From the NCBI RefSeq assembly GCF_001677475.2, contig NZ_CP015229.1: a DNA stretch of 64,000 nucleotides; one strand, written 5' to 3'. Both the position numbers and the translations under genes were made by a program. The DNA is from Escherichia coli (GTDB lineage Bacteria > Pseudomonadota > Gammaproteobacteria > Enterobacterales > Enterobacteriaceae). A model generated the notes under the pieces. That model made no database searches and was not told where the DNA came from. It saw only the letters and a list, made by a program, of their open reading frames with translations. This document shows positions 1 through 64,000 of the stretch, one piece after another (position 1 is the stretch's first letter; the number at the start of each line of letters is the position of its first letter).

Positions 1-1
1 C

Positions 2-469
2 ACGCTGACGGTTTCTAACCTGTACGGTATGGTCACCGGGATGGCGGAAGATCTGCAGAGTCTGGTCGGCGGAACGGTGGTCCGGCGTAAGGTTTACGCC
101 CGTTTTCTGGATGCGGTGAACTTCGTCAACGGAAACAGTGACGCCGATCCGGAGCAGGAGGTGATCAGCCGCTGGCGCATTGAGCAGTGCAGCGAACTGA
201 GCGCGGTGAGTGCCTCTTTTGTACTGTCCACGCCGACGGAAACGGACGGCGCTGTTTTTCCGGGACGTATCATGCTGGCCAACACCTGCACCTGGACCTA
301 TCGCGGCGATGAGTGCGGTTATCACGGTCCGGCGGTCGCGGATGAATATGACCAGCCAACGTCCGATATCACGAAGGATAAATGCAGCAAATGCCTGAGC
401 GGTTGTAAGTACCGCAATAACGTCGGCAACTTTGGCGGCTTCCTTTCCATTAACAAACTTTCGCAGTAA
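2..469 (+). CDS. L: Lambda-like minor tail protein L, C-terminal part (N-terminus lies upstream of the window)
   Basis: Frame open from base 2; translation (TLTVSNLYGMVTGMAED...FLSINKLSQ) matches the phage lambda L C-terminus as recalled; followed by K, I, J in lambda order. Confidence 0.8.
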   Translation, partial: TLTVSNLYGMVTGMAEDLQSLVGGTVVRRKVYARFLDAVNFVNGNSDADPEQEVISRWRIEQCSELSAVSASFVLSTPTETDGAVFPGRIMLANTCTWTYRGDECGYHGPAVADEYDQPTSDITKDKCSKCLSGCKYRNNVGNFGGFLSINKLSQ

Positions 470-542
470 ATCCCATGTATTAGACGTCAACTAGTTTTGC
501 CGACTCGCGCCAACTATACTGGCCGCACCCTTCAGGGCGACA

Positions 543-1298
543 TCAAGTCGCGCTTGTTACTGCCTTCGCTGTCTTTTTCCTGTAGCTTTCCCCTTTCAGT
601 TCGAACATATATCCGTGATGGAGCAGCCTGTCTGCCGCAGCCACCGCCATAGTCTCATCCACGAAGATGCTGCCCCACATGCTGAACGGATGGTTACTGG
701 TTATCACCAGGCTCCCACGTTCATAGCGATGCGCTATTAACTCGAACAGCACACCCGTTTCGGCACTATCGCGTTTGACATAGCCAAGATCATCCACCAC
801 TATCACCCGGTAGCGATCCAGTTTCAGTAGCAGCTCATTCAGTTTCAACTGAGCTCTGGCTTTACGTAGTTCCTGCAACAGCTCTCCTGCGCTGTAGAAC
901 CGGGCCCGGTAGCCCTGACCTACTACGCCATCCACGATCGCTGCCGCCAGATGGCTTTTCCCCAACCCGCTGGCTCCGAACAGCAGAACGTTTTCTCCTG
1001 CATCAACCCAGTCTGTCGTTTCACAGAGTTGCCGGAACTGAGCTCCATTCAGTTCCGGCACCTGACTGAAGTCGTATTCGCTCAGCGTTTTGGCAACTGG
1101 CAACCGGGCCTCCTTTTTATAACGACGCAGTTTTTCACTCTCGCGCCACAGGAGTTCTTCATTGCATAGCGTCAGAAGATAGCGCGATGGTGTCCAGCCT
1201 TCTGCCAGCGCTCGTTTTTCCAGAGCGTGCCATTCAGCTCCAACTCGTGTCAGGCGTAGTTTACGCAGGCTATGTTCAAGGTGATGGATATTGCTCAC
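543..1298 (-). CDS. istB: IS21-family transposition helper ATPase IstB
   Basis: 251 aa ORF with Walker A motif GASGLGKSH and typical IstB length; start overlaps istA stop. Confidence 0.9.
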   Translation of the reverse strand: MSNIHHLEHSLRKLRLTRVGAEWHALEKRALAEGWTPSRYLLTLCNEELLWRESEKLRRYKKEARLPVAKTLSEYDFSQVPELNGAQFRQLCETTDWVDAGENVLLFGASGLGKSHLAAAIVDGVVGQGYRARFYSAGELLQELRKARAQLKLNELLLKLDRYRVIVVDDLGYVKRDSAETGVLFELIAHRYERGSLVITSNHPFSMWGSIFVDETMAVAAADRLLHHGYMFELKGESYRKKTAKAVTSAT

Positions 1299-2794
1299 TG
1301 CGAACCTCCCTTGCCACGCAGTAGTTGCTCATAACTGCTCAGGTTATGCTGTATCACATTGACTACCGGCAACGCCTTTTCTTTTATACCCAGGAAGCGC
1401 ATCAGCCGGTGCAGATCCACGTTTCCCGGGGTATTCAGCATCTGCTCCATACCTTTTGCCACGACTGAGATATCGTCGTATCCTGCAGCCAGTTTCAGGG
1501 CATGTACCATCAGCCTTCCTGCCATATCGGGCTCCAGATGATTACATAAGCGACGCCACAGCCTCCGCCATTCATCGTCCGGCAGGATGTCATTTCTCAG
1601 CGTTGCATGGCAGAACGCACCGGGCTTTTTTGCCAGACTGTCGATCACATGTCGGAAGTCGATACGACGGGCCCGCGTCTTCCCTTTTTCTGGTCTGACG
1701 CGAGGGCAGCTCATGACCTCGCTGCTGCCAACGTAACAGCTCAGACGATCGTCCCATAACCTGACCCGTAACAGTTGACCTACAAGCCGGGAAGGTACGC
1801 TGTAGACGACGTGCTTCACATTGATGGTACTGCTGCGACTAACCCTCACAGTCAGCTCATCATAGTCAGCACTGCGACGAAGCGGCAGCGGTTTCAGATG
1901 AAGACGTTCTTCCTTGACCAGATCCTGATTGTTACGGTTGTGCCGCATAACCTGCTGAGTGATGAAGGCCTGATATTCTTCTATGGTGCTGAAGTCGTTA
2001 CTGCCCCGCAGTATCAGCGCCTGACAGATACGCCTTTTCAGATGTCCGTGGGCACTTTCAACCGAGCCATTTTCGTGGCCCCGACCGGCATTATTGTGTA
2101 CGCCCTGCATTCCGTAGTGCTGACAGAGAGTAGCATAACGCTCAGTCAGCTCGCGGCGTCCATCTTCGCCCTGTTGTTTCCATGCTGCCCTCAGGCTGTC
2201 CGTTTTATGTTCTACCGGCACTCCGCCCAGTTGTCCGAGGGCTTCCTGCAGGCCTTCAGCCAGAGCAGAGAAGCTCTCACCACCCAGAACAACCCGCATC
2301 CAGCTCCAGTGGCTCCATTCCAGACGGAAGTGATACAACTTATGCGCCAACAACTTACCGGCGATGGTGACAACTACACCTTTCAGTTCAGTAAAGTCCG
2401 ACAGGCCTCGCAGGCCGGGCTGATGTTGCTGGCGGAACATGACCTCCTGCTCTGTACCATACTGTAGTTTCCATTCGCGAACCCGCCGTTGCATTGTTCT
2501 TCGAAGGCTGTTGGGGTACTGGCCGGGATATTTATCCTGTAGCATCTCCAGTAGAGTTGTTGGTGTCAGAGCCGGCCTCTCTTTCAACAGAGGAACAAGC
2601 ATGCTGTCCCACACAGCTTCCAGAGGATCTTTGCGTGTGCGCCAGTGCCGAACACTGTTTTTTGCCCACTCTCCTTTTTCGATCCGACGACCAGAACGGA
2701 CTGAGATACCAGCCTTCATGGCCGAGATATGCTGAGTTATACCTTTCTTACGCTGAGTCATATAGTAACTGACCTGAGAAGTATTGAGCGTCAC
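1295..2794 (-). CDS. istA: IS21-family transposase IstA
   Basis: 499 aa ORF immediately upstream of and coupled to istB; N-terminal HTH-like region and integrase-like core; family assignment by architecture. Confidence 0.85.
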   Translation of the reverse strand: MTLNTSQVSYYMTQRKKGITQHISAMKAGISVRSGRRIEKGEWAKNSVRHWRTRKDPLEAVWDSMLVPLLKERPALTPTTLLEMLQDKYPGQYPNSLRRTMQRRVREWKLQYGTEQEVMFRQQHQPGLRGLSDFTELKGVVVTIAGKLLAHKLYHFRLEWSHWSWMRVVLGGESFSALAEGLQEALGQLGGVPVEHKTDSLRAAWKQQGEDGRRELTERYATLCQHYGMQGVHNNAGRGHENGSVESAHGHLKRRICQALILRGSNDFSTIEEYQAFITQQVMRHNRNNQDLVKEERLHLKPLPLRRSADYDELTVRVSRSSTINVKHVVYSVPSRLVGQLLRVRLWDDRLSCYVGSSEVMSCPRVRPEKGKTRARRIDFRHVIDSLAKKPGAFCHATLRNDILPDDEWRRLWRRLCNHLEPDMAGRLMVHALKLAAGYDDISVVAKGMEQMLNTPGNVDLHRLMRFLGIKEKALPVVNVIQHNLSSYEQLLRGKGGSQ

Positions 2795-2890
2795 GCCATT
2801 TCCTGTTGGATCATGTAAATGACACTCAGGTTACAAAACCGGCCAGAATAATCGGCGCCAGGCGGACTGAGTTATTGTCGTCTCATACCC

Positions 2891-3634
2891 ATGACACAGA
2901 CTGAATCAGCGATTCTGGCGCACGCCCGGCGGTGTTCGCCTGCGGAATCGTGCGGCTTCGTGGTGAGAACGCCGGAGGGAGACAGGTATCTTCCCTGCGT
3001 GAATATCTCCGGTGAGCCGGAGGCGTATTTCCGGATGTCGCCGGAGGACTGGCTGCGGGCAGAAATGCAGGGTGAGATTGTGGCGCTGGTCCACAGCCAC
3101 CCCGGTGGACTGCCCTGGCTGAGTGAGGCCGACAGGCGGCTGCAGGTGCAGAGTGATTTGCCGTGGTGGCTGGTCTGCCGGGGGGCGATTCACAAGTTCC
3201 GCTGTGTGCCACATCTTACCGGGCGACGCTTTGAGTACGGGGTGACGGACTGTTACACGCTGTTCCGGGATGCTTACCATCTGGCGGGGATTGAGATGCC
3301 GGATTTTCATCGCGGGGATGACTGGTGGCGTAACGGCCAGAATCTCTATCTGGATAATCTGGAGGCCACAGGGCTGTATCAGGTGCCGTTGTCATCAGCA
3401 CAACCGGGCGATGTGCTGCTGTGCTGTTTTGGTTCATCGGTGCCGAATCATGCCGCCATTTACTGCGGCGACGGCGAGCTGCTGCACCATATTCCTGAAC
3501 AACTGAGCAAACGAGAGAGGTATACCGACAAATGGCAGCGACGCACACACTCCCTCTGGCGTCACCGGGCATGGCACGCATCTGCCTTTACGGGGATTTA
3601 CAACGATTTGGCCGCCGCATCGACCTTCGTGTGA
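2891..3634 (+). CDS. K: Lambda-like tail assembly protein K (JAB/MPN metalloprotease-like plus NlpC/P60-like domains)
   Basis: 247 aa ORF; JAMM motif HSHx7Sx2D (HSHPGGLPWLSEAD); C-terminus matches lambda K as recalled; overlaps I by about 100 nt as in lambda; alternative internal start at 3035 corresponds to the classical 199-aa lambda K. Confidence 0.85.
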   Translation: MTQTESAILAHARRCSPAESCGFVVRTPEGDRYLPCVNISGEPEAYFRMSPEDWLRAEMQGEIVALVHSHPGGLPWLSEADRRLQVQSDLPWWLVCRGAIHKFRCVPHLTGRRFEYGVTDCYTLFRDAYHLAGIEMPDFHRGDDWWRNGQNLYLDNLEATGLYQVPLSSAQPGDVLLCCFGSSVPNHAAIYCGDGELLHHIPEQLSKRERYTDKWQRRTHSLWRHRAWHASAFTGIYNDLAAASTFV

Positions 3635-4203
3635 AAACGGGGGCCGAAGCCATCCGGGCGCTGGTCATGCAGATCCCGGCGTTTCGTCAGAAACTGAGCG
3701 ACGGCTGGTATCAGGTACGGATTGCCGGGCGGGACGTCAGCACGTCCGGGTTAACGGCGCAGTTACATGAGACTCTGCCTGATGGCGCTGTGATTCATAT
3801 TGTTCCCAGAGTCGCCGGGGCCAAGTCAGGTGGCGTATTCCAGATTGTCCTGGGGGCTGCCGCCATTGCCGGATCATTCTTTACTGCCGGAGCCACCCTT
3901 GCAGCATGGGGGGCAGCCATTGGGGCCGGTGGTATGACCGGTATCCTGTTTTCTCTCGGTGCCAGTATGGTACTTGGTGGTGTGGCGCAGATGCTGGCAC
4001 CGAAAGCCAGAACTCCCCGTACACAGACAACGGATAACGGTAAGCAGAACACCTATTTCTCCTCACTGGATAACATGGTTGCCCAGGGCAATGTTCTGCC
4101 TGTTCTGTACGGTGAAATGCGCGTGGGGTCGCGGGTGGCTTCTCAGGAGATCAGCACGGCAGACGAGGGGGACGGTGGTCAGGTTGTGGTGATTGGTCGC
4201 TGA
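3532..4203 (+). CDS. I: Lambda-like tail assembly protein I
   Basis: 223 aa ORF, same length and position as lambda I; Gly/Ala-rich hydrophobic C-terminal half. Confidence 0.85.
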   Translation: MAATHTLPLASPGMARICLYGDLQRFGRRIDLRVKTGAEAIRALVMQIPAFRQKLSDGWYQVRIAGRDVSTSGLTAQLHETLPDGAVIHIVPRVAGAKSGGVFQIVLGAAAIAGSFFTAGATLAAWGAAIGAGGMTGILFSLGASMVLGGVAQMLAPKARTPRTQTTDNGKQNTYFSSLDNMVAQGNVLPVLYGEMRVGSRVASQEISTADEGDGGQVVVIGR

Positions 4204-4221
4204 TGCAAAATGTTTTATGTG

Positions 4222-4249
4222 AAACCGCCTGCGGGCGGTTTTGTCGTTT
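4222..4249 (+). terminator. Terminator-like hairpin between tail genes I and J
   Basis: Perfect 8-bp stem AAACCGCC/GGCGGTTT with 4-nt loop, followed by a T-rich run. Confidence 0.4.
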
Positions 4250-4263
4250 ATGGAGCGTGAGGA

Positions 4264-7200
4264 ATGGGTAAAGGCAGCAGTAAGGGGCATACCCCGCGCG
4301 AAGCGAAGGATAACCTGAAGTCCACGCAGTTGCTGAGTGTGATCGATGCCATCAGCGAAGGGCCGGTTGAAGGTCCGGTGGATGGATTAAAAAGCGTGCT
4401 GCTGAACAGTACGCCGGTGCTGGACAGTGAGGGGAATACCAATATCTCCGGTGTCACGGTGGTGTTCCGTGCAGGTGAGCAGGAGCAGACACCGCCGGAG
4501 GGATTTGAATCCTCCGGCTCCGAGACGGTGCTGGGTACGGAAGTGAAGTACGACACGCCGATTACCCGGACCATCACGTCTGCAAACATCGACCGTCTGC
4601 GCTTTACCTTCGGTGTGCAGGCACTGGTGGAAACCACCTCAAAGGGGGACCGGAATCCGTCGGAAGTCCGCCTGCTGGTTCAGATACAACGTAACGGTGG
4701 CTGGGTGACGGAAAAAGACATCACCATTAAGGGAAAAACCACCTCACAGTATCTGGCCTCGGTGGTGGTGGGTAACCTGCCGCCGCGCCCGTTCAGTATC
4801 CGGATGCGCAGGATGACGCCGGACAGCACTACAGACCAGCTGCAGAACAAAACGCTCTGGTCGTCATACACCGAAATCATCGATGTGAAACAGGGCTACC
4901 CGAACACGGCACTGGTCGGTGTACAGGTGGACTCGGAGCAGTTCGGCAGCCAGCAGGTGAGTCGTAATTATCATCTTCGCGGGCGCATTCTGCAGGTGCC
5001 GTCGAACTATAACCCGCAGACGCGGCAATACAGCAGTATCTGGGACGGAACGTTTAAACCGGCATACAGCAACAACATGGCCTGGTGTCTGTGGGATATG
5101 CTGACCCATCCGCGCTACGGCATGGGGAAACGTCTTGGTGCGGCGGATGTGGATAAATGGGCGCTGTATGTCATCGGCCAGTACTGCGACCAGTCAGTGC
5201 CGGACGGCTTTGGCGGCACGGAGCCGCGCATCACCTGTAATGCTTACCTGACAACACAGCGTAAGGCGTGGGATGTGCTCAGTGATTTCTGCTCGGCGAT
5301 GCGCTGTATGCCGGTATGGAACGGGCAGACGCTGACGTTCGTGCAGGACCGGCCGTCGGATAAGGTGTGGACCTATAACCGCAGTAATGTGGTGATGCCG
5401 GATGACGGCGCGCCGTTCCGCTACAGCTTCAGCGCCCTGAAGGACCGCCATAATGCCGTTGAGGTGAACTGGATTGACCCGGACAACGGCTGGGAGACGG
5501 CAACAGAGCTTGTGGAGGACACGCAGGCCATTGCCCGTTACGGTCGTAACGTCACGAAGATGGATGCCTTTGGCTGTACCAGCCGGGGGCAGGCGCACCG
5601 CGCCGGGCTGTGGCTGATTAAAACGGAACTGCTGGAAACGCAGACCGTGGACTTCAGCGTGGGTGCCGAAGGGCTTCGCCATGTGCCGGGCGATATCATT
5701 GAAATCTGCGATGATGACTATGCGGGTATCAGCATCGGTGGTCGCGTGCTGGCGGTGAACAGCCAGACCCGGACGCTGACGCTCGACCGTGAAATCACGC
5801 TGCCATCCTCCGGCACCACTCTGATAAGCCTGGTTGACGGAAATGGCAATCCGGTCAGCGTGGAGGTTCAGTCCGTCACCGACGGCATGAAGGTGAAAGT
5901 GAGCCGTGTTCCTGACGGCGTTGCAGAATACAGCGTGTGGGGGCTGAAGCTGCCGACGCTGCGCCAGCGCCTGTTCCGCTGCGTGAGTATCCGTGAGAAC
6001 GACGACGGCACGTATGCCATCACTGCCGTGCAGCATGTACCGGAAAAAGAAGCCATCGTGGATAACGGGGCGCACTTTGACGGCGACCAGAGCGGCACGG
6101 TGAATGGTGTCACGCCGCCAGCGGTGCAGCACCTTACCGCCGAAGTCACCGCAGACAGCGGGGAGTATCAGGTACTGGCCCGCTGGGACACGCCGAAGGT
6201 GGTGAAGGGCGTGAGCTTCATGCTTCGCCTGACCGTGGCAGCGGACGACGGCAGTGAGCGGCTGGTCAGCACAGCCCGGACGACGGAAACCACATACCGC
6301 TTCAGACAACTGGCGCTGGGGCGTTATATGCTGACGGTCCGGGCGGTAAATGCCCGGGGGCAGCAGGGTGATCCGGCGTCGGTATCGTTCCGGATTGCGG
6401 CACCGGTAGCGCCTGTCACTATTGAACTGATACCGGGGTATTTTCAGATAACGGCGGTCCCGAAACTGGCTGTATATGACCCGACGGTACAGTTTGAGTT
6501 CTGGTTATCGGAAAAGCGGATTATCGATATCAGGCAGGTTGAAACCACAGCCCGCTATCTTGGTACGGCGCTGTACTGGATAGCCTCCGGACCGGATATT
6601 GAGCCGGGCAATAATTATTATTTTTACGTTCGCAGTGTGAATACCGTCGGCAAATCGGCATTTGTGGAGGCTGTTGGCCAGCCGGGTAACGATGCTGAGA
6701 AATATCTCCATTTTTTTGAAGGGAAAATAAACAGCACCCTGCTGGGGCAGGAGCTGAACGATCGTATTAATGCCTCGGCATTGCGCAGTGAAGTTGAGCA
6801 ACTGGAGGATGAGATCAATCAGCAGATAGAGAGTGATATTGCTGAAGTGACCCAAAAAATCGGGGAGACAGAAAACAGCCTCACGCAGCTGGTTGCGAAA
6901 AAAAATGATGAGCTGTCACTGGGTATATCACAGGTGAGCCAGAGAGTGGATAACGTCAGCAGCGAACTCACGCAGACGGTCAGTCAGAGTAATGAGGAGA
7001 ATGCACGCCAGATAGCGCAGGTTCGCCAGTATGTGGATCAAAAAAGCAGTGAAATCATGACGACAACGGACCAGAAGCTGGGAGATCAGGAGGCCACCAT
7101 CCAGCAGATACAAAAGGTTCAGACGGACACCAGTAATAACCTGAACAGTATGTGGGCCGTGAAACTGCAGCAGATGCAGGATGGTCGCCTTTATATTGCG

Positions 7201-7965
7201 GGTATCGGTGCCGGTATTGAGAACACCCCCGACGGCATGCAGAGTCAGGTGCTGCTGGCGGCAGACAGGATTGCGATGATTAATCCTGCAAATGGCAACA
7301 CAAAACCGATGTTTGTTGGTCAGGGTGATCAGATATTCATGAATGAAGTGTTCCTGAAATATCTGACGGCTCCCACCATTACCAGCGGCGGTAATCCTCC
7401 TGCATTTTCCCTGACACCGGACGGAAAGCTGACCGCTAAAAATGCCGATATCAGCGGTAACGTGAATGCGAACTCCGGGACGCTCAACAACGTCACGATA
7501 AATGAGAACTGTCAGATTAAGGGGAAACTGTCAGCCAACCAGATTGAAGGCGATATTGTCAAAACGGTCAGCAAGTCTTTCCCCCGCACGAACAGTTATG
7601 CCAGTGGCACCATCACGGTAAGAATCAGTGATGATCAGAAATTTGACCGGCAGGTCATGATACCGCCAGTGTTGTTCCGTGGTGGTAAGCATGAGAATTT
7701 CAACAGTAATAACCAACAGTCATACTGGTATTCAACCTGCCGGTTAAGAGTGACCCGCAATGGTCAGGAGATTTTTAATCAGTCCACGACGGATGCTCAG
7801 GGCGTATTTTCCTCAGTTATAGATATGCCTGCCGGACAGGGGGCGCTGACACTGACATTCACCGTATCTTCATCAGGAGCGAATAACTGGACACCAACAA
7901 CCAGTATCAGCGATCTGCTGGTTGTGGTGATGAAGAAATCCACAGCAGGTATCAGTATCAGCTGA
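4264..7965 (+). CDS. J: Lambda-like tail tip / host specificity protein J (1233 aa) with divergent C-terminal receptor-binding region
   Basis: N-terminal about 800 aa match lambda J as recalled ([21 protein letters not shown]...); C-terminal third diverges and is longer. Confidence 0.9.
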
Positions 7966-7982
7966 ATTTTATAACCCATAAC

Positions 7983-8008
7983 GGGCGTCAGAAATGACGC
8001 CTTTTTTA
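7983..8008 (+). terminator. Rho-independent terminator after J
   Basis: Stem GGCGTCA/TGACGCC with GAAA loop followed by TTTTTT. Confidence 0.6.
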
Positions 8009-8031
8009 TTGCAGAAAAGCGAGAGGTAATT

Positions 8032-8631
8032 ATGCGTAAACTTTATGCCGCCATTTTGTCCGCAGCCATTTGTCTGGCCTTATCCGGTGCGCCTGCATGG
8101 GCGTCTGAACATCAGTCCACGCTGAGCGCGGGGTATCTTCATGTCTCGACGAACGTTCCCGGCAGCGATGATCTGAACGGGATTAACGTGAAATACCGTT
8201 ATGAGTTTACGGACACACTGGGTATGGTGACGTCATTCAGCTATGCAGGAGACAAGAATCGCCAGCTGACCCGTTACAGCGATACCCGCTGGCATGAAGA
8301 TTCCGTTCGTAACCGCTGGTTCAGCGTAATGGCGGGGCCGTCTGTGCGCGTGAATGAATGGTTCAGCGCGTATGCGATGGCGGGTGTGGCTTACAGCCGT
8401 GTGTCGACTTTCTCCGGGGATTATCTCCGCGTAACTGACAATAAGGGGAAAACGCACGATGTGCTGACCGGAAGTGATGACGGTCGCCACAGCAACACGT
8501 CTCTGGCGTGGGGAGCTGGCGTGCAGTTTAACCCGACCGAATCCGTGGCTATTGATATTGCTTATGAAGGCTCCGGCAGTGGCGACTGGCGCACTGACGG
8601 TTTCATCGTGGGTGTCGGTTATAAGTTCTGA
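8032..8631 (+). CDS. lom: Lom-like outer membrane protein (Ail/Lom/PagC family)
   Basis: 199 aa ORF with signal peptide (MRKLYAAILSAAICLALSGAPAWA) and terminal aromatic residue (YKF); lambda lom position downstream of J. Confidence 0.85.
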   Translation: MRKLYAAILSAAICLALSGAPAWASEHQSTLSAGYLHVSTNVPGSDDLNGINVKYRYEFTDTLGMVTSFSYAGDKNRQLTRYSDTRWHEDSVRNRWFSVMAGPSVRVNEWFSAYAMAGVAYSRVSTFSGDYLRVTDNKGKTHDVLTGSDDGRHSNTSLAWGAGVQFNPTESVAIDIAYEGSGSGDWRTDGFIVGVGYKF

Positions 8632-8657
8632 TTAGCCAGGTAACACAGTGTTATGAC

Positions 8658-8686
8658 AGCCCGCCGGGTTCAGGCGGGCTTTTTTG
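8658..8686 (+). terminator. Rho-independent terminator after lom
   Basis: Stem AGCCCGCC/GGCGGGCT followed by TTTTT. Confidence 0.65.
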
Positions 8687-8696
8687 TGGGGTGAAT

Positions 8697-10787
8697 ATGG
8701 CAGTAAAGATTTCAGGTGTCCTGAAGGACGGAGCGGGTGAGCCTGTCGTAAACTGTGCGATTGAATTGCGAGCCAGAAGAACCAGTCCGACAGTTGTGGT
8801 TAATATTGTGGCAACCTGTCTTACGGGAAGTGATGGCGGGTATACTATTAATGCTGAGCCGGGATTTTATGATGTATTTTTGTCCCGCTCAGGGCATCCT
8901 CCTGTAAAGGCGGGGGAAATTTATGTTGCACCGACAGATGAGCCGGATACGCTGAATGCTTTTCTGGATGCACCAAAGGAGGGTGATTTACGCCCTGAGG
9001 TAATGAAGCGTTTTGAGGAAATGGTAAATACCGTTGTTCGCTTGTCTGAGCAGGTGGTCAGTGACAGGGAGAGAGCAGAAACAGCTGCTGATGATGCAAT
9101 CAATGCAGCAACATCTGCGGCGGTTAGTAAGGATGAGGCAGAAGAGCTAAAAAATCAGACACAGCAGAGCGCCGAAGCTGCAGCCGGAAACGCACAGCAG
9201 ACGGCACAGGATGTGACGACAACCGCAACGGCCCGTGATGATGCGGAACGTTTTGCGGGTGAGGCAGAAAACAGCGCACAGTCATCAGGCACAGCGCGGG
9301 ACGAATCAGTCGATGCCGCCGAACGCGCCCGCCTTTATCATAATGCCGCATCATCAGCAGCGACCAGTTCAGAACTGTCGGCAAATGCGGCGCTGGGGCA
9401 CAAAAACAGTGCCGCCGAATACGCCCGACAGGCTAAAGCCAGCCAGGATGCAGGTGCAGACAATGCGCAGGAAGCGAAACAGTACAGGGATGAGGCGCAG
9501 CAGATAGTTGATGACCTGAATGCAACAAATGCCTCCACGACAGAAAAAGGTCTGGTGCAACTCTGTAGTGATACGGACAACGACAGCGAGGAACTGGCTG
9601 CCACGCCAAAGGCTGTCAAAGACGTCATGGACGAGGCGAAAACAAAAGCGCCACTGGACAGTCCGGCCTTCACCGGCACCCCAACCACCCCAACCCCACC
9701 GGATGATGCCGCCGGTCTGGAAGCAGCGAACGCAGCGTTTGTGCGCAAACTGCTTGCTGCGCTGGTTGGCTCATCGCCGGAAGTTCTGGACACCCTGAAC
9801 GAGCTGGCAGCGGCGCTGGGCAATGACCCGAACTTTGCGACGACAATCACAAACGCGCTGGCAGGCAAACAACCGCTTAATGACGTCTTAACGGCAATCA
9901 GCGCACTGACGCAACGGGCAGATAATCTTCTGTACTTCAATACAGACGGGAATGCCTCACTGTCTCTGCTGTCAGAGAAGGGCCGCGCATTACTGGCGCA
10001 TGACACGGCTGAAGCCATGCGCACGGAGCTTGAGCTGAACGCGGCTGCGACGATGGAACCCCAGAGTGATATCCGTGACCGCACACCGGGCAGGCTGGCC
10101 CTGTCCGGGATGTATGGGTTTGGACAGGCATTCACCAGCACTGACGCTCTGGCGTTTGAGGGGCTGTCTGATTTCGTTGAGTGGTTGAAGAAAGTCACGC
10201 CGGGGCGGTATGCGGTCAGTATTACAGACTCCTCGCAACTGCTTACCGGTACCACGCAATTTAACGGCATTATTGATGTGATGTGGTCACCGTACGCCAA
10301 CAGTGAATCCGACACAGTCCGCAAATTTAAAACCCTGATGTGCTACAACCAGTATTATCAGGGTGAACACTGTATTCACTATATGCAGTACCGGTACAAC
10401 GACAGCGATAACAGCTGGAACATGTCATCGCGGGTAGTTGTATACGACGGAGATTCACTGGCGTACCTGCTGTCCAGGATGGCGGGCTCAGGCTCATATT
10501 ATAAATACCCGGCCGTTGGTGTGCCGATTATGGCGGCATATCAGGGGGAGAGTTTTGGTGCAGATGCGTCTCTGGGGCTCGGTGATATTGTGCCGGGTTC
10601 CCGTCTTGGCCCTCTGGCTATGAGTGCACGGGTTAGCGATACAGGGACATACGCATCCTCACCGCAGGTTGTGATTGGCGGTGCTGGTGAATACAACTTC
10701 CCCGGTCGTTACACGGCGCTTTCGGGGACCCGCATTAGTCACGATACAACGCGTGGCTATATCGGTCTTTTTGTACGCATTGAGTAA
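8697..10787 (+). CDS. stf: Prophage side tail fibre protein (Stf-like)
   Basis: About 696 aa ORF (ATG at 8697; the ORF track starts at GTG 8691); Ala/Gln/Glu-rich fibrous central region; followed by tfa. Confidence 0.8.
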   Translation: MAVKISGVLKDGAGEPVVNCAIELRARRTSPTVVVNIVATCLTGSDGGYTINAEPGFYDVFLSRSGHPPVKAGEIYVAPTDEPDTLNAFLDAPKEGDLRPEVMKRFEEMVNTVVRLSEQVVSDRERAETAADDAINAATSAAVSKDEAEELKNQTQQSAEAAAGNAQQTAQDVTTTATARDDAERFAGEAENSAQSSGTARDESVDAAERARLYHNAASSAATSSELSANAALGHKNSAAEYARQAKASQDAGADNAQEAKQYRDEAQQIVDDLNATNASTTEKGLVQLCSDTDNDSEELAATPKAVKDVMDEAKTKAPLDSPAFTGTPTTPTPPDDAAGLEAANAAFVRKLLAALVGSSPEVLDTLNELAAALGNDPNFATTITNALAGKQPLNDVLTAISALTQRADNLLYFNTDGNASLSLLSEKGRALLAHDTAEAMRTELELNAAATMEPQSDIRDRTPGRLALSGMYGFGQAFTSTDALAFEGLSDFVEWLKKVTPGRYAVSITDSSQLLTGTTQFNGIIDVMWSPYANSESDTVRKFKTLMCYNQYYQGEHCIHYMQYRYNDSDNSWNMSSRVVVYDGDSLAYLLSRMAGSGSYYKYPAVGVPIMAAYQGESFGADASLGLGDIVPGSRLGPLAMSARVSDTGTYASSPQVVIGGAGEYNFPGRYTALSGTRISHDTTRGYIGLFVRIE

Positions 10788-10801
10788 TAAGGAAATAAGA
10801 C

Positions 10802-11380
10802 ATGAAAATCAGAGCGGTGAAAGGCATCAGAAACGCGCATTATCTTGAAAATGGTGCGGTTGACTGCGAGGTGTTATTTGAAGGTGAAACGGAGTTCGTC
10901 CTGTATACCGCCATACAGGATGATATGGCCCCGACAGGCCAGCATGTCTGGCAGGAGCTGCAAAGCGGGAAATGGGGCGAAATCGCCCCGTTCACCGTCA
11001 CGCCGGAACTTATTGCAGCGGCAAAGGATGCCAAAAGGCGGGAAATTGAGGCATGGCGCGACAGTCAGGAAAACGTTGAGTTTATTTTCACGTTTGATGG
11101 CCGTCGTTTTGATGGCGGAAAAACCTCGCAGTCACGCCTTGCCCCCGTGGTTGCAACAGCACAGGCCGGACTGCTTCCGGAGGGATTTTTCTGGACTGAT
11201 GCGGATAATAATAACGTCGTACTGACCAGGGAGAAACTTATTGCGCTGAACGATGCCATGATGGTGGCCATGGTGGCGGAGGGCTTTAAAATCCACGAAC
11301 GTCAGCGGGAGATGAAAGAGGAACTGAGCAGCCTGGAGGATTTACGCTCAATCAGAGCGATGGCGATTAGCAGTAATTAG
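10802..11380 (+). CDS. tfa: Tail fibre assembly protein (Tfa-like chaperone)
   Basis: 192 aa ORF immediately downstream of stf; Tfa-like length and position. Confidence 0.8.
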   Translation: MKIRAVKGIRNAHYLENGAVDCEVLFEGETEFVLYTAIQDDMAPTGQHVWQELQSGKWGEIAPFTVTPELIAAAKDAKRREIEAWRDSQENVEFIFTFDGRRFDGGKTSQSRLAPVVATAQAGLLPEGFFWTDADNNNVVLTREKLIALNDAMMVAMVAEGFKIHERQREMKEELSSLEDLRSIRAMAISSN

Positions 11381-11470
11381 CGGTCAATTCTGGGCTCTTT
11401 GTCTGCTCCTTCACCGTCTGGAATTGTGTGTCAATTAGCCTGGAATTAATCGGGTTCAGATTGTTTTGTT

Positions 11471-11513
11471 GTGGCAAAATTGGGACAAAAGGGGCAAAAA
11501 TGGGGCAAAAAAA
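11471..11513. repeat. Four tandem approximately 10-bp GGGGCAAAA-like units (phased A-tracts)
   Basis: GTGGCAAAAT / TGGGACAAAA / GGGGCAAAAA / TGGGGCAAAAAAA read directly from the sequence, helically phased. Confidence 0.7.
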
Positions 11514-11805
11514 GAGTAGGTTATTGTGGTTTATTGTAGTTGCTGATATGTTTTAATTCATTGAAAATGAAATAAAATACTTATGAGTCAGATGGTTGCA
11601 ATTTTTGTCCTTACTTGTTCAGGTTGTATTGTTCTTTCTTACTAATTTCTTGATTTTGCGACATTTAAAAGCGACTCAATTCGTTATATGGCATCAGAAG
11701 AGTATGCGTCATGCCGGAATGCCCAGCATAAGAAATCTGATATAAAAACAGTGGCGTGTATGGTACGGATTAGAGGGGAAAATGTCAGCACATTTGCGAA
11801 ATGAA

Positions 11806-11836
11806 TCAAAAAGCCCGCAGCAATGTGCGGGCGTTA
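11806..11836 (-). terminator. Rho-independent terminator downstream of uspF
   Basis: On the minus strand: stem GCCCGCA/TGCGGGC followed by TTTTTGATTC, directly after the uspF stop. Confidence 0.6.
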
Positions 11837-11839
11837 GTG

Positions 11840-12355
<516 letters not shown>

Positions 12356-12414
12356 TTAGATCAAAGGAGGAAGAATAAGCAGAAAAAGCCCGCCATAACA
12401 GCGGGCAGGAGGAT

Positions 12415-13548
12415 TTAGAACTGATAAACCAGACCTAAAGCGACAATATCATCGGTAGAGATGCCGTTGGCAGCGTAGAAGCTGTCATCTTCATCCAACA
12501 GGTTGATTTTATAGTCAACATAGGTGGACATGTTTTTATTGAAATAGTAAGTCGCGCCAACATCGGCGTATTTAACCAGATCTTTATCATCAACACCTGC
12601 CGGGTTGTCTGCACCACCGGCAGCGTGCAGGTCACGGCCTTTAGACATCAGGAAAGAGACTGCCGGACGCAGACCAAAATCAAACTGGTACTGTGCAGTA
12701 ACTTCAAAGTTCTGGGTTTTGTTTGCAACAGCATAATCGCTGTCGCCAAACGGGGTCATATTACGCGTTTCTGAATACATGGTTGCCAGGTAAATATTGT
12801 TAGCATCGTATTTTAGCCCAGCAGTCCACGCGTCTGCTTTATCACCACCCGCCGCAGTATGGTTAACCTGGTCATTGGTGCGGTCAGAAGAGGTGTATGC
12901 CGCACCAGCGCTAAAGCCCATGCCTAAATCATATGTTGTGGAAAGACCCCAGCCGTCACCGTTTTCATGGCGAACATCACGTCCGTTGTTGGTGCCTTCC
13001 TGACCATTACTGGCACCTTCGTTGTTACCTTGATACTGCACCGCGAAGTTCAGACCATTTACCAGACCGAAGAAATCAGTATTACGATAAGTCGCGACGC
13101 CATTGGCACGACCAGTCATAAAGTTGTCTGCATTGGTATAAGAGTCACCGCCAAATTCAGGCAGCATATCGGTCCAGCCTTCGATGTCGTACATTACGCC
13201 ATAATTACGTCCGTAATCGAAAGAACCGTAATCTGCAAATTTCAATCCGGCAAATGCCAGACGGGTCCATGACTGGTTTTTTGAGGATTCAGTGTTGTTT
13301 GCCTGAATATTGTATTCCCATTGACCGTAGCCAGTGAGTTGATCGTTAATTTGGGTTTCGCCTTTAAAACCCAGACGCGCATAGCTCTGGTCGCCATCTT
13401 TCGCTGAATTATCAGAAAAATAATGCAGGCCATCAACTTTGCCATACAGATCTAATTTGTTGCCGTCTTTATTATAAACTTCGGCTGCATGTGCAGCACC
13501 TGCGGCGAGCAGGGCAGGAATTAAAAGTGCCAGTACTTTGCTTTTCAT
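12415..13548 (-). CDS. ompN: Outer membrane porin OmpN (OmpC/OmpF family)
   Basis: 377 aa porin with signal peptide and C-terminal ...LVYQF; located between uspF and micC/ydbK as in K-12. Confidence 0.85.
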
Positions 13549-13775
13549 TGAATAAATCCTTTAGTTATTTTATTTGCCTTTTATCCCCATTTCGGGGAGT
13601 GAAAACATCCTAAAGGAGAAGTTCAGTTAGCCGATAAATATCATTTGTTACGCCTTAAGTAAAACCTTAATCAAATAATTCCTCTGAAATGACAATAAGT
13701 CTTGTGAATGTATCGAAGATAATACATACAAAATAAAAATTATACTTTTAATTTGCTATACGTTATTCTGCGCGG

Positions 13776-13884
13776 GTTATATGCCTTTATTGTCACAGAT
13801 TTTATTTTCTGTTGGGCCATTGCATTGCCACTGATTTTCCAACATATAAAAAGACAAGCCCGAACAGTCGTCCGGGCTTTTTTT
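13776..13884 (+). ncRNA. micC: MicC small regulatory RNA (Hfq-dependent, represses ompC)
   Basis: Sequence GTTATATGCCTTTATTGTCACAGATTTTATTTTCTGTTGGGCC...CCCGAACAGTCGTCCGGGCTTTTTTT matches recalled MicC including the terminator hairpin; ompN-ydbK intergenic position. Confidence 0.9.
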
Positions 13885-13913
13885 TAGAATTGGATAATCC
13901 TTATCCAGAGCAT

Positions 13914-16900
13914 TTAATCGGTGTTGCTTTTTTCCGCTTTTCCGGCCATTTGTGCCAGGAAGTCATAGCGTTTTTGCAAATCAGCTGCGGCATCTTTCCA
14001 TAACTGTTCTGCCACTTCTGGCTGCTGCGAATTCAGACGACGGAAACGCTGCTCGTGAAGTAACGTTTCTTCCAGTGCTTCTGACGGCGGGCGTGAATCC
14101 AGCGCCAGCGGCAGTTTGCCTTCATCGGCACGACGCGGATCAAAGCGATATAGCGGCCAGAAGCCGGTAGCAGTGAGTTGGCGCATCTGGTCGTGACTGA
14201 GTGCCAGATCGTAACCATGCTCTTCACACGGGCTATAAGCGATGATCAGCGATGGCCCCGGATACGCTTCCGCTTCCTGAATCGCTTTCACCGTCTGGTT
14301 GAGCTGCGCGCCGAGAGAAATCTGCGCCACATAAACATGACCGTACATCATCATACTGACGCCAAGATCTTTACGCGCTTTACGTTTGCCGTGCTCGCCG
14401 AACTTAGTTACTGCACCCAGCGGTGTCGCTTTCGACGCCTGACCACCGGTGTTGGAATAGCATTGCGTATCCAGCACCAGAATGTTGATGTTTTCCGTCA
14501 AACTCAATACATGATCCAGACCGCCAAAGCCGATATCGTAAGCCCAGCCATCACCACCAATCAGCCAGATTGATTTTTCCACCAGTGCATCTGCGTCACG
14601 TAGCAGTTCATGTGCTTCGGCAACATCGTTGAGTTGCTGGCGTAAAGCTGCAACCTGCTCACGACGAACCTCTGGCGTAGCGTCTGATTTCAACGCCGTC
14701 AGTAATTCCGTCGGGATTTTATCGGCAAATTGATCCAGCAGACGAAGCACGCGGACACGGTGTTGATCGACCGTCAGGCGGAAACCAAGGCCAAATTCGG
14801 CGTTATCTTCAAACAGCGAGTTCGCCCATGCCGGCCCACGACCGTTGGCATCGGTGGTATACGGTGTAGAGGGCAGGTTACCGCCATAAATTGAAGAACA
14901 GCCGGTGGCGTTAGCGATCAACATCCGGTCGCCATAGAGCTGAGTCAGCAATTTAATATACGGCGTCTCGCCACAACCGGAGCAAGCACCTGAATATTCA
15001 AACAGCGGTGTAATCAGCTGCGATGTACGAATATCAATACGTTCCAGTTTGCTACGGTCGATTTCTGGCAGGTTGAGGAAGAAATCGTAATTGATTTTCT
15101 CTTCTTCGACATGTTCCAGGCGCGACATCATATTGATGGCTTTAATCTCTGGATTCTGACGGTCTTTCGCCGGGCAAACTTCGACGCACAGGTTACAACC
15201 GGTGCAATCTTCCGGAGCCACCTGCAAGACATATTTCTGCCCGCGCATATCACGCGATTTCACATCCAGCGAATGCAGGCTGGCAGGGGCGTTTTCCATC
15301 GCTTCAGGCGGTACCACTTTTGCGCGAATAGCTGAGTGTGGGCAAGCGGCGACGCAGTGGTTACATTGGGTACAGAGTTCCTCTTTCCAGATGGGGATCT
15401 CTTCGGCGATATTGCGTTTTTCCCAGCGCGTGGTGCCCATCGGCCAGGTGCCGTCTGGCGGCAGCGCCGAAACGGGGAGGGCATCACCAAGCCCGGCGAG
15501 CATCGCAGCGGTTACGGTTTTCACGAAATCAGGGGCGGCATCGGAAACCACTGGCGGTCGATTGGCGCTGTGCGGATTTACCGGTTGCAACGGAACTTCT
15601 TCTACGGATTCACGCGCCAGCGCCAGAGCCTGCCAGTTGCGCTCCACCAGATCCTGACCTTTGCTACTGTAACTTTTGGCAATCGCACCCTGCAATTCTG
15701 CGAGGGCGCTATCGCCAGGCAGAATTTGCGTCAGATGGAAAAAAGCCATCTGCATGACGGTATTAATACGGGCCGCCAGGCCACATTCGCGGGCGATTTT
15801 CGCTGCGTTAATCACATAGAAGCGCGCTTTTTTCTGGTTTAGCACGGCCTGAACTTCCTGCGGCAAGCGCGACCACACTTCATCTGCGCTGTACGGCGTG
15901 TTGAGCAGGAAAATGCCGCCAGGTTTTAAACGCTCAGCCATCTGATATTTATCGATAAACTGCAACTGGTGGCAGCCAACAAAATCAGCCTGGGAAATGA
16001 GATAAGCGGAACGAATCGGCTGTTCGCTCACGCGAAGGTGAGAAACCGTCAGGCCGCCCGCCTTTTTGGAGTCGTAAACAAAATAGCCCTGTGCGTACCA
16101 CGGCGTGGAATTACCGATAATCTTGATATTGTTTTTGGTCGCGGAAACGCTGCCATCACTACCAAGGCCATAAAACAAGGCTTCCAGTTTCGCCGAGTTT
16201 GGCAGGGTGTTTTCCGGCAACGGCAGTGACAGATTGGTCACATCATCGTAAATACCAACCGTAAAGCGCGCTTTCGGTTTAGCCGCGTTGAGCTCGGCAA
16301 ATACCGCCAGTACACAGTCCGGGCCAAATTCTTTGGATGAAAGACCATAGCGCCCACCAATGACACGGGGCAGGATTTCACGCTCGCCATTATTAAAAGC
16401 TTCTGCCAGTGCGGTCATCACATCCAGATAGAGCGGTTCTGCCTGGGCACCAGGTTCTTTGGTTCTGTCCAGTACCGCCACGCTGCGTACGGATCCCGGC
16501 AGAGCTTGTAGCAAGTGTTTGGCGGAGAAGGGACGGTACAGGCGAACTTTCAGCACGCCAACTTTTTCGCCACGGGTTAGCAATTCATCAACCACTTCTT
16601 CACAGGTGCCAATGGCAGAGCCCATCAGGATAATCACCCGTTCCGCTTGCGGATGCCCGTAATATTCAAACGGCTGATACTGACGACCTGTCGCGGCAGA
16701 GAAATCATTCATCGCCTGTTCAACATGGTCATAGACCGCGTTGTACCATGGGTTGGTGGCTTCGCGAGACTGGAAATAAGTGTCAGGATTGGCGGACGTA
16801 CCGCGGATCACCGGATGTTCCGGGTTGAGTGCCCGGGCGCGATGAGCATCAATTTCGGCCTGCGGCATGAGATCAAGAATCGTGTCATCGGCCAGCGGGA

Positions 16901-17438
16901 CAATTTTATTGATTTCGTGGGACGTGCGGAAACCATCAAAGAAATGAATAAATGGCACGCGGCTTTTCAGCGTCGCGATGTGCGAAATGAGAGCAAAGTC
17001 TTGCGCTTCCTGGACGTTTGCTGCACACAACATCGCGCAACCCGTCTGGCGCACCGCCATGACGTCGGAATGATCGCCAAAAATAGAGAGTGCATGTGTG
17101 GCAACGGTACGTGCCGCTACATGCAGGACAAACGGTGTGAGTTCGCCTGCCAGTTTGTACAGCGTCGGGATCATCAGCAGCAAACCCTGCGATGACGTAA
17201 ACGATGTTGAAAGAGCACCCGTCTGCAAAGCGCCATGCACGGTAGCGATAGCACCCGCTTCCGACTGCATTTCAACCACGCGTGGTGTGTCTCCCCAAAC
17301 GTTCTTCAAGCCGTTTCCGGCCCAGGCATCAGCCTGTTCTGCCATCGTGGAACTGGGGGTAATAGGGTAGATGGCGATAACTTCACTGGTGCGAAACGCC
17401 ACCGAAGCAACCGCGCCATTACCGTCAATAGTAATCAT
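13914..17438 (-). CDS. ydbK: Pyruvate:flavodoxin/ferredoxin oxidoreductase
   Basis: 1174 aa; TPP-binding and two 4Fe-4S ferredoxin motifs (CTQCNHCVAACP, CTGCNLCVEVCP). Confidence 0.95.
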   Translation of the reverse strand: MITIDGNGAVASVAFRTSEVIAIYPITPSSTMAEQADAWAGNGLKNVWGDTPRVVEMQSEAGAIATVHGALQTGALSTSFTSSQGLLLMIPTLYKLAGELTPFVLHVAARTVATHALSIFGDHSDVMAVRQTGCAMLCAANVQEAQDFALISHIATLKSRVPFIHFFDGFRTSHEINKIVPLADDTILDLMPQAEIDAHRARALNPEHPVIRGTSANPDTYFQSREATNPWYNAVYDHVEQAMNDFSAATGRQYQPFEYYGHPQAERVIILMGSAIGTCEEVVDELLTRGEKVGVLKVRLYRPFSAKHLLQALPGSVRSVAVLDRTKEPGAQAEPLYLDVMTALAEAFNNGEREILPRVIGGRYGLSSKEFGPDCVLAVFAELNAAKPKARFTVGIYDDVTNLSLPLPENTLPNSAKLEALFYGLGSDGSVSATKNNIKIIGNSTPWYAQGYFVYDSKKAGGLTVSHLRVSEQPIRSAYLISQADFVGCHQLQFIDKYQMAERLKPGGIFLLNTPYSADEVWSRLPQEVQAVLNQKKARFYVINAAKIARECGLAARINTVMQMAFFHLTQILPGDSALAELQGAIAKSYSSKGQDLVERNWQALALARESVEEVPLQPVNPHSANRPPVVSDAAPDFVKTVTAAMLAGLGDALPVSALPPDGTWPMGTTRWEKRNIAEEIPIWKEELCTQCNHCVAACPHSAIRAKVVPPEAMENAPASLHSLDVKSRDMRGQKYVLQVAPEDCTGCNLCVEVCPAKDRQNPEIKAINMMSRLEHVEEEKINYDFFLNLPEIDRSKLERIDIRTSQLITPLFEYSGACSGCGETPYIKLLTQLYGDRMLIANATGCSSIYGGNLPSTPYTTDANGRGPAWANSLFEDNAEFGLGFRLTVDQHRVRVLRLLDQFADKIPTELLTALKSDATPEVRREQVAALRQQLNDVAEAHELLRDADALVEKSIWLIGGDGWAYDIGFGGLDHVLSLTENINILVLDTQCYSNTGGQASKATPLGAVTKFGEHGKRKARKDLGVSMMMYGHVYVAQISLGAQLNQTVKAIQEAEAYPGPSLIIAYSPCEEHGYDLALSHDQMRQLTATGFWPLYRFDPRRADEGKLPLALDSRPPSEALEETLLHEQRFRRLNSQQPEVAEQLWKDAAADLQKRYDFLAQMAGKAEKSNTD

Positions 17439-17711
17439 ATGACACCCTTACATTGCGCAAATGAGGGGCGCACGAAATTGCTGCGCGCCCAGTAGTAATC
17501 TTTCAATTTTAGCAAATGGCTTTCTTCTGCATTTTCGCTTTTGTGTCCCCCACATCAGCGTAATGAATGTTTTGATCAAACAGAGGGCAAAAAAATAGCC
17601 ATAAAAAAGTAAAAATGCGGGGCAATGCGCAGGACAGCTCTCGACGTCGCCCTCTGTGCTGCCTATTATTTATGGCGGTGTCGTTTGGCTTGAAGATCAG
17701 AGGAAGAAAAG

Positions 17712-17978
17712 ATGCGAGCAGCGTTTTGGGTAGGGTGTGCCGCTTTATTGTTGTCGGCGTGTAGTAGTGAACCTGTTCAGCAGGCGACTGCGGCGCACGT
17801 AGCGCCAGGTTTAAAAGCGTCGATGTCCAGTAGTGGAGAAGCAAATTGTGCAATGATCGGCGGTTCGCTTTCTGTTGCCCGTCAACTGGATGGTACGGCG
17901 ATTGGGATGTGTGCATTACCCAACGGCAAACGCTGTAGCGAACAGTCACTTGCCGCCGGGAGCTGTGGCAGCTATTAA
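17712..17978 (+). CDS. ydbJ: Small putative lipoprotein (DUF333 family)
   Basis: 88 aa with lipobox LLLSAC, RBS AGAGGAAG upstream; K-12 synteny. Confidence 0.8.
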   Translation: MRAAFWVGCAALLLSACSSEPVQQATAAHVAPGLKASMSSSGEANCAMIGGSLSVARQLDGTAIGMCALPNGKRCSEQSLAAGSCGSY

Positions 17979-18397
17979 TTCATTAAATCCGCCAGCTTAT
18001 AAGTTAATGTCTGTTTCGCGGTCGCCAGCGTTAACTGGTTCGCGGTCAGATCCACTTGTGCACCTTCCTTCAGCATGTCGCTAATGGTGTTATCAAGTTC
18101 ATTAAGCTGCGGGTTAGCGCACATCATACGGGTCATTGCCAGCCCTTTGGCTGTCAGTTCACCATTAGACAGTTTGCCTTCACCGCTAAAGCGGTTACAC
18201 ATGCTGCCGGAAATCATCATTTTTTCACCAAAGCTGATTTCTGGCGGATTTTTATCGCTGGTCACGGGCTTACCGTTTACGCTTTCCAGCACAAAGCGAT
18301 GATGCTGTAGCTGTTCTGGCGTTACAGCAATTTTGTCATTACTTACACATCCCGCCATCAGCAGGCTTAGCGCAACAAACGCGGCTACTTTCTTCAT
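17975..18397 (-). CDS. hslJ: Heat-shock lipoprotein HslJ (META domain)
   Basis: 140 aa from MKKVAAFVALSLLMAGC (lipobox); K-12 synteny. Confidence 0.85.
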   Translation of the reverse strand: MKKVAAFVALSLLMAGCVSNDKIAVTPEQLQHHRFVLESVNGKPVTSDKNPPEISFGEKMMISGSMCNRFSGEGKLSNGELTAKGLAMTRMMCANPQLNELDNTISDMLKEGAQVDLTANQLTLATAKQTLTYKLADLMN

Positions 18398-18507
18398 TGT
18401 GGTTCTCAATTACAGTTTCTGACTCAGGACTATTTTAAGAATAGAGAATGAAAGGTCATTGGGGATTATCTGAATCAGCTCCCCTGGATTGCAGGGGAGC
18501 GGCAAGA

Positions 18508-19497
18508 TTAAACCAGTTCGTTCGGGCAGGTTTCGCCTTTTTCCAGATTGCTTAAGTTTTGCAGCGTAGTCTGAGAAATACTGGTCAGAGCTTCTGCTGT
18601 CAGGAATGCCTGGTGCCCGGTAAACAGCACGTTGTGGCAGGCAGACAGGCGACGGAATACGTCATCCTGGATCACGTCGTTGGATTTATCTTCAAAGAAC
18701 AGATCGCGTTCGTTCTCATACACGTCCATACCCAACGAACCAATTTTCTGATTTTTCAGCGCTTCAATAGCCGCCTGAGAATCAATTAATGCACCGCGAC
18801 TGGTATTGACGATCATCACGCCATTTTTCATCTGATCGAAGGCGGCTTCGTTCAAAAGATGGTAGTTTTCCGGTATCAGTGGGCAGTGCAGAGAGATAAC
18901 GTCTGATTCAGAGAACAGGGTTGGCAGATCGACATACTCCACACCGAGTTCCAGCGCCGCCGCACTTGGATACGGATCGAACGCCAGCAGACGCATACCA
19001 AAACCTTTCAGAATGCGCAGCATCGCCACACCGATTTTACCGGTACCGATAACGCCTGCCGTTTTGCCATACATAGTAAAGCCGGTCAGACCTTCCAGAG
19101 AGAAGTTAGCGTCACGGGTACGCTGATACGCGCGGTGAATACGGCGGTTCAGCGTCATCATCATACCGATGGCGTGTTCAGCAACGGCCTCTGGATCATA
19201 GGCTGGAACACGGACTACTTTCAGCCCCAGTTCTTTTGCCGCGTCAAGGTCGACGTTGTTGAAACCGGCACAGCGCAGGGCGATATATTTAACGCCGTGC
19301 TTTTTCAGCTCTTCCAGCACCGGGCGGCTGCCGTCATCGTTTACGAAAATACATACCGCTTCGCAGCCATTGGCAGTTTTAGCGGTTTTTTCCGTCAGCA
19401 GAAAGTCAAAAAATTCCAGCTCAAAGCCAAAGGACTCGTTCACCTGTTGCAGGTACTTCTTGTCGTACTGTTTTGTGCTATAAACGGCGAGTTTCAT
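18508..19497 (-). CDS. ldhA: Fermentative D-lactate dehydrogenase (NAD-dependent)
   Basis: 329 aa D-2-hydroxyacid dehydrogenase with GxGxxG (GVIGTGKIG). Confidence 0.95.
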   Translation of the reverse strand: MKLAVYSTKQYDKKYLQQVNESFGFELEFFDFLLTEKTAKTANGCEAVCIFVNDDGSRPVLEELKKHGVKYIALRCAGFNNVDLDAAKELGLKVVRVPAYDPEAVAEHAIGMMMTLNRRIHRAYQRTRDANFSLEGLTGFTMYGKTAGVIGTGKIGVAMLRILKGFGMRLLAFDPYPSAAALELGVEYVDLPTLFSESDVISLHCPLIPENYHLLNEAAFDQMKNGVMIVNTSRGALIDSQAAIEALKNQKIGSLGMDVYENERDLFFEDKSNDVIQDDVFRRLSACHNVLFTGHQAFLTAEALTSISQTTLQNLSNLEKGETCPNELV

Positions 19498-19704
19498 AAG
19501 ACTTTCTCCAGTGATGTTGAATCACATTTAAGCTACTAAAAATATTTTACAAAATTTCAAATATAATTGAAAGCTATGGCGATATTGAAAAATTCATCAA
19601 CAACTATGCTTAGTGTAGGCGCAACCTTCAACTGAACGGTTAAACATGCCACAATACCCGTATTGAATGCTTAATTTTTCGCTAAATCAGGATATTAACT
19701 ACCC

Positions 19705-22344
19705 ATGCTGGGTAAATATAAAGCCGTTCTCGCGCTGTTATTACTGATTATTCTTGTGCCGTTGACGCTGCTGATGACGCTCGGGCTGTGGGTTCCCACG
19801 CTGGCGGGCATCTGGCTACCGCTCGGGACACGTATTGCATTAGATGAAAGCCCACGCATTACGCGTAAAGGTTTAATCATTCCCGATCTCCGTTATCTGG
19901 TGGGAGATTGTCAGCTTGCGCATATCACCAACGCCAGCCTTTCACATCCCAGCCGCTGGTTATTGAACGTCGGCACGGTAGAACTTGATTCAGCTTGTCT
20001 GGCGAAATTGCCGCAGACGGAGCAATCGCCAGCTGCTCCAAAAACCCTCGCGCAGTGGCAGGCCATGTTGCCTAACACCTGGATCAATATCGATAAACTG
20101 ATTTTTTCTCCCTGGCAGGAATGGCAGGGAAAACTTTCTCTCGCGTTAACCTCTGATATCCAGCAACTGCGTTATCAGGGCGAAAAAGTTAAATTTCAAG
20201 GCCAGTTGAAAGGGCAACAACTTACAGTCAGCGAACTGGATGTCGCCGCGTTTGAAAATCAGCCACCGGTAAAACTGGTGGGGGAATTTACTATGCCGCT
20301 CGTGCCGGATGGACTTCCTGTCAGTGGCCATGCTACTGCGACGTTAAACTTGCCGCAGGAACCGTCACTGGTGGATGCCGAGCTGGACTGGCAGGAAAAT
20401 AGCGGGCAATTGATTGTGCTGGCACGGGATAACGGCGATCCGTTGCTCGATTTGCCGTGGCAAATTACTCGTCAACAATTGACCGTAAGCGATGGTCGCT
20501 GGAGCTGGCCGTATGCAGGTTTTCCTTTGAGTGGCCGACTGGGTGTCAAAGTCGACAACTGGCAGGCAGGGCTTGAGAACGCTCTGGTCAGCGGACGACT
20601 GAGTGTGCTGACCCAGGGGCAAGCGGGTAAGGGCAACGCGGTGCTTAATTTTGGCCCAGGAAAATTAAGTATGGATAACAGCCAGCTGCCTTTGCAGCTG
20701 ACCGGTGAAGCGAAACAGGCGGACCTCATTTTATATGCCCGCTTACCCGCGCAGCTAAGCGGAAGTCTGACTGACCCAACGCTGGCCTTTGAGCCAGGCG
20801 CGTTATTACGTTCGAAGGGAAGAGTCATCGATTCGCTGGACATCGATGAAATCCGTTGGCCATTAGCGGGTGTAAAAGTCACCCAACGTGGTGTTGACGG
20901 ACGTTTGCAGGCCATTTTGCAGGCGCATGAAAATGAACTGGGCGATTTCGTGCTGCATATGGATGGGCTGGCGAATGATTTTCTCCCTGACGCTGGCCGC
21001 TGGCAGTGGCGCTACTGGGGAAAAGGGAGTTTTACACCGATGAATGCCACCTGGGATGTCGCAGGAAAAGGTGAGTGGCATGACAGCACGATTACGCTGA
21101 CCGATCTCTCCACCGGTTTCGACCAGTTACAATACGGTACGATGACGGTAGAAAAGCCGCGATTAATTCTCGACAAGCCCGTCGTCTGGGTACGTGACGC
21201 ACAGCATCCCTCCTTCAGCGGCGCGCTGTCACTGGACGCCGGGCAAACGCTGTTCACTGGCGGCAGTGTGTTACCGCCATCAACCTTAAAATTTAGCGTC
21301 GATGGACGCGAACCGACGTATTTCCTCTTTAAAGGCGATTTACATGCTGGTGAGATTGGCCCGGTTCGGGTAAATGGTCGCTGGGACGGTATTCGTCTGC
21401 GCGGTAACGCCTGGTGGCCTAAACAATCACTGACTGTATTCCAGCCGCTGGTGCCACCCGACTGGAAGATGAACTTACGCGATGGCGAACTGTATGCTCA
21501 GGTCGCATTTTCTGCTGCGCCTGAACAAGGATTCCGCGCGGGAGGGCACGGTGTGTTGAAAGGCGGTAGTGCCTGGATGCCAGATAATCAGGTTAACGGT
21601 GTCGATTTTGTCCTGCCTTTCCGTTTTGCCGATGGAGCCTGGCATCTGGGGACTCGCGGCCCCGTTACGTTGCGAATTGCCGAAGTGATTAATCTGGTGA
21701 CAGCGAAAAATATTACGGCTGATTTGCAAGGGCGCTATCCGTGGACAGAAGAAGAACCATTGCTGTTGACTGATGTTAGCGTCGATGTGTTAGGCGGTAA
21801 CGTGCTGATGAAACAATTACGTATGCCGCAACATGACCCGGCGCTGTTGCGGCTGAATAATCTCTCATCCAGCGAACTGGTTAGCGCCGTCAATCCGAAA
21901 CAATTCGCCATGTCCGGGGCATTTAGTGGTGCATTGCCGTTATGGCTAAACAACGAAAAATGGATAGTGAAAGATGGTTGGCTGGCAAATAGCGGGCCAA
22001 TGACCTTGCGGCTGGATAAAGACACCGCAGATGCGGTGGTGAAAGACAATATGACTGCGGGTTCAGCAATTAACTGGTTGCGCTATATGGAAATTAGCCG
22101 TTCATCGACAAATATTAATTTAGATAATCTCGGTTTATTAACCATGCAGGCCAACATTACAGGTACCAGTCGCGTTGATGGTAAAAGCGGTACGGTAAAC
22201 CTTAATTACCATCATGAAGAGAATATTTTTACGCTGTGGCGCAGTTTACGCTTTGGCGATAATCTCCAGGCATGGTTGGAGCAGAACGCACGTCTGCCGG
22301 GAAATGACTGTCCGCAAGGAAAAGAGTGTGAGGAAAAACAATGA
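19705..22344 (+). CDS. ydbH: AsmA/TamB-like envelope protein YdbH
   Basis: 879 aa with N-terminal TM segment; K-12 synteny. Confidence 0.9.
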   Translation: MLGKYKAVLALLLLIILVPLTLLMTLGLWVPTLAGIWLPLGTRIALDESPRITRKGLIIPDLRYLVGDCQLAHITNASLSHPSRWLLNVGTVELDSACLAKLPQTEQSPAAPKTLAQWQAMLPNTWINIDKLIFSPWQEWQGKLSLALTSDIQQLRYQGEKVKFQGQLKGQQLTVSELDVAAFENQPPVKLVGEFTMPLVPDGLPVSGHATATLNLPQEPSLVDAELDWQENSGQLIVLARDNGDPLLDLPWQITRQQLTVSDGRWSWPYAGFPLSGRLGVKVDNWQAGLENALVSGRLSVLTQGQAGKGNAVLNFGPGKLSMDNSQLPLQLTGEAKQADLILYARLPAQLSGSLTDPTLAFEPGALLRSKGRVIDSLDIDEIRWPLAGVKVTQRGVDGRLQAILQAHENELGDFVLHMDGLANDFLPDAGRWQWRYWGKGSFTPMNATWDVAGKGEWHDSTITLTDLSTGFDQLQYGTMTVEKPRLILDKPVVWVRDAQHPSFSGALSLDAGQTLFTGGSVLPPSTLKFSVDGREPTYFLFKGDLHAGEIGPVRVNGRWDGIRLRGNAWWPKQSLTVFQPLVPPDWKMNLRDGELYAQVAFSAAPEQGFRAGGHGVLKGGSAWMPDNQVNGVDFVLPFRFADGAWHLGTRGPVTLRIAEVINLVTAKNITADLQGRYPWTEEEPLLLTDVSVDVLGGNVLMKQLRMPQHDPALLRLNNLSSSELVSAVNPKQFAMSGAFSGALPLWLNNEKWIVKDGWLANSGPMTLRLDKDTADAVVKDNMTAGSAINWLRYMEISRSSTNINLDNLGLLTMQANITGTSRVDGKSGTVNLNYHHEENIFTLWRSLRFGDNLQAWLEQNARLPGNDCPQGKECEEKQ

Positions 22345-22526
22345 AAATTTTACTGGCTGCGTTGACGTCATCTTTTATGCTGGTTGGCTGTACGCCTCGC
22401 ATTGAAGTCGCTGCACCTAAGGAACCGATCACTATCAATATGAACGTTAAAATTGAGCATGAGATCATCATCAAGGCAGACAAAGATGTTGAAGAGCTGC
22501 TTGAAACTCGTAGCGATCTTTTTTGA
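22341..22526 (+). CDS. ynbE: Small lipoprotein YnbE
   Basis: 61 aa, lipobox LVGC; start overlaps ydbH stop (ATGA). Confidence 0.8.
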   Translation: MKILLAALTSSFMLVGCTPRIEVAAPKEPITINMNVKIEHEIIIKADKDVEELLETRSDLF

Positions 22527-22533
22527 GGTGATG

Positions 22534-22860
22534 ATGAAAAGAACATTGCTTCTTTGTGCATTTCTTGTTGGGCTGGTAAGCAGCAATGTAATGGCATTGA
22601 CTCTGGATGAAGCCAGAACTCAGGGGCGGGTAGGTGAAACATTTTATGGTTATCTGGTTGCGCTGAAAACGGATGCTGAAACAGAGAAATTAGTAACCGA
22701 AATTAATGCCGAACGTAAAGCGAGTTACCAACAACTGGCAAAGCAAAATAATGTGTCTGTAGATGATATCGCGAAACTCGCCGGGCAAAAGCTCGTAGCT
22801 CGGGCCAAACCGGGGGAATATGTACAAGGGATAAACGGTAAATGGGTGCGAAAATTTTAA
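22534..22860 (+). CDS. ydbL: Periplasmic protein YdbL (DUF1318)
   Basis: 108 aa from MKRTLLLCAFLVGL... with signal peptide; the 135-aa ORF-track start overlapping ynbE is rejected. Confidence 0.8.
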   Translation: MKRTLLLCAFLVGLVSSNVMALTLDEARTQGRVGETFYGYLVALKTDAETEKLVTEINAERKASYQQLAKQNNVSVDDIAKLAGQKLVARAKPGEYVQGINGKWVRKF

Positions 22861-23031
22861 TAGCAAAACCGCAATATCGGGATAACGCTACAGGAGAAAG
22901 CGATTGATCTATTTTCATGAAACAAGTTGAATATTCAAAAACTCCTGTCAAATTGCCTTTCGCCCTGAAAAATGCATAGTCAACTATCTGTTTTAACTAA
23001 TTGGCGTTGCAGTACACACAACGCGAATTAG

Positions 23032-23937
23032 TTAGCGGAATTTACGTCGATACTCGCCTGGCGTCATCCCAAAGCGTTGCTTAAATACCGTTGAAAAATG
23101 ACTCTGGTCAGAAAATCCCCAATGAAAGCCGATGCCTGCCAGTTTTTCATCATCTGCGGCATGGCGAATCGCATCTGCACAAAAATCGAGACGACGGTTA
23201 CGAATATATTGCGCGACTACCAAACCTTTATCGGCAAACATTCGGTACAAACTACGTACTGACATACCTGTCTCTCCGGCTATCCACTCCGGGCGTAATA
23301 TCTCTTCGCGAATATTATCGTCTATCAACGTAACCACTTTTTGAAACTGACGTTCACGGCGAGGTTGGACAGATTCCCGCTGATGAAGTACTGGGCGAAG
23401 CAGACACACCATCGCCTGTAGCGCAGCTTCACTTTCTGTTTCAGAAAGTGCCGGATTATTCATGCTCTCCTGTAACAGGCGATGACTGAGTTGCACCATG
23501 GGTAAGTCAGCGTCCAGTCTTTCTGCGCAGACAGGTTTTTGATGGGGAAAATATTGTTCCAGCAGAGTGCGTGGCAAAAGTAATGAAATCTGTTTAGAAG
23601 ACTCCTGCCAGTAAAGCGAACAGGGGCGTGAGGCATCGAGTAACGTAATATCGCCAGCGCCAATCTGCACCTGACGCTCATCCTGCTCCATTATTGCCTG
23701 ACCACTAAGCTGAAAAACGGTGTAAAACCAGGCATCGTCGCTGCCTTTTATTTCCTGCCAGGTGCGGGATAAATTCACCCCGCTGGTTGTCACGGTACTC
23801 AGCTTTAGTCCTTTGGCAAAATGCGTATCCAGTACACCCGTGTAACGCTCAGTCAGCAGGCGTCCGGTAAAATTTCCGCATACCTGATTGATTTGGGAAA
23901 GCCATTGCTGAAACTCATTATCCACTGCGGGGTTCAT
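23032..23937 (-). CDS. feaR: AraC-family transcriptional activator of feaB/tynA
   Basis: 301 aa with C-terminal AraC-type HTH. Confidence 0.9.
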   Translation of the reverse strand: MNPAVDNEFQQWLSQINQVCGNFTGRLLTERYTGVLDTHFAKGLKLSTVTTSGVNLSRTWQEIKGSDDAWFYTVFQLSGQAIMEQDERQVQIGAGDITLLDASRPCSLYWQESSKQISLLLPRTLLEQYFPHQKPVCAERLDADLPMVQLSHRLLQESMNNPALSETESEAALQAMVCLLRPVLHQRESVQPRRERQFQKVVTLIDDNIREEILRPEWIAGETGMSVRSLYRMFADKGLVVAQYIRNRRLDFCADAIRHAADDEKLAGIGFHWGFSDQSHFSTVFKQRFGMTPGEYRRKFR

Positions 23938-24172
23938 GGCACGTTTTCGCTCTGTGAAATGTATTTTTATTGTTGCATTTGTGTTGCAATAAACGAAGCT
24001 AATGAGCCTGACTATAGGAAATAAGTCTTGTCAGGCATAGAGACATAAGCGGTTATTGTCACGATTTGCGGAGCTTGTCACAGCTGACAAAGCGAATGTC
24101 ACAGCGAAAAAAGTGACTTTTCTTGTCGCTGCGTACACTGAAATCACACTGGGTAAATAATAAGGAAAAGTG

Positions 24173-25672
24173 ATGACAGAGCCGCATGTAGCAGTATTAA
24201 GCCAGGTCCAACAGTTTCTCGATCGTCAACACGGTCTTTATATTGATGGTCGTCCTGGCCCCGCACAAAGTGAAAAACGGTTGGCGATCTTTGATCCGGC
24301 CACCGGGCAAGAAATTGCGTCTACTGCTGATGCCAACGAAGCGGATGTAGATAACGCAGTCATGTCTGCCTGGCGGGCCTTTGTTTCGCGTCGCTGGGCC
24401 GGGCGATTACCCGCAGAGCGTGAACGTATTCTGCTACGTTTTGCTGATCTGGTGGAGCAGCACAGTGAGGAGCTGGCGCAACTGGAAACCCTGGAGCAAG
24501 GCAAGTCAATTGCCATTTCCCGTGCTTTTGAAGTGGGCTGTACGCTGAACTGGATGCGTTATACCGCCGGGTTAACGACCAAAATCGCGGGTAAAACGCT
24601 GGACTTGTCGATTCCCTTACCCCAGGGGGCGCGTTATCAGGCCTGGACGCGTAAAGAGCCGGTTGGCGTGGTAGCGGGAATTGTGCCATGGAACTTTCCG
24701 TTGATGATTGGCATGTGGAAGGTGATGCCAGCACTGGCAGCAGGCTGTTCAATCGTGATTAAGCCTTCGGAAACCACGCCACTGACGATGTTGCGCGTGG
24801 CGGAACTGGCCAGCGAGGCTGGTATCCCTGATGGCGTTTTTAATGTCGTCACCGGGGCCGGTGCTGTATGCGGCGCGGCCCTGACGTCACATCCTCATGT
24901 TGCGAAAATCAGTTTTACCGGTTCAACCGCGACGGGAAAAGGTATTGCCAGAACTGCTGCTGATCGCTTAACGCGTGTAACGCTGGAACTGGGCGGTAAA
25001 AACCCGGCAATTGTATTAAAAGATGCTGATCCGCAATGGGTTATTGAAGGCTTGATGACCGGAAGCTTCCTGAATCAGGGGCAAGTATGCGCCGCCAGTT
25101 CGCGAATTTATATTGAAGCGCCGTTGTTTGACACGCTGGTTAGTGGATTTGAGCAGGCGGTAAAATCGTTGCAAGTGGGACCGGGGATGTCACCTGTTGC
25201 ACAGATTAACCCTTTGGTTTCTCGTGCGCACTGCGACAAAGTGCGTTCATTCCTTGACGATGCGCAGGCACAGCAAGCAGAACTGATTCGCGGGTCGAGT
25301 GGACCAGCCGGAGAGGGGTATTATGTTGCGCCAACGCTGGTGGTTAATCCCGATGCTAAATTGCGCTTAACTCGTGAAGAGGTGTTTGGTCCGGTGGTTA
25401 ACCTGGTGCGAGTAGCAGATGGAGAAGAGGCGTTACAACTGGCAAACGACACGGAATATGGCTTAACTGCCAGTGTCTGGACGCAAAATCTCTCCCGGGC
25501 TCTGGAATATAGCGATCGCTTACAGGCAGGGACGGTGTGGGTAAACAGCCATACCTTAATTGACGCTAACTTACCGTTTGGTGGGATGAAGCAGTCAGGA
25601 ACAGGCCGTGATTTTGGCCCCGACTGGCTGGACGGTTGGTGTGAAACTAAGTCGGTGTGTGTACGGTATTAA
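24173..25672 (+). CDS. feaB: Phenylacetaldehyde dehydrogenase
   Basis: 499 aa aldehyde dehydrogenase (catalytic Cys in QGQVCAA); ATG 24173 after SD AAGGAAAA. Confidence 0.95.
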
Positions 25673-25690
25673 TCTGGTTCGCTCATAAGT

Positions 25691-25719
25691 AAAAAACGGC
25701 ACCTGGTGCCGTTTTTTTA
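25691..25719. terminator. Bidirectional rho-independent terminator between convergent feaB and tynA
   Basis: AAAACGGCACC-T-GGTGCCGTTTT flanked by A-run and T-run. Confidence 0.8.
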
Positions 25720-25730
25720 GTCTGAAACAA

Positions 25731-28004
25731 TCACTTATCTTTCTTTAGCGCCCCTAGCGTTGGCGTTTCGTCAAAGAAGTTCCATGGTTTAAGCAGAGTA
25801 TGTACCCATTCGGTCGGCATAATCGGCCACTCTTCGGCGCGGGCCACATGTGTGGTGCCGGTGGTCATCCAGACAACGGCGTCGGTGTTGTCCAGCGACT
25901 CGTTATCTTTACTGTATTGTTCAAGACCGGTGTCATGAGTAGAACGGTTCGGATATTTGCCTTCCGGGAAACGCTCGCCAGGATGATAACGCGTTACCCA
26001 GAGCTGCTTGTCCATAAAGCTTAAACGATGATAGATCCACTCGTCCGGCGCGAACTGGGCACCTTTTGCTACCGGGTGAGTACCACCTGCATAAGGAATA
26101 ATTTGATAGGAAACCGGATTGCCCATGCGATTCTCTTTGTTCAGGTTACTCAACAGACGAATCGTGCCCGGATCAAACTTCTGCGCGGCATCCTGTTCAT
26201 TGCCGATGTTGTAGTGATTAACTTGCATGGTACTGGTGCGTGGGCCACCGGCAGTGTTCGGTTTTACCACTGGGTCCATCGCCACCAGGCTGTTATTCTC
26301 GCCATCTACATCCAGATCGAGGCGGAAATTATAAATATGTTGGTGTGTAGTACCCACGATATTGTGATCGATAAGCGTGCCGTAGCGCGTGTCATCTTTC
26401 GCCGTCTCATCGTGCATGGTTTTCGCTTTAACACCTTTCACCGCTTCGATGCCCGTAGCCCCGGCATCAATGCCAATAGTGCCGTTTTCATGGAAGATCC
26501 AGTCAAAAATGTAGTCATAGTTACCCACTGTACTGATCCAGCGCACCACTAACTCCCGGCGTTCGGTACTGACGTTGGGCTGGCCCATTTCCTGATGCTT
26601 ATACTCCGGCCCGGCATAACGTTCAAATACCGCGATAGCGCGAGGGATCTCAATCGGCACGCCAGTGTAGTCGGCGATGGTTTCATTAAGGAGCACTGCG
26701 TTAGACGGGGCATCTTTACCACGAGCAATTGGTGAGGTTAGCGTGCCCATACCGTAGTCACCAGAGTCCAGATACGCTTTAAAGTACCAGCCAATATCAG
26801 GATCACCGTAAGGCACAATCATGCCGCCGAGAGAACCTTCGTACATGACTTTGCGTTTGGTGCCATTGTCGTTATAAGTCACGGTGGAGATCATCGGCCC
26901 GACGCGAGAGTTCATGCTGAGGTGAAAATCCCAGTTACGCCAGTGAATCATATCGCCAGTAATGGTGTAATTTTTACCTTCAGGCTCGATGATTTGCATA
27001 GGTTTAACTGCCGGAGCAACGCGGTCACGGCCATCAAATGGGCGTGCGGTCATTGGCACCGGAACTACCGGACCTTCTTCAATCTTAACGATTTTTTTCT
27101 GTTCTAAGTCAACGACCGCCACCAGGTTTTCGATGGGATGTGCCCAGTAGTTACCATCACCGACATCAAGATAGCTGATGACTTTGAGCAACCGGGCATC
27201 TTGTTTCAGGCCATCTTTACCATCGAAATAACCTACGGTCAGCGGCGTGGTAATCACTTTCTTCGCATCAGTAATACCGCGCTTCTTCACGGCAGCGGCA
27301 AATTCTTCACTGTTGTTAATAATGTTCTGCACACTGGCGAAATCATCCAGCAACACCATACCGTGGGCGTCTTTAATGGGTTGCCAGGAGAGCAGTTTGT
27401 TGTTTTGCAGATCCACCACCGCTTCGATGATATGTTTGCCGTCGAGCATAATGACGTCGGCTTTGCGTGGCTGGTCAACTGGTTTGTTTTCGAGCGCAAA
27501 CGCCCAGACAGCTTCTTTATCTGGCGGTAGCAGGGAGATCTCAGTAAAACGGGTATTGCGTTTGAAGTCCGCGGAAGCTTTAACAATTTCAACGGTCTGT
27601 TTAATTTCGTCCGCAGTTAGCGCATTAAGTGGGTGAGGGCGCTTTTCTACCTGAAAGGTTTGATCCAGCCCGGATTGGAAAACATCGTTAATAAAGGTGT
27701 CAGAAACCCAGGCTTTATTGTCTTTCATCACTACCGGTACTTGCAGTGCCAGAGGCTGACCATTAACAATTGCTGTTTGCGCACCAGGCTTCACTTTCAC
27801 GTACGCGCCATCTTTAATCAGAGTAAAGATCTGGGCGTAGTCGTCCCACTGTACATCGGCACCAAATTCTTTAAGCGTTTTATCCATTGGCACCATATGC
27901 GCTTCACCACCGTGGGCAAATACCGGCGCTTGCCAGGCGAAACTTAAGGCGACTGCCAACGCCAGGGCTGTTTTACGGGCAGAATACAGAGAGGGGCTTC
28001 CCAT
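25731..28004 (-). CDS. tynA: Periplasmic copper/topaquinone amine oxidase
   Basis: 757 aa from MGSPSLYSARK... (SD GAGG upstream); the ORF-track start at 28040 is rejected. Confidence 0.95.
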   Translation of the reverse strand: MGSPSLYSARKTALALAVALSFAWQAPVFAHGGEAHMVPMDKTLKEFGADVQWDDYAQIFTLIKDGAYVKVKPGAQTAIVNGQPLALQVPVVMKDNKAWVSDTFINDVFQSGLDQTFQVEKRPHPLNALTADEIKQTVEIVKASADFKRNTRFTEISLLPPDKEAVWAFALENKPVDQPRKADVIMLDGKHIIEAVVDLQNNKLLSWQPIKDAHGMVLLDDFASVQNIINNSEEFAAAVKKRGITDAKKVITTPLTVGYFDGKDGLKQDARLLKVISYLDVGDGNYWAHPIENLVAVVDLEQKKIVKIEEGPVVPVPMTARPFDGRDRVAPAVKPMQIIEPEGKNYTITGDMIHWRNWDFHLSMNSRVGPMISTVTYNDNGTKRKVMYEGSLGGMIVPYGDPDIGWYFKAYLDSGDYGMGTLTSPIARGKDAPSNAVLLNETIADYTGVPIEIPRAIAVFERYAGPEYKHQEMGQPNVSTERRELVVRWISTVGNYDYIFDWIFHENGTIGIDAGATGIEAVKGVKAKTMHDETAKDDTRYGTLIDHNIVGTTHQHIYNFRLDLDVDGENNSLVAMDPVVKPNTAGGPRTSTMQVNHYNIGNEQDAAQKFDPGTIRLLSNLNKENRMGNPVSYQIIPYAGGTHPVAKGAQFAPDEWIYHRLSFMDKQLWVTRYHPGERFPEGKYPNRSTHDTGLEQYSKDNESLDNTDAVVWMTTGTTHVARAEEWPIMPTEWVHTLLKPWNFFDETPTLGALKKDK

Positions 28005-28251
28005 TATTAACCTCGTCAGATGTTGTGTTCTTGTTAGCAACCGCGCTCTGTGGGCGGTTTAGTCAGGTTCACATTATCAGTACTGATGTAAAGGGGATTG
28101 CCTGCACCTGCCAGGTTGTTTGGCAGTTGTGCCAGCTTTTCATACAGTGGGTGCCTTGAAAATAGATGTACACACCATGCATAATGTGACAACGTCACAG
28201 AATTTAGTGAAATAAAAGGGCAACTATTCGCCGTTGCCCTTCATTCACCGA

Positions 28252-30297
28252 TTAATCGACAAAATCACCGTGCTGCCTGGCTACCAACGTCAGAATTGAA
28301 TACAGCGCCACCGGGGTTTGATGCTGATTGAATACCTCTACCGACCATTCCACCACACCTGTTGGTTTTTCTTCTGCGCTACGCTGTTTTTTCAGCGTCT
28401 TGCGCTTACAGGTGAGACGCACCTGGATGGTATCGCCTGGTTTTACGGGTTCGATAAAACGCAAGCTTTCCAGCCCATAATTAGCAATGACCGGACCGAC
28501 ACCGGCATCGACAAACAGACCCGCAGCCGCAGAAAGCACAAAATATCCATGTACCACACGCTCACCAAAAATAGATTCGGCAGCAGCAATCTTATCCATA
28601 TGCGCATAGAAATGATCGCCGCTGAGGCAAGCAAAGTTAACAATATCGGCCTCTGTCATTGTTCGGCGGGGAGTCAACAGGCTGTCGCCTGGTTGCAGCT
28701 CCTCAAAATATTTGCGGAACGGATGAATACGATCTTCTTCGACTTTCGCACCACGCACCCACTGTTTACTGATTGCGGCAAGCATCGTCGGACTACCCTG
28801 AACAGCGGTTCGCTGCATGTAATGTTTCACCGCTCGTAAACCGCCTAATTCTTCACCGCCTCCTGCGCGACCAGGCCCACCATGTACCAGTTGTGGCAGT
28901 GGGGAGCCATGCCCGGTGGATTCTTTTGCCGATTCTTCATTGAGGATCTGAATTCGCCCATGCGTACGTGCCGCGTCGGCAATAAACTGACGCGCAATTT
29001 GCGGATCAGCCGTCACCAGCGTTCCCGCAAGGCTACCGCCGCCTGCACAAGCTAGTTGCAGAGCATGTTGCTGGTTTTGTGCTGGCATCAGTGTTGCGAC
29101 AGGGCCAAAGGCTTCTGTTGCATGTACCGCCGGTGTTTCATCCGGCTGCGGACAGTACAATAAGGTTGGCGGGAAGAAGGCACCCGCAGCAGATAAATCC
29201 GCCTGACCACCGAGGCGAATCTCGCATCCTGCAGCCAGCAATGTGTTCACTTTTTCCTGCACATCGGCACGCTGCTCAGCATTTACCAGTGCGCCCATTT
29301 TCACGCCTTCCTGCCCAGGATCACCGACCACGACTTTCTGTAATCGCGCAACCAGAGTATCACTGACAGCATTAACCAATGCCTGCGGCACAATAATCCG
29401 CCGGATTGCCGTACATTTTTGCCCGGCTTTTGTGGTCATCTCACGCACAACTTCACGAATAAACAGCGCAAACTCCGGTTGATCCGGGGTGACATCTTCG
29501 CCCAGTACGCAGCAGTTCAGGGAATCAGCTTCCATGGTGAAGGGGATAGATTTGGCTACGATATTTGGCTGAACTCGCAGCATCTGTCCGGTCGCCGCTG
29601 ACCCCGTGAAAGTCACCACATCCTGGCTGTCCAGATGATCCAACAAGTCGCCCGCACTACCGCAGATCAGACTAATTGCGCCTTCGGGAACAAGACCACT
29701 ATCGACAATTGATTTCACCATCGCCTGAGTCAGTTGGGCCGTCGCGGTAGCTGGTTTGATGATGGCTGGCATTCCGCCCAGCCACGTTGGTGCCAGCTTT
29801 TCCAGCATTCCCCAGCAGGGGAAGTTAAAGGCGTTAATATGCACTGCCACGCCTGACTTTGAGGTCAGTACATGGCGCGCGGCAAATCCTCCTTCTTTCG
29901 ATAAGGGGATCAATTCATCTTCCGGCCACAGCGTATCGTCAGGCAGCTCCCGGCTACCGAGGCTGGCGTAAGTAAATAACGTCCCAATACCGCCTTCAAT
30001 ATCAACCCAACTCTCTGCCCGCGTTGCGCCTGTTTGCGCAGAAAGAGCATAGAAACGCTCTTTTTCACTCAGCAGATGTTTAGCGACCGCTTTAAGCATC
30101 GCCGCACGTTCGATAAAGGTCATAGCGCGGAGGGCGGGGGCGCCTTTTTCAATGGCAAACTGGCGGGCAGCCGCCATATCAAGACCTTCACTGGTCACTT
30201 CCCATAACGCCTCGCCGCTAATGGCGTGATGAATCAAACGGCTACGGCCCCGGCCAGACTGCCAGGTACCGGATAAGAAACTGGCTAACTGCTGCAT
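28252..30297 (-). CDS. paaZ: Bifunctional oxepin-CoA hydrolase / 3-oxo-5,6-dehydrosuberyl-CoA semialdehyde dehydrogenase
   Basis: 681 aa, ALDH domain plus C-terminal MaoC-like hydratase. Confidence 0.95.
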
Positions 30298-30340
30298 CGC
30301 TACTCTCCAGATGTTTCACATTTCTGTTTCTAATAGTTAA

Positions 30341-30352
30341 ATCACGAATCAT
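30341..30352. promoter_or_regulatory. Putative PaaX operator half-site near the paaZ promoter
   Basis: ATCACGAATCAT (reverse complement contains TGATTCGTGAT), the recalled PaaX recognition motif. Confidence 0.5.
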
Positions 30353-30527
30353 AAAAAGCAAGGCGTATTTTAACGAAGTGTTAACTGTGCGATCTGTATA
30401 TCAACCACTAAAAACATTAATGCACTGATAAATAATGAGTTATAAAAATAGGGTGCGAAATCCGTCACAGTTCAAACATACAAAATTTGTGATTTTAGTT
30501 AACCATTGTGTAACTTTCATAAAACAA

Positions 30528-30540
30528 CGTGATTCGTGTT
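30528..30540. promoter_or_regulatory. Putative PaaX operator near the paaA promoter
   Basis: CGTGATTCGTGTT contains TGATTCGTG; about 45 bp upstream of paaA. Confidence 0.5.
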
Positions 30541-30581
30541 TTTAATTAATTCAAGAAAATTGGAATCGTAAAGGTGATGAC

Positions 30582-31511
30582 GTGACCCAAGAAGAACGCT
30601 TTGAGCAACGGATAGCCCAGGAAATGGCTATCGAGCCGCAGGACTGGATGCCCGATGCTTACCGAAAGACATTGATCCGCCAGATTGGGCAGCATGCGCA
30701 CTCCGAGATTGTTGGTATGTTGCCTGAAGGTAACTGGCTCACTCGCGCACCAACCTTGCGGCGTAAAGCAATTCTGTTAGCCAAAGTGCAGGATGAAGCC
30801 GGTCATGGTCTGTATCTCTATAGCGCCGCCGAAACACTGGGCTGCGCCAGAGAAGACATCTACCAAAAAATGCTCGACGGACGGATGAAATATTCCTCCA
30901 TCTTTAATTATCCGACATTGAGTTGGGCTGATATCGGCGTTATCGGCTGGCTGGTGGATGGCGCAGCGATCGTCAATCAGGTGGCGTTATGCCGCACTTC
31001 TTATGGCCCGTATGCCAGAGCAATGGTGAAAATCTGCAAAGAAGAGAGTTTTCACCAGCGTCAAGGGTTTGAAGCCTGTATGGCACTGGCGCAGGGCAGC
31101 GAAGCTCAAAAGCAGATGTTGCAAGACGCCATTAACCGTTTCTGGTGGCCAGCCTTAATGATGTTCGGGCCAAACGATGATAACTCGCCAAACAGCGCCA
31201 GAAGTCTCGCCTGGAAAATCAAACGTTTCACCAACGACGAACTCCGCCAGCGTTTTGTGGATAACACCGTTCCACAGGTTGAAATGCTCGGTATGACCGT
31301 TCCTGACCCGGATCTGCATTTTGATACTGAAAGCGGTCACTACCGCTTTGGTGAGATCGACTGGCAGGAGTTTAACGAAGTAATTAACGGTCGCGGAATT
31401 TGTAATCAGGAGCGGCTCGACGCCAAACGTAAAGCCTGGGAAGAAGGTACCTGGGTACGGGAAGCAGCGCTGGCCCATGCACAAAAACAACTTGCCTGTA
31501 AGGTCGCATAA
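30582..31511 (+). CDS. paaA: Phenylacetyl-CoA 1,2-epoxidase catalytic subunit
   Basis: 309 aa; first gene of the paa operon. Confidence 0.95.
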
Positions 31512-31522
31512 GGAGATTCAAA

Positions 31523-31810
31523 ATGAGTAATGTTTACTGGCCGTTATACGAAGTTTTCGTGCGTGGCAAACAGGGCTTATCACACCGCCATGTTGGCAGT
31601 TTACATGCTACCGATGAGCGGATGGCACTGGAAAATGCCCGTGATGCTTACACCCGTCGTAGCGAAGGATGTTCAATTTGGGTGGTGAAGGCGAGTGAAA
31701 TTGTTGCCTCGCAACCGGAAGAACGCGGTGAATTTTTTGATCCGGCTGAAAGCAAAGTCTATCGCCATCCAACGTTTTACACCATCCCTGATGGCATTGA
31801 GCACATGTGA
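31523..31810 (+). CDS. paaB: Phenylacetyl-CoA epoxidase subunit B
   Basis: 95 aa. Confidence 0.95.
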   Translation: MSNVYWPLYEVFVRGKQGLSHRHVGSLHATDERMALENARDAYTRRSEGCSIWVVKASEIVASQPEERGEFFDPAESKVYRHPTFYTIPDGIEHM

Positions 31811-31818
31811 GGTCGGAA

Positions 31819-32565
31819 ATGAATCAATTAACGGCTTACACCTTGCGCCTGGGCGATAACTGTCTGGTGCTCTCCCAGCGGTTGGGGGAATGGTGCGGTC
31901 ACGCACCGGAACTGGAAATCGATCTCGCACTGGCAAACATTGGCCTCGATTTATTAGGTCAGGCACGCAACTTCTTATCGTATGCCGCTGAATTAGCGGG
32001 AGAAAGCGATGAAGATACCCTGGCCTTCACACGAGACGAGCGCCAGTTCAGCAACTTATTGTTGGTTGAACAACCAAACGGCAATTTTGCCGACACCATT
32101 GCACGCCAGTATTTCATCGATGCATGGCATGTGGCGCTCTTTACCCGTCTGATGGAAAGCCGCGAGCTGCAACTGGCGGCGATTTCTGCCAAAGCAATTA
32201 AAGAAGCGCGTTATCACCTGCGTTTTAGTCGTGGCTGGCTGGAGCGACTGGGCAATGGTACTGACGTATCAGGGCAAAAGATGCAGCAGGCCATCGACAA
32301 GTTGTGGCGTTTTACTGCCGAACTGTTCGATGCCGACGAGATTGATATTGCACTGAGTGAAGAGGGTATTGCGGTTGATCCACGCACTTTACGCGCAGCG
32401 TGGGAAGCCGAAGTTTTTGCCGGGATCAACGAAGCCACATTGAATGTTCCGCAAGAGCAGGCGTATCGCACTGGCGGTAAAAAAGGACTGCATACCGAAC
32501 ACCTTGGGCCAATGCTGGCAGAAATGCAGTATCTCCAGCGTGTCTTGCCCGGTCAGCAGTGGTAA
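31819..32565 (+). CDS. paaC: Phenylacetyl-CoA epoxidase subunit C
   Basis: 248 aa from MNQLTAYTLRLGDN...; SD GAGG upstream. Confidence 0.9.
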   Translation: MNQLTAYTLRLGDNCLVLSQRLGEWCGHAPELEIDLALANIGLDLLGQARNFLSYAAELAGESDEDTLAFTRDERQFSNLLLVEQPNGNFADTIARQYFIDAWHVALFTRLMESRELQLAAISAKAIKEARYHLRFSRGWLERLGNGTDVSGQKMQQAIDKLWRFTAELFDADEIDIALSEEGIAVDPRTLRAAWEAEVFAGINEATLNVPQEQAYRTGGKKGLHTEHLGPMLAEMQYLQRVLPGQQW

Positions 32566-32579
32566 CAGAGGAGATGGGT

Positions 32580-33077
32580 ATGCAACGTCTGGCCACCATT
32601 GCACCGCCACAGGTGCATGAGATATGGGCGCTACTCAGCCTGATCCCGGACCCGGAGATCCCGGTGCTGACCATTACCGATTTAGGCATGGTGCGTAATG
32701 TGACACAGATGGGAGAAGGATGGGTGATCGGCTTTACGCCGACATATTCCGGTTGTCCGGCAACGGAACATTTGATTGGCGCGATACGTGAGGCAATGTC
32801 AACCCACGGGTTTACCCCCGTTCAGGTTGTGCTGCAACTTGACCCGGCATGGACCACCGACTGGATGACCCCCGATGCCCGTGAGCGTCTGCGAGAGTAT
32901 GGCATTAGCCCGCCCGCAGGACACAGTTGCCATGCCCATTTGCCGCCAGAAGTACGTTGCCCGCGCTGCGCCAGCGTCCATACCACACTTATCAGTGAAT
33001 TTGGTTCCACGGCCTGCAAAGCATTGTACCGCTGCGATAGTTGCCGCGAACCTTTCGATTATTTCAAATGTATTTGA
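32580..33077 (+). CDS. paaD: Phenylacetate degradation protein PaaD
   Basis: 165 aa from MQRLATIAPPQ... Confidence 0.9.
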   Translation: MQRLATIAPPQVHEIWALLSLIPDPEIPVLTITDLGMVRNVTQMGEGWVIGFTPTYSGCPATEHLIGAIREAMSTHGFTPVQVVLQLDPAWTTDWMTPDARERLREYGISPPAGHSCHAHLPPEVRCPRCASVHTTLISEFGSTACKALYRCDSCREPFDYFKCI

Positions 33078-33084
33078 GGATGCC

Positions 33085-34155
33085 ATGACAACGTTTCATT
33101 CCTTAACGGTGGCAAAAGTCGAGCCGGAAACCCGTGATGCGGTGACCATTACCTTTGCGGTGCCCCAGCCTTTGCAGGAGGCGTATCGCTTTCGCCCCGG
33201 TCAACATTTGACCTTAAAAGCCAGCTTTGATGGTGAAGAATTACGCCGTTGTTACTCCATTTGCCGCAGCTACCTGCCTGGCGAAATTAGCGTGGCGGTG
33301 AAAGCCATTGAAGGCGGACGTTTCTCCCGCTATGCCCGCGAACACATCCGCCAGGGTATGACGCTGGAGGTCATGGTGCCGCAGGGTCATTTCGGCTATC
33401 AGCCGCAGGCCGAACGCCAGGGGCGCTATCTGGCTATTGCAGCAGGATCAGGTATTACGCCAATGCTGGCGATTATCGCCACCACTTTACAAACCGAGCC
33501 TGAAAGTCAGTTCACCCTGATCTATGGTAACCGTACCAGCCAGAGCATGATGTTTCGCCAGGCACTGGCAGACCTGAAAGACAAATATCCTCAGCGTTTA
33601 CAGTTGTTGTGCATTTTCAGTCAGGAAACCCTCGACAGCGATCTGCTTCACGGGCGTATTGACGGTGAAAAATTACAGTCACTTGGGGCCTCGCTCATTA
33701 ATTTTCGTCTTTATGATGAGGCATTTATTTGTGGTCCGGCGGCGATGATGGATGAGACGGAAGCCGCCTTCAAAGCACTGGGAATGTCAGATAAAACCAT
33801 TCATCTGGAGCGGTTTAATACACCTGGCACGCGCGTCAAACGTAACGTTAACGTGCAAAGTGACGGACAAAAAGTGACTGTACGTCAGGATGGGCGGGAT
33901 CGGGAAATCGTGCTTAATGCCGACGATGAAAGTATTCTCGATGCGGCATTGCGCCAGGGGGCGGATCTGCCCTATGCCTGCAAAGGCGGCGTGTGTGCGA
34001 CCTGCAAATGCAAAGTGCTGCGTGGCAAAGTGGCGATGGAAACCAATTACAGTCTGGAACCGGATGAACTGGCCGCAGGCTATGTGTTAAGTTGCCAGGC
34101 ACTGCCGCTGACCAGCGATGTGGTGGTTGACTTTGACGCGAAGGGGATGGCATGA
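33085..34155 (+). CDS. paaE: Phenylacetyl-CoA epoxidase reductase subunit (FNR-like plus 2Fe-2S ferredoxin)
   Basis: 356 aa from MTTFHSLTVAK...; C-terminal Cys cluster CKGGVCATCKC. Confidence 0.9.
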   Translation: MTTFHSLTVAKVEPETRDAVTITFAVPQPLQEAYRFRPGQHLTLKASFDGEELRRCYSICRSYLPGEISVAVKAIEGGRFSRYAREHIRQGMTLEVMVPQGHFGYQPQAERQGRYLAIAAGSGITPMLAIIATTLQTEPESQFTLIYGNRTSQSMMFRQALADLKDKYPQRLQLLCIFSQETLDSDLLHGRIDGEKLQSLGASLINFRLYDEAFICGPAAMMDETEAAFKALGMSDKTIHLERFNTPGTRVKRNVNVQSDGQKVTVRQDGRDREIVLNADDESILDAALRQGADLPYACKGGVCATCKCKVLRGKVAMETNYSLEPDELAAGYVLSCQALPLTSDVVVDFDAKGMA

Positions 34156-34919
34156 GCGAACTGATCGTCAGCCGTCAGCAACAAGTATTGTTACTGACCC
34201 TTAACCGTCCCGCCGCACGTAATGCACTGAATAATGCTCTGCTGACGCAACTGGTAAATGAACTGGAAGCTGCGGCTATCGATAGCAGTATTTCGGCCTG
34301 TGTGATTACCGGTAATGCACGCTTTTTTGCCGCCGGGGCCGATCTCAACGAAATGGCAGAAAAAGATCTTGCGGCCACCTTAAACGATACACGCCCGCAG
34401 CTATGGGCGCGATTGCAGGCCTTTAACAAACCACTCATCGCAGCCGTCAACGGTTACGCGCTTGGTGCAGGTTGCGAACTGGCATTGTTGTGCGATGTGG
34501 TGGTTGCCGGAGAGAACGCGCGTTTTGGTTTGCCGGAAATCACTCTCGGCATCATGCCTGGCGCAGGAGGAACGCAACGTTTAATCCGTAGTGTCGGTAA
34601 ATCGTTAGCCAGCAAAATGGTGCTGAGCGGAGAAAGCATCACCGCCCAGCAAGCACTGCAGGCCGGGCTGGTTAGCGACGTCTTCCCCAGCGATTTAACC
34701 CTCGAATACGCCTTACAGCTGGCGTCGAAAATGGCACGTCACTCGCCGCTGGCCTTACAAGCGGCAAAGCAAGCGCTGCGCCAGTCGCAGGAAGTGGGTT
34801 TGCAAGCCGGACTTGCCCAGGAGCGACAGTTATTCACCTTGCTGGCGGCAACAGAAGATCGTCATGAAGGCATCTCCGCTTTTTTACAAAAACGCACGCC
34901 CGACTTTAAAGGACGCTAA
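34152..34919 (+). CDS. paaF: 2,3-dehydroadipyl-CoA hydratase (enoyl-CoA hydratase)
   Basis: 255 aa crotonase fold. Confidence 0.95.
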   Translation: MSELIVSRQQQVLLLTLNRPAARNALNNALLTQLVNELEAAAIDSSISACVITGNARFFAAGADLNEMAEKDLAATLNDTRPQLWARLQAFNKPLIAAVNGYALGAGCELALLCDVVVAGENARFGLPEITLGIMPGAGGTQRLIRSVGKSLASKMVLSGESITAQQALQAGLVSDVFPSDLTLEYALQLASKMARHSPLALQAAKQALRQSQEVGLQAGLAQERQLFTLLAATEDRHEGISAFLQKRTPDFKGR

Positions 34920-35707
34920 TGATGGAATTCATCCTCAGTCATGTAGAAAAGGGCGTGATGACACTAACGCTCAACCGCCCGGAACGCCTGAACAGTTTTA
35001 ATGATGAGATGCACGCACAACTGGCAGAGTGCCTGAAACAGGTCGAGCGCGACGACACTATCCGTTGCCTGTTAATTACAGGTGCCGGGCGCGGATTTTG
35101 TGCTGGTCAGGATCTTAACGATCGTAACGTTGATCCCACTGGCCCCGCACCGGATTTAGGTATGTCAGTGGAGCGTTTCTATAACCCACTGGTACGTCGC
35201 CTGGCAAAACTGCCAAAACCAGTGATCTGTGCAGTCAATGGCGTGGCGGCAGGAGCTGGCGCAACACTGGCACTGGGGTGCGATATCGTTATTGCTGCCC
35301 GTTCAGCAAAATTCGTCATGGCGTTTAGTAAGTTAGGTTTGGTACCCGATTGCGGTGGTACCTGGTTACTGCCACGCGTTGCCGGACGAGCGCGCGCCCT
35401 GGGGCTGGCACTGCTGGGGAATCAACTGAGTGCTGAACAGGCGCACGAATGGGGGATGATCTGGCAGGTTGTTGATGATGAAACGCTGGCAGATACCGCG
35501 CAACAGCTGGCACGTCATCTGGCGACACAACCGACATTTGGTCTTGGACTTATCAAGCAAGCGATAAATAGCTCTGAAACCAATACGCTCGATACGCAAC
35601 TGGATCTGGAACGCGACTATCAGCGACTTGCCGGACGGAGCGCAGATTATCGTGAAGGCGTCAGTGCATTCCTGGCTAAACGCTCACCGCAGTTCACGGG
35701 GAAATAG
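34919..35707 (+). CDS. paaG: 1,2-epoxyphenylacetyl-CoA isomerase
   Basis: 262 aa crotonase-family. Confidence 0.95.
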   Translation: MMEFILSHVEKGVMTLTLNRPERLNSFNDEMHAQLAECLKQVERDDTIRCLLITGAGRGFCAGQDLNDRNVDPTGPAPDLGMSVERFYNPLVRRLAKLPKPVICAVNGVAAGAGATLALGCDIVIAARSAKFVMAFSKLGLVPDCGGTWLLPRVAGRARALGLALLGNQLSAEQAHEWGMIWQVVDDETLADTAQQLARHLATQPTFGLGLIKQAINSSETNTLDTQLDLERDYQRLAGRSADYREGVSAFLAKRSPQFTGK

Positions 35708-35708
35708 C

Positions 35709-37136
35709 ATGATGATAAATGTGCAAACTGTGGCAGTGATTGGGAGCGGCACCATGGGGGCAGGCATTGCTGAAGTTGCCGCCAGTCATGGACGTCAGGT
35801 TTTACTGTATGACATTTCTGCTGAAGCGCTGACCCGCGCAATAGACGGAATACACGCGCGGCTGAATTCACGCGTGAAGCGGGGAAAACTGACCGCTGAA
35901 ACCTGTGAACGCACATTGAAACGCCTGATCCCGGTGACCGATATTCACGCGCTGGCAGCAGCGGACCTGGTCATTGAAGCGGCGTCTGAGCGTCTGGACG
36001 TCAAAAAAGCGCTCTTTGCACAGCTGGCGGAAGTTTGCCCGCCACAAACGCTATTGACCACTAACACTTCGTCAATCTCTATAACCGCGATTGCTGCGGA
36101 GGTGAAGAATCCTGAACGTGTTGCGGGGCTGCATTTTTTTAACCCGGCACCGGTGATGAAGTTGGTGGAGGTGGTCAGTGGGCTGGCAACGGCGGCGGAA
36201 GTTGTCGAGCAGCTGTGTGAACTGACATTGAGTTGGGGTAAGCAGCCGGTGCGCTGTCATTCGACTCCTGGATTTATCGTTAACCGTGTAGCGCGTCCTT
36301 ATTATTCCGAGGCCTGGCGGGCACTGGAAGAGCAGGTTGCTGCACCAGAAGTGATTGACGCTGCGCTACGCGATGGCGCTGGTTTCCCGATGGGGCCGCT
36401 GGAATTAACCGATCTGATTGGTCAGGACGTCAATTTTGCTGTCACCTGTTCGGTGTTTAACGCTTTCTGGCAGGAGCGTCGTTTTTTACCTTCGCTGGTG
36501 CAACAGGAACTGGTGATTGGTGGACGGTTGGGCAAAAAAAGTGGGCTTGGCGTGTACGACTGGCGCGCGGAACGTGAGGCAGTTGTTGGCCTGGAAGCGG
36601 TTAGCGACAGTTTTAGCCCAATGAAAGTAGAAAATAAAAGTGACGGTGTCACGGAAATTGACGATGTTTTATTGATTGAGACACAAGGCGAGACGGCACA
36701 GGCGCTGGCAACACGACTGGCGCGCCCGGTGGTAGTGATCGACAAAATGGCGGGCAAGGTGGTGACCATTGCTGCTGCAGCGGTGAACCCGGACTCAGCG
36801 ACCCGCAAGGCCATTTATTACCTGCAACAGCAGGGCAAAACAGTGCTGCAAATTGCAGATTACCCAGGAATGCTGATTTGGCGAACGGTAGCAATGATCA
36901 TCAATGAAGCCCTCGATGCGCTGCAAAAAGGCGTGGCTTCTGAGCAGGATATCGATACCGCCATGCGTCTTGGGGTGAATTATCCATATGGCCCGCTTGC
37001 ATGGGGAGCGCAACTTGGCTGGCAGCGAATATTAAGGCTCCTGGAAAACCTACAACATCACTATGGCGAAGAACGCTATCGCCCATGTTCATTGCTGCGC
37101 CAACGGGCGCTTCTGGAGAGCGGTTATGAGTCATAA
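35709..37136 (+). CDS. paaH: 3-hydroxyadipyl-CoA dehydrogenase
   Basis: 475 aa from MMINVQTVAVIGSGTMGAGIA (Rossmann motif). Confidence 0.9.
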   Translation: MMINVQTVAVIGSGTMGAGIAEVAASHGRQVLLYDISAEALTRAIDGIHARLNSRVKRGKLTAETCERTLKRLIPVTDIHALAAADLVIEAASERLDVKKALFAQLAEVCPPQTLLTTNTSSISITAIAAEVKNPERVAGLHFFNPAPVMKLVEVVSGLATAAEVVEQLCELTLSWGKQPVRCHSTPGFIVNRVARPYYSEAWRALEEQVAAPEVIDAALRDGAGFPMGPLELTDLIGQDVNFAVTCSVFNAFWQERRFLPSLVQQELVIGGRLGKKSGLGVYDWRAEREAVVGLEAVSDSFSPMKVENKSDGVTEIDDVLLIETQGETAQALATRLARPVVVIDKMAGKVVTIAAAAVNPDSATRKAIYYLQQQGKTVLQIADYPGMLIWRTVAMIINEALDALQKGVASEQDIDTAMRLGVNYPYGPLAWGAQLGWQRILRLLENLQHHYGEERYRPCSLLRQRALLESGYES

Positions 37137-37548
37137 GGCCTGGCAAAATGCCCATGCAATGTATGAGAACGATGCCTGCGCCAAAGCGCTTGGCATCGAC
37201 ATTATCTCAATGGATGAAGGCTTTGCTGTAGTGACCATGACCGTCACTGCACAAATGCTTAATGGTCATCAAAGTTGCCATGGTGGGCAGCTATTTTCAC
37301 TGGCTGATACTGCCTTTGCCTACGCCTGCAATAGCCAGGGGCTGGCAGCCGTCGCTTCTGGCTGCACGATTGATTTTTTACGTCCAGGCTTTGCCGGAGA
37401 CACCTTAACTGCGACTGCGCAGGTACGTCATCAGGGCAAGCAAACCGGTGTTTACGACATCGAAATTGTTAACCAACAACAAAAAACGGTTGCGCTGTTT
37501 CGCGGTAAATCTCACCGCATCGGCGGCACCATTACAGGAGAAGCCTGA
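37126..37548 (+). CDS. paaI: Hotdog-fold phenylacetyl-CoA thioesterase
   Basis: 140 aa from MSHKAWQNAH... Confidence 0.9.
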   Translation: MSHKAWQNAHAMYENDACAKALGIDIISMDEGFAVVTMTVTAQMLNGHQSCHGGQLFSLADTAFAYACNSQGLAAVASGCTIDFLRPGFAGDTLTATAQVRHQGKQTGVYDIEIVNQQQKTVALFRGKSHRIGGTITGEA

Positions 37549-38753
37549 TGCGTGAAGCCTTTATATGTGACGGAATTCGTACACCAATTGGCCGCTACGG
37601 TGGGACATTATCAGGTGTTCGGGCTGACGATCTGGCAGCTATGCCTTTGCGGGAGTTGCTGGTGCGAAACCCGCGTCTCGATGCGGAGTGTATCGATGAT
37701 GTGATCCTTGGCTGTGCTAATCAGGCGGGAGAAGATAACCGTAACGTAGCACGGATGGCGACGTTACTGGCGGGGCTGCCGCAGAGTGTTTCCGGCACAA
37801 CCATTAACCGCTTGTGTGGTTCCGGGCTGGACGCGCTGGGGTTTGCTGCTCGGGCGATTAAAGCGGGCGATGGCGACTTGCTGATCGCCGGTGGTGTGGA
37901 ATCAATGTCACGGGCGCCGTTTGTTATGGGCAAGGCAACCAGTGCATTTTCTCGTCAGGCAGAGATGTTTGATACCACTATTGGCTGGCGATTTGTGAAC
38001 CCGCTCATGGCTCAGCAATTTGGAACTGACAGCATGCCGGAAACGGCAGAGAATGTAGCTGAACTGTTAAAAATCTCGCGAGAAGATCAAGATAGTTTTG
38101 CGCTACGCAGTCAGCAACGTACGGCAAAAGCGCAATCTTCAGGCATTTTAGCTGAAGAGATTGTTCCGGTTGTGTTGAAAAACAAAAAAGGTGTTGTAAC
38201 AGAAATACAACATGACGAGCATCTGCGCCCGGAAACGACGCTGGAACAGTTACGTGGACTAAAAGCACCATTTCGTGCCAATGGAGTGATCACCGCAGGC
38301 AATGCCTCCGGGGTGAATGATGGAGCCGCTGCGTTGATTATTGCCAGTGAACAGATGGCAGCAGCGCAAGGACTGACACCGCGGGCGCGTATCGTAGCCA
38401 TGGCAACCGCCGGGGTGGAACCGCGTCTGATGGGGCTTGGTCCGGTGCCTGCAACTCGCAGGGTGCTGGAACGCGCGGGGCTGAGTATTCACGATATGGA
38501 CGTGATTGAACTGAACGAAGCGTTCGCGGCCCAGGCGTTGGGTGTACTACGCGAATTGGGGCTGCCTGATGATGCCCCACATGTTAACCCCAACGGAGGC
38601 GCTATCGCCTTAGGCCATCCGTTGGGAATGAGTGGTACCCGCCTGGCACTGGCTGCCAGCCATGAGCTGCATCGGCGTAACGGTCGTTACGCATTGTGCA
38701 CCATGTGCATCGGTGTCGGTCAGGGCATCGCCATGATTCTGGAGCGTGTTTGA
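37548..38753 (+). CDS. paaJ: 3-oxoadipyl-CoA / 3-oxo-5,6-dehydrosuberyl-CoA thiolase
   Basis: 401 aa thiolase. Confidence 0.95.
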
Positions 38754-38779
38754 GCATATCAACCTGCGAGTACCCTACA

Positions 38780-40093
38780 ATGATAACCAATACAAAGCTT
38801 GACCCGATTGAAACCGCGTCTGTTGATGAGTTACAGGCGTTGCAAACACAGCGTCTGAAATGGACGCTCAAACACGCGTATGAAAATGTGCCGATGTATC
38901 GGCGCAAATTCGACGCAGCAGGCGTACATCCTGATGATTTCAGGGAACTTTCAGACCTGCGTAAATTTCCCTGTACCACCAAACAGGATCTGCGCGACAA
39001 CTATCCCTTCGACACCTTTGCCGTGCCGATGGAACAAGTGGTGCGCATTCATGCTTCTTCGGGAACCACAGGTAAACCGACAGTTGTCGGCTATACGCAA
39101 AACGATATTGATAACTGGGCCAATATTGTAGCGCGTTCCTTGCGTGCGGCAGGTGGCACGCCCAAAGACAAAATTCATGTTGCCTATGGTTACGGCCTGT
39201 TTACTGGTGGGCTGGGCGCGCACTATGGTGCCGAACGTCTGGGCGCTACGGTGATCCCGATGTCTGGCGGGCAGACGGAAAAACAAGCGCAACTGATCCG
39301 CGATTTTCAACCAGATATGATCATGGTTACGCCATCTTATTGCCTTAACCTGATTGAAGAGCTGGAGCGGCAGTTGGGCGGTGATGCCAGCGGTTGCTCG
39401 CTGCGAGTTGGAGTGTTTGGTGCTGAGCCGTGGACACAGGCCATGCGTAAAGAGATTGAGCGTCGCCTGGGGATCACCGCACTGGATATTTACGGCCTGT
39501 CAGAAGTGATGGGGCCGGGGGTGGCGATGGAGTGTCTGGAAACTACCGACGGCCCAACCATTTGGGAAGATCATTTCTATCCTGAAATTGTTAATCCTCA
39601 GGACGGCACACCACTTGCCGATGGCGAACATGGCGAACTGTTATTCACCACGCTGACCAAAGAAGCATTGCCGGTCATTCGTTACCGCACGCGTGATTTA
39701 ACCCGACTGTTACCAGGAACGGCGCGGACTATGCGCCGCATGGATCGCATCAGCGGACGCAGCGATGACATGTTGATCATTCGCGGTGTAAATGTATTCC
39801 CGTCACAATTGGAAGAAGAGATTGTCAAATTCGAACATTTATCGCCGCATTACCAACTGGAGGTGAACCGCCGGGGGCATCTTGATTCACTTTCTGTGAA
39901 AGTGGAGTTGAAAGAAAGTAGCCTGACATTGACGCATGAGCAGCGTTGCCAGGTGTGCCACCAGTTGCGCCATCGGATTAAGTCGATGGTGGGGATCTCT
40001 ACCGATGTGATGATCGTTAACTGTGGCAGTATCCCGCGTTCAGAAGGCAAGGCGTGTCGGGTGTTTGATCTGCGCAATATTGTTGGTGCCTGA
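38780..40093 (+). CDS. paaK: Phenylacetate-CoA ligase
   Basis: 437 aa from MITNTKLDPIE... Confidence 0.9.
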   Translation: MITNTKLDPIETASVDELQALQTQRLKWTLKHAYENVPMYRRKFDAAGVHPDDFRELSDLRKFPCTTKQDLRDNYPFDTFAVPMEQVVRIHASSGTTGKPTVVGYTQNDIDNWANIVARSLRAAGGTPKDKIHVAYGYGLFTGGLGAHYGAERLGATVIPMSGGQTEKQAQLIRDFQPDMIMVTPSYCLNLIEELERQLGGDASGCSLRVGVFGAEPWTQAMRKEIERRLGITALDIYGLSEVMGPGVAMECLETTDGPTIWEDHFYPEIVNPQDGTPLADGEHGELLFTTLTKEALPVIRYRTRDLTRLLPGTARTMRRMDRISGRSDDMLIIRGVNVFPSQLEEEIVKFEHLSPHYQLEVNRRGHLDSLSVKVELKESSLTLTHEQRCQVCHQLRHRIKSMVGISTDVMIVNCGSIPRSEGKACRVFDLRNIVGA

Positions 40094-40193
40094 CGTGTCG
40101 CCTGGCCCTGGTGAGGTAAAGCGCCAGGGCCAGAAGTCGATACGACCTGTGCTATGATTCATAAATCACAACAATAACAACAGACTGAATCGA

Positions 40194-41144
40194 ATGAGTA
40201 AACTTGATACTTTTATCCAACATGCTGTCAACGCTGTTCCTGTCAGTGGCACATCTTTGATCTCCTCTCTGTATGGTGATTCGCTTTCCCATCGTGGTGG
40301 TGAAATCTGGCTGGGTAGTCTGGCTGCTTTGCTGGAAGGGCTGGGATTTGGTGAGCGTTTCGTCCGCACCGCTTTGTTTCGTCTTAATAAAGAAGGCTGG
40401 CTGGATGTTTCCCGCATCGGGCGACGCAGTTTCTATAGCCTCAGTGATAAAGGCTTGCGTCTGACGCGACGGGCAGAAAGTAAAATTTATCGCGCAGAGC
40501 AACCTGCATGGGATGGTAAATGGCTCCTGTTGCTCTCGGAAGGTTTAGATAAATCAACGCTGGCTGATGTCAAAAAGCAGTTGATCTGGCAAGGTTTTGG
40601 CGCACTGGCACCCAGCCTGATGGCATCGCCGTCGCAAAAACTGGCGGATGTACAGACACTTTTGCATGAAGCGGGTGTGGCGGATAACGTGATTTGTTTT
40701 GAAGCGCAAATACCACTGGCGCTTTCTCGTGCAGCACTGCGTGCCAGAGTGGAAGAGTGCTGGCATTTAACTGAACAAAATGCCATGTACGAAACCTTTA
40801 TTCAGTCATTCCGCCCGCTGGTGCCGCTGTTAAAAGAGACGGCAGACGAGTTAACCCCGGAGCGTGCATTTCATATTCAGCTTTTACTGATCCATTTTTA
40901 TCGCCGTGTCGTCCTTAAAGACCCATTATTGCCGGAGGAGTTGCTTCCGGCACACTGGGCAGGGCATACGGCGCGTCAGCTGTGTATCAACATTTATCAG
41001 CGCGTAGCGCCTGCTGCTTTAGCGTTCGTTAGTGAAAAAGGTGAAACCTCGGTCGGTGAACTGCCTTCGCCGGGTAGCCTGTATTTTCAACGTTTTGGCG
41101 GTTTGAATATTGAACAGGAGGCGTTATGCCAATTTATCAGATAG
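40194..41144 (+). CDS. paaX: Phenylacetyl-CoA-responsive transcriptional repressor PaaX
   Basis: 316 aa. Confidence 0.95.
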
Positions 41145-41716
41145 ACGGTCTGACTCCGGTTGTACCAGAAGAGAGTTTTGTTCATCCGACAGCGGTATTG
41201 ATCGGCGATGTTATTCTCGGCAAGGGCGTTTACGTTGGACCAAATGCCAGTCTGCGTGGCGATTTTGGTCGTATCGTGGTGAAAGATGGCGCGAACATTC
41301 AGGATAATTGCGTTATGCACGGTTTTCCCGAGCAGGATACTGTCGTTGAAGAAGATGGGCATATTGGTCATAGCGCTATCCTTCACGGCTGCATTATCCG
41401 CCGCAATGCATTAGTGGGAATGAACGCGGTCGTGATGGACGGTGCGGTGATTGGCGAGAATAGCATTGTTGGCGCATCCGCATTTGTGAAAGCCAAAGCA
41501 GAAATGCCTGCTAATTACCTGATTGTCGGCAGCCCGGCGAAACCGATTCGTGAACTCAGTGAGCAGGAGCTGGCATGGAAAAAGCAGGGCACGCATGAGT
41601 ATCAGGTGCTGGTGACACGTTGTAAGCAGACGTTGCATCAAGTCGAACCATTGCGGGAAGTTGAGGCTGGCAGGCAGCGTCTGGTATTTGATGAGAATCT
41701 GCGACCGAAACAGTAA
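41126..41716 (+). CDS. paaY: Hexapeptide-repeat thioesterase/acyltransferase PaaY
   Basis: 196 aa left-handed beta-helix protein; overlaps paaX end. Confidence 0.95.
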
Positions 41717-41760
41717 CGTCCTGATGCTGGACGTTCTAATTTTTAGCATGTGATACCTAA

Positions 41761-41793
41761 ACCGCAACGCTGATACAGGTTGCGGTTTTTTTA
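41761..41793 (+). terminator. Rho-independent terminator after paaY
   Basis: Stem ACCGCAAC/GTTGCGGT followed by TTTTTTT. Confidence 0.75.
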
Positions 41794-41947
41794 TTGCCGA
41801 ATGCGGCGCTTTACGCGTTTTGTTTTGGTGTCTTTCAGGACAATAGAGCAACTCATCCAGTAATCTTGTTTACGCCTTCGCATTATTTATCTCTTTTCGT
41901 TTCTATACTGATTTTTCTCAATCCGTTTTATTACAGGGCAGGGTGCG

Positions 41948-42808
41948 ATGAGCAGCAATACATTTACTCTCGGTACTAAATCCGTTAACCGTCTTGGTTA
42001 TGGCGCGATGCAACTGGCAGGTCCTGGGGTTTTTGGCCCCCCAAGAGATCGCCACGTCGCTATAACCGTGCTGCGTGAGGCGCTGGCATTGGGCGTCAAT
42101 CACATTGATACCAGCGACTTTTATGGTCCGCACGTCACCAATCAGATTATCCGCGAAGCGCTTTATCCTTACTCTGACGACCTGACAATTGTCACTAAAA
42201 TTGGTGCGCGGCGTGGAGAGGACGCTTCCTGGTTGCCCGCCTTTTCTCCGTCAGAGCTGCAAAAAGCGGTGCACGATAATCTACGTAATCTCGGGCTGGA
42301 CGTACTGGATGTGGTTAACTTGCGCATTATGATGGGGGATGGTCATGGCCCAGCGGAAGGCTCGATTGAGGCCAGCCTGACCGTGCTGGCAGAGATGCAA
42401 CAACAAGGCCTGGTAAAACATATTGGCCTGAGCAACGTCACACCGACGCAGGTTGCAGAGGCGCGCAAGATTGCCGAAATTGTCTGTGTGCAAAACGAAT
42501 ACAACATCGCGCACCGTGCTGATGATGCAATGATTGATGCTTTGGCCCACGATGGCATTGCCTACGTGCCGTTCTTCCCGCTCGGGGGCTTTACACCGCT
42601 GCAATCCTCTACGCTGTCGGATGTTGCTGCGAGCCTGGGTGCAACACCCATGCAGGTGGCGCTGGCGTGGCTGTTACAACGTTCACCGAATATTTTGCTG
42701 ATCCCAGGGACGTCTTCTGTTGCTCATTTACGGGAGAATATGGCTGCTGAAAAATTGCATCTTTCTGAGGAAGTGTTGTCTACGTTGGATGGTATTTCGC
42801 GAGAATAA
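41948..42808 (+). CDS. ydbC: Aldo/keto reductase family oxidoreductase
   Basis: 286 aa; K-12 synteny. Confidence 0.85.
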   Translation: MSSNTFTLGTKSVNRLGYGAMQLAGPGVFGPPRDRHVAITVLREALALGVNHIDTSDFYGPHVTNQIIREALYPYSDDLTIVTKIGARRGEDASWLPAFSPSELQKAVHDNLRNLGLDVLDVVNLRIMMGDGHGPAEGSIEASLTVLAEMQQQGLVKHIGLSNVTPTQVAEARKIAEIVCVQNEYNIAHRADDAMIDALAHDGIAYVPFFPLGGFTPLQSSTLSDVAASLGATPMQVALAWLLQRSPNILLIPGTSSVAHLRENMAAEKLHLSEEVLSTLDGISRE

Positions 42809-42820
42809 CGAATATACAAA

Positions 42821-42846
42821 AGGGAAAGATGCATTTCCCTTTTTTT
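42821..42846 (+). terminator. Rho-independent terminator after ydbC
   Basis: Stem AGGGAAA/TTTCCCT followed by TTTTTT. Confidence 0.65.
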
Positions 42847-42870
42847 CTTTTTTAATGGCATGGAGTGCAT

Positions 42871-45177
42871 ATGTTTAAGGCCAGGAATTGCAGCTGGATA
42901 GGTTTACTTCCCCTGTTTATGCTGAGTCTTCCAGTACAGGCGGAACTTCGATGTGTTGCAAATGCAGTTGATATTGAACCATTTTTTTCTGCGGCTACCG
43001 CTGAAGATAAACAACAAGTTGAACAAGCTATCAACAGTAGCGTGAATCTTGTCCCCGTCGGTTTATCTGCACCGGACTGGAAAGTGCATCGTGGCAATTT
43101 AGTGGTGGAAGGTAATATAGAGAGTAATGAAAAATTGATTGTTCTTGGCAATTTGACAGTCAAAGGAAATATTTCCACTTTCTCTCTTTCTAATCCATGG
43201 GTTATTCTCGGTGATGTGACGGCAACGAATATATTTACGGATTCACCACTGTTAATTACCGGTTCGATAGATGCAAGTGGACTGGTATTTATCGACTCAT
43301 ATTACGATAATCCGTCTACGATTAAGGGAAGTATTAATGCGCGCGGGATATTTATCAATGACATAATTGCACCTGTTGTTGTGTCTTCGATAAATAGCGA
43401 ATTCATGGTCCGTGCGGGAGACAAAAATGACACTGAAAATGTCAAAAAAGCACTGACGATAATAAATCCTGATGCATATTATTGGGGCCTAATAAATGAT
43501 GAAGATGCTCTGAAAGAAATTTTTAAGCGAAGCAATATTCGCATGGCAGGGAATGTCTGTAATCAGATGAAAAAAGAAGCGCTGTTTCGCCCTAAGCCTT
43601 CTCCTGAGTTAGTGCAGGAATTGCAAATGCTGGATGAAGGCAAAGTTGCTGCATTTGAAGGACGAGACATTGCGACATTTGATCTTGCCGTAATGCGAAC
43701 TCTCCCAAGGCTTAAAGGAATTTCAGCTAACCTACGCAAACAACTTATTAATAGCAATGATGAACAAACGATTGAAAGTATGGCGAGATATATGCCCGAC
43801 AATGAGATTCTGGAGTTGACCGATCAGCAATTGGGTTACCAGCCTGTGGTTCTGGGGTTGCTCAACCGTGAACCGCTCTCTGTCGAAATAATGACGCGAA
43901 TGAGTCGTCTACCTAATGGTGTCGGTCCGTTGAATCTTGCGCTACGTGAAGATCTCCCTCTGGATATCGTCATGACTCTGGCGAAAAGAGATTGGGATAT
44001 GATCATTCAGGAGCTTTATAAAGATGCGTGGTTATTGCCCGAATCCATTATTGATGGCTATATCCGCAGTGATGATTCCTCTATTCGTCAGGTCGGTGCT
44101 GGAGGACAACTCACCTACAATCAGGCAATGCAGTTGGCGAACGATTCATCAAACAATGTTGTCACAAGCTTAGCGTTCAAGCTGGCAGAGATGAAGCACC
44201 ATGGTCAATTGTTGCGGATGACGCCACAAGAGAGTGACAAAGTTGCAGGCTATTTATACCAAAAATTCGAGAATGACGATGATCTAATACGTGTGTTATT
44301 TTTAGCATTGCCAGATAACTTACAGTTTAATTTTGTTAAAAGGATGGAGAAAAAATCCCCGGCCTACTTTTGCTGTCGGGATATGCAGGTAATTCACTCT
44401 GACGCTGCTTTACAACGGTTATTGACACGTTTCAACGATCCTGAGGGGTGGAGTAATCTGGCGAAAAATCAGTATCTGAGTACGGCGAAGAAACAAAAAA
44501 TTTGGCATCGCGCTTTATCGCATCGAAAAAATAATCCGAAAGCAGATTCAGCTGCATATGAAACCAGCGCTGATATGATTTTGTCTGAGCTTATCAGCCA
44601 CGGTGAAGTTGATGACCAGATGCTATTAAATGCCACCGCCCTGATACGTTTGGAAGACTGGGACTTTTTAGAGAGTGCATTAGTTAGTTGGGATAATTTA
44701 CCCGCTGTTGTCCTCAAGGAATTACAGCAAAATACGCCACGCAATGATATTTGGGCGAAGTTTTTTCTGAGGCAGGAAAACAGCTCCCGTGCGCAGGTTG
44801 ATGAAGCATTACGCGTCTATTATGCACTCGACCCCGGTGCGTTAGCACAACTGGATGTACTGGCAAAACAACCGGATCGTATATGGTGGAGTACACTGGC
44901 GAAAAGCAATCTCACATTTTTCAAGTTCGGCGCACTTAACAACCGCCACACACCGCCTGCAGTACTGGCGGCAGAAATTGATCCCGAGTGGTGGATTGTG
45001 GCGATGAATAATCCCCGTTTTCCAGTTGATGTATTAAAGGCGAGGCTGAAACGTGATCCTTTGCTGGCGTTAGAGCTTGTTAACCCTGAACTGGATTTAG
45101 TCCGCCAGCTGGCGCTTAACGGTAAGACGCGCGCAATACGGGAACAAGCGATGAAAAAACTTGATGAGTTGTATTGA
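42871..45177 (+). CDS. ydbD: Large uncharacterised protein YdbD with N-terminal signal peptide
   Basis: 768 aa from ATG 42871 (the ORF track begins at GTG 42865). Confidence 0.8.
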   Translation: MFKARNCSWIGLLPLFMLSLPVQAELRCVANAVDIEPFFSAATAEDKQQVEQAINSSVNLVPVGLSAPDWKVHRGNLVVEGNIESNEKLIVLGNLTVKGNISTFSLSNPWVILGDVTATNIFTDSPLLITGSIDASGLVFIDSYYDNPSTIKGSINARGIFINDIIAPVVVSSINSEFMVRAGDKNDTENVKKALTIINPDAYYWGLINDEDALKEIFKRSNIRMAGNVCNQMKKEALFRPKPSPELVQELQMLDEGKVAAFEGRDIATFDLAVMRTLPRLKGISANLRKQLINSNDEQTIESMARYMPDNEILELTDQQLGYQPVVLGLLNREPLSVEIMTRMSRLPNGVGPLNLALREDLPLDIVMTLAKRDWDMIIQELYKDAWLLPESIIDGYIRSDDSSIRQVGAGGQLTYNQAMQLANDSSNNVVTSLAFKLAEMKHHGQLLRMTPQESDKVAGYLYQKFENDDDLIRVLFLALPDNLQFNFVKRMEKKSPAYFCCRDMQVIHSDAALQRLLTRFNDPEGWSNLAKNQYLSTAKKQKIWHRALSHRKNNPKADSAAYETSADMILSELISHGEVDDQMLLNATALIRLEDWDFLESALVSWDNLPAVVLKELQQNTPRNDIWAKFFLRQENSSRAQVDEALRVYYALDPGALAQLDVLAKQPDRIWWSTLAKSNLTFFKFGALNNRHTPPAVLAAEIDPEWWIVAMNNPRFPVDVLKARLKRDPLLALELVNPELDLVRQLALNGKTRAIREQAMKKLDELY

Positions 45178-45346
45178 TCCACAACGTAATATTTCTTAAC
45201 TATTTGATTAATTGGGATAATCATTCCTGACAGTGAGTCCCCAATACCTTGATATATTCTGAATTTTTAATGAAGCGGCGTGTTGCGATATCTCCGTCAG
45301 GGGAATTGATGCACCATAACGCAAACCGAATTATCAAGGATTGATA

Positions 45347-45952
45347 ATGACGCTCTACCAGATAAAACCGCTCTTTCAGTCGCTGTTAAGGCCGACGATG
45401 TTTTGGCTTTATAAGCACCACGTTACAGCGAATCACATCACTCTTGCTGCACTGGCGCTTTCTCTTCTTACCGGTTTGCTGTTGATGTTGGTGTCACAAC
45501 CCATCCTCTTTATGCTATTGCCCATCGTGCTTTTTGTCCGTATGGCGCTTAACGCGCTGGATGGTATGCTTGCGCGTGAGTGCAATCAGCAAACACGGCT
45601 TGGGGCAATTTTGAATGAGACTGGCGATGTTATTTCCGATATTGCTCTCTATTTACCGTTTTTATTTTTACCGGAAAGTAACGCATCACTCGTGATACTC
45701 ATGTTATTTTGCACCATATTGACCGAGTTTTGCGGTTTACTCGTGCAGACGATTAACGGTGTTCGCAATTATGCCGGTCCATTTGGCAAAAGCGATCGCG
45801 CGTTAATATTTGGTCTGTGGGGGCTAGCCGTTGCCATTTATCCACAGTGGATGCAATGGAATAATCTTTTATGGAGCATTGCTTCAATTCTGCTTCTCTG
45901 GACTGCGATTAATCGTTGTCGGAGTGTGCTCCTGATGAGCGCTGAAAGATAA
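45347..45952 (+). CDS. ynbA: CDP-alcohol phosphatidyltransferase family membrane protein
   Basis: 201 aa; motif DGMLAR...G...DVISD; multiple TM segments. Confidence 0.85.
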   Translation: MTLYQIKPLFQSLLRPTMFWLYKHHVTANHITLAALALSLLTGLLLMLVSQPILFMLLPIVLFVRMALNALDGMLARECNQQTRLGAILNETGDVISDIALYLPFLFLPESNASLVILMLFCTILTEFCGLLVQTINGVRNYAGPFGKSDRALIFGLWGLAVAIYPQWMQWNNLLWSIASILLLWTAINRCRSVLLMSAER

Positions 45953-46848
45953 TGCTGGAAAAATCTCTGGCAACACTTTTCGCGTTGTTAATTTTAGCAA
46001 CGCTGATAAACCGTTTTCTGGTATGGCGGTTACCGGAGAGAAAAGAGGATGAAGTTACATTACGTATTCGTACCTGGTGGGGCATCGTCATTTGTTTTTC
46101 ACTGGTGATTTCAGGTCCACGCTGGATGACGTTGACGTTTTTTACGCTGATAAGTTTTCTGGCATTGAAAGAATATTGTACGCTTATATCCGTACATTTT
46201 CCGCGTTGGTTATATTGGGTTATTCCTCTTAACTATTTGCTTATCGGTTTTAATTGCTTTGAGCTGTTTCTGTTATTTATACCTTTGACTGGGTTTCTGA
46301 TATTAGCCACCTGGCGAGTTTTTGTGGGTGACCCCTCCGGTTTTCTGCATACCGTGAGCGCCATTTTTTGGGGCTGGATAATGACCGTTTTTGCCTTGAG
46401 TCATGCCGCCTGGCTATTAATGTTGCCAACCATAAATATCCAGGGCGGGGCGTTACTGGTGTTATTTCTTTTGGCGTTAACCGAGTCAAACGATATTGCA
46501 CAGTATTTATGGGGGAAATCCTGCGGCAGAAGAAAAGTGGTCCCCAAAGTCAGCCCAGGAAAAACGCTGGAAGGTCTGGTGGGGGGCGTAATCACCACCA
46601 TGATTGCGTCACTGATTATTGGACCGTTGCTGACACCGCTAAATACATTACAGGCATTATTAGCGGGTTTGTTAATTGGTATTAGTGGTTTTTGCGGCGA
46701 TGTAGTGATGTCAGCCATCAAACGAGATATTGGTGTTAAAGATAGTGGAAAACTATTACCAGGACATGGCGGACTCCTTGACAGGATTGACTCATTAATT
46801 TTCACCGCTCCGGTATTTTTTTATTTTATTCGCTACTGCTGTTACTGA
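45952..46848 (+). CDS. ynbB: CdsA-like phosphatidate cytidylyltransferase family membrane protein
   Basis: 298 aa; C-terminal CDS signature SAIKRDIGVKDSGKLLPGHGGLLDRIDS; start overlaps ynbA stop. Confidence 0.85.
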   Translation: MLEKSLATLFALLILATLINRFLVWRLPERKEDEVTLRIRTWWGIVICFSLVISGPRWMTLTFFTLISFLALKEYCTLISVHFPRWLYWVIPLNYLLIGFNCFELFLLFIPLTGFLILATWRVFVGDPSGFLHTVSAIFWGWIMTVFALSHAAWLLMLPTINIQGGALLVLFLLALTESNDIAQYLWGKSCGRRKVVPKVSPGKTLEGLVGGVITTMIASLIIGPLLTPLNTLQALLAGLLIGISGFCGDVVMSAIKRDIGVKDSGKLLPGHGGLLDRIDSLIFTAPVFFYFIRYCCY

Positions 46849-46863
46849 AGGAAAATAGAGAAA

Positions 46864-49927
<3,064 letters not shown>

Positions 49928-49977
49928 GTGGATTGAGATGTGGACTGAACTACAGTCCACATCAAGATCGTATCCGG

Positions 49978-50592
<615 letters not shown>

Positions 50593-50783
50593 TTATAGAT
50601 GTTTGAATGGGCGATGCCCCGTTGCTTGTTGACACTTTATTCACAATCCTGCCACAGAGATAGCGCAATAAATCGAAGCCTATGTTCGAATTTATTGAAC
50701 AACGCATAGAAAGCCGCGATGTGGTACTCTATATCTATCATTTAAAAGAAAATTAATCAGGCAGACTACTGCCCACTAACGTT

Positions 50784-53700
50784 ATGACAGAACAACAAAA
50801 ATTGACCTTTACTGCTTTGCAACAGCGGCTGGATTCGCTGATGCTGCGCGACAGACTGCGTTTTTCTCGCCGTCTGCACGGTGTTAAGAAGGTTAAAAAT
50901 CCTGATGCACAACAGGCCATTTTCCAGGAAATGGCGAAAGAGATTGACCAGGCGGCAGGGAAAGTCCTGCTGCGTGAAGCGGCACGACCGGAAATCACTT
51001 ATCCGGACAATTTGCCAGTTAGTCAGAAAAAGCAGGACATACTCGAAGCGATTCGCGATCACCAGGTGGTGATCGTCGCCGGGGAAACGGGTTCTGGTAA
51101 AACGACTCAGTTACCGAAAATCTGTATGGAGCTGGGGCGCGGGATTAAAGGGCTGATCGGCCATACCCAGCCGCGTCGCCTGGCGGCAAGAACGGTGGCG
51201 AACCGTATTGCGGAAGAGCTGAAAACGGAGCCGGGCGGTTGCATCGGTTACAAAGTGCGTTTCAACGATCACGTAAGTGATAACACGATGGTCAAGCTGA
51301 TGACCGACGGTATCCTGTTGGCGGAGATCCAACAAGACCGCCTGCTAATGCAGTACGACACCATCATTATTGACGAGGCGCACGAACGCAGCCTGAATAT
51401 CGATTTTCTGCTCGGCTATTTGAAAGAGTTGCTGCCGCGGCGTCCTGACCTAAAAATCATTATCACTTCCGCGACTATCGACCCGGAACGCTTTTCGCGC
51501 CACTTTAATAATGCGCCGATTATTGAAGTCTCCGGTCGGACTTATCCGGTGGAAGTGCGCTATCGCCCGATAGTTGAAGATGCGGATGACACTGAGCGCG
51601 ACCAGTTGCAGGCGATTTTTGACGCCGTGGATGAACTGGGGCGTGAAAGTGCCGGCGACATTCTGATCTTTATGAGCGGCGAGCGGGAAATTCGCGATAC
51701 CGCCGATGCGCTGAACAAGCTGAATCTGCGTCATACGGAAATTTTACCGCTTTATGCGCGGCTTTCGAATAGCGAACAGAACCGCGTGTTCCAGTCGCAC
51801 AGCGGACGGCGTATTGTGCTGGCGACCAACGTCGCGGAAACCTCGCTGACCGTACCGGGGATTAAATACGTTATCGACCCCGGTACGGCGCGTATCAGCC
51901 GCTACAGCTATCGCACCAAAGTGCAGCGTTTGCCGATTGAACCCATTTCACAGGCGTCTGCCAATCAGCGTAAAGGCCGTTGTGGTCGTGTGTCCGAAGG
52001 GATCTGTATTCGTCTCTATTCCGAAGACGATTTCCTCTCGCGCCCGGAGTTTACCGATCCAGAGATTCTGCGTACCAACCTGGCCTCGGTTATTTTGCAG
52101 ATGACCGCGCTGGGGCTGGGCGATATCGCTGCGTTCCCGTTTGTCGAAGCACCGGATAAACGCAATATCCAGGATGGCGTGCGTCTGCTCGAAGAGCTGG
52201 GCGCGATCACCACTGATGAACAGGCCAGCGCCTATAAACTGACGCCGCTCGGTCGTCAGCTCTCGCAGTTGCCTGTCGACCCACGTCTGGCGCGTATGGT
52301 GCTGGAAGCGCAAAAACATGGCTGCGTGCGTGAGGCGATGATTATCACGTCCGCGCTCTCCATTCAGGATCCGCGCGAACGTCCGATGGACAAACAGCAG
52401 GCATCGGACGAAAAACATCGTCGCTTCCACGACAAAGAGTCTGACTTCCTGGCGTTTGTGAATCTGTGGAATTATCTTGGCGAGCAGCAAAAGGCGCTTT
52501 CTTCAAACGCCTTCCGTCGCCTGTGTCGTACCGATTATCTCAACTATCTGCGTGTGCGCGAATGGCAGGATATCTACACCCAGTTGCGTCAGGTGGTGAA
52601 AGAACTTGGCATTCCGGTCAACAGCGAACCGGCGGAGTATCGCGAAATTCACATCGCCTTACTGACCGGTTTGCTTTCCCATATCGGCATGAAAGATGCC
52701 GATAAACAGGAATATACCGGTGCACGTAACGCGCGTTTCTCCATCTTCCCCGGTTCTGGTTTATTCAAAAAGCCGCCGAAATGGGTAATGGTGGCGGAAT
52801 TGGTAGAAACCAGCCGCCTGTGGGGGCGCATTGCTGCGCGTATCGATCCAGAATGGGTGGAACCCGTTGCGCAGCATTTGATTAAACGCACCTACAGCGA
52901 ACCGCACTGGGAACGGGCGCAGGGCGCGGTGATGGCAACGGAAAAAGTCACTGTGTATGGATTGCCGATTGTTGCCGCGCGCAAGGTCAACTACAGCCAG
53001 ATTGATCCGGCGTTATGTCGTGAACTCTTTATTCGCCACGCGCTGGTGGAAGGTGACTGGCAGACGCGTCACGCATTCTTCCGTGAAAACCTGAAACTGC
53101 GGGCCGAAGTGGAAGAACTGGAACACAAATCACGTCGCCGCGATATTCTGGTTGATGACGAAACGTTGTTTGAGTTTTATGACCAGCGCATCAGCCACGA
53201 TGTAATCTCCGCTCGTCACTTCGACAGCTGGTGGAAAAAAGTCAGCCGCGAAACGCCTGATTTGCTGAACTTTGAAAAGAGCATGTTGATCAAAGAAGGG
53301 GCGGAAAAAATCAGCAAGCTGGATTACCCGAACTTCTGGCATCAGGGCAATCTCAAGCTGCGTTTGAGCTATCAGTTTGAGCCCGGCGCGGATGCTGACG
53401 GTGTGACGGTACATATCCCGCTGCCGTTACTTAATCAGGTTGAGGAGAGTGGGTTTGAGTGGCAGATCCCCGGCCTGCGCCGCGAACTGATCATCGCGCT
53501 GATTAAATCGTTGCCGAAACCGGTACGGCGTAATTTTGTACCCGCGCCAAACTACGCCGAAGCGTTCTTAGGCCGCGTCACGCCACTGGAGCTGCCGTTG
53601 CTCGACAGCCTTGAGCGCGAGCTACGTAGGATGACCGGCGTTACCGTTGACCGCGAGGACTGGCACTGGGATCAGGTGCCCGATCACCTGAAAATCACCT

Positions 53701-54686
53701 TCCGCGTGGTGGATGACAAAAACAAGAAGCTAAAAGAAGGGCGCTCGCTACAAGATCTGAAAGACGCGCTGAAAGGCAAAGTGCAGGAAACGCTGTCTGC
53801 GGTGGCGGATGACGGTATCGAGCAGAGCGGCTTACATATCTGGAGCTTTGGGCAACTGCCGGAAAGCTATGAGCAGAAGCGCGGCAACTACAAAGTGAAG
53901 GCGTGGCCAGCGTTGGTGGATGAACGCGACAGCGTAGCGATCAAACTGTTTGATAATCCGCTGGAACAGAAGCAAGCGATGTGGAACGGTCTTCGCCGTT
54001 TGCTACTGCTGAATATTCCATCGCCGATCAAGTACTTGCATGAAAAGTTACCAAACAAAGCCAAGTTAGGGCTGTACTTTAACCCGTATGGCAAAGTGCT
54101 GGATCTTATCGACGACTGTATCTCCTGCGGTGTGGATAAATTGATCGATGCCAACGGTGGCCCTGTCTGGACGGAAGAATGCTTTGCTGCGCTGCATGAA
54201 AAAGTGCGTGCCGAACTGAACGATACGGTGGTGGATATTGCGAAGCAGGTCGAGCAAATCCTCACAGCGGTGTTCAATATCAATAAACGCCTTAAAGGGC
54301 GCGTTGATATGACGATGGCGCTGGGACTTTCAGATATCAAAGCGCAGATGGGCGGGCTGGTATATCGCGGTTTTGTCACCGGTAACGGTTTCAAACGTCT
54401 GGGTGACACGCTGCGTTATTTGCAGGCGATTGAAAAACGACTGGAAAAACTGGCGGTTGACCCGCATCGTGACCGTGCACAGATGCTCAAAGTCGAGAAC
54501 GTCCAGCAGGCGTGGCAGCAGTGGATCAACAAACTGCCGCCAGCACGTCGTGAGGATGAAGACGTGAAAGAGATTCGTTGGATGATAGAGGAGTTGCGCG
54601 TCAGTTACTTCGCTCAACAACTTGGTACGCCTTATCCTATTTCTGACAAGCGTATTTTGCAGGCGATGGAGCAGATTAGCGGATAA
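50784..54686 (+). CDS. hrpA: DEAH-box ATP-dependent RNA helicase
   Basis: 1300 aa; Walker A GETGSGKT, DEAH box (IIIDEAHERS). Confidence 0.95.
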   Translation: MTEQQKLTFTALQQRLDSLMLRDRLRFSRRLHGVKKVKNPDAQQAIFQEMAKEIDQAAGKVLLREAARPEITYPDNLPVSQKKQDILEAIRDHQVVIVAGETGSGKTTQLPKICMELGRGIKGLIGHTQPRRLAARTVANRIAEELKTEPGGCIGYKVRFNDHVSDNTMVKLMTDGILLAEIQQDRLLMQYDTIIIDEAHERSLNIDFLLGYLKELLPRRPDLKIIITSATIDPERFSRHFNNAPIIEVSGRTYPVEVRYRPIVEDADDTERDQLQAIFDAVDELGRESAGDILIFMSGEREIRDTADALNKLNLRHTEILPLYARLSNSEQNRVFQSHSGRRIVLATNVAETSLTVPGIKYVIDPGTARISRYSYRTKVQRLPIEPISQASANQRKGRCGRVSEGICIRLYSEDDFLSRPEFTDPEILRTNLASVILQMTALGLGDIAAFPFVEAPDKRNIQDGVRLLEELGAITTDEQASAYKLTPLGRQLSQLPVDPRLARMVLEAQKHGCVREAMIITSALSIQDPRERPMDKQQASDEKHRRFHDKESDFLAFVNLWNYLGEQQKALSSNAFRRLCRTDYLNYLRVREWQDIYTQLRQVVKELGIPVNSEPAEYREIHIALLTGLLSHIGMKDADKQEYTGARNARFSIFPGSGLFKKPPKWVMVAELVETSRLWGRIAARIDPEWVEPVAQHLIKRTYSEPHWERAQGAVMATEKVTVYGLPIVAARKVNYSQIDPALCRELFIRHALVEGDWQTRHAFFRENLKLRAEVEELEHKSRRRDILVDDETLFEFYDQRISHDVISARHFDSWWKKVSRETPDLLNFEKSMLIKEGAEKISKLDYPNFWHQGNLKLRLSYQFEPGADADGVTVHIPLPLLNQVEESGFEWQIPGLRRELIIALIKSLPKPVRRNFVPAPNYAEAFLGRVTPLELPLLDSLERELRRMTGVTVDREDWHWDQVPDHLKITFRVVDDKNKKLKEGRSLQDLKDALKGKVQETLSAVADDGIEQSGLHIWSFGQLPESYEQKRGNYKVKAWPALVDERDSVAIKLFDNPLEQKQAMWNGLRRLLLLNIPSPIKYLHEKLPNKAKLGLYFNPYGKVLDLIDDCISCGVDKLIDANGGPVWTEECFAALHEKVRAELNDTVVDIAKQVEQILTAVFNINKRLKGRVDMTMALGLSDIKAQMGGLVYRGFVTGNGFKRLGDTLRYLQAIEKRLEKLAVDPHRDRAQMLKVENVQQAWQQWINKLPPARREDEDVKEIRWMIEELRVSYFAQQLGTPYPISDKRILQAMEQISG

Positions 54687-54712
54687 CGCTGCAATCTGGT
54701 TGATAAATCTAA

Positions 54713-54746
54713 AACCCGGTAAGCATTTAGCGCCGGGTTTTTTATT
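54713..54746 (+). terminator. Terminator hairpin after hrpA
   Basis: AAACCCGG...CCGGGTTTTTTATT. Confidence 0.55.
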
Positions 54747-54958
54747 AATTCTAAAAACGGTAAGGGAAAAAATTCAGGAGTTCAGAAAAATACAATTCTC
54801 TGCTGCAAGATGAATAATGTTTATCTACAGCATTTCCTTAAAAGATATGTCAGGCTTGCGGAGTGGCGGTTAAGGAAATACGACTTCCTCCTTTCAGAGT
54901 GCTCCGCTTCTCACTATTATCTCACGCAGTATTCTTAAGGGAACGATAAGGAGGAACC

Positions 54959-55759
54959 ATGAACATTACCCCGTTTCCGACGCTTTCGCCGGCAACCATA
55001 GATGCTATAAATGTTATCGGACAGTGGCTGGCGCAGGATGATTTCTCCGGTGAGGTGCCGTATCAGGCCGATTGCGTGATCCTTGCAGGCAATGCGGTTA
55101 TGCCGACTATCGACGCGGCATGTAAGATTGCCCGCGATCAGCAAATTCCTTTACTGATTAGTGGTGGTATCGGTCACTCGACAACTTTTTTGTATAGCGC
55201 CATCGCACAACATCCGCATTACAACACTATCCGCACCACTGGCAGAGCAGAAGCTACCATCCTGGCGGATATCGCTCATCAGTTCTGGCATATTCCGCAT
55301 GAAAAAATCTGGATTGAAGACCAGTCAACAAACTGCGGTGAAAACGCACGCTTTAGCATCGCGCTATTGAATCAGGCCGTAGAACGAGTTCATACGGCTA
55401 TCGTTGTTCAAGACCCCACCATGCAGCGGCGCACGATGGCGACGTTCCGCCGTATGACCGGGGACAATCCCGATGCACCACGTTGGTTAAGTTATCCCGG
55501 ATTCGTTCCTCAGTTAGGAAATAACGCAGACAGTGTAATCTTTGTTAATCCGTTGCAAGGATTATGGCCGGTTGAGCGTTATCTATCACTACTCACTGGC
55601 GAGCTGCCGCGTTTACGCGATGATAGCGATGGCTACGGTCCCCGCGGGCGAGATTTTATCGTTCACGTTGATTTTCCGGCAGAAGTCATTCAGGCATGGC
55701 AAACGCTGAAACATGATGCGGTGCTCATCGAGGCGATGGAAAGTCGCTCGTTACGTTAA
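54959..55759 (+). CDS. ydcF: DUF218-family protein
   Basis: 266 aa; K-12 synteny. Confidence 0.85.
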
Positions 55760-55955
55760 AAATTGCCCGTTTGTGAACCACTTGTTTGCAAACGGGCATG
55801 ACTCCTGACTTTTATTTCTGCCTTTTATTCCTTTTACACTTGTTTTTATGAAGCCCTTCACAGAATTGTCCTTTCACGATGCCGTCTCTATGATGATTGA
55901 TGTTAATTAACAATGCATTTACCAAAAACAAACATATAAATCACAGGAGTCGCCC

Positions 55956-57395
55956 ATGTCAGTACCCGTTCAACATCCTATGTATATTGATGGACAGTTT
56001 GTTACCTGGCGTGGAGACGCATGGATTGATGTGGTAAACCCTGCTACTGAGGCTGTCATTTCCCGCATTCCCGATGGTCAGGCCGAGGATGCCCGTAAGG
56101 CAATCGATGCAGCAGAACGTGCACAACCAGAATGGGAAGCGTTGCCTGCTATTGAACGCGCCAGTTGGTTGCGCAAAATCTCCGCCGGGATCCGGGAACG
56201 TGCCAGTGAAATCAGTGCGCTGATTGTCGAAGAAGGGGGCAAGATCCAGCAGCTGGCTGAAGTTGAAGTGGCTTTTACTGCGGACTATATCGATTATATG
56301 GCGGAGTGGGCACGCCGTTATGAAGGCGAGATTATTCAAAGCGATCGTCCAGGAGAAAATATTCTTCTGTTTAAACGTGCGCTTGGCGTGACTACCGGCA
56401 TTCTGCCGTGGAACTTCCCGTTCTTCCTCATTGCACGCAAAATGGCTCCCGCTCTTTTGACCGGTAATACCATCGTCATTAAACCCAGTGAATTTACGCC
56501 AAACAATGCGATTGCATTCGCCAAAATCGTCGATGAAATAGGCCTTCCGCGCGGCGTGTTTAACCTTGTACTGGGGCGTGGTGAAACCGTTGGGCAAGAA
56601 CTGGCGGGTAACCCAAAGGTCGCAATGGTCAGTATGACAGGCAGCGTCTCTGCAGGTGAGAAGATCATGGCGACTGCGGCGAAAAACATCACCAAAGTGT
56701 GTCTGGAATTGGGTGGTAAAGCACCGGCTATCGTAATGGACGATGCCGATCTTGAACTGGCAGTCAAAGCCATCGTTGATTCACGCGTCATTAATAGTGG
56801 GCAAGTGTGTAACTGTGCAGAACGTGTTTATGTACAGAAAGGCATTTATGATCAGTTCGTCAATCGTCTGGGTGAAGCGATGCAGGCGGTTCAATTTGGT
56901 AACCCCGCTGAACGCAACGACATTGCGATGGGGCCGTTGATTAACGCCGCGGCGCTGGAAAGGGTTGAGCAAAAAGTAGCGCGCGCAGTAGAAGAAGGGG
57001 CGAGAGTGGGGTTGGGTGGCAAAGCGGTAGAGGGGAAAGGATATTATTATCCGCCGACATTGCTGTTGGATGTTCGCCAGGAAATGTCGATTATGCATGA
57101 GGAAACCTTTGGCCCGGTTCTGCCGGTGGTCGCATTTGACACGCTGGAAGATGCTATCTCAATGGCGAATGACAGTGATTACGGCCTGACCTCATCAATC
57201 TATACCCAAAATCTGAACGTCGCGATGAAAGCCATTAAAGGGCTGAAGTTTGGTGAAACTTACATCAACCGTGAAAACTTCGAAGCTATGCAAGGCTTCC
57301 ACGCCGGATGGCGTAAATCCGGTATTGGCGGCGCAGATGGTAAACATGGCCTGCATGAATATCTGCAGACCCAGGTGGTTTATTTACAGTCGTAA
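55956..57395 (+). CDS. aldA: Lactaldehyde / glycolaldehyde dehydrogenase
   Basis: 479 aa ALDH, catalytic Cys in SGQVCNCAERV. Confidence 0.95.
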   Translation: MSVPVQHPMYIDGQFVTWRGDAWIDVVNPATEAVISRIPDGQAEDARKAIDAAERAQPEWEALPAIERASWLRKISAGIRERASEISALIVEEGGKIQQLAEVEVAFTADYIDYMAEWARRYEGEIIQSDRPGENILLFKRALGVTTGILPWNFPFFLIARKMAPALLTGNTIVIKPSEFTPNNAIAFAKIVDEIGLPRGVFNLVLGRGETVGQELAGNPKVAMVSMTGSVSAGEKIMATAAKNITKVCLELGGKAPAIVMDDADLELAVKAIVDSRVINSGQVCNCAERVYVQKGIYDQFVNRLGEAMQAVQFGNPAERNDIAMGPLINAAALERVEQKVARAVEEGARVGLGGKAVEGKGYYYPPTLLLDVRQEMSIMHEETFGPVLPVVAFDTLEDAISMANDSDYGLTSSIYTQNLNVAMKAIKGLKFGETYINRENFEAMQGFHAGWRKSGIGGADGKHGLHEYLQTQVVYLQS

Positions 57396-57405
57396 TGAGT
57401 GGAAG

Positions 57406-57429
57406 AGGCGGAGGTTTTTTCCTCCGCCT
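57406..57429. terminator. Bidirectional terminator between convergent aldA and gapC
   Basis: AGGCGGAGG-TTTTTT-CCTCCGCCT hairpin. Confidence 0.7.
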
Positions 57430-57436
57430 GTGTGCG

Positions 57437-58438
57437 TCAGAGTTTAGCGAATTTTTCGAGGGTGCGAATGAGCTGTGTGACGAAGCCATATTCGTTATCG
57501 TACCAGGCGACCGTTTTCACCAGTTGTAAATCGCCCACGGCGGTAATTTCCGTTTGCGTGGCATCAAACACCGAACCGAAATGGCTGCCAATGATATCGG
57601 AAGAGACTATTTCTTCATCGGTATAACCAAATGACTCGTTATTGTTTGTCGCCTTTTTAAGCGCGTTGTTCACCTCTTCGGCAGTCACTTTTTTTCCGAG
57701 AATCGACACCAGTTCAGTGACCGAACCTGTTTTCACCGGCACGCGTTGCGCATGACCTTTCAGTTTGCCGCTCAGTTCCGGGATCACCAGACCAATGGCT
57801 TTTGCCGCCCCCGTAGTGTGGGGAATGATATTTTCTGCCGCTGCGCGTGAAGCACGTAAATCTTTACCACGCGGGCCATCAACCAGTGACTGGGTGCCAG
57901 TGTAGGCATGAATGGTCGTCATCGTGCCGACTTCTATCCCGAAACTGTCATGCAAGGCTTTGGCCATCGGCGCAAGGCAGTTAGTGGTGCATGACGCCAC
58001 GGAAACAATAGTGTCGTTGCCATCCAGAGTGTCGTCATTGACGTTATAAACGATGGTTTTCATTTCACCGGCAGGGGCGGAAATCAACACCTTCTTCGCG
58101 CCAGCATCAAGATGTGCCTGCGATTTCTCGGCGGAGGTATAAAAGCCAGTACATTCGACAATGATTTCTGCACCTTTCGCTTTCCACGGAATATTTTTAG
58201 CCTCTTTTTCGGCGTAAACCGCGATGCTTTTTCCATCAACGATAAGTGAATCTTCCGTAAAATCAACGCTCCAGGGGAACGGTCCGTAGTTTGAATCATG
58301 TTTCAGCAGGTAGGCGAGAATTTTTGGGGAAGTGAGATCATTAATAGCGACAATGTCTATGTTGCTTTTGACTTCAAGTAATCGACGCAACACCAGTCGA
58401 CCGATACGACCAAAACCGTTAATACCAACTTTACTCAT
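57437..58438 (-). CDS. gapC: Glyceraldehyde-3-phosphate dehydrogenase C (intact ORF)
   Basis: 333 aa uninterrupted GAPDH ORF (catalytic SCTTNC). Confidence 0.9.
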
Positions 58439-58626
58439 GGTCTTCTCCTGTCAGGAACGTTCGGATGAAAATTGATCCTTTCCAGGCTTAGACCAGGATG
58501 GCGGGATGGGCAATCTACATTCTTGCCGTGAAACGTAACGTACTGAAAATGGGTGAACAATATTTAATGAAATTTTAAGAAAAGCTCGTTATGTTAACAG
58601 CAAATTGTTTTAAAGCAGGAAATGTT

Positions 58627-59157
58627 ATGGAAAATAAATACTCTAGGTTACAAATCAGCATTCACTGGCTGGTCTTTTTGCTGGTTATCGCAGCGTATTG
58701 CGCAATGGAGTTTCGTGGTTTCTTCCCACGTAGCGATCGGCCGCTCATCAACATGATTCATGTTTCCTGTGGCATCACAATTCTCGTGCTGATGATGGTT
58801 CGTCTTTTGTTAAGGCTGAAATACCCAACCCCGCCGATTATACCTAAGCCAAAACCGATGATGACGGGACTGGCGCATTTGGGACATTTGGTGATCTATC
58901 TCCTGTTTATTGCGCTGCCAGTGATTGGTTTGGTGATGATGTATAACCGGGGTAACCCGTGGTTTGCGTTTGGTATAACGATGCCTTATGCATCAGAGGC
59001 CAATTTCGAACGGGTTGATAGCTTAAAGTCGTGGCATGAAACGCTGGCGAATCTGGGATACTTTGTCATCGGGTTGCACGCTGCGGCTGCACTGGCACAC
59101 CACTATTTCTGGAAGGACAACACACTTCTACGCATGATGCCGCGTAAACGTTCCTGA
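58627..59157 (+). CDS. cybB: Cytochrome b561
   Basis: 176 aa from MENKYSRLQISIHWLVFLL...; the ORF-track upstream start at 58591 is rejected. Confidence 0.9.
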   Translation: MENKYSRLQISIHWLVFLLVIAAYCAMEFRGFFPRSDRPLINMIHVSCGITILVLMMVRLLLRLKYPTPPIIPKPKPMMTGLAHLGHLVIYLLFIALPVIGLVMMYNRGNPWFAFGITMPYASEANFERVDSLKSWHETLANLGYFVIGLHAAAALAHHYFWKDNTLLRMMPRKRS

Positions 59158-59401
59158 AGGATATTTAAAGAAAACGCCTGTACTAAAACCGACCCGTGGT
59201 ACAGGCGAAGAATACGGGCCTACATCGGAAGCGCCTATTATATTTATTTGTATGACAAATAAAACCATAATCCTTGTCCATACGTCCATCTGGCTTATCT
59301 TTAATCAATTCACCCGATCTTTGATCTCATCAACGGTATCAAAATAAACCAGCGTATAACGTTAAAATCAAACATAAGATTCGATAAATCATGGAGGTTA
59401 T

Positions 59402-59575
59402 ATGAAAAAACTGGCATTTATCTTGGTTATGGGAACGCTTGTTTCCTTTTATGCCGATGCCGGGCGCAAACCCTGTTCTGGTTCGAAAGGGGGGATCTCA
59501 CACTGTACGGCAGGCGGCAAATTTGTTTGTAATGATGGTTCTATTAGTGCATCGAAAAAAACATGCACTAACTGA
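59402..59575 (+). CDS. ydcA: Small secreted Cys-rich protein YdcA
   Basis: 57 aa ([20 protein letters not shown]...) with SD GGAGG; below the ORF-track cutoff, translated manually. Confidence 0.8.
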
Positions 59576-59646
59576 AGTGTAAAAGGGGTGCCATGAGAAA
59601 ATGAATCCGCTAGTCAGATGCGCGGGGAAAATTCCCGCGCTTGCCC

Positions 59647-59839
<193 letters not shown>

Positions 59840-59854
<15 letters not shown>

Positions 59855-59905
59855 TCGTTGGCCTCGGTTGATAGAAATATCGGTCGGGGCCTTCGTCTTT
59901 CTGAT
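59840..59905 (+). ncRNA. sokB: Putative SokB antisense RNA (coordinates approximate)
   Basis: Expected antisense partner opposite the mokB start/leader; placement by analogy to hok/sok, not by sequence match. Confidence 0.3.
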
Positions 59906-60194
59906 TCCCGGTTAGCCTGAAAACAGAAAGTCTCAGGCACCCGTGAGCATCCTATGTGGTTTCCTTAGGGACGAAAATAATCACCTGACGAAATTGCGTG
60001 CTGTTTTCCAGAATTTTTCGTTATTCGGTTTAGCCAGTTTAATCATTCGTTACTCTCTTCATTCCAATGGCATTAATCTTCTCTGCAATAATTGTTGTAA
60101 AAATGTGACGCAAAGAGGTTTTTGGTCGTAAGTAATTACCGTCAAGTGCCGATGACTTTCTATCAGGAGTAAACCTGGAAGAGAGACAACGGTA

Positions 60195-61835
60195 ATGAAT
60201 ACAACTCCCTCACAGCGATTAGGTTTTTTGCATCACATCAGGCTGGTTCCGTTATTTGCCTGCATTCTTGGCGGTATCTTAGTTCTATTCGCATTAAGTT
60301 CAGCCCTGGCCGGCTATTTCCTTTGGCAGGCCGATCGCGATCAGCGTGATGTTACTGCGGAGATTGAGATTCGGACCGGGTTAGCGAACAGTTCAGATTT
60401 TTTGCGTTCAGCCCGGATCAATATGATTCAGGCCGGTGCTGCGAGTCGTATTGCGGAAATGGAAGCAATGAAGCGAAATATTGCGCAAGCCGAATCGGAG
60501 ATTAAACAGTCGCAGCAAGGTTATCGTGCTTATCAGAAGAGGTCGGTGAAAACACCTGCTGATGAAGCCCTCGACACTGAATTAAATCAACGCTTCCAGG
60601 CTTATATCACGGGTATGCAACCTATGTTGAAATATGCCAAAAATGGCATGTTTGAAGCGATTATCAATCATGAAAGTGAGCAGATCCGACCGCTGGATAA
60701 TGCTTATACCGATATTTTGAACAAAGCCGTTAAGATACGTAGCACCAGAGCCAACCAACTGGCGGAACTGGCCCATCAGCGCACCCGCCTGGGTGGGATG
60801 TTCATGATTGGCGCGTTTGTGCTTGCCCTGGTCATGACGCTGATAACATTTATAGTGCTACGTCGGATCGTCATTCGTCCACTGCAACATGCCGCACAAC
60901 GGATTGAAAAAATCGCCAGTGGCGATTTGACGATGAATGATGAACCGGCGGGTCGTAATGAAATCGGTCGCTTAAGTCGTCATTTACAGCAAATGCAGCA
61001 TTCATTGGGGATGACAGTAGGGACCGTTCGACAGGGCGCGGAAGAGATTTATCGTGGCACCAGCGAAATTTCCGCTGGCAATGCGGACCTGTCATCTCGC
61101 ACCGAAGAACAAGCGTCGGCAATTGAACAAACTGCCGCCAGCATGGAGCAACTCACTGCGACGGTGAAACAGAATGCGGATAACGCGCATCATGCCAGCC
61201 AACTGGCGCAAAAGGCTTCTATTAAAGCCAACGATGGCGGGCAGACGGTTTCCGGTGTAGTAAAAACGATGGGGGCTATCTCCACGAGTTCGAAGAAAAT
61301 TTCTGAGATCACCGCCGTCATCAACAGTATTGCTTTCCAGACGAATATTCTGGCACTGAATGCTGCCGTTGAAGCCGCGCGAGCGGGTGAGCAAGGGCGT
61401 GGATTTGCCGTTGTCGCCAGCGAAGTACGGACACTCGCAAGCCGCAGCGCCCAGGCGGCGAAAGAGATTGAAGGCTTGATCAGTGAATCAGTTAGGTTAA
61501 TTGACCTGGGGTCGGATGAGGTGGCAACGGCAGGGAAAACCATGAGCACTATTGTTGATGCCGTCGCGAGTGTCACACATATCATGCAGGAAATCGCCGC
61601 CGCCTCGGATGAACAAAGCAGAGGCATAACACAGATTAGCCAGGCGATTTCTGAAATGGATAAGGTGACGCAACAGAATGCTTCTCTGGTAGAAGAGGCC
61701 TCAGCGGCGGCGGTGTCCCTTGAAGAACAGGCGGCACGATTAACTGAGGCGGTGGACGTATTCCGTCTGAACAAACATTCTGTGTCGGCAGATCCTCGCG
61801 GAGCTGGTGAACCAGTTAGTTTCGCTACGGTGTGA
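60195..61835 (+). CDS. trg: Methyl-accepting chemotaxis protein III (ribose/galactose sensor)
   Basis: 546 aa; two TM segments, HAMP, highly conserved MCP signalling domain. Confidence 0.95.
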
Positions 61836-61872
61836 AAATGTTAAAGGGGGGATCGACAGATCCCTTCACCTT

Positions 61873-62796
61873 TCAGAACGGCATTGATTTTCGAATAGCG
61901 TTAATCATCAACTGGCAACCAGAAGAGAACGTCGCATCTACGCGGGTCAGTATTCCAATCGGTTCGCCTGCACCATGTCCCGGAACAGGCAGGGCCACCA
62001 GAGTGGCATGACGCAGGTCGTCTTTTACAGCGCCAGAAGGGACAAACCACACGTAGTCGTATTCAACCGTAAGTTGACGAGATAGCGAAGCAGACAGCGT
62101 TTCGATACAACCCGAAGGAATTTTACATCCCTGGCTCTGCACTAATGCATCTGAATGCTGGCGTGGCGCAGTGCCTTCTGGTGATACAACGACCGGCCAT
62201 TCCAGCACCCGGCTTAGCGTTACGTTCTCCTGAAGTAGCGGGTGATTAGGGCGGACAACCAGCTTCAGCGATTCAAGAAACAGCAGTTCGTAATTAAGCC
62301 CGGTCATCAGTTCAGGATCTGACATCCGACCAATGCCGATATCGATTTCCCCGGTTTTTAAACCCGCCAGAATCATAGGGTTACTCATTGTCGCAACTTG
62401 CAAGGTCGTCTCTTTTTGTTGCTGATGAAACTGACCTATAACCGAAGGTAATATCCCCAGTGCCGCAGTAGGTAGTGCACCAACCCTGACGACATCATTA
62501 TTAAGACCTTCTTTACGATGAAGCGACTGTCCGGCAGTGTTGATGGCGTCAAGAACTCTGACTGCATGCGTTAAAAATTGCTCGCCGGGTAAGGTAAGTT
62601 GCGCCCCCTGACGACCACGCTCAAACAAGCGAGCGCCCGTCAGCTGCTCCAGTTCATTCAATGTCTTAGAGAGCGCAGGTTGACTCAAATTAAGGGTTTC
62701 AGCCGCGCGCCCCAAAGTTCCTTGTTGTGCGACAGCTACGAATGTATGAAGGTGGCGCAAACGGATGCGCTGACTAAACAGACTATTTTTTTCCAT
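61873..62796 (-). CDS. ydcI: LysR-family transcriptional regulator
   Basis: 307 aa from MEKNSLFSQRIRLRHLHTF...; the 354-aa ORF-track start is rejected. Confidence 0.85.
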   Translation of the reverse strand: MEKNSLFSQRIRLRHLHTFVAVAQQGTLGRAAETLNLSQPALSKTLNELEQLTGARLFERGRQGAQLTLPGEQFLTHAVRVLDAINTAGQSLHRKEGLNNDVVRVGALPTAALGILPSVIGQFHQQQKETTLQVATMSNPMILAGLKTGEIDIGIGRMSDPELMTGLNYELLFLESLKLVVRPNHPLLQENVTLSRVLEWPVVVSPEGTAPRQHSDALVQSQGCKIPSGCIETLSASLSRQLTVEYDYVWFVPSGAVKDDLRHATLVALPVPGHGAGEPIGILTRVDATFSSGCQLMINAIRKSMPF

Positions 62797-63012
62797 AAGC
62801 GATGTTAAAAACGAAGCGGTGTCGCTGACAAGTGAAGTTGTTTGATTATGATAACTTGATTGCAAAATATTATTAACAATTAAAGCAATCATGTTACAAC
62901 AAAATGGATAATATTGATGTTTTCGCGGCGAGATCACAGTTTGTAAATTCTTCCCGCCGGAGTGAATGCGGTTACCTACACTCCAGATTACTGACCACTG
63001 GAGGCAGATACT

Positions 63013-64000
63013 ATGGCGAACAGCATCACGGCGGATGAGATTCGGGAACAGTTTTCGCAGGTAATGTCAGCCATGTACCAGCAAGAAGTTCCGCAGTACG
63101 GCACGCTGCTGGAACTGGTAGCTGATGTGAATCTGGCTGTGCTGGAAAACAATCCTCAACTGCACGAAAAAATGGTAAATGCAGACGAGCTGGCGCGACT
63201 GAATGTTGAACGTCATGGGGCGATTCGCGTTGGGACTGCACAAGAGCTTGCTACTCTTCGGCGGATGTTTGCCATTATGGGGATGTACCCGGTGAGCTAT
63301 TACGATCTCTCGCAGGCGGGGGTGCCGGTACATTCGACAGCATTTCGGCCTATTGATGATGCTTCTCTGGCGCGTAATCCCTTCCGCGTTTTTACTTCAT
63401 TACTCCGACTTGAGCTTATCGAGAACGAAATTTTGCGCCAGAAAGCGGCGGAGATTCTGCGTCAGCGCGATATCTTCACCCCACGTTGTCGACAACTGTT
63501 AGAGGAATATGAGCAGCGGGGCGGTTTTAACGAAACACAGGCACAGGAGTTTGTGCAGGAAGCCCTGGAAACGTTTCGCTGGCACCAGTCAGCAACGGTA
63601 GATGAAGAAACCTATCGCGCCTTGCACAACGAACATCGGTTGATTGCTGATGTGGTCTGTTTTCCTGGATGCCATATCAACCACCTGACGCCACGTACGC
63701 TGGATATTGACCGGGTGCAGTCGATGATGCCTGAATGCGGAATTGAACCCAAAATTCTGATCGAGGGGCCGCCGCGCCGCGAGGTGCCGATTTTACTACG
63801 CCAGACCAGCTTTAAAGCACTGGAAGAGACGGTGTTGTTTGCGGGGCAGAAACAGGGCACGCATACCGCGCGCTTTGGTGAAATAGAGCAGCGTGGCGTG
63901 GCATTAACGCCGAAAGGGCGACAACTGTATGATGATCTTCTGTGTAACGCTGGAACCGGGCAGGATAATCTCACTCACCAAATGCATTTACAGGAAACCT
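63013..64000 (+). CDS. ydcJ: DUF1338-family protein YdcJ, N-terminal part (continues beyond the window)
   Basis: Frame open from ATG 63013 to the window end; K-12 synteny. Confidence 0.8.
   Translation, partial: MANSITADEIREQFSQVMSAMYQQEVPQYGTLLELVADVNLAVLENNPQLHEKMVNADELARLNVERHGAIRVGTAQELATLRRMFAIMGMYPVSYYDLSQAGVPVHSTAFRPIDDASLARNPFRVFTSLLRLELIENEILRQKAAEILRQRDIFTPRCRQLLEEYEQRGGFNETQAQEFVQEALETFRWHQSATVDEETYRALHNEHRLIADVVCFPGCHINHLTPRTLDIDRVQSMMPECGIEPKILIEGPPRREVPILLRQTSFKALEETVLFAGQKQGTHTARFGEIEQRGVALTPKGRQLYDDLLCNAGTGQDNLTHQMHLQET

Follow-up and report, generated by a model that had tools for sequence, protein, structure and literature searches.

In the stretch analysed here, a lambda-like prophage occupies the Rac site of Escherichia coli, and its host-range module consists of two genes: stf, encoding a side tail fibre, and a downstream gene encoding a DUF4376 protein. 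We read this pair as a fixed, non-invertible host-range module in which the DUF4376 protein serves the fibre as a chaperone, and give this reading a probability of about 85%. The module is already known, as nearly identical copies have been annotated in further E. coli genomes. All positions refer to the window, namely the whole analysed DNA of 64,000 nucleotides.

Upstream of stf lie the prophage tail genes L, K, I, J and lom, of which J (4264-7965) belongs to a lambda-like tail operon and lom (8032-8631) is placed between J and stf. The gap between lom and stf contains a hairpin resembling an intrinsic terminator on the plus strand (8658-8690), with an 8-bp stem including seven GC pairs followed by the T-run TTTTTTGTGGG; the equivalent position in phages mEp460 and Ayreon is annotated as "terminator". 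The late operon upstream of stf is interrupted by an IS21-family element on the minus strand (476-2888; IstB-like gene 543-1298, transposase gene 1295-2794), which separates the tail genes L and K. In mEp460-like phages the two flanking sequences adjoin without interruption, and records of Klebsiella phages contain copies of the element with 85.8% identity. The insertion may stop late transcription, leaving the module possibly unexpressed in the source strain. At the other side, phage DNA stops ~230-260 bp past the stop codon of the DUF4376 gene, where the right end of the prophage (11465-11640, without strand assignment) comprises an arm with GGGGCAAAA repeats and an attR core at ~11610-11640, corresponding to the Rac (ttcA/ttcC) site. 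Homology with K-12 Rac and phage Rac-SA53 picks up again at 11486, and both the attB of Rac-SA53 (7056-7081 of locus L002) and K-12 ttcC align to ~11614-11664. The chromosome beyond attR carries uspF, ompN, MicC and ydbK.

The stf gene occupies positions 8697-10787 on the plus strand, with an ATG at 8697 and an alternative GTG start at 8691. It encodes 696 residues followed by a stop codon, which bears out the intact gene of about 696 codons proposed in an earlier sequence-only reading of this DNA. The assignment is based on Pfam and PHROG matches and on annotated copies, 93-99% identical, in other E. coli genomes; the full-length protein matches PHROG 2636 "tail fiber protein" (1.5e-178), whereas NCBIfam has no model matching either Stf or the DUF4376 protein. 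Stf starts with MAVKISGVLKDG, resembling lambda Stf and K-12 StfR, and its N-terminal tail-attachment domain (residues 1-134; 8697-9098, plus strand) matches Pfam PF08400 phage_tail_N with 139.1 bits (cut-off 26.6; 1.2e-40). Moreover, residues 1-92 match the "Tail fiber protein" of PDB 9e7m (3.9e-21). The PF08400 domain, together with the position after J and lom, identifies the protein as a lambda-type Stf.

The N-terminal domain leads into an Ala-rich shaft (residues ~115-275; 9040-9521, plus strand), which is defined by composition, Ala periodicity and PHROG homology. It contains 27% Ala, and the sum of Ala, Gln, Glu and Ser is at least 50% in each 40-residue window. This stretch had been placed at residues 150-330 and taken as plain low complexity; both points need revision, as Ala recurs with a period of 3.5 residues (power 2.35, compared to a shuffle 95th percentile of 1.40), with autocorrelation peaks at lags 3, 4, 7, 11, 14, 21 and 28. 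Because this periodicity is of the heptad type, the shaft is probably an α-helical coiled coil. In addition, it shows homology to shaft regions from other fibres (PHROGs 4128 and 17582). The following segment (residues 280-409; 9534-9923, plus strand) is a conserved repeat and collar-like region, which harbours a Pfam Phage_fiber_2 match at residues 280-319 and a Pro/Thr linker at residues 320-340. Residues 256-321 match the "Tail fiber protein S" of PDB 5yvq, and residues 339-409 match the "Tail collar fibers, gp4" of PDB 9d93. At the nucleotide level, the segment shares 79-85% identity with two places in tail3 of Rac-SA53.

The C-terminal part of Stf forms a predicted β-rich knob (residues ~480-696; 10134-10784, plus strand), the probable receptor-binding domain. 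Comparison of homologues showed that this is the most variable segment of the fibre, which fits receptor binding by the knob and agrees with the proposal that the C-terminal part probably defines specificity. The matches of the structural model of the C-terminus are weak, and the top ones are all to phage receptor-binding proteins; the knob most likely binds the receptor. The models are of the monomer alone, and Stf is presumably a trimer. Homologues of the knob are often misnamed "shikimate transporter, partial" in public records, which is an annotation error.

The second gene (10802-11380, plus strand) starts 14 bp after stf, with a ribosome-binding region of GGAAAT/AAGGA, and encodes a protein of 192 residues. 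The sequence-only reading had listed it as an intact tfa; the reading frame is indeed intact, but the product is a DUF4376 protein rather than Tfa. The protein matches Pfam PF14301 (DUF4376) at residues 73-177 with 69.3 bits (cut-off 25; 4.7e-19) and belongs to PHROG 1141. The Caudo_TAP domain (PF02413) of the Tfa family, to which TfaR, lambda Tfa and Mu U belong, is absent from it at E-values up to 0.01 in Pfam. BLASTP against TfaR gave an E-value of 0.89, and tblastn of TfaR against the 64-kb window returned nothing at E below 0.04. The AlphaFold2 model of the protein (mean pLDDT 97.1) has three N-terminal β-strands, a helical body and β-hairpins. Structural similarity search against BFVD returned DUF4376 proteins from diverse phages, whereas the sequence search against PDB gave nothing useful, with an E-value of 0.25 to an unrelated VP1.

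The DUF4376 domain is carried by 1,592 homologous clusters, and a DUF4376 gene follows a homologue of the fibre C-terminus at a distance of 6-15 bp in every phage record that matches both (Rac-SA53, phiP27, SerU-LTIIb, Av-05, vB_Apl-pPE4 and the 18-1-2 group). V22 gp27 and A5 gp9 are DUF4376 fibre chaperones that have been studied by experiment (PMC7289586, PMC10579305), and such chaperones were proposed to remain on the fibre as caps, with fibre-chaperone heterohexamers being predicted (PMC10579305). Both are encoded directly downstream of the fibre gene, have a similar size (195-239 residues) and share the Pfam domain, and their described parts, namely the N-terminal β-strands, the helical body and the β-hairpins, appear to be present in our model. 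However, they are too distant for matches by phage tblastn, their fibres differ, and the chaperone activity has been shown experimentally in these distant Alteromonas phages only, not in E. coli. By analogy to these proteins, the DUF4376 protein is most likely a fibre folding chaperone or cap.

The same gene pair is annotated in further E. coli prophages, four of which serve as examples (NZ_CP169309, NZ_CM169999, NZ_CP013663 and NZ_AP042570), at 93-99% nucleotide identity and of equal lengths (696 and 190-194 residues), and three of the four also share the order J-lom-stf-DUF4376. As in the window, chromosomal DNA follows the pairs without further phage genes and no invertase is present, whereas the integration sites are different: beside prfC, beside tRNA-Ser/hya and at one further site. 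The GB089 copy has a knob of 64-88% identity. The exact junction between the DUF4376 gene and the Rac attR occurs in two of the 5,426 complete E. coli genomes. A comparable arrangement at the same integration site, with the same attachment arm, is that of tail3 and tail4 in Escherichia phage Rac-SA53 (KU052037) and of the related RM9088 prophage, which likewise have no annotated invertase. In Rac-SA53, the C-terminal domain of a long fibre is homologous (39% identity), and a DUF4376 protein (54%) follows directly at the right end. Nevertheless, this fibre is 1,061 residues long compared to 696 here, and these two phages possess a baseplate and two fibre sets, in contrast to the lambda-type tail (L, K, I, J and lom) and single fibre in the window.

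K-12 Rac shares the chromosomal site and, at 97-98% identity, the lom-stf junction up to stf codon ~12. From there to 128 bp before attR the two diverge, which indicates the replacement of a module. Comparison with stfR and tfaR, which the sequence-only reading had suggested, gave a partial correspondence: the N-terminal domain of StfR is 50% identical to that of Stf over residues 1-123, and a short shaft/repeat stretch is 39% identical, but the C-terminal half of the 1,120-residue StfR is unrelated to Stf, and there is no relationship between TfaR and the DUF4376 protein. The genes pinR, ynaE and ynaM of K-12 are missing from the window.

Din-type invertase switches, such as Pin of prophage e14, Gin of Mu and Cin of P1, likewise involve the C-terminal specificity part of a fibre and a downstream helper gene. 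The defining parts of such a switch, namely an invertase, crossover sites and an alternative cassette in inverted orientation, were all found in e14, whereas all three are absent here. Searching the whole 64 kb by tblastn, with the left part of the prophage lying outside the window and being covered through the relative L008, we obtained a best E-value of 2.8 for PinR and no match for YnaE. No AAACCNNGGTTT-like crossover core with up to one mismatch exists between 7315 and 27703, and the longest inverted repeat is of 20 nt at 80%. Nor are there minus-strand reading frames for an inverted alternative fibre C-terminus or helper gene, the only long one there being the antisense artefact described below. 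Identical searches in e14 recovered both pix sites with their cores and an inverted repeat of 21 nt at 95%. These window searches thus support the earlier statements that no invertase follows the fibre genes and that the fibre is fixed in one orientation. The contrast drawn with K-12 Rac holds for gene content, namely pinR, but not for switching, as pattern and repeat searches of stfR-tfaR in K-12 Rac revealed neither a Din-type crossover core nor a flanking inverted repeat. Because the crossover sites are missing around stfR-tfaR, pinR looks like an orphan there; our literature search found no paper joining pinR, the Rac prophage and invertase. Moreover, in nine other loci (L001, L002 and L005-L011) the fibre and DUF4376 genes are the last phage genes, without an invertase. 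The missing invertase is therefore normal for this module and not a loss.

This distribution bears on the idea that an ancestral invertible segment and a pin-type invertase were deleted, freezing the fibre in one orientation, which the sequence-only reading implied and which we consider already largely refuted and thus very improbable. In K-12 Rac, pinR-ynaE-ynaM (1.84 kb) does separate tfaR from the shared attachment arm, whereas ~105 bp of unrelated sequence occupies this place here. However, the unrelated fibre C-terminus and chaperone indicate that the module was replaced as a whole rather than deleted within, no remains of an invertase, a crossover site or an inverted tfa or stf sequence are left, and the crossover sites are missing from K-12 Rac as well. 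In addition, Rac-SA53 and the RM9088 prophage are Rac-type phages whose gene complement is far more complete, and both still terminate in the fibre and DUF4376 genes and lack an annotated invertase. An even smaller chance attaches to the minus-strand reading frame at 9338-10324, opposite Stf residues 214-543, being a genuine overlapping gene. It could encode 328 residues and stays open in copies of 98-99% identity, and its open run of 334 codons is attained by just 4.1% of synonymous-codon shuffles of stf. Yet it lies in the antisense frame that has its third codon positions in common with stf, and the protein sequence and codon usage of stf alone predict a longest open run of 216 codons on average (sd 58) in this frame. 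The product is rich in Ala and Ser, as expected of a strand lying opposite GCN- and GAN-rich codons. In the 93%-identical locus L007 it is shortened to an open run of 212 codons, while the sense frame is kept at 696 residues. As shuffles attain its length and a homologue breaks it, the reading frame is an artefact. This was the earlier view as well, although the Ala-rich stretch invoked as its cause explains a small part only: the frame overlaps that stretch by ~60 residues and extends well into the C-terminal half of Stf.

For the second gene, the main competing interpretation is that the DUF4376 protein is a permanent adhesin at the fibre tip that itself contacts the receptor, similar to gp38 of T2-type phages. 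Such a role is in line with the name "tail fiber protein" given to homologues in PHROG 1141 and several GenBank records, and with the retention as a cap and the heterohexamers put forward for DUF4376 chaperones (PMC10579305). On the other hand, the protein is 95-100% conserved across loci whose knobs differ by 12-36%, which counts against an adhesin, as such a protein should show greater variation than the knob, and the V22 counterpart was described as a chaperone. We therefore regard this interpretation as unlikely, albeit the least improbable of the three.

Returning to the fixed fibre-chaperone pair, we propose that the N-terminal lambda-type domain of Stf docks on the tail tip, followed by the putative coiled-coil shaft with its Ala core, the conserved repeat/collar segment and the β-rich knob that would bind the receptor. 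Similar to the chaperones of Alteromonas phages, the DUF4376 protein most likely aids the trimerization and folding of the knob, and it may remain there as a temporary cap. As the final gene pair ahead of attR, the module is not, and in its present form never was, invertible. The specificity of the fibre would shift via recombinational exchange of knob and chaperone cassettes among phages, rather than via site-specific inversion.

Accordingly for annotation, the second gene should be named a candidate DUF4376 fibre chaperone instead of tfa, and the missing invertase is not to be taken as a loss; beyond correct annotation, the module matters little. DUF4376 proteins, the chaperone or cap role of which has been tested in marine phages only, are very common beside the fibres of E. 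coli prophages.

The window is E. coli chromosomal DNA whose first ~11,640 nt form the right-hand end of a lambda-like prophage, in which the tail genes L (29-469), K (2891-3634), I (3532-4203), J (4264-7965) and lom (8032-8631) are followed by the side tail fibre gene stf and then by a DUF4376 gene. Downstream of the prophage lie uspF, ompN, MicC (13773-13893) and ydbK, the same neighbours that Rac has in K-12. Compared to K-12, everything from stf codon ~12 to 128 bp before attR, the right attachment site, is replaced. The match to K-12 Rac and phage Rac-SA53 starts again at 11486, within an arm with many GGGGCAAAA repeats; ~11614-11664 corresponds both to the attB annotated for Rac-SA53 and to the K-12 pseudogene ttcC. 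This places the prophage end ~230-260 bp past the stop codon at 11380. In the attachment arm (11465-11610), which is conserved in K-12 Rac and Rac-SA53, direct repeats resembling GGGGCAAAA occur three or four times, in addition to a 15-nt inverted repeat (11483-11497 and 11596-11610); these are probably arm sites for integrase or excisionase. From 13655 to 54623, as far as compared, the window and K-12 are collinear and 96-98% identical, apart from a gap at 41717-41731, where ~9 kb of K-12 comprising the ydbA autotransporter pseudogene with IS2 and IS30 copies is missing, probably along with the tiny ynbG.

The stf ORF runs from the ATG at 8697 to 10787 and encodes 696 residues, intact as the sequence-only reading had stated. 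The full protein matches PHROG 2636 “tail fiber protein”, and its N-terminal start MAVKISGVLKDG is that of StfR, the fibre of K-12 Rac, and of the fibre N-terminal domain in PDB 9e7m. Pfam assigns residues 1-134 to the prophage tail fibre N-terminal domain and residues 280-319 to a Phage_fiber_2 repeat, whereas residues 339-409 match PDB 9d93 (“Tail collar fibers, gp4”). The Ala-rich stretch, previously placed at residues 150-330, actually spans residues ~115-275 (27% Ala) and can be aligned to the shafts of other fibres. Over residues 100-280, Ala recurs with a period of 3.5 residues (power of 2.35 against 1.40 for the 95th percentile of shuffles), with autocorrelation peaks at lags of 3, 4, 7, 11, 14, 21 and 28. 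Judged from the sequence, this periodicity points to a coiled coil with an Ala core rather than to a featureless low-complexity shaft.

The most variable part of Stf is the C-terminal β-rich knob (residues ~480-696), where the GB089 copy is 64-88% identical, compared to 94-100% over the first 400 residues. The knob family comprises 126 clusters, which, where named, come from Escherichia, Salmonella and Citrobacter; the closest relatives of the C-terminal domain in sequenced phages share at most 39% identity. The receptor-binding role proposed earlier for the knob is therefore plausible. Many public records of this domain (e.g. P0010, P0012 and P0018) are labelled “shikimate transporter, partial”, a propagated annotation error.

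The second ORF (10802-11380) is likewise intact and encodes 192 residues, but it is not the Tfa previously assumed: it contains a DUF4376 domain (69.3 bits against a Pfam cut-off of 25), no Caudo_TAP domain was found by Pfam, and comparison with TfaR, the fibre assembly protein of K-12 Rac, revealed no similarity. The predicted model is very confident (pLDDT 97.1) and shows three N-terminal strands, helices, two β-hairpins and a long C-terminal helix; its BFVD matches are DUF4376 proteins from many kinds of phages. In every phage record matching both genes, including Rac-SA53, phiP27, SerU-LTIIb, Av-05 and vB_Apl-pPE4, the DUF4376 gene starts 6-15 bp past the homologous fibre C-terminus. Two DUF4376 proteins, V22 gp27 and A5 gp9, have been studied: gp27 is required for active fibres, and the authors envisage a chaperone trimer that temporarily caps the tip of the fibre and is similar to the intramolecular chaperone domains found in T5 and K1F (PMC7289586, PMC10579305). 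Family membership and gene order suggest that the 192-residue protein is such a chaperone. DUF4376 homologues (ORF-191, 41-43% identical) also occur in the P-Eib prophage records AF151091 and AF151674-6 (P-EibA, C, D and E).

As previously noted, no invertase follows the fibre genes: tblastn of PinR, the K-12 Rac invertase, against the whole 64 kb gave a best E of 2.8. Identical searches for inverted repeats and crossover cores on the K-12 element e14, the positive control, retrieved a 21-nt inverted repeat (95% complementary, 1,797 nt apart) that flanks the invertible segment and carries the cores AAACCTTGGTTT and AAACCAACGTTT. By contrast, the best inverted repeat around the window fibre is only 20 nt at 80%, and a core search allowing up to one mismatch gave no match from 7315 to 27703, in agreement with a fixed fibre. 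However, the supposed contrast to K-12 Rac is limited to gene content. The region around stfR-tfaR (5000-10900 of the K-12 Rac locus) also lacks a Din-type crossover core and a flanking inverted repeat, so that pinR is no evidence for an invertible fibre; from its sequence context, and in contrast to pinE of e14, pinR seems to be an orphan. Moreover, the fibre-DUF4376 pair forms the prophage end in nine other loci, at three other integration sites (L005-L007), at the Rac site in Rac-SA53-like prophages (L001, L002 and L008) and in Mu/P27-like prophages (L009-L011), none with an invertase/resolvase domain near the pair. The missing invertase is therefore the normal state of this module. In one of these Rac-site prophages, that of E. 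coli RM9088 (L008, NZ_CP042298), toxin genes (14035-17747 of the locus) adjoin the lysis genes, encoding an ADP-ribosyltransferase with a subtilase-family AB5 toxin binding subunit, and a second pair annotated “enterotoxin A family protein” and “enterotoxin”.

The 328-residue antisense ORF (9338-10324, minus strand), opposite Stf residues 214-543, does exist and is an artefact, but the Ala-rich stretch formerly blamed for it is not the main cause. It occupies the antisense frame in which third codon positions fall on third positions of stf. When synonymous codons of stf were shuffled with the protein sequence kept, the longest open run in this frame averaged 216 codons (sd 58), and the observed 334 codons were attained in 4.1% of shuffles. 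The GB089 copy, which is 93% identical, has an antisense run shortened to 212 codons, with the sense ORF still at 696 residues.

A 2.4-kb IS21-family element (476-2888, minus strand), encoding a transposase (1295-2794) and an IstB-like ATPase (543-1298), sits exactly between L and K, and the sequences flanking it run uninterrupted in mEp460-like phages. All ORFs downstream of it are intact; nevertheless, the element may block the late transcript that covers K-I-J-lom-stf, in which case this strain may not produce the fibre and may carry a defective prophage. Between lom and stf, a strong terminator-like hairpin (8658-8690; seven GC pairs and a T-run) lies a few bases 5′ of the stf ribosome-binding site, and phages mEp460 and Ayreon have an annotated terminator at the equivalent site.

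Altogether, the fibre and its DUF4376 partner constitute an ordinary, already annotated host-range module, with 93-99% identical copies in RefSeq named “prophage tail fiber N-terminal domain-containing protein” and “DUF4376 domain-containing protein”. Only the precise way in which it joins the Rac attR is rare, seen in two of 5,426 complete genomes; this reflects phage mosaicism and nothing more.

Follow-up and report, generated by a model that had tools for sequence, protein, structure and literature searches.

Phage lambda provides the paradigm for integration by tyrosine integrases. Its heterobivalent integrase binds the arm-type sites through an N-terminal domain, which we take to be PF09003 (as opposed to PF12167 in IntR, the integrase of the Rac prophage), and the core through its other domains. 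In the generally known layout of lambda attP, with which we compare our locus below, an arm motif distinct from the core is repeated on both arms (P1, P2 and P′1–P′3) with a tandem spacing of ~10–11 bp in the int-proximal P′ arm, and AT-rich spacer DNA with IHF-like sites lies between the arm sites and the core. For excision, lambda Xis binds the X1-X1.5-X2 repeats, a phased tandem of direct repeats in the P arm, and bends attR. As a rule, excisionases have their sites on one arm only.

Closer to the present locus is the Rac prophage of E. coli K-12. Earlier work on Rac has described its junction and core, the ttcC remnant, IntR and XisR, along with attL and attR in ttcA (Liu et al. 2015, PMC4632033). 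Integrases with a PF12167 domain form the arm-binding 'IntBPP-1' subgroup, to which the integrases of Stx2a phages and of Gifsy-2 also belong (Smyshlyaev et al. 2021, PMC8138268). We have analysed one end of a Rac-type prophage contained in a 64-kb stretch of E. coli DNA (64,000 nucleotides, the window in what follows). The segment is an ordinary and expected part of a phage integration site with the textbook architecture of a lambda-type system.

Positions 11381–11840 are the attR (P-O-B′) of a Rac-type lambdoid prophage inserted in the 5′ end of ttcA, since chromosomal homology stops at the core, the core is found at both prophage ends as well as at the empty site, and the ttcC remnant is the native start of ttcA. 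We compared this 460-bp segment by megablast with 5426 complete E. coli genomes. Prophage-free genomes, in which ttcA lies directly beside uspF, match 11615–11840 only (query 235–460), K-12-like genomes with Rac match from about 11486 onward, and the full 460 bp is matched in only 23 genomes. Left of the core the DNA is specific to the phage and missing in prophage-free strains; right of it, the DNA is chromosomal. The first-pass annotation, made from the sequence of the window, had supposed that the segment is a prophage/chromosome junction which may hold the attR core, and had proposed a search for a direct repeat and a comparison with prophage-free strains as checks. Both suppositions proved right: homology to these strains breaks at 11615, the repeats being part of the stretch 11381–11614 that is absent there, and the direct-repeat search found the 26-bp core at attL in OkiPb01695 and K-12. 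With only 11615–11840 matched, the segment is not present unchanged in strains without the prophage. The int, xis and attL of this prophage are located outside the window and were taken from a genome with a 98.7% identical attR.

The phage DNA of the P arm extends to 11614 and is followed by the core, the ttcC remnant, the orphaned ttcA upstream region and the uspF terminator (Table 1). The core is unique within the window and constitutes the left edge of homology to prophage-free strains; allowing at most one mismatch, it is present at attL and attR of both OkiPb01695 and K-12 and at the empty site of KSC207. It falls within codons about 9–17 of ttcA, and strand exchange takes place inside its 26 bp. 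This anatomy of the site places the prophage boundary to the base and explains the ttcC pseudogene, whose translation is identical to the N-terminus of the intact ttcA in an empty-site strain. The ttcA gene of lysogens has a phage-supplied replacement N-terminus beginning MQENQQITKK, the four-residue change that Liu et al. 2015 (PMC4632033) reported for Rac. The 17-codon 5′ remnant of ttcA (minus strand, 11664..11611) is the sole real coding remnant between 11381 and 11840, and the earlier view that this interval contains no credible ORF was nearly right with this one exception.

To the right of uspF follow ompN, MicC and nifJ/ydbK, and because of this gene order the locus can be assigned to the ttcA-uspF-ompN region of E. 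coli. The MicC sRNA gene, which is expected in this region, lies at 13773–13893 between ompN and nifJ (Rfam RF00121, 125 bits); an Rfam scan of 10500–14000 at a permissive threshold returned MicC alone, further right, and no match in the segment. A promoter-like match is predicted at 11788..11760 in the ttcA upstream region on the basis of consensus only. On the phage side, the identical neighbour gene is annotated as DUF4376 in RefSeq, and a weak hairpin that matches a terminator-like pattern occurs at 11437–11456 within the variable spacer. Two adjacent minus-strand ORFs of 499 aa and 251 aa (543–2794) are situated inside the plus-strand tail-gene region and may represent an inserted mobile element.

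Table 1. Features of the attR segment and its immediate neighbours (positions in the window)
Feature	Position	Strand	Basis or remark
Last prophage gene, tail-fibre family (tfa in the first-pass annotation)	10802..11380	+	PHROG 1141 'tail fiber protein', E=3e-82
Phage-specific spacer, variable among Rac-type phages	11381..11470		Unrelated sequence left of the array at other attR sites
GGGGCAAAA-type array, 4 units	11471..11513	+	Proposed P-arm arm-type IntR binding sites; predicted intrinsically curved
Second tandem repeat, period 10, GTAGTTTATT x2.6	11516..11541	+	Tandem Repeats Finder
IHF-consensus-like candidate site, 1 mismatch	11554-11566	-	AT-rich P-arm spacer, 11554..11583
IHF-consensus-like candidate site, 1 mismatch	11571-11583	+	AT-rich P-arm spacer, 11554..11583
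ttcC remnant, native ttcA first 17 codons severed by the insertion	11611..11664	-	Translation MSQNQEISKKEQYNLNK, then stop
attR core, 26 bp, TTGTTCAGGTTGTATTGTTCTTTCTT	11615..11640	+	Common to attL, attR and empty attB in ttcA
Perfect IHF consensus AATCAAGAAATTA, candidate site	11643..11655	-	Bacterial arm, just right of the core
Orphaned native ttcA upstream region	11665..11812	-	Chromosomal, in nearly all E. coli genomes
uspF intrinsic terminator hairpin	11813..11832	-	7-bp stem, 6 GC pairs, then T-run
uspF, first chromosomal gene	11840..12274	-	RefSeq annotation of a 98.7% identical locus; ORF

The repeat array belongs to the phage DNA and marks the outer end of the P arm, 102–144 bp left of the core. 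Its units start at 11471 (GTGGCAAAA), 11482 (GGGACAAAA), 11491 (GGGGCAAAA) and 11502 (GGGGCAAAA(AAA)), are 9–11 bp long and follow each other with start-to-start spacings of 11, 9 and 11 bp, on average 10.3 bp or approximately one helical turn. Tandem Repeats Finder calls the array with a period of 11 (3.7 copies) and also with a period of 20. The description from which we started, four tandem units of ~10 bp made of G-runs followed by A-tracts in helical phase, as is typical of intrinsically bent DNA, with an AT-rich stretch after them, is accurate as to position and phasing, and the GC content drops to 27–30% over roughly 180 bp right of the array (about 11510–11690). The clustering is not explained by chance: at least four hits within 45 bp on one strand were seen in none of 300 simulated 64-kb sequences (first-order Markov, a hit having at most one mismatch), the largest cluster being three, which occurred once, and GGGGCA-N4-6-GGGGCA is found a single time in the window, at the array, and in none of 100 shuffles. 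We also considered the repeats as a candidate att core or crossover site and rejected them, the array being absent from empty sites and the core lying 102 bp further right.

The bending was addressed with our own implementation of the Bolshoy/Trifonov wedge model, which yields a prediction only. The array centre at 11496 is predicted to be the interior point of highest curvature in the entire window, with 33.8 degrees per 30 bp compared to a background median of 8.1 and a 99th percentile of 23.4. In agreement with the earlier suggestion, the array would qualify as phased A-tract bent DNA by this model, with A-tracts of at least 4 bp at about the helical period and a curvature above background.

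We then compared eleven Rac-type attR/attP sequences with unrelated upstream neighbours: the tail-fibre gene as in the window, the pinR/ydfK/IS5 region in K-12, sitA, or a DUF1076 gene. Whatever the upstream DNA, homology among Rac-type attR sites starts exactly at the array. The array is present in every Rac-type attR/attP examined with its last unit fixed at −113/−112 from the core start, and it varies at the distal side only, between 3 and 6 units depending on the strain and in exact 11-bp steps, while the core-proximal end remains constant. Roughly 1840 E. coli genomes have this P arm. Counting degenerate units, there are four in the window, five in K-12 and in O157 strain 8368, six in SW071619, and four in 2015C-3163, three of which are within one mismatch of GGGGCAAA. 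The K-12 Rac attR resembles the one described here in most respects: it has the same insertion site in ttcA, an identical 26-bp core, the same ttcC remnant, uspF-ompN-MicC-nifJ downstream and a P arm that is homologous from the array to the core; moreover, the K-12 IntR and XisR are identical to those of a close relative of the present prophage. It differs by its five units, one 11-bp unit more than here, and by the pinR/ydfK/IS5 DNA that takes the place of the tail-fibre module left of the array.

A copy number that differs between strains by whole units could also be the mark of a slippage-prone microsatellite with no function, and in M160133 and SW071619 short 'hypothetical protein' ORFs have been annotated over the array by PGAP (L090 349–522, L092 377–502), as if the repeats belonged to a small ORF (11428–11556 in the window, 42 aa). 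We regard either possibility as highly improbable. Length variants in steps of 11 bp break any reading frame, and for this reason a coding ORF across the array was rejected and the PGAP ORFs present in some genomes are probably spurious. Slippage is a local process that cannot account for the matching pair on the P′ arm, nor would a mere microsatellite be expected to keep its position and orientation across att DNA that is only ~70% identical and between phages with integrases that are 42–44% identical, as detailed below.

The same motif is indeed found on the other side of the core. At attL, a tandem pair, ATGGGGCAAAT TGGGGGCAAAC, occupies +74 and +85 relative to the core and is oriented like the attR array; it is flanked by the stop codon of intR and the ttcA start codon that the phage supplies. 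A pair at +74/+85 occurs in K-12, OkiPb01695, E275a and phage PHB10. Both arms carry a repeated motif that is unrelated to the core, 3–6 units on P and two on P′, all in one orientation, and in the 50-kb prophage locus of OkiPb01695 (L004) GGGGCA-N4-6-GGGGCA is found on both att arms and nowhere else. A scan of IMG/VR with IntR gave 80 near-identical integrases, most of them on sequences cut at the int stop, which left a small number of intact P′ arms and a single intact attP (L040). In lysogens, the P′ pair is 25–45 bp upstream of the phage-supplied ttcA start (L004 9682–9734, L005 2464–2516) and ttcA is co-oriented with xisR-intR. In view of this position and the shared orientation, ttcA may owe its expression to transcription reading through from int, or its expression may be influenced by bound Int or IHF.

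Phage PHB10, a sequenced virion genome with an intact attP, has an integrase 69% identical to that of Rac and att DNA that is about 70% identical. Its P arm contains three units and a degenerate fourth between −154 and about −112, then an AT-rich spacer and the core, while the two P′ units at +74 and +85 are placed immediately before the int stop. As more distant relatives we used five phages with an intact attP, together with 933W, all with integrases 42–44% identical to IntR and with other insertion sites. In FSL SP-016, AsXd-1 (Aeromonas), RCIP0098 (Klebsiella) and CobraSix (Enterobacter) a GGGGCA-N5-GGGGCA pair abuts the 3′ end of int and a second GGGGCA pair follows about 200 bp beyond in the same orientation, so that four of the five have pairs on both arms; in Tritos the P′ pair is found beside int, but the far side offers only one GGGGCA. 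933W carries TTGGGGCA units, six of them on its P arm and another two on P′ (L089 561–647, L088 70–90). The same geometry, with TGGGAACA pairs on both arms, is seen for phiCTX, whose integrase is 31% identical. Motif and position are thereby conserved among diverged phages with related integrases, from PHB10 to 933W and four of the five intact attP sites.

The attP sites of IntBPP-1 phages (933W, other Stx phages, Gifsy-2-like phages) share with the Rac type the PF12167 domain and GGGGCA motifs on both arms about 200 bp apart. They differ by their cores and insertion genes and, in four of the five intact sites, by having only one pair per arm without A-tract spacers; 933W is different again with three pairs in its P arm. 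GGGGCA pairs with an 11-bp period on both arms look like a subgroup-wide arm-site consensus for PF12167 integrases, judging from these comparisons. Within the unit it is the G-rich GGGGCA that does not vary, and relatives retain the GGGGCA pairs without A-tracts. Conservation of GGGGCA but not of the A-tract points to a sequence-specific recognition by the arm-binding domain of the integrase and not to bent DNA itself.

This conservation is relevant to the idea that the array is bent A-tract DNA which recruits H-NS or Fis and thereby silences or modulates the prophage end. The highest predicted curvature of the 64-kb window in AT-rich surroundings would be in line with it, as would the report that H-NS controls Rac excision (PMC4632033). 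However, GGGGCA is what stays constant in the unit, relatives do without A-tracts, and on either arm the motif keeps its distance to the core. In the same study the effects of H-NS and RpoS on excision were tied to xisR expression and not to attR (PMC4632033). We therefore think that recruitment of H-NS or Fis is an improbable primary role for the array, although a contribution of this kind could exist alongside Int binding and be additive to it. The roles in replication, packaging or silencing that had been raised for the repeats in the first-pass annotation received no support.

IntR, as encoded in the genome with the 98.7% identical attR, possesses a separate N-terminal arm-DNA-binding domain, Pfam Arm-DNA-bind_2 (PF12167, formerly DUF3596), which covers residues 5–69 (E=4e-26) and precedes the catalytic domain. 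We favour the explanation that the four units are arm-type binding sites for this domain and consider it likely to be correct. From the distribution of the motif we infer that IntR would bind the units and would need them for integration and excision. The N-domain is no better conserved than the rest of the protein, with about 42% invariant positions over residues 1–69 compared to 44% overall identity to the 933W Int. A PDB sequence search yielded no solved relative covering the arm-binding domain, the Tn1549 Int matching in its catalytic and core-binding regions only (E about 1e-7), and a literature search returned neither direct binding or mutational data for IntR on the units nor any paper in which the arm-type sites of Rac, of 933W or of the PF12167 subgroup are mapped. 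The assignment of the arm sites and the GGGGCA pair consensus across the subgroup may hence be undescribed so far. Our protein–DNA assignments draw on sequence comparison and on two published experiments with K-12 Rac.

In the arrangement we propose, the N-domain of IntR would hold the GGGGCA units in the P and P′ arms while each protomer would engage a core half-site through its core-binding and catalytic domains. The AT-rich spacer of roughly 100 bp with its IHF-like sites would fold the P arm back onto the core, and the matching P′ pair beside intR would do likewise from the other side. With a period of 11 bp, successive units would face the same side of the helix, and the intrinsic curvature that the A-tract spacers add in the Rac lineage should aid wrapping. 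Such an organization has much in common with lambda attP: both arms repeat a motif unrelated to the core, tandem copies follow each other at ~10–11 bp in the P′ arm next to int, AT-rich DNA carrying IHF-like sites separates the core from the arm sites, and the integrase has a separate domain for binding the arms. It is unlike lambda in that the motif is GGGGCA, all units point in one direction and the P arm has a contiguous array of 3–6 units instead of two separated sites; the arm sites proposed here are moreover deduced from sequence. Since 4–6 units on the P arm exceed the two found in relatives with 42–44% identical integrases, some of the units could serve another protein.

An alternative reading involves XisR, the DUF1233 excisionase and recombination directionality factor. 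The array might be a platform on which XisR polymerises along the phased repeats and bends attR for excision. The repeats are tandem, in phase and situated in the P arm, which is the arm carried by attR, it is on the P arm only that they have expanded to 3–6 units, and the attR fragment to which XisR binds contains the array (PMC4632033). This resembles the phased direct repeats X1-X1.5-X2 of lambda, but differs from them in two respects. The motif is not limited to one arm, as it recurs as the pair in the P′ arm next to int, and symmetric pairs on both arms are also present in the four relatives with integrases 42–44% identical to IntR. In addition, the array-bearing DNA was not bound by XisR when tested apart from the core. 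In the single published EMSA, XisR shifted AttR, a fragment of 294 bp, but left AttM, which measures 291 bp, unshifted (Liu et al. 2015, PMC4632033). We mapped the primers on K-12 and found that AttM stops exactly at the left core edge, and so includes the entire array and the spacer, while AttR begins just left of the array and reaches about 100 bp past the core. Because AttM contains the whole array and is not shifted, the array alone is not a XisR site, and the experiment implies that XisR requires DNA located at the core edge or to its right. The array is also outermost in the P arm and does not lie between arm sites and core. A XisR platform thus appears unlikely to us. Covariation of motif and protein cannot separate Int from Xis, since the Xis proteins of the compared phages are themselves distant homologues (DUF1233-like, 26–32% identical).

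A second tandem repeat directly follows the array at 11516–11541; all seven variants that we aligned, PHB10 among them, preserve its GT.G periodicity. This repeat, too, is contained in the AttM fragment that XisR does not shift.

The proposed folding of the P arm raises the question of IHF. Four of the 66 matches to the IHF pattern in the window cluster in the att region, within about 130 bp, and the equivalent spacer of PHB10 has two perfect WATCAANNNNTTR matches to the IHF consensus. IHF footprinting-by-sequencing (GeF-seq) in K-12 noted a consensus at ttcC/attR, which corresponds to 11643–11655 in the window, but gave no IHF peak there; a footprint was observed at a consensus beside the attL core of K-12 Rac (Kasho et al. 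2021, PMC8407004). We therefore keep the IHF sites of the segment as candidates only, given that the region is AT-rich and the published data show no IHF at attR. The anticipated binding of nucleoid proteins to the segment is, as far as IHF is concerned, not borne out by this K-12 experiment (PMC8407004).

What is mildly unusual about the Rac-type site is that the P-arm pair is expanded to a contiguous array, strongly curved according to the wedge model, with a polymorphic number of units. It is tempting to speculate that the Rac lineage has turned the pair into an arm that bends by itself and takes the place of an accessory bending protein, that the length of the curved A-tract array tunes excision and that H-NS may have a control point there, but we would give this scenario little credence at present. 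Of more immediate use, the GGGGCA pairs with their 11-bp period on both arms provide a testable arm-site consensus for the widespread subgroup of integrases found in Rac, Stx-converting and Gifsy-2-like phages, which could help to delimit attP, attL and attR in prophage annotation and to design minimal att sites.

Three records encountered during the comparison deserve mention. In E. coli E275a (NZ_CP035865.1), a tail-fibre gene, the P arm with the array, the core, the P′ pair and intR are contiguous, and this attP-like junction implies two tandem Rac-type prophages at ttcA. E. coli A3 (NZ_CP028771.1) has a degraded Rac remnant that consists of ttcA, a truncated integrase and fragments, followed by uspF; the P arm and core of attR are deleted and the remnant can accordingly no longer excise. 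Finally, ON032529.1, deposited as the 'complete phage genome' of 'Salmonella phage SPF_0923', carries sitABC, a Rac-type attR, uspF, ompN and a partial pyruvate-flavodoxin oxidoreductase gene, and evidently includes host chromosome past the prophage end.

Follow-up and report, generated by a model that had tools for sequence, protein, structure and literature searches.

The micC small RNA gene between ompN and ydbK in an Escherichia coli genome

The ompN–ydbK region and its small RNA gene

We analysed a 64,000-nt stretch of an Escherichia coli genome; this whole stretch is referred to below as the window. The part of the window considered here contains the following features:

12415–13548, − strand: ompN, encoding a quiescent porin, the divergent neighbour of micC; 377 aa, 99.7% identical to K-12 OmpN
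13549–13775, no strand assigned: the ompN–micC divergent control region, 227 nt, equal to the SD3/SD4 primer fragment of PMC5745476
13776–13885, + strand: micC, the gene for the MicC sRNA, 110 nt here; assigned by Rfam RF00121, by identity to K-12 b4427 and by a custom covariance model
13914–17438, − strand: ydbK/nifJ, encoding pyruvate:flavodoxin/ferredoxin oxidoreductase, the convergent neighbour of micC; TIGR02176 with 1630 bits, 99.5% identical to K-12 YdbK

The OmpN ORF scores within the OmpC-type porin subfamily, and matching genomes annotate the gene as ompN. A spacer of 227 nt (13549–13775) separates the ompN start codon from MicC +1, and 28 nt lie between the last U of micC (13885) and the ydbK stop codon (13914–13916); the original prediction, made from the sequence before the present analysis, had put the latter distance, from the U-run to the stop codon, at about 30 nt. 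It had also described micC as convergent with ydbK and divergent from ompN, in agreement with the ORF coordinates as well as with the K-12 annotation.

The claim that this interval encodes the MicC sRNA had been tied beforehand to one check, a match of the Rfam covariance model. We scanned the entire window, on both strands, with all 4227 Rfam families at gathering thresholds, and three matches were returned. The claim stood: the MicC family (RF00121) matched window positions 13773–13893 (+) with 125.3 bits, versus a gathering score of 90, and an E-value of 2e-19. The alignment covers model positions 1–123 of 123 with no truncation, i.e. the interval holds a full-length member of the family. 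With a custom covariance model, trained on the homologous loci described below, the micC of the window scored 113 bits.

The gene, which reads GTTATATGCCTTTATTGTCACAGATTTTATTTTCTGTTGGGCCATTGCATTGCCACTGATTTTCCAACATATAAAAAGACAAGCCCGAACAGTCGTCCGGGCTTTTTTTT (13776–13885), is the same in its body as micC of K-12 MG1655 (b4427), save for the tail with 8 T in the window and 9 T in K-12. In the K-12 genome micC occupies positions 1437121–1437231 (+), between ompN (b1377, −) and ydbK (b1378, −); its start and the first base of the ompN start codon are 228 nt apart, and it maps to window positions 13776–13885/6. When the spacers between ompN and ydbK were aligned, the window and K-12 showed 99% identity. 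MicC has a length of 110 nt in the window; the K-12 annotation gives 111 nt, and the published length is 109 nt. The interval first predicted, 13776–13884 (109 nt), was right at the 5′ end and left out just the last U of the run, at 13885, a difference of no importance. A 17-nt core of the seed has one exact occurrence in the window, with a chance expectation of 0.15 if up to 3 mismatches are allowed.

It had further been stated that the ORF track gives no hint of the gene. This is true in the sense that micC itself is absent from the ORF list; still, the six-frame list has two ORFs across the interval, which are considered below. RefSeq/PGAP annotation, which spans thousands of E. coli genomes, had no feature named micC in the records listed, the gene being annotated only in the K-12 reference record. 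The locus is an ordinary, already known feature; what it illustrates is that a known sRNA is recognisable from raw sequence with a base-accurate 5′ coordinate, in a place where the ORF track alone misses it.

Elsewhere in the window, the Rfam scan matched the sok antitoxin (RF01794) at 59791–59942 (−) with 109.7 bits versus a gathering score of 59; this is presumably the hokB/sokB type I toxin–antitoxin locus. The RydC sRNA (RF00505) was matched at full length at 59168–59231 (−), with 90.5 bits versus a gathering score of 48, at a distance of 45.4 kb from micC. In K-12 we take micC and RydC to be about 54 kb apart; if so, the window would differ from K-12 by an indel somewhere between the two. 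The best E. coli matches to window positions 1–25000 cover only ∼77% of this part at ∼97.5% identity, and among the features listed for them upstream of ompN are tail genes of a prophage (gpJ/host specificity protein J, tail fibre). This indicates that positions from about 1 to 11000 carry a lambdoid, Rac-like prophage, the content of which is matched by no complete E. coli genome; our impression, which we treat as an assumption, is that it occupies the Rac site of K-12.

Seed pairing, RNA structure and homologues

Within the RNA we distinguish the following parts:

13776–13797, + strand: 5′ seed or antisense region, GUUAUAUGCCUUUAUUGUCACA; supported by complementarity of nt 1–16 to the ompC leader and by duplex energy
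13798–13812, + strand: U-rich single-stranded linker, GAUUUUAUUUUCUGU; unpaired in the Rfam consensus, U-richness kept in homologues
13814–13848, + strand: middle stem-loop, GUUGGG ... UCCAAC; Rfam consensus structure and pair counts
13856–13885, + strand: Rho-independent terminator of micC, with the stem AAGCCCGAAC / GUCCGGGCUU containing one A·C mismatch, the loop AGUC and 8 U (13878–13885)

Nucleotides 1–16 of MicC form an uninterrupted Watson–Crick run with positions −30 to −15 of the ompC mRNA; the target site, AATAAAGGCATATAAC, abuts the Shine–Dalgarno sequence AGAGGG on its upstream side. The energy of the duplex between MicC nt 1–30 and the ompC leader is −26.5 kcal/mol, versus −13.5 ± 2.5 kcal/mol for shuffled sequences, and none of 1000 shuffles reached it. 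A comparison of the 5′ seed with the ompC leader had been proposed together with the original prediction, and its outcome, a 16-nt perfect run at an energy outside the range of shuffles, favours the MicC assignment. The pairing was tested on the ompC leader of K-12; the ompC gene of the window's own strain lies outside the window. Of the 5370 complete E. coli genomes that match this leader (−90 to +10), 5359 have it with an identity of at least 99%, and the strain almost certainly carries the target site.

A full-length duplexfold run of MicC against the ompC leader gave −59.8 kcal/mol for a meaningless end-to-end duplex, and the seed analysis was used instead. In a search for other partners of the seed in the window, the best non-self sites had −22.3 and −20.9 kcal/mol, values inside the shuffle range (minimum −23.7 kcal/mol, from the control run against the ompC leader, which is a different target).

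To collect homologues, we have taken one genome per bacterial or archaeal species (GTDB) and made an exact scan with an 18-nt core of the seed, which returned 48 loci. There were 30 enterobacterial orthologues, found in Escherichia species, Salmonella enterica subsp. arizonae and diarizonae, many Citrobacter, Superficieibacter, Pseudocitrobacter and some MAGs. All 30 start with GTT (GUU in the RNA), a triplet outside the search pattern, and all 30 end about 100–113 nt later with GCCCGAA, a loop and TTCGGGC, followed by 7–10 T. Another 17 seed matches, in Bacteroides, Bacillus, archaea and others, have neither the GTT start nor the terminator. With the custom covariance model these chance matches scored at most 25.5 bits, versus 80–121 bits for the true loci; since the true loci were the training set of the model, it is only the contrast that is informative. 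Nucleotides 1–21 of MicC are invariant in 31 sequences, an invariance partly imposed by the search, as 18 of these nucleotides made up its pattern.

Wherever the retrieved locus reaches far enough, the orthologues are convergent with ydbK/nifJ, with the stop codon a few tens of nucleotides past the U-run. In most of the orthologous loci an ompN-like porin gene is divergent from micC. At the two Salmonella enterica loci (subsp. arizonae and diarizonae), tblastn detected no ompN-like porin within ∼3–4 kb on the side of micC away from ydbK; thus, the divergent porin partner of micC is not universal.

The fold of the RNA was assessed by counting base pairs in alignments. In a MAFFT alignment the middle hairpin and the terminator together were paired in 93.3% of cells, versus 28–52% when the pairing partners were slid by 1–3 columns (27–52% over the two alignments used). 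For the middle helix, which is 83.8% paired in this alignment, four of the six pairs had changed on both sides, to be read with the reservation that the covariation shuffle control ignores the relatedness of the sequences. An alignment fitted to the model, which leans to the structure by construction, gave 95.0% paired cells overall, with 88.1% and five of six pairs changed for the middle helix and 99.0% for the terminator. RNAalifold run on the MAFFT alignment recovered the terminator alone; the middle hairpin was named explicitly and then counted. Folded as a single sequence, MicC was not significantly more stable than its shuffles (z = −1.75), a value that fits an RNA in which the first ∼37 nt are meant to be unpaired and that is common for sRNAs with long unpaired regions.

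The terminator is almost invariant, with 99% of cells paired over 30 distinct sequences. The hairpin and U-run that the original prediction had placed at the end of MicC are both present, as seen from the Rfam structure alignment and the tail of 8 U. On the + strand the stem reads GUCCGGGC and includes the A·C mismatch, versus GUUCGGGC in all other genera; the hairpin has −12.4 kcal/mol as it stands and −16.9 kcal/mol if the mismatch is repaired to GUUCGGGC. The C at position 13872 is shared by the window, K-12, EC42405, SJC33 and Escherichia sp. MOD1-EC7003, and the other aligned species have T. All that is expected of an Hfq-dependent sRNA can be seen in the sequence: a seed left unpaired at the 5′ end, a linker rich in U and a terminator that runs into a U-tail. 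The linker (13798–13812) is a candidate for an internal Hfq-binding stretch.

Control region, mode of action and alternative readings

The 227-nt spacer, as well as a 184-nt part of it (window positions 13592–13775), was earlier fused to lacZ in two orientations by Dam et al. 2017 (PMC5745476). Both the micC-lacZ and the ompN-lacZ fusions were active, and they were co-induced by beta-lactams and by sigma-E depletion; a mutation in hns de-repressed the micC and ompN fusions about 11-fold and 6-fold, respectively, and no sigma-E core motif was present in the spacer (PMC5745476). The prediction that the promoter of micC lies in the region 13549–13775, shared with ompN, agrees with these fusions. 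Since a sigma-70 consensus scan of positions 13400–14100 found no promoter on the + strand, we inferred the promoter elements from conservation only, in an alignment of the 90 nt before +1 (24 sequences, five genera):

13704–13710, + strand: conserved GTGAATG, at about −72; upstream alignment
13730–13745, + strand: nearly invariant block AAAATAAAAATTATAC, −46 to −31; upstream alignment
13764–13769, + strand: putative −10 hexamer TATTCT, −12 to −7; cross-species conservation

Across the 24 upstream regions the −10 hexamer appears in the variants TATTCT, TATTAT, TATGAT and TAAGAT. The AAAATAAAAATTATAC block includes a −35-like TTATAC, followed by an 18-bp spacer and preceded by an A-tract. Judged by this conservation, the micC promoter would have a weak −10 and a weak −35 with an A-tract, the latter serving as a UP-like element or regulator site. 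Both the AAAATAAAAATTATAC block and GTGAATG are more conserved than a −35 element requires, which makes them candidate binding sites for a regulator of micC and ompN. Relative to K-12 the spacer has two substitutions, C for T at 13693 and T for G at 13703; the two together occur in none of the 5426 complete E. coli genomes, the best match having one mismatch. Since both sites are variable among species, with neither falling within a conserved block, the substitutions are probably neutral.

Taken together, the features suggest the following course of events. The micC gene would be transcribed from a promoter in the 227-nt spacer common to the divergent ompN, and transcription would end at the Rho-independent terminator 28 nt short of the ydbK/nifJ stop codon. 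The single-stranded 5′ end of the RNA would then pair with the ompC leader just upstream of the Shine–Dalgarno sequence, and this pairing would block binding of the 30S subunit and reduce synthesis of the OmpC porin. Transcription, Hfq dependence, the 30S block, co-regulation with ompN and repression by H-NS are taken here from the literature. With reference to Chen et al. 2004 and Zhang et al. 2003, PMC5745476 describes MicC as an Hfq-associated sRNA of 109 nt that forms a 22-bp duplex with the ompC 5′ UTR and inhibits 30S binding (Chen et al. 2004). A 2026 preprint (bioRxiv 10.64898/2026.07.27.741068) also gives repression of OmpC by MicC, along with OmpC-independent effects of MicC in ExPEC and a role in the fitness of ExPEC in the host. 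MicC bears upon porin balance and antibiotic permeability, matters established or studied elsewhere, to which the window adds nothing new.

The closest known system is MicC of K-12 itself (b4427; RF00121; formerly IS063; Chen et al. 2004), which has the same 5′ end, the same neighbours and spacings (227 nt and 28 nt) and the same complementarity to ompC, and differs from the window in its 9 T tail and at spacer positions 13693 and 13703. The Salmonella gene is orthologous, with the same seed and terminator and the same convergence with ydbK/nifJ (in subsp. arizonae and diarizonae), and its hairpin sequences differ from those of E. coli by compensatory changes. Salmonella MicC has a site on ompD that is located inside the coding sequence; a passage in PMC3333887 names ompD as an additional target. 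A parallel is offered by MicF of the ompC-micF locus, in K-12 adjoining ompC: like MicC, it is an Hfq-dependent sRNA of ∼100 nt, divergent from one porin gene, that represses another porin by pairing of its 5′ end at the ribosome-binding region, with H-NS acting on the shared spacer (PMC5745476). Unlike MicC, MicF belongs to another Rfam family, has another sequence and another target (ompF), and is activated by OmpR, SoxS and MarA.

The 3′ end of micC is shared with a structure on the opposite strand:

13846–13879, − strand: the hairpin as read on the ydbK strand, with GUCUUUUUAU after it, which resembles a terminator and would serve ydbK/nifJ; pattern scan and folding

Folding of the region on this strand gave z = −3.5; with G·U replacing A·C, the hairpin has −17.6 kcal/mol there. 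The pattern scan of 13400–14100 found it as the only terminator-like site; it reported none on the + strand, where the micC terminator was missed because the scanning tool disallows the internal A·C mismatch. The hairpin shared by micC and ydbK is likely to be a bidirectional terminator.

Such an arrangement raises the question of whether MicC also acts in cis, besides its action in trans. Transcripts of ydbK that stop at the shared hairpin or run past it towards ompN would be antisense to part or all of MicC, and the two RNAs could titrate or destabilize each other, or convergent transcription could cause interference. The − strand carries ydbK, the hairpin and ompN, with the whole of micC in between on the + strand. 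If ydbK transcription stopped at about 13846–13850, the mRNA would overlap the last ∼35–40 nt of MicC; an RNA reading through towards ompN would be antisense to MicC over its full length. In the orthologous loci the short spacing between micC and the ydbK stop codon (28 nt in the window) is kept. Co-transcription in the ydbK–ompN context has reportedly been seen. On the other hand, the hairpin of the − strand looks like an efficient terminator, and convergent genes often share terminators, usually without regulatory meaning. We consider a cis action unlikely, and it would add to the repression of ompC in trans rather than replace it. One could speculate, with rather poor prospects of being right, that the shared terminator is leaky and that ydbK RNA driven by SoxS/RpoS and antisense to MicC couples the induction of ydbK/ompN in oxidative stress to a removal of MicC and thereby to the level of OmpC. 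In that event, C13872, which gives A·C on the micC strand and G·U on the ydbK strand, would tune the two directions differently.

That the interval is only a bidirectional terminator of ydbK/nifJ next to an AT-rich spacer, with no RNA gene at all, seems to us extremely improbable. It is true that, in the pattern scan, the hairpin came up for the ydbK (−) strand alone and that it is more stable there (−17.6 versus −12.4 kcal/mol); the first of these points, however, comes from the treatment of the A·C mismatch by the tool. A terminator, which makes up about a quarter of the 123-position model, leaves unexplained a full-length match of 125 bits, a 21-nt 5′ block placed after a conserved −10-like element in five genera, a covarying middle hairpin and 16 nt of perfect complementarity to the ompC leader. 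Moreover, a + strand transcript of ∼110 nt was reported for K-12 (Chen et al. 2004, as quoted in PMC5745476).

The ORFs of the six-frame list that cross the interval could be seen as a sign that a small protein is encoded instead of, or besides, the antisense RNA:

13753–13887: ORF of 44 aa with a TTG start; six-frame ORF list
13812–14003: ORF of 63 aa; six-frame ORF list

Dual-function sRNAs do exist elsewhere, SgrS/SgrT being an example, and in addition to the 44-aa ORF there is one of 17 codons in another frame, with AUG at nt 6 of the RNA. We give this reading practically no weight: the start codon of the 44-aa ORF precedes the mapped 5′ end of the RNA by 23 nt; only 5 nt, with no Shine–Dalgarno sequence, come before the AUG at nt 6; the ORF beginning there varies from 8 to >34 codons across 31 homologues, with peptides unrelated beyond MPLLS, which is the translation of the seed; and insertions and deletions in the middle part of the RNA have lengths that are not divisible by three. 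The interval thus has neither a conserved frame or peptide nor a plausible start.

We are therefore left in very little doubt that window positions 13776–13885 (+) are micC, the gene for the Hfq-dependent trans-acting sRNA MicC that represses OmpC. The identification is based on family membership, identity to K-12, geometry of the locus, complementarity between seed and target, hairpins that are conserved and covary, and a lack of coding constraint.

Variation of micC within E. coli

We found micC in 5412 of the 5426 complete E. coli genomes; identity was at least 99% in 3707 genomes, 95–99% in 1201 and 80–90% in 502. In the allele carried by these 502 or so genomes, as seen in strain SJC33 (locus L052, positions 1273–1633), the seed, the GUUGG/CCAAC stem and the terminator are kept; the middle loop is shorter and different, and the upstream spacer has diverged. 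The existence of this second allele suggests either that the two forms have long coexisted or that there has been recombination around ompN, which is variable. We also considered whether ∼500 genomes missed by megablast carry the allele of the GTDB ‘E. coli’ representative; they do not, having the SJC33-type allele instead.

Five micC matches were in records classed as plasmids; wrong assignment of the replicon or fragments of the chromosome may account for these. In strain KE55 an IS200C of ∼713 bp is inserted directly after the U-run of MicC, before the ydbK stop codon, and strain GMF065 probably carries IS200C in the same way after the U-run. Strain EM18-18-42 has lost the 5′ half of micC, together with the N-terminus of ompN, to an IS1B.

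Follow-up and report, generated by a model that had tools for sequence, protein, structure and literature searches.

Several described systems of enterobacteria bear on the locus analysed here. The 5′ untranslated region (UTR) of sodB, together with RyhB and Hfq, is the model RyhB target, and 5′ stem-loops commonly stabilise the mRNAs of these bacteria, as in the case of ompA. The mar/sox/rob promoters, among them the class II promoter micF and the marRAB promoter, form another point of comparison. In E. coli, RNA 3′ ends are commonly located within 5′ UTRs (PMC7815308), and intrinsic terminators and attenuators in such leaders are a further parallel. Finally, converging genes with overlapping transcripts have been catalogued as convergent excludons (PMC12288877).

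In the window, the whole stretch of 64,000 nucleotides of E. coli DNA that was analysed, ydbK (pfo/nifJ) lies on the minus strand at 13914–17438. It is an open reading frame of 1174 aa, identified as a pyruvate:flavodoxin/ferredoxin oxidoreductase gene from the K-12 and RefSeq annotation, and its start codon reads as CAT on the plus strand at 17436–17438. The protein carries the Pfam domains POR_N, POR, EKR, PFOR_II, Fer4 and TPP_enzyme_C. Divergently oriented from it, ydbJ (17712–17978, plus strand, its ATG starting at 17712) encodes a small DUF333 lipoprotein with the lipobox LLSAC, whose amino-acid identity is 85–99% over 80 species loci. This gene converges with hslJ (17975–18397, minus strand, annotated ATG at 18397), which encodes a META-domain lipoprotein; both assignments rest on the open reading frames, the K-12 annotation and Pfam. 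The layout matches that annotated in MG1655 (ydbK 1437260–1440784, ydbJ 1441058–1441324, hslJ 1441321–1441743), and nearly all complete E. coli genomes (5412 of 5426) contain the stretch 17200–18500. The 273-bp divergent control region between ydbK and ydbJ that had been proposed in the original prediction is borne out by the coordinates (17439–17711) and by the K-12 annotation. It differs from that of K-12 by 2 SNPs and, when the spacers of 54 species are aligned, it shows two promoters arranged back to back as well as several blocks of conserved sequence.

The region comprises two annotated and ordinary features of E. coli, the divergent promoter region of ydbK(pfo)/ydbJ and the tail-to-tail junction of ydbJ/hslJ. 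Its annotation, its control by SoxS and sigma-S and its listing as an excludon are already documented, and the sole modestly new item is a hairpin in the ydbK leader. To our overall explanation, which joins the observed anatomy to the roles proposed below for Hfq/RyhB, SoxS and Rho, we assign a probability of about 0.6. The directly shown items taken alone, that is the anatomy, the −10 element, the covariation of the hairpin, the absent marbox, the shared TTAA and the absent terminator, are held with high confidence.

The ydbK promoter is recognisable by its conservation as an extended −10 element, TGCTAAAAT, at 17506–17514 on the minus strand, with a transcription start site (TSS) predicted at about 17499–17502. 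Within this element TTTGCT, A15 and T17 are invariant and variation is confined to A14 and A16. In the spacer alignment, blocks at both the −10 and the −35 positions are conserved. The promoter sits 68–73 nt upstream of the ATG. This agrees with the promoter reported to be used by both E-sigmaS and E-sigma70 “ca. 70 nt upstream” (PMC4447067). A sigma-S ChIP-seq peak is located in the ydbK/ydbJ spacer (PMC4447067), as is an RpoS SELEX peak which converts to about position 17502 (PMC5493296). Aerobic expression of ydbK is very low, and expression is poor under standard conditions (PMC4072538). On the opposite strand, promoter scans in E. coli, Citrobacter and Enterobacter pointed to a promoter-like site for ydbJ, TCGACG-17-TATTAT, at 17641–17669 (plus strand), in which CTCTCGACG and TGCCTATTAT are conserved in the species spacer alignment; the reported ydbJ TSS (1439053 in U00096.2) converts to about 17683 (PMC4447067).

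At the other end of ydbJ, the stop codons of the two converging genes share the TTAA at 17975–17978 (ydbJ TAA at 17976–17978; hslJ TAA at 17977–17975 on the minus strand). The overlapping stops noted in the original prediction were thus found as a 4-bp overlap of the coding sequences, identical in K-12. Of 80 loci compared, 76 have ydbJ and hslJ separated by −7 to +13 bp. The 4-bp overlap is retained in Escherichia and, in the form CTAG, in Raoultella, and the gap has opened to 43–86 bp in Salmonella and two other taxa. As judged from these loci, the two gene ends have abutted closely for a long time. The absence of a terminator, which had also been anticipated, holds: no convincing intrinsic terminator was detected at the junction on either strand, where a single weak plus-strand match (17950–17971) compares with 2.1 expected by chance. 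That match was rejected as a terminator; the bases which pair in it belong to codons for Ala-Ala and Cys-Gly in the conserved C-terminus of YdbJ, and no clear selection on the pairing is seen.

Given the 4-bp overlap of their coding sequences, the ydbJ and hslJ mRNAs must overlap. The predicted overlap of the transcripts is also borne out by the RNA-seq-based ExcludonFinder, with ydbJ–hslJ among the 165 convergent excludons that recur in half or more of 58 RNA-seq samples from MG1655 (PMC12288877). Each convergent transcript would enter the neighbouring gene and their 3′ ends would overlap constitutively. RNA reading through from hslJ, antisense to ydbJ, would cross a stretch resembling a Rho utilisation site in its base composition (17655–17974, minus strand; C 0.33–0.38 and G 0.12–0.26 in 80-nt windows), in which the terminator scan found no minus-strand terminator-like site. 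Since this RNA is C-rich and G-poor, the ends of the two transcripts are probably set by Rho.

From this arrangement we infer that transcriptional interference may occur at ydbJ/hslJ. A stronger proposal treats the overlap as a regulatory excludon, in which transcribing either gene would lower its partner because polymerases collide and RNase III cuts the paired 3′ ends. The catalogued status of this convergent pair, the conservation of the tight junction and the undetectable terminator all speak for such a device. We nevertheless consider it rather unlikely. With a 4-bp overlap already present between the coding sequences, overlap of the transcripts is automatic and the excludon call is trivial; the overlap here begins at the coding sequences and not, as in the convergent excludons with which the pair is catalogued, in long 3′ UTRs. 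Moreover, the opened gaps of Salmonella and two other taxa indicate that tightness is non-essential, and neutral compaction with Rho-dependent ends explains the conserved abutment equally well. In the literature searched, we found neither reciprocal expression of ydbJ and hslJ nor a report of their mutually exclusive expression or processing by RNase III.

The imperfect palindrome, GCGCACGAAATTGCTGCGCGC, to which the original prediction drew attention within the spacer is indeed present, at 17468–17488. It is the DNA counterpart of a stem-loop in the 5′ leader of ydbK (17466–17490, minus strand), composed of a 5′ arm at 17490–17483 (GGGCGCGC), a 9-nt loop and a 3′ arm at 17473–17466 (GUGCGCCC), and followed by a U-rich tract. 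RNAalifold, used de novo, gives the identical helix. Over 47 Enterobacteriaceae species, 97.3% of the cells of the stem pair and double-sided changes occur in 7 of its 8 pairs, while none of 500 shuffles reaches the observed pairing and slid controls give 23–59%. The stem contains 50 G·U pairs when read on the minus, ydbK-sense, strand and none when read on the plus strand, an asymmetry which places the hairpin in the ydbK mRNA leader. Compensatory substitutions, in this alignment, keep the stem across the Enterobacteriaceae on the ydbK-sense strand only; the palindrome is above chance as an RNA pairing and not as a DNA site.

The stem is GC-rich and 8 bp long, with a loop of 9 nt in 44 of the 47 species and a mean ΔG of −10.9 kcal/mol (range −6.2 to −15.2 kcal/mol). 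In 43 of the 47 species 6–7 of the next 9 nt are U, compared with 4 in Escherichia, the window included. Counted from the predicted TSS, the hairpin starts about 10 nt into the leader, 15–16 nt from the −10 element. The leader is retained even where the ydbK promoter differs or where ydbJ is not adjacent. Searches of Rfam (cmscan of 12000–20000 with E-values up to 1) returned only MicC and a sub-threshold Leu_leader, and nothing at 17440–17520. A repeat search did not include the palindrome among its output, probably because its arms are runs of GC dinucleotides.

Between the hairpin and the ydbK start codon lies a second conserved feature, an invariant leader segment of 20 nt, UUGCGCAAUGUAAGGGUGUC (17441–17460, minus strand), in which every position is conserved in at least 90% of 47 aligned rows except 17442, conserved in at least 70%. 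It includes the Shine-Dalgarno sequence AAGGGUG (17449–17443) and an AUG-UAA start-stop (17453–17448). The segment largely coincides with a candidate RyhB pairing site at −19 to −2 of ydbK (17457–17440, minus strand), for which a duplex with RyhB nt 37–55 is predicted. The energy of this duplex, −17.1 kcal/mol, corresponds to a p of about 0.03 when compared with shuffled sequences and places ydbK third among 74 open reading frame starts; 5% of random genomic 31-mers also reach it. When accessibility is taken into account, the interaction amounts to −6.15 kcal/mol and ranks only 17th of 50 among the open reading frame starts of the window. In three divergent leaders of the Kosakonia/Phytobacter type, pairing with the RyhB core is predicted at −20 to −4 (p = 0.004–0.02). 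Folding of duplexes with full-length RyhB was uninformative and was set aside, as it gave unrealistically long duplexes and 0.34 of the shuffles were equally low or lower. The complementarity of the invariant segment to the RyhB core is suggestive only.

We favour a reading in which the hairpin is a cis-acting element of the RNA and no operator, and in which the hairpin-plus-U module beside the ribosome-binding site would be a docking site for Hfq and a small RNA. RyhB nt 37–55 would pair with the invariant segment and translation of the Fe-S enzyme would be blocked under iron scarcity. The ydbK leader has features in common with that of sodB. It belongs to the mRNA of an iron-containing enzyme whose ribosome occupancy drops on a RyhB pulse (PMC4666370), and it has a stem-loop and a U-rich tract before a ribosome-binding region for which pairing with the RyhB core (nt 37–55) is predicted. 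In that experiment the log2 change recorded for ydbK was 1.09 by Ribo-seq (p = 0.011) and 0.30 by RNA-seq (p = 0.41), and the gene was entered as RyhB-repressed at the level of ribosome occupancy and flagged as previously reported (PMC4666370). It differs from sodB in that the pairing is predicted only, with p of about 0.03–0.05, and is no better than chance once accessibility is included. The specific Hfq/RyhB mechanism at this leader has, in our estimate, slightly less than an even chance of being correct. The leader nevertheless offers a concrete candidate site for the reported but unmapped repression by RyhB of pyruvate:flavodoxin oxidoreductase, an enzyme of interest for oxidative-stress physiology and for metabolic engineering.

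More broadly, the covarying hairpin, its U-run and the invariant 20-nt segment could together make up an undescribed, family-wide cis-regulatory RNA module through which RyhB/Hfq, and possibly premature termination, gate an oxygen-labile Fe-S enzyme, iron status being coupled to SoxS/sigma-S transcription that uses an invariant 18-nt block as a non-canonical activator site. We regard this extended proposal as tentative and rather improbable in its entirety.

The hairpin might also be a promoter-proximal, terminator-like attenuator. Were this its main role, it would, with its U-run, act as an intrinsic terminator and halt either the majority of ydbK transcripts, near +40, or read-through from hslJ and ydbJ antisense, so that full-length mRNA would be made only on override. 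The 8-bp GC-rich stem, its mean stability and the 6–7 U that follow it in 43 of 47 species are in keeping with this idea, as is the very low aerobic expression of ydbK. So is the frequency of 3′ ends in E. coli 5′ UTRs (PMC7815308). With terminators and attenuators in such leaders the hairpin shares a GC-rich stem followed by a U-run between promoter and ribosome-binding site. Yet only about 10 nt precede the stem, hence no alternative anti-terminator structure is possible and a competing fold of the kind found in attenuators is lacking. Among the usual features of intrinsic terminators, the stem is of the expected kind (at least 5 bp and GC-rich) whereas the loop, fixed at 9 nt, is long compared with the 3–8 nt expected, and in Escherichia the U-run, with 4 U in 9 nt, is weak. 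The terminator scan, whose loop limit is 8 nt, was silent on the hairpin in E. coli, Citrobacter and Enterobacter. In Term-seq supplements of PMC7815308 ydbK, ydbJ and hslJ are unnamed and no such 3′ end is recorded. Termination as the principal function of the hairpin seems doubtful to us, with roughly one chance in four.

A comparably doubtful interpretation dispenses with small RNAs altogether: the hairpin would do no more than stabilise the 5′ end of ydbK or insulate its folding, and the invariant segment would owe its conservation solely to a ribosome-binding site under unusual constraint. Such a role would be in line with the stabilising stem-loops of other enterobacterial mRNAs such as ompA, and with a RyhB pairing energy which cannot be distinguished from background when accessibility is included. 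The hairpin is, however, preceded by about 10 unpaired nucleotides, more than a classical 5′-end protector allows, and a Shine-Dalgarno sequence alone needs fewer than 20 invariant nucleotides. Removal of the 5′ arm also leaves the predicted accessibility of the Shine-Dalgarno sequence unchanged (0.27 with and 0.25 without this arm in the 47 species). These values also led us to reject the 3′ arm as an anti-Shine-Dalgarno element. The response of ydbK to RyhB at the level of translation (PMC4666370) likewise stands against an interpretation without small RNAs.

That the palindrome is instead a DNA operator for the control of ydbK by SoxS, MarA, Rob or a repressor, whether dimeric or of the AraC type, a role for which it had been a candidate, is highly improbable: it does lie in the control region of a SoxS-dependent gene and just downstream of the promoter, a frequent position for repressors, but its arms differ by genus (GGGCGCGC, GGACTCGC, GGGTCTGT, GAGCCTGT) though pairing is kept, the 50 G·U pairs confined to the ydbK-sense strand are A·C mismatches on the opposite strand and relevant to RNA only, and it has no marbox match. 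Covariation and the strand asymmetry of G·U pairs here separate an RNA stem from a “regulator palindrome”.

A 2012 study by Fabrega is said to describe the dependence of ydbK on SoxS. The status of ydbK as a SoxS target, given in the original prediction, is confirmed by papers which report it as SoxS-dependent and paraquat-inducible (PMC2064960; bioRxiv 10.1101/2020.07.26.219949). The scan for a SoxS/MarA/Rob box which had been suggested as a check gave a different answer. We used the 20-bp marbox consensus AYnGCACnnWnnRYYAAAYn, with 14 scored positions and a threshold of at most 3 mismatches. All 9 known mar/sox/rob promoters used as a positive control yielded a box within this threshold, whereas the ydbK spacer, and the whole interval between 17123 and 17835, contains none. 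The best match in 17400–17760 has 4 mismatches in 14 positions, a level of agreement that occurs 12 times per kb in background sequence. With a position weight matrix made from the 9 recovered sites, the best score in the spacer is 6.4 bits, a level which chance reaches 3 times per kb. A canonical SoxS/MarA/Rob box is absent from the spacer.

SoxS would act on ydbK indirectly or by way of a site that departs from the canonical box. The best candidate for such a site is an asymmetric 18-nt block, GGACACAAAAGCGAAAAT (17531–17548, minus strand), which lies 19 nt upstream of the −10 element and is almost invariant in the 54 species. As a marbox it is poor (6 mismatches in 14 positions; −0.6 bits with the matrix), and a look by eye revealed no convincing match to CRP, FNR, IscR or NsrR half-sites. 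It is placed at about −32 to −49, matching the position of the micF marbox (−51 to −32). In this and in its size of about 18–20 bp the ydbK promoter recalls those of mar/sox/rob, as it does in its SoxS dependence and in its poor −35, a feature typical of activator-dependent promoters. Being SoxS-dependent while carrying an invariant block at the class II position in place of a canonical marbox, ydbK provides a test case for the degeneracy of SoxS sites.

The ORF list agrees with the K-12 and RefSeq annotations on the gene set. This comprises ompN (12415–13548, minus strand), micC (13773–13893, plus; a full-length match to Rfam RF00121 at 125 bits), located between ompN and ydbK as in K-12, ydbK/pfo (13914–17438, minus; Pfam pyruvate:ferredoxin/flavodoxin oxidoreductase), ydbJ (17712–17978, plus; Pfam DUF333), hslJ (17975–18397, minus; Pfam META domain) and ldhA (18508–19497, minus). 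YdbJ and HslJ carry lipoboxes, as judged by eye. The 273 bp spacer between the divergent ydbK and ydbJ (17439–17711) has two SNPs relative to K-12 MG1655, and 17200–18500 is found at ≥95% identity in 5412 of 5426 complete E. coli genomes. Every detail described in the original prediction is matched by sequence and annotation, including the palindrome (17468–17488) and the TTAA common to the ydbJ and hslJ stops (17975–17978; 1441321–1441324 in K-12), and the observation is thus confirmed; its interpretation is supported in part. The region is an ordinary one, most of which has already been documented. One item is modestly new: a stem-loop in the ydbK leader, supported by covariation, together with an invariant segment close to the ribosome-binding site, which may be the RyhB site.

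A search with YdbJ, retaining one genome per species, yielded 80 loci from Escherichia, Citrobacter, Salmonella, Enterobacter, Klebsiella-group genera, Kluyvera, Kosakonia and others, nearly all with ydbK-ydbJ-hslJ synteny. YdbJ (88 aa, DUF333, function unknown) shows 85–99% identity between genera, a constraint which is unusually strong for a small uncharacterised lipoprotein; the convergently encoded HslJ shows just 54–77% outside Escherichia. One 413-bp contig with 98% identity to E. coli ydbJ and the hslJ end (L005, NZ_VLXZ01000060.1) comes from an assembly that carries the name Alkalicoccobacillus porphyridii (a Bacillus relative); the contig name gives low coverage and it is probably a contamination of this assembly.

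The palindrome had been singled out within the control region. In the leader alignment its sequence is not conserved and its pairing is: the arms are GGGCGCGC/GUGCGCCC in Escherichia, GGACUCGC/GCGAGUCC in Citrobacter, GGGUCUGU/ACAGACCC in Enterobacter and GAGCCUGU/ACAGGCUC in Pseudenterobacter. RNAalifold found the helix de novo in 47 distinct species rows aligned on the ydbK-sense strand, with standard pairs in 97.3% of helix cells and both-sided changes in seven of the eight pairs. None of 500 column shuffles attained the observed pairing or covariation score, and sliding the helix partner by 1–3 columns reduced pairing to 23–59%. Besides 314 Watson-Crick cells, the minus strand has 50 G·U and 10 unpaired cells; read on the plus strand, those 50 become A·C, leaving no G·U and 60 non-pairs. 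The retention of pairing while sequence varies, and of G·U on the minus strand only, identifies the palindrome as an RNA stem-loop of the ydbK leader (17490–17466) and not a DNA operator.

The geometry (spacing, loop and U-run) is tightly kept across the 47 species. The -10 lies 15–16 nt from the stem, which would therefore start near +10; 44/47 have a loop of 9 nt, mean dG is -10.9 kcal/mol, and the 9 nt following the stem include 6–7 U in 43/47, Escherichia having just 4. There follows a 20-nt segment, UUGCGCAAUGUAAGGGUGUC (17460–17441, minus), which contains the Shine-Dalgarno and in which all positions but one are invariant or at least 90% conserved. Rfam returned no match to the hairpin or segment. 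The leader is also kept where the ydbK promoter differs (CTATACT -10) or ydbJ is not adjacent. At six loci (L027, L032, L060, L062, L070, L080), where 373 bp to 1.6 kb separate ydbK from ydbJ, ydbK has the same leader; the DNA upstream of it is different, with a CTATACT -10 of sigma-S type and a TTGTGCACTCGAAAGC motif that is conserved. In Kluyvera and Pseudocitrobacter (L051, L053, L057, L065, L074, L077, L082; ~2190–2315) an insertion of 30–55 nt with its own inverted repeats separates the ydbK -10 from the hairpin, which there has a different stem architecture. The invariant leader also includes an AUG-UAA start-stop (17453–17448, minus), in frame with the ydbK AUG, 15 nt upstream of it and not preceded by a Shine-Dalgarno. 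By eye, this AUG starts a 5-codon uORF in L014 and L023, both of Kosakonia/Phytobacter type, with a UGA that overlaps the ydbK AUG; the uORF of L052 has the same terminal UGA and a different sequence, and that of L028 reaches the ydbK AUG without an in-frame stop.

Hairpin and U-run together could form a terminator-like attenuator, as a stem followed by U residues fits. However, an anti-terminator structure is impossible, the loop is long, Escherichia has a weak U-run, and a terminator scan flagged nothing at the hairpin in E. coli, Citrobacter or Enterobacter; the accessible parts of the Term-seq supplements of PMC7815308 mention neither ydbK, ydbJ nor hslJ. An anti-Shine-Dalgarno switch is rejected because predicted Shine-Dalgarno accessibility is the same with or without the 5′ arm.

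We prefer to view the leader as a putative Hfq/sRNA module. YdbK, an Fe-S enzyme, is listed as RyhB-repressed, the effect being seen in ribosome occupancy (log2 1.09, p = 0.011) but not in RNA level (0.30, p = 0.41) (PMC4666370). The invariant segment (-19 to -2) is complementary to the RyhB core (nt 37–55) through two helices of ~7 bp each; the duplex (-17.1 kcal/mol) ranks third among 74 ORF starts (p ~0.03 against shuffles), and 5% of random 31-mers reach its energy. In three loci of Kosakonia/Phytobacter type (L014, L028, L052), with divergent leaders that otherwise have little in common with this one, RyhB nt 42–57 are still predicted to pair at -20 to -4 (p = 0.004–0.02); for L023, also of this type, the best prediction falls at -57 to -44 instead. 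Against these supportive duplex data, inclusion of opening energies leaves only -6.15 kcal/mol (rank 17/50), so that the predicted RyhB site is rated as plausible, with a probability of about 50%. Elsewhere in the window, the ORF starts at 4264 (+) and 31819 (+) give predicted RyhB-core duplexes equal to or better than that of ydbK (-17.3 and -20.5 kcal/mol), and 4264 also ranks first with accessibility (-10.9 kcal/mol).

Footprinting used the 54 of 80 loci with spacers of 255–330 bp. The ydbK extended -10, TGCTAAAAT (17514–17506, minus), is conserved, varying only at the A in alignment positions 14 and 16, and lies 68–73 nt upstream of the ATG. Its position agrees with that of the promoter "ca. 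70 nucleotides upstream" opened in vitro by E-sigmaS and E-sigma70 (PMC4447067); an RpoS genomic-SELEX peak converts to ~17502 (PMC5493296). Nineteen nt upstream of this -10, an asymmetric 18-nt block, GGACACAAAAGCGAAAAT (17548–17531), is nearly invariant and is the best candidate for an activator site of ydbK. Relative to the predicted start it occupies the place of the class II micF marbox (-51 to -32), but it makes a poor marbox, with six mismatches and a score of -0.6 bits. On the ydbJ side, a promoter-like site, TCGACG-17-TATTAT (17641–17669, plus), was picked up by scanning E. coli, Citrobacter and Enterobacter and is conserved; a reported ydbJ TSS converts to ~17683. Citrobacter, Enterobacter and Kluyvera, among others, share a near-perfect palindrome, GCGCATAAATGCGC, some 20 nt upstream of the -35 of ydbJ (e.g. 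L006, ~2405–2420). Its Escherichia counterpart is the degenerate GCGGGGCAATGCGCAG (17617–17632), and the palindrome may be a regulator site which Escherichia has lost.

That ydbK is a SoxS target, as originally predicted, agrees with its described membership of the SoxRS response (PMC2064960; bioRxiv 10.1101/2020.07.26.219949); SoxS-dependent co-regulation of ydbK and ompN is attributed by citing papers to Fabrega et al. 2012. The suggested SoxS/MarA/Rob box scan revealed no recognisable marbox in the spacer: the consensus AYnGCACnnWnnRYYAAAYn has no site with three or fewer mismatches in 17400–17760, where the best sites have four, the background density (12 per kb). SoxS must therefore work through a degenerate site or indirectly. 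As a positive control, nine K-12 regulon promoters (mar, zwf, micF, sodA, fpr, fumC, nfo, inaA, fldA) all gave a box with 0–3 mismatches, no further than 200 bp from the start. With a position weight matrix built from these nine boxes (leave-one-out scores 4.3–13.7 bits), the top spacer site scores 6.4 bits, expected by chance 3 times per kb. The closest three-mismatch sites (17104–17122 and 17836–17854) are within coding sequence; another three-mismatch match (13912–13930, minus) overlaps the ydbK stop, upstream of ompN.

The absence of room for terminators between ydbJ and hslJ, and hence overlap, proved correct: the stops share 4 bp, no convincing terminator was found and the pair is listed as an excludon. 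Their ends nearly coincide across the 80 loci, with gaps of 0 bp (23 loci), 1–11 bp (23), +13 bp (14), -7 bp (8, Kosakonia/Phytobacter) and -4 bp (8 species loci, with TTAA in Escherichia and CTAG in Raoultella, not counting the window itself and two records from E. coli). An intergenic terminator could be accommodated at only four loci, with gaps of 43 bp (two, Salmonella) and 74 or 86 bp (two). The sole terminator-like match in E. coli, against 2.1 expected, is a weak plus-strand hairpin in the final ydbJ codons (17950–17971), whose pairing stems from conserved Ala-Ala and Cys-Gly codons. The hslJ read-through RNA antisense to ydbJ is C-rich and G-poor (C 0.33–0.38, G 0.12–0.26), as would be expected for Rho loading. 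ExcludonFinder places ydbJ-hslJ among 165 convergent excludons seen in ≥50% of 58 MG1655 RNA-seq samples (PMC12288877), a call which is automatic because the coding sequences overlap. A literature search found no report of reciprocal ydbJ/hslJ expression or RNase III involvement; transcriptional interference between the two genes is hypothetical. In some E. coli isolates an IS1A insertion divides hslJ into remnants of 135 and 312 nt (L092, NZ_CP092452.1, 1076–2274, and five further matches), leaving ydbJ and the stop overlap undamaged.

Follow-up and report, generated by a model that had tools for sequence, protein, structure and literature searches.

An inverted repeat lying between the convergent Escherichia coli genes ydbL and feaR is read here, with a probability of about one half, as a protective 3' stem-loop of Rho-terminated transcripts, belonging to the class described by Dar and Sorek (2018). 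According to these authors, nearly all Rho-dependent transcripts of E. coli end just past stable stem-loops that lack a U-tract, and such ends have more C than G downstream and are made by PNPase/RNase II trimming. The properties observed at the ydbL-feaR locus correspond to those of this class, namely a stable stem-loop lacking a U-tract, an excess of C over G downstream of it and plus strand read-through that rises when Rho is inhibited. A sequence-only reading of the same DNA had proposed either a protein-binding palindrome or an RNA-stabilising stem. The latter is the better supported, as the element has all sequence features of U-less protective stem-loops, although no Term-seq end is recorded at this position by Adams et al. 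(2021).

The window, by which the whole analysed stretch of 64 kb is meant, matched best to strain 2013C-3264 (99.5%) and is E. coli but not K-12. Addition of 1,423,346 to a window coordinate gives the coordinate in MG1655, in which the hairpin corresponds to positions 1446340-1446380. The gene order is ldhA-ydbH-ynbE-ydbL / feaR / feaB-tynA. The proposed location of the repeat between two convergent genes was confirmed, with ydbL ending at 22860 and feaR occupying 23032-23937 on the minus strand (Table 1). From these limits of the feaR reading frame it follows that its TAA stop codon (23032-23034) accounts for the 3 bp at the very base of the stem, in agreement with the overlap that had been suggested. 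The remaining hairpin forms the initial 38 nt of the feaR 3' UTR. A ribosome terminating on feaR must therefore melt the base of the stem, which counts against the protective reading. The RefSeq annotation of MG1655 contains no repeat or regulatory feature at the hairpin. A permissive Rfam scan of positions 22000-24500 gave no match at the hairpin even at E≤10, and a scan of the whole window at the gathering threshold returned MicC, RydC and sok only, none of them at the hairpin.

Table 1. Coordinates of the features at the ydbL-feaR locus (positions in the window).
Feature	Position	Strand	Description
ydbL CDS	22534-22860	+	last gene of ydbH-ynbE-ydbL, convergent with feaR
C>G-rich rut-like stretch	22773-22915	-	downstream of hairpin, C/G up to 2.2
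ydbL-feaR spacer	22861-23031		171 nt, specific to E. coli proper
Stem extension, plus strand RNA only	22987-22991	+	pairs with 23035-23039, includes G·U pairs
Left arm	22994-23009		TAACTAATTGGCGTTG; invariant except 23003 among 129 sampled E. coli sequences
Left member of variable pair	23003		G in window; G, C or A in population
Loop	23010-23018		CAGTACACA in window; polymorphic at 23011 (A/T) and 23017-18 (CA or TG)
Right arm	23019-23034		CAACGCGAATTAGTTA; varies at 23025 only among 129 sampled sequences
Right member of variable pair	23025		G in window; elsewhere C, G or T
feaR CDS	23032-23937	-	301 aa, AraC-type activator; from open reading frame list and RefSeq annotation
feaR stop codon TAA	23032-23034	-	first 3 nt of hairpin in feaR mRNA
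Rho termination region	23155	+	equivalent of MG1655 1446501; 121 nt 3' of hairpin
C>G-rich rut-like stretch	23204-23307	+	downstream of hairpin, C/G 1.9-2.25

The repeat had been described from sequence as a 15-bp stem (22995-23009 paired with 23019-23033) with one mismatch and a loop of 9 nt. The repeat itself, the mismatch and the loop are as described, but the stem is one pair longer (22994/23034), so that each arm comprises 16 nt with 15 of 16 positions complementary. The single mismatch is a G·G opposition of G23003 and G23025. In the K-12 allele the stem is a perfect 18-bp helix, as the loop reads CAGTACATG, by which 2 bp are gained and a loop of 5 nt remains. The outer half of the stem is AT-rich. 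A stem length of 16-18 bp is atypical for a terminator, and it exceeds that of typical protective stems as well, which speaks against the protective reading. Within the 64-kb window, this repeat was the only inverted repeat of 16 nt with at most one mismatch and a loop of 3-20 nt. The number expected by chance was 0.03 per window, as obtained from 200 resamplings with a first-order Markov model that keeps the dinucleotide transition frequencies of the window sequence. The inverted repeat is beyond chance. No further copy of either arm was found in the window when up to 3 mismatches were allowed.

Calculation of the RNA folding energy, which had been suggested as a check, gave a minimum free energy of -22.7 kcal/mol (z -5.5) for the plus strand RNA and of -17.8 kcal/mol (z -4.2) for the minus strand RNA of the window allele, and 0 of 200 shuffled sequences folded as well. 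The perfect 18-bp allele of K-12 reached -33 and -27.7 kcal/mol as RNA (z about -7), and its plus strand helix of 18 bp is followed by 5 more pairs beyond a 2-nt internal loop. Folded as DNA, the window and K-12 alleles gave -13.6 kcal/mol (z -4.7) and -21.3 kcal/mol (z -9.2), respectively. The perfect or near-perfect arms are thus able to form a DNA hairpin, as expected of a quasipalindrome. Among the 50-nt folds of the window, the 25 most stable ones do not include the window allele; they are GC-rich hairpins, mostly of coding regions. What sets the repeat apart, given its composition, is its length and its perfection and not its raw free energy. No second terminator-like structure was found in the ydbL-feaR spacer.

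The absence of a flanking U-run, noted earlier, held when both strands were read. The plus strand continues GCGGAATTTACG and the minus strand AAAACAGATAG, and a U-tract of about 7-8 nt directly 3' of the stem is absent (GCGGAAUUUACG on the plus and AAAACAGAUAG on the minus strand). A consensus scan of the spacer for promoters and terminators gave no match. Published data indicated how plus strand transcription ends at this locus. Adams et al. (2021; PMC7815308, Supplementary file 2) list a Rho termination region on the plus strand at MG1655 1446501, antisense to feaR, with a Rho score of 4.03 (p 1.3e-5). The ratio of reads downstream and upstream of this point was 14/54 in untreated cells and 91/87 in the presence of bicyclomycin, a signal that is coarse (800-nt windows) and refers to the plus strand only (Adams et al., 2021; PMC7815308). 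Since downstream coverage equals upstream coverage when Rho is inhibited, the hairpin alone does not stop plus strand transcription. This Rho-dependent loss of plus strand transcripts, together with the missing U-tract, agrees with the view that the element is no classic intrinsic terminator. Moreover, on both strands a stretch 100-250 nt beyond the hairpin reaches a C to G ratio of about 2.2, which is near the 99th percentile of the 78-nt windows of the analysed stretch. For MG1655 positions 1446200-1446599, the curated Term-seq data contain no 3' end on either strand in any of three conditions (Adams et al., 2021; PMC7815308, Supplementary file 1). This absence is weak evidence because both operons were weakly expressed in those conditions. 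Neither feaR nor ydbL is listed in the TERMITe tables, and in the nitrogen-starvation RIL-seq tables both appear in expression lists only.

The distribution of the element was analyzed within and beyond E. coli. It was present in 4,195 of 5,426 complete E. coli genomes, always at one locus; the second place reported per genome was the palindrome matching itself, and the element is a single copy. Genomes that lack it, such as those of O157:H7, also lack the feaR-paa segment. Not all E. coli carry this segment, whose left edge is the 3' flank of ydbL. In B2-type strains, a deletion joins a remnant of feaR to paaX or paaY and the hairpin is kept, and in one strain the junction of an IS1-mediated deletion lies inside the hairpin loop. 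A search of plasmids and phages yielded mislabelled chromosomal fragments only. Outside of E. coli proper, scanning of genome contigs with the FeaR protein returned 5 loci, and the hairpin was found in none of them. Two Pseudocitrobacter species and one Pluralibacter have kept the synteny, and the stop codons of feaR and ydbL nearly abut. In a divergent non-coli Escherichia lineage with a FeaR of 96% identity, the two genes are separated by about 70 nt of unrelated sequence, in which the hairpin is absent and which gave no match in the complete E. coli genomes. Conservation across the Enterobacteriaceae, a further check that had been suggested, was thus found in part: the hairpin is fixed within E. 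coli proper and absent from the related lineages. It is therefore a young, lineage-specific feature and not an ancient conserved element. That the nearest lineages outside E. coli lack the element, and that feaR and ydbL of related genera do without the spacer, counts against the protective reading.

Sequence variation was assessed in an alignment of 129 E. coli sequences (9 genomes and 120 metagenome contigs). All arm positions were invariant except the pair 23003/23025, the last 7 nt of the right arm being set by the search pattern used for the metagenomes and hence not free to vary. In the spacer upstream of the hairpin, 20 of 133 positions were polymorphic. Haplotypes were defined by the left base of the variable pair, loop position 23011, loop positions 23017-18 and the right base of the pair, and were counted exactly in the 4,195 genomes. 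The K-12 type, G-A-TG-C, with its perfect 18-bp stem, loop of 5 nt and folding energies of -27.7/-33 kcal/mol, was present in 1,398 genomes. Perfect 16-bp stems are formed by G-A-CA-C (1,319 genomes) and C-T-TG-G (880 genomes), and G-A-TG-G, which has a G·G mismatch, was found in 408 genomes. The remaining 190 genomes carry other haplotypes, including A-T-TG-T, C-A-CA-C with a C·C mismatch and G-A-CA-G, the haplotype of the window. A Watson-Crick pair (G-C, C-G or A-T) was thus present at 23003/23025 in about 86% of the genomes. The occurrence of three Watson-Crick forms suggests that pairing is maintained at this pair, for which the two compensated states as well as the two mismatched intermediates were present; a covariation test over the 7 distinct haplotypes was not significant against shuffles. 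The mismatch allele G-A-TG-G persists in about 10% of the genomes, and any selection on perfect pairing would therefore be weak.

The 81-nt version of the window was matched at ≥99% in 11 of 4,199 genomes. On flanking markers, the window allele is nested in the G-A-CA-C clade and so reflects a recent C to G change at 23025. The mismatch of the window, as judged from these haplotypes, is a rare derived accident at strain level and not a designed feature. Loop positions 23017-18 were always CA or TG, single-base intermediates were never seen, and with TG the palindrome gains exactly 2 bp. Such a switch of several nucleotides at once has the appearance of being copied from the opposite arm. On a tree of the flanks, the hairpin sites change 3-6 times and several flank sites 4-7 times. 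Since the homoplasy of flank sites equals that of the hairpin sites, recombination is rife and hypermutability of the variable pair is not established.

According to the protective reading, the transcript of either strand would fold into a very stable U-less stem-loop. In feaR mRNA this stem-loop would directly open the 3' UTR, and in the ydbH-ynbE-ydbL transcript it would be part of the 3' tail. The hairpin would most likely be no stop for RNA polymerase. Instead, Rho would end transcription diffusely about 100-250 nt past the hairpin, where the RNA is untranslated and antisense to the opposing gene, and the 3' to 5' exonucleases PNPase and RNase II would trim the transcripts back until blocked by the hairpin. 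In this way, the hairpin would determine where the steady-state 3' ends of the two convergent transcripts lie and would shield them. A halt of trimming at the hairpin and a resulting stabilisation of the mRNA are predictions of this reading. One element could serve both transcripts because it is a true palindrome. Its near-perfect symmetry is probably kept at the DNA level by template-switch correction from arm to arm, with or without selection on the RNA.

This model corresponds in several respects to the known Rho-dependent protective stem-loops. Like these, the hairpin is a stable stem-loop just past a gene, has no U-rich tract and is followed by a stretch with more C than G. Moreover, an A-tract ahead of it is absent on the feaR strand, the genes are of low expression, and on the plus strand a region of Rho-dependent termination has been mapped just downstream. 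The element differs from them in the length and perfection of its stem (16-18 bp), which are unusual against the terminator-like stems of the class, in the start of the stem at the stop codon, in that the steady-state 3' end at the hairpin is predicted and not mapped, and in being a true palindrome that belongs to two convergent transcripts and is not a REP element. REP/BIME sequences are likewise extragenic palindromes at gene 3' ends that are able to stabilise upstream mRNA. In contrast to these, the ydbL-feaR repeat is present in single copy, belongs to no multi-copy family, has an AT-rich outer stem and is unannotated as a repeat in MG1655.

An explanation that is possible, though it appears less probable than the protective one, is that the palindrome is neutral: it would have arisen beside the feaR stop codon by inverted duplication or template switch in the ancestor of E. 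coli and been kept near-perfect by template switching, any effects on RNA being incidental. Its confinement to E. coli proper, within a lineage-specific spacer, is in favor of this view, as are the strict alternation of CA and TG, which has the look of a templated change, and the coexistence of both compensated states with both mismatch intermediates at the variable pair. The mismatch is tolerated in 408 of 4,195 genomes, and because one mismatch still leaves -17.8 (minus strand) to -22.7 kcal/mol (plus strand), selection for its repair would be weak. Perfect inverted repeats were found to be over-conserved in MG1655, which was attributed to template switching (Lavi et al., 2018; PMC5941160). 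The perfect 18-bp repeat of MG1655 with its 5-nt spacer resembles the quasipalindromes of this study and of the assays of the Lovett laboratory, and so do the extension by a dinucleotide, the compensated changes at one pair and the coexistence of imperfect and perfect forms. Unlike the conserved repeats of Lavi et al. (2018; PMC5941160), the ydbL-feaR repeat is not conserved beyond E. coli, and template switching is here suggested by allele patterns, much of which is also explained by recombination among alleles. Neutrality would, however, leave room for a functional consequence, as any read-through RNA contains the hairpin. Constraint is hinted at by the other free arm positions, of which 0 of 23 vary against 15% polymorphic positions in the adjacent spacer, a contrast that is marginal (p ~0.02) when the arms are not corrected for and not significant if they co-evolve. 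As a description of origin, neutral emergence is compatible with the protective mechanism. A more elaborate reading, which must be regarded as improbable, is a quasipalindrome caught in a natural population in the middle of its cycle. The variable pair and the loop dinucleotide would flip repeatedly by template switching, the C to G change at 23025 would be recurrent, and the ribosome at the feaR stop codon would gate the hairpin and thereby couple translation to 3'-end protection.

A non-canonical bidirectional terminator that depends on the hairpin, perhaps helped by head-on collisions of polymerases, would fit the exact placement between convergent genes and the folding on both strands. The likeness to intrinsic (Rho-independent) terminators, including bidirectional ones, consists in the position of a stable stem-loop between convergent genes and in its folding on either strand, and the extended plus strand stem is followed by AUUUAC, a weak tract of 3 U, and preceded by CUGUUUU. 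Such a terminator is nevertheless quite unlikely, as the 7-8 nt U-tract is missing from both strands, the consensus scan was empty, the stem has an AT-rich base and is far longer than usual terminator stems, and plus strand termination is Rho-dependent, the 91 against 87 reads under Rho inhibition implying little termination by the hairpin. Another proposal is that the helix, or a duplex of the convergent transcripts, is cleaved by RNase III and lowers mRNA stability. RNase III substrates usually have a size of about two helical turns, which is approached by the K-12 plus strand helix of 18 bp plus 5 pairs (18-23 bp). The window allele has only 16 bp and is mismatched, and RNase III processing is considered very unlikely. 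The protein-binding palindrome of the sequence-only reading, that is a double-stranded DNA site for a dimeric regulator, nucleoid protein or replication-terminus factor, is similarly doubtful and was not upheld. The repeat is symmetric and its outer arms are invariant in sequence, but it lies between two gene 3' ends in a spacer with no promoter-like site, its arms are 16-18 contiguous bp and not two short half-sites, its inner positions vary, and it is absent in related genera. The centre of the K-12 allele, GTTGCA-N5-TGCAAC, resembles inverted octamer halves of the CytR type. This likeness, seen by eye, was rejected, since the half-site occurs in TG-loop alleles only and is disrupted in the window as well as in about one third of genomes, which have the CA loop. 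Inspection by eye, with no formal test, revealed no likeness to matS, Ter or REP sequences. The most remote of these proposals, finally, is that the repeat is what remains of a mobile element or of the feaR-paa island boundary, for example a terminal inverted repeat, MITE, REP-like element or attachment site. The variable presence of feaR-paa, with the ydbL 3' flank as its left edge, and the IS1-mediated deletion ending in the loop of one strain would fit it. However, there is one copy per genome and no second copy of an arm in the window, plasmids and phages gave mislabelled chromosomal fragments only, and MG1655 RefSeq annotates no repeat at the hairpin. Moreover, the homology of feaR-paa-less genomes to the window stops at 22845-22924, upstream of the hairpin, and the hairpin is therefore not the junction.

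The element is most likely an ordinary addition to the known class of U-less protective stem-loops. The population data provide a small, clean case of the evolution of a long palindrome, in which the two arms appear to change in concert and the stem is lengthened by an exchange of two adjacent bases. If the protective reading is true, weakly expressed Rho-terminated genes would obtain nuclease-resistant 3' ends from the hairpin, and one palindrome would do so for both convergent partners. This would be useful for annotating the transcript ends of feaR and ydbHL and would leave present concepts unchanged.

The loop of the hairpin, the 16-nt inverted repeat at the feaR stop codon, varies in a patterned way within the E. 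coli population. The dinucleotide at window positions 23017-23018 is strictly CA or TG, at a CA:TG ratio of about 1:2, and no single-base intermediate between the two was found among 129 sequences. TG at these positions extends the stem to 18 bp. Alleles with C or A at 23003 (C/G-type and A/T-type, after the stem pair 23003/23025) also have T at 23011. Judged from these sequences, the loop variation at 23011 and 23017-23018 looks like templated multi-nucleotide change. In the stem, the C to G transversion at 23025 that is the source of the G·G mismatch occurs on at least two or three distinct flank backgrounds, namely the window lineage, the large G-A-TG-G clade (bases at 23003, 23011, 23017-23018 and 23025) and a possible recombinant. 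It may have arisen by recurrent mutation or been carried by very short conversion tracts, and both fit the data.

The spacer between ydbL and feaR also contains an AT-rich perfect 12-nt palindrome (TTGAATATTCAA, 22927-22938), which includes the polymorphic sites 22927, 22931 and 22936.

Larger rearrangements were observed around the hairpin. In many strains, those with the C/G-type and A/T-type alleles, a deletion joins a 200-250 nt feaR 3' remnant to truncated paaX or paaY, and the hairpin is kept beside the dead gene fragment. In a single strain, ETEC1739, the chromosome/IS1 junction lies within the hairpin loop (…GGCGTTGCAG/GGTGATGCTGCC…). Since feaR and the genes downstream of it are replaced in this strain, the event is an IS1-mediated adjacent deletion with its endpoint inside the palindrome. 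The feaR-paa segment is absent from O157:H7 and some other strains, in which ydbL shares only about 80% identity with the window's allele and a large ydbA/BigA-type autotransporter gene directly follows it. This makes the 3' flank of ydbL a structural-variation hotspot.

Coordinates of RNA matches, junctions and rearranged loci
Feature	Sequence	Position	Strand	Window equivalent
MicC	window	13773-13893	+	
RydC	window	59168-59231	-	
sok antitoxin RNA	window	59791-59942	-	
Chromosome/IS1 junction	L002, E. coli ETEC1739	4397-4480		23012/23013
feaR-remnant fusion	L010, E. coli Z30	307-580		about 23240-23290
feaR-remnant fusion	L011, E. coli CD306	308-581		about 23240-23290
feaR-paa absent	L138, O157:H7 FRIK804	3426-3749		
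feaR-paa absent	L139			
feaR/ydbL coding-end junction	L013	3900-3915		
feaR/ydbL coding-end junction	L014	3900-3915		
feaR/ydbL coding-end junction	L015	3903-3918		

Elsewhere in the window, the Rfam gathering-score matches to MicC, RydC and a sok antitoxin RNA fit the E. coli ompN-to-hokB chromosomal region. Of all 50-nt folds in the window, the most stable lies at 40101-40150 (-28.8 kcal/mol on the plus strand, -26.3 on the minus strand) and is a GC-rich palindrome of 12 bp, CCTGGCCCTGGT…GCCAGGGCCAGA.

In Pseudocitrobacter and Pluralibacter (L013, L014 and L015), the convergent coding ends of feaR and ydbL are 0-3 nt apart (TGATTA), with neither an intergenic spacer nor the hairpin between them. 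With this arrangement, the 3' end of each mRNA must lie inside the opposing gene.

Follow-up and report, generated by a model that had tools for sequence, protein, structure and literature searches.

Tandem FeaR boxes as the probable operator of the feaB promoter in the feaR-feaB spacer of Escherichia coli

The spacer between the divergent genes feaR and feaB of Escherichia coli possesses two direct-repeat boxes of the form TGNCA-N8-AAA, 21 bp apart, which, judged from their sequence and conservation, very probably constitute the FeaR operator of the feaB promoter (positions 24076-24112). The motif is present in a fixed geometry, is conserved among about 22 genera, and recurs at the tynA promoter. 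The two-box operator of feaB is already known and published, and nothing of substance differs in the present description. The FeaR site was reportedly described by Zeng & Spiro in 2013 (J Bacteriol 195:5141) as TGNCA-N8-AAA, with two copies each in the feaB and tynA promoters, and the same study is reported to have shown that FeaR binds and that mutation abolishes activation; the locus, the motif, the number of copies, and the two promoters are the same as those found here. A third repeat, a palindrome, and a GTGAC element, which an earlier note on this DNA had included, go beyond this published two-box site and are unsupported by conservation.

Tandem boxes upstream of feaB and tynA

The window, that is, the whole stretch of 64 kb that was analysed, corresponds to the feaR / feaB / tynA / paaZ region of E. 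coli (Table 1). A 301-bp query spanning the spacer found matches in 3288 complete E. coli genomes, in which the matched stretch bears feaR and feaB annotations. The spacer is identical to that of strain K-12 MG1655, and within it the window coordinate equals the MG1655 coordinate minus 1423346. No regulatory features are annotated in the feaR-feaB spacer in the RefSeq record of MG1655. The regulator encoded next to the spacer scores 505 bits with the NCBIfam FeaR equivalog, for which the cut-off is 199, and carries the domains AraC_binding_2 and HTH_18/HTH_AraC. The annotation match and the NCBIfam score bear out the identity of the flanking genes, which the earlier note had assumed to be feaR and feaB. 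FeaR is described as an AraC-family activator of tynA and feaB in PMC4640556, and phenylacetaldehyde is cited as its effector in PMC5540944, on the authority of Zeng & Spiro 2013. The mechanical open reading frame call for feaB starts at GTG 24170, and the annotated start is the adjacent ATG, which is also present at this position in the aligned orthologous regions.

Table 1. Coordinates of genes, boxes, repeats and candidate promoter elements in the window
Feature	Position	Strand	Sequence or remark
feaR	23032-23937	-	
feaR-feaB spacer	23938-24172		235 bp, between divergent genes
GACTATAGGAAA	24010-24021		strongly conserved; minus strand TATAGT (24016->24011), candidate feaR -10
ATAAGCGGTTATTGT	24045-24059		overlaps copy 1; ATA-N9-TGT in E. 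coli
TGTCAC copy 1	24057-24062	+	exact word
CRP-like element (putative)	24067-24082		TGCGG-AGCTTG-TCACA; centre 24074.5; overlaps box 1
TTGTCA-CAGC-TGACAA	24075-24090		perfect 6-4-6 inverted repeat
FeaR box 1 (distal), probable	24076-24091	+	TGTCA-CAGCTGAC-AAA; holds copy 2 and the palindrome core
TGTCAC copy 2	24076-24081	+	exact word, 19 bp from copy 1
FeaR box 2 (proximal), probable	24097-24112	+	TGTCA-CAGCGAAA-AAA; holds copy 3, ends at expected -35
TGTCAC copy 3	24097-24102	+	exact word, 21 bp from copy 2
GTGAC	24113-24117	+	expected -35 region of feaB promoter; unconserved
feaB -10 (predicted)	24134-24139	+	TACACT; TAGACT in most genera
feaB	ATG start 24173	+	
tynA	25731-28004	-	
tynA tandem FeaR boxes	28098-28134	-	TGGCACAACTGCCAAA, 5 nt, TGGCAGGTGCAGGCAA

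Both boxes of the feaB promoter are exact matches to TGNCA-N8-AAA, 16 bp each, and start 21 bp apart. The motif TGNCA-N8-AAA was also tested independently here. The two-box pattern TGNCA-N8-AAA-N5-TGNCA-N8-MAA found two matches in the 64 kb and none in 100 shuffles, which clearly exceeds chance, and the two matches are located upstream of feaB and of tynA, both in sense orientation. The earlier note had read three TGTCAC repeats in the spacer as the layout of a multimer of AraC-type FeaR upstream of feaB. Copies 2 and 3 do head the two boxes and fit the motif, while copy 1 heads no box.

Conservation was assessed from a scan with a FeaR alignment, restricted to one genome per species, which detected 80 loci, with feaB divergent from feaR in 68 of them. 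The footprint sample comprised 69 distinct feaB upstream regions from these 68 divergent loci, belonging to about 22 genera, and an ungapped, genus-level set of 22 representatives served as second conservation set. Box 1 begins with TGTCACAG (24076-24083), conserved at 96-100% per position in the 69 regions and likewise in the 22 genus representatives. The AAA arm of the same box (24089-24091) is conserved at 87-100%, with A24091 at 100%. In box 2 the four fixed bases of TGNCA (24097-24101) reach 100%, as do those of box 1, the centre base 24099 is T in 86% of the regions and otherwise A or G, matching the predicted 'N', and the AAA arm (24110-24112) is conserved at 99-100%. Both pentamers were found at the 21-bp spacing in all feaB upstream regions (69/69), so that copies 2 and 3 are conserved in other feaR-feaB loci, as the earlier note would have it.

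No indels were detected from 24065 to 24139 across the 22 genera, although the sequence of 24113-24133 varies, which is the signature of a fixed geometry from activator to polymerase. The conservation of TGTCACAG exceeds what TGNCA requires, and this suggests another constraint on copy 2, possibly an overlapping CRP-like site.

The comparison with the tynA upstream region, which the earlier note had proposed, shows the same two-box pattern. Box 1 of tynA is located at 28134-28119 on the minus strand, and the second box follows exactly 21 bp further on. The second E. coli tynA box ends in CAA, not AAA; the FeaR motif is therefore somewhat degenerate. The same pair at 21 bp was present in 11 out of 14 tynA upstream sequences from other taxa, a sample built from ten further contigs together with Serratia and Hafnia loci. 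The tynA consensus reads cTGGCAaA.ctgaCAAA..AccTGGCAgg.gCAGgcAAAc, with TAnnnT at 37-38 bp. The tynA promoters were also searched for a further FeaR box ahead of box 1, and none is conserved.

Outside the Enterobacteriaceae core the genes are ordered differently. In Hafnia and Serratia feaR is followed by tynA and then by a convergent feaB, and in Pseudomonas feaR is followed by a feaB homologue on the same strand, about 0.8 kb downstream. The Serratia tynA promoters retain tandem TGNCA-N8-AAA boxes despite the differing gene order. Between 28005 and 28251 the tynA upstream region has seven differences to K-12 MG1655, one of which (28127) lies in the N8 of FeaR box 1; despite its identical feaR-feaB spacer, the window thus does not come from K-12. 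The sole TGTCAC of the tynA upstream region (28191-28186) forms part of a palindrome unrelated to the boxes, TGTGA-CGTTG-TCACA (28184-28198, minus strand), a 5-5-5 arrangement one base short of the CRP spacing. This palindrome lies upstream of the tynA FeaR boxes, beside the NsrR-like sequence ATTATGCATGGTGTGTACATCTATT; the tynA upstream regions from other taxa lack it. A sigma-54 site (TGGCAC-N5-TTGCA) at the TGGCAC of tynA box 1 was considered and rejected, with the GC element at the wrong distance.

Copy 1, the palindrome and GTGAC

The repeats that the earlier note described were confirmed as sequence features. TGTCAC occurs on the plus strand at 24057, 24076, and 24097, with spacings of 19 and 21 bp, and the middle copy is embedded in TTGTCA-CAGC-TGACAA, a perfect inverted repeat. 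The inverted GTGAC, placed at 24114 in that note, is present; its start is at 24113, and the inverted hexamer is matched at five of six bases (GTGACt). With 30 matches in the window (32 expected), TGTCAC shows no enrichment, and 1 out of 1000 dinucleotide shuffles gave three copies of the word on one strand within 46 bp. However, the word was picked post hoc, after being seen in the sequence, and triplets of any hexamer within 46 bp number nine in the window and about 2.0 +/- 1.5 per shuffled window. For these reasons the TGTCAC cluster, taken by itself, is real yet only weakly beyond chance. The palindrome is likewise unremarkable, since the window possesses 25 perfect palindromes of the 6-4-6 type (15.5 expected).

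The three TGTCAC copies are not equivalent in their context. Copies 2 and 3 have a common right-hand context of 20 nt (TGTCACAGCTGACAAAGCGA and TGTCACAGCGAAAAAAGTGA, 80% identity), 21 bp apart. The context common to copies 1 and 2 is left-hand only (GCGGnnnTTGTCAC) and lies 19 bp apart.

A model in which the three phased TGTCAC copies bind a FeaR trimer or a higher multimer, with copy 1 as third box, has in its favour three identical hexamers on one strand within 46 bp, at the shuffle frequency of one in a thousand given above, and the moderate conservation of the bases T-TC of copy 1 (T 82-87%, T 82-86%, C 64%). Nevertheless, this model is very unlikely. Copy 1 is followed by GGA instead of AAA at N8 and stands 19 instead of 21 bp from box 1; its position reads TGNCA in only 9 out of the 69 feaB regions; and its G and A are conserved at 33% and 39-41%, whereas the A is invariant in boxes 1 and 2. 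Furthermore, copy 1 shares the left-hand context of copy 2 without the right-hand context of a FeaR box, and the tynA promoters, which answer to the same activator, lack a third upstream box. The earlier reading of the three repeats as a multimer site is thus not upheld for copy 1. The same note had offered the palindrome as a possible site of a second regulator, and a second, dimeric regulator with its operator at TTGTCA-CAGC-TGACAA is likewise highly improbable. The inverted repeat is perfect, and TGNCA-N4-TGNCA is also present in tynA box 1 of E. coli (TGGCA-caac-TGCCA) and in 7 out of 11 tynA promoters. However, the left arm is the TGNCA of FeaR box 1 and the right arm overlaps its (C)AAA, the outer base T24075 is conserved at 7% and T24085 at 32%, TGNCA occurs at the right-arm offset in 22 of the 69 feaB regions, and palindromes of this kind are as numerous in the window as stated above. 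The recurrence in tynA box 1 points to the FeaR box rather than to a regulator specific for feaB. Since it recurs there, the palindrome is read as a likeness inside one FeaR box, and it looks like a by-product of the make-up of box 1, in which the sub-elements TGNCA and (T)GNCAAA resemble each other.

GTGAC fares no better as part of the operator. It lies at the expected -35 position and is unconserved in the 69 regions (G 75%, T 4%, G 67%, A 14%, C 16%), and neither it nor the palindrome is conserved in other feaR-feaB loci. Copy 1, the palindrome, and GTGAC are probably not separate functional parts of the FeaR operator. That the whole TGTCAC cluster is a functionless chance arrangement would be in line with the lack of enrichment of the word and with the roughly two hexamer triplets per shuffled window. 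Yet copies 2 and 3 and their AAA arms are near-invariant at a fixed spacing in about 22 genera and recur at tynA, and this reading of the whole cluster has next to no probability left: conservation has already refuted it for copies 2 and 3, and only for GTGAC, the palindrome, and copy 1 can a chance origin still be held.

The NAC consensus is ATA-N9-TAT. The NAC-like site that overlaps copy 1 does not match it exactly in E. coli, which has ATA-N9-TGT; an exact ATA-N9-TAT was found at the aligned position in 18 out of 69 regions, from the clade of Enterobacter and Lelliottia.

A CRP-like element and the feaR side of the spacer

Upstream of box 1, the block TTTGCGG (24065-24071) is conserved at 91-100% for 24066-24070 in about 22 genera, as strongly as the FeaR boxes themselves, and it is absent from the tynA promoters. 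Together with copy 2 it yields TGCGG-N6-TCACA, which agrees with 8 out of 10 bases of the CRP core TGTGA-N6-TCACA and is the sole match in the spacer with at most two mismatches. In the left half of this element T24067, G24068, and G24070 are conserved at 97-100% (G24068 100%, G24070 97%). At most two mismatches to the CRP core were found in 65 out of the 69 feaB regions, and the left-half variants of other genera come nearer to the CRP consensus (TGTGT in six, TGCGA in five).

Copy 2 may well be shared with a second regulator, through this CRP-like element rather than through the palindrome. The reading considered here is that copy 2 belongs both to FeaR box 1 and to the CRP-like TGCGG-N6-TCACA, which would serve the feaR promoter, the feaB promoter, or both; it is an addition to the two-box FeaR explanation, not a replacement. 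We regard it as a tentative possibility, short of an even chance. Zeng & Spiro are said to have proposed CRP control of feaR, and to have found feaB, not tynA, restricted to carbon-limited cells, which would suit this overlap. It would also agree with the conservation of TTTGCGG at the level of the FeaR boxes and its absence at tynA, with the 65 regions close to the CRP core and the variants that approach the consensus, and with the location of the centre at about -70.5 from the predicted feaR start and about -71.5 from the predicted feaB start, distances of class I type, though both start sites are predicted only. Several observations weigh against the overlap. Matches to the CRP core with two mismatches are common (21 in the window, 30 expected), C24069 departs from the consensus and is nevertheless conserved, and T24066 is conserved without being needed for the CRP consensus. 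CRP and FeaR would meet in a single major groove (TCACA/TGTCA), which makes joint binding difficult, and on the minus strand (24080->24065) the same block also fits TGACA-N8-AAA, an inverted box resembling that of FeaR. The literature points both ways: PMC3105977 (Shimada 2011) lists feaR as a known CRP target, and genomic SELEX did not recover feaR.

If both proteins recognise the site, the middle TGTCAC would be a node common to two overlapping operators, at which CRP and FeaR compete or alternate at one groove; this is conceivable but rather unlikely. In a variant of the overlap, the conserved TTTG would be the AAA arm of an inverted FeaR box built on the palindromic TGNCA core, which would lead to autoregulation of feaR. 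CRP-like or FeaR-like sites were not found upstream of feaR genes that are not divergent from feaB (Hafnia, Serratia, and Pseudomonas), and this comparison is uninformative.

Elsewhere in the window, the divergent paaZ-paaA spacer harbours TGCGAAATCCGTCACA (30454-30469), which departs from the CRP core at a single base. Regulation of the paa operons by CRP is reported in work cited in PMC4640556.

On the feaR side of the spacer, TATAGT would place the predicted feaR start near 24004 on the minus strand, and no conserved -35 element was found upstream of it. Copy 1 read on the minus strand (GACAAT; GATAAT in Enterobacter) was considered as feaR -10 and rejected: GTGACA is only 14 bp away, leaving no acceptable -35 spacing, and TATAGT is much better conserved and the stronger candidate. 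Within 23957-23988 the sequence ATTGTTGCATTTGTGTTGC is conserved, with GTTGCA present twice, 11 bp apart (23972 and 23983), and AAATGTATTTT at 23957-23967 resembles an NsrR half-site. Just upstream of feaR, TTGCAACA is shared with Hafnia and with one metagenome-assembled genome, in both of which feaR and feaB are not divergent.

Promoter geometry, proposed activation and significance

A TAnnnT is present exactly 37 bp after the first T of box 2 in 68 out of the 69 feaB regions, and the bases T, A, A, C, and T of the predicted feaB -10 are conserved at 94-100%. With a spacer of 17 bp, this -10 would place the -35 hexamer at about 24111-24116, where the sequence is not conserved and where box 2 ends (24112). 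A scan of the feaR-feaB spacer for consensus promoters and terminators gave no match, and a blank promoter scan is what one would anticipate where transcription depends on an activator and a good -35 is lacking. Counted from a predicted feaB start near 24146, box 1 would occupy about -70 to -55 and box 2 about -49 to -34, which is the geometry of AraC I1 and I2 at araBAD.

The binding mode, the transcription start of feaB, and the activation mechanism that we infer from this layout are as follows. The two boxes, 21 bp or two helical turns apart, would lie on the same face of the helix, and box 2 would touch the -35 position of a sigma-70 feaB promoter without a recognisable -35. FeaR belongs to the AraC/XylS family, with a ligand domain at its N-terminus and a double helix-turn-helix (HTH) domain at its C-terminus, and may bind with one monomer per box. 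Within each monomer the two HTH motifs would recognise TGNCA and (C)AAA, which lie in adjacent major grooves at a distance of about one helical turn. Aldehyde-bound FeaR, with the product of TynA as co-activator, may then recruit RNA polymerase in a class II-like manner.

Class II activation by AraC/XylS-family regulators is known from tandem sites such as AraC I1 and I2 at araBAD, and from those of RhaS, RhaR, XylS, and MelR. Similar to these systems, the feaB promoter has direct repeats of about 17 bp at a spacing of 21 bp, the proximal repeat lying at the predicted -35, and the regulator has a two-HTH C-terminal domain. The recognition sequence of FeaR differs from those of the AraC-type systems, and no distal looping operator is evident here. 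The CRP site of AraC-type systems precedes the activator sites; in the feaB promoter the CRP-like element overlaps box 1 instead. MarA, SoxS, Rob, and RamA are monomeric two-HTH proteins that bind asymmetric sites of about 20 bp. Residues 199-299 of FeaR align with the two-HTH DNA-binding domains of these four proteins (PDB 1bl0, 7w5w, 7bef, 1d5y), and, as in MarA-type boxes, the FeaR box has two sub-elements (TGNCA and CAAA) about one helical turn apart. FeaR differs from them in its extra domain for ligand binding and dimerisation (PF14525) and in its use of two boxes.

As a discovery this carries little weight, since the operator re-identified here was already published, and for the best-studied bacterium. 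In practice the result is of use for biosensors for aromatic amines and aldehydes that are based on FeaR and PtynA (PMC11542736). The footprint across genera sharpens the definition of the operator, with every base of TGNCA except N invariant, CAAA at offset 12-15, and a rigid spacing of 21 bp between the boxes and of 37 bp to the -10. The feaB-specific TTTGCGG is a concrete and cheap target for studying how carbon control is wired into the divergent promoter pair. If true, the overlap of CRP and FeaR sites would link the carbon status of the cell to the expression of feaR and feaB, and would account for the restriction of feaB, but not of tynA, to carbon-limited cells.
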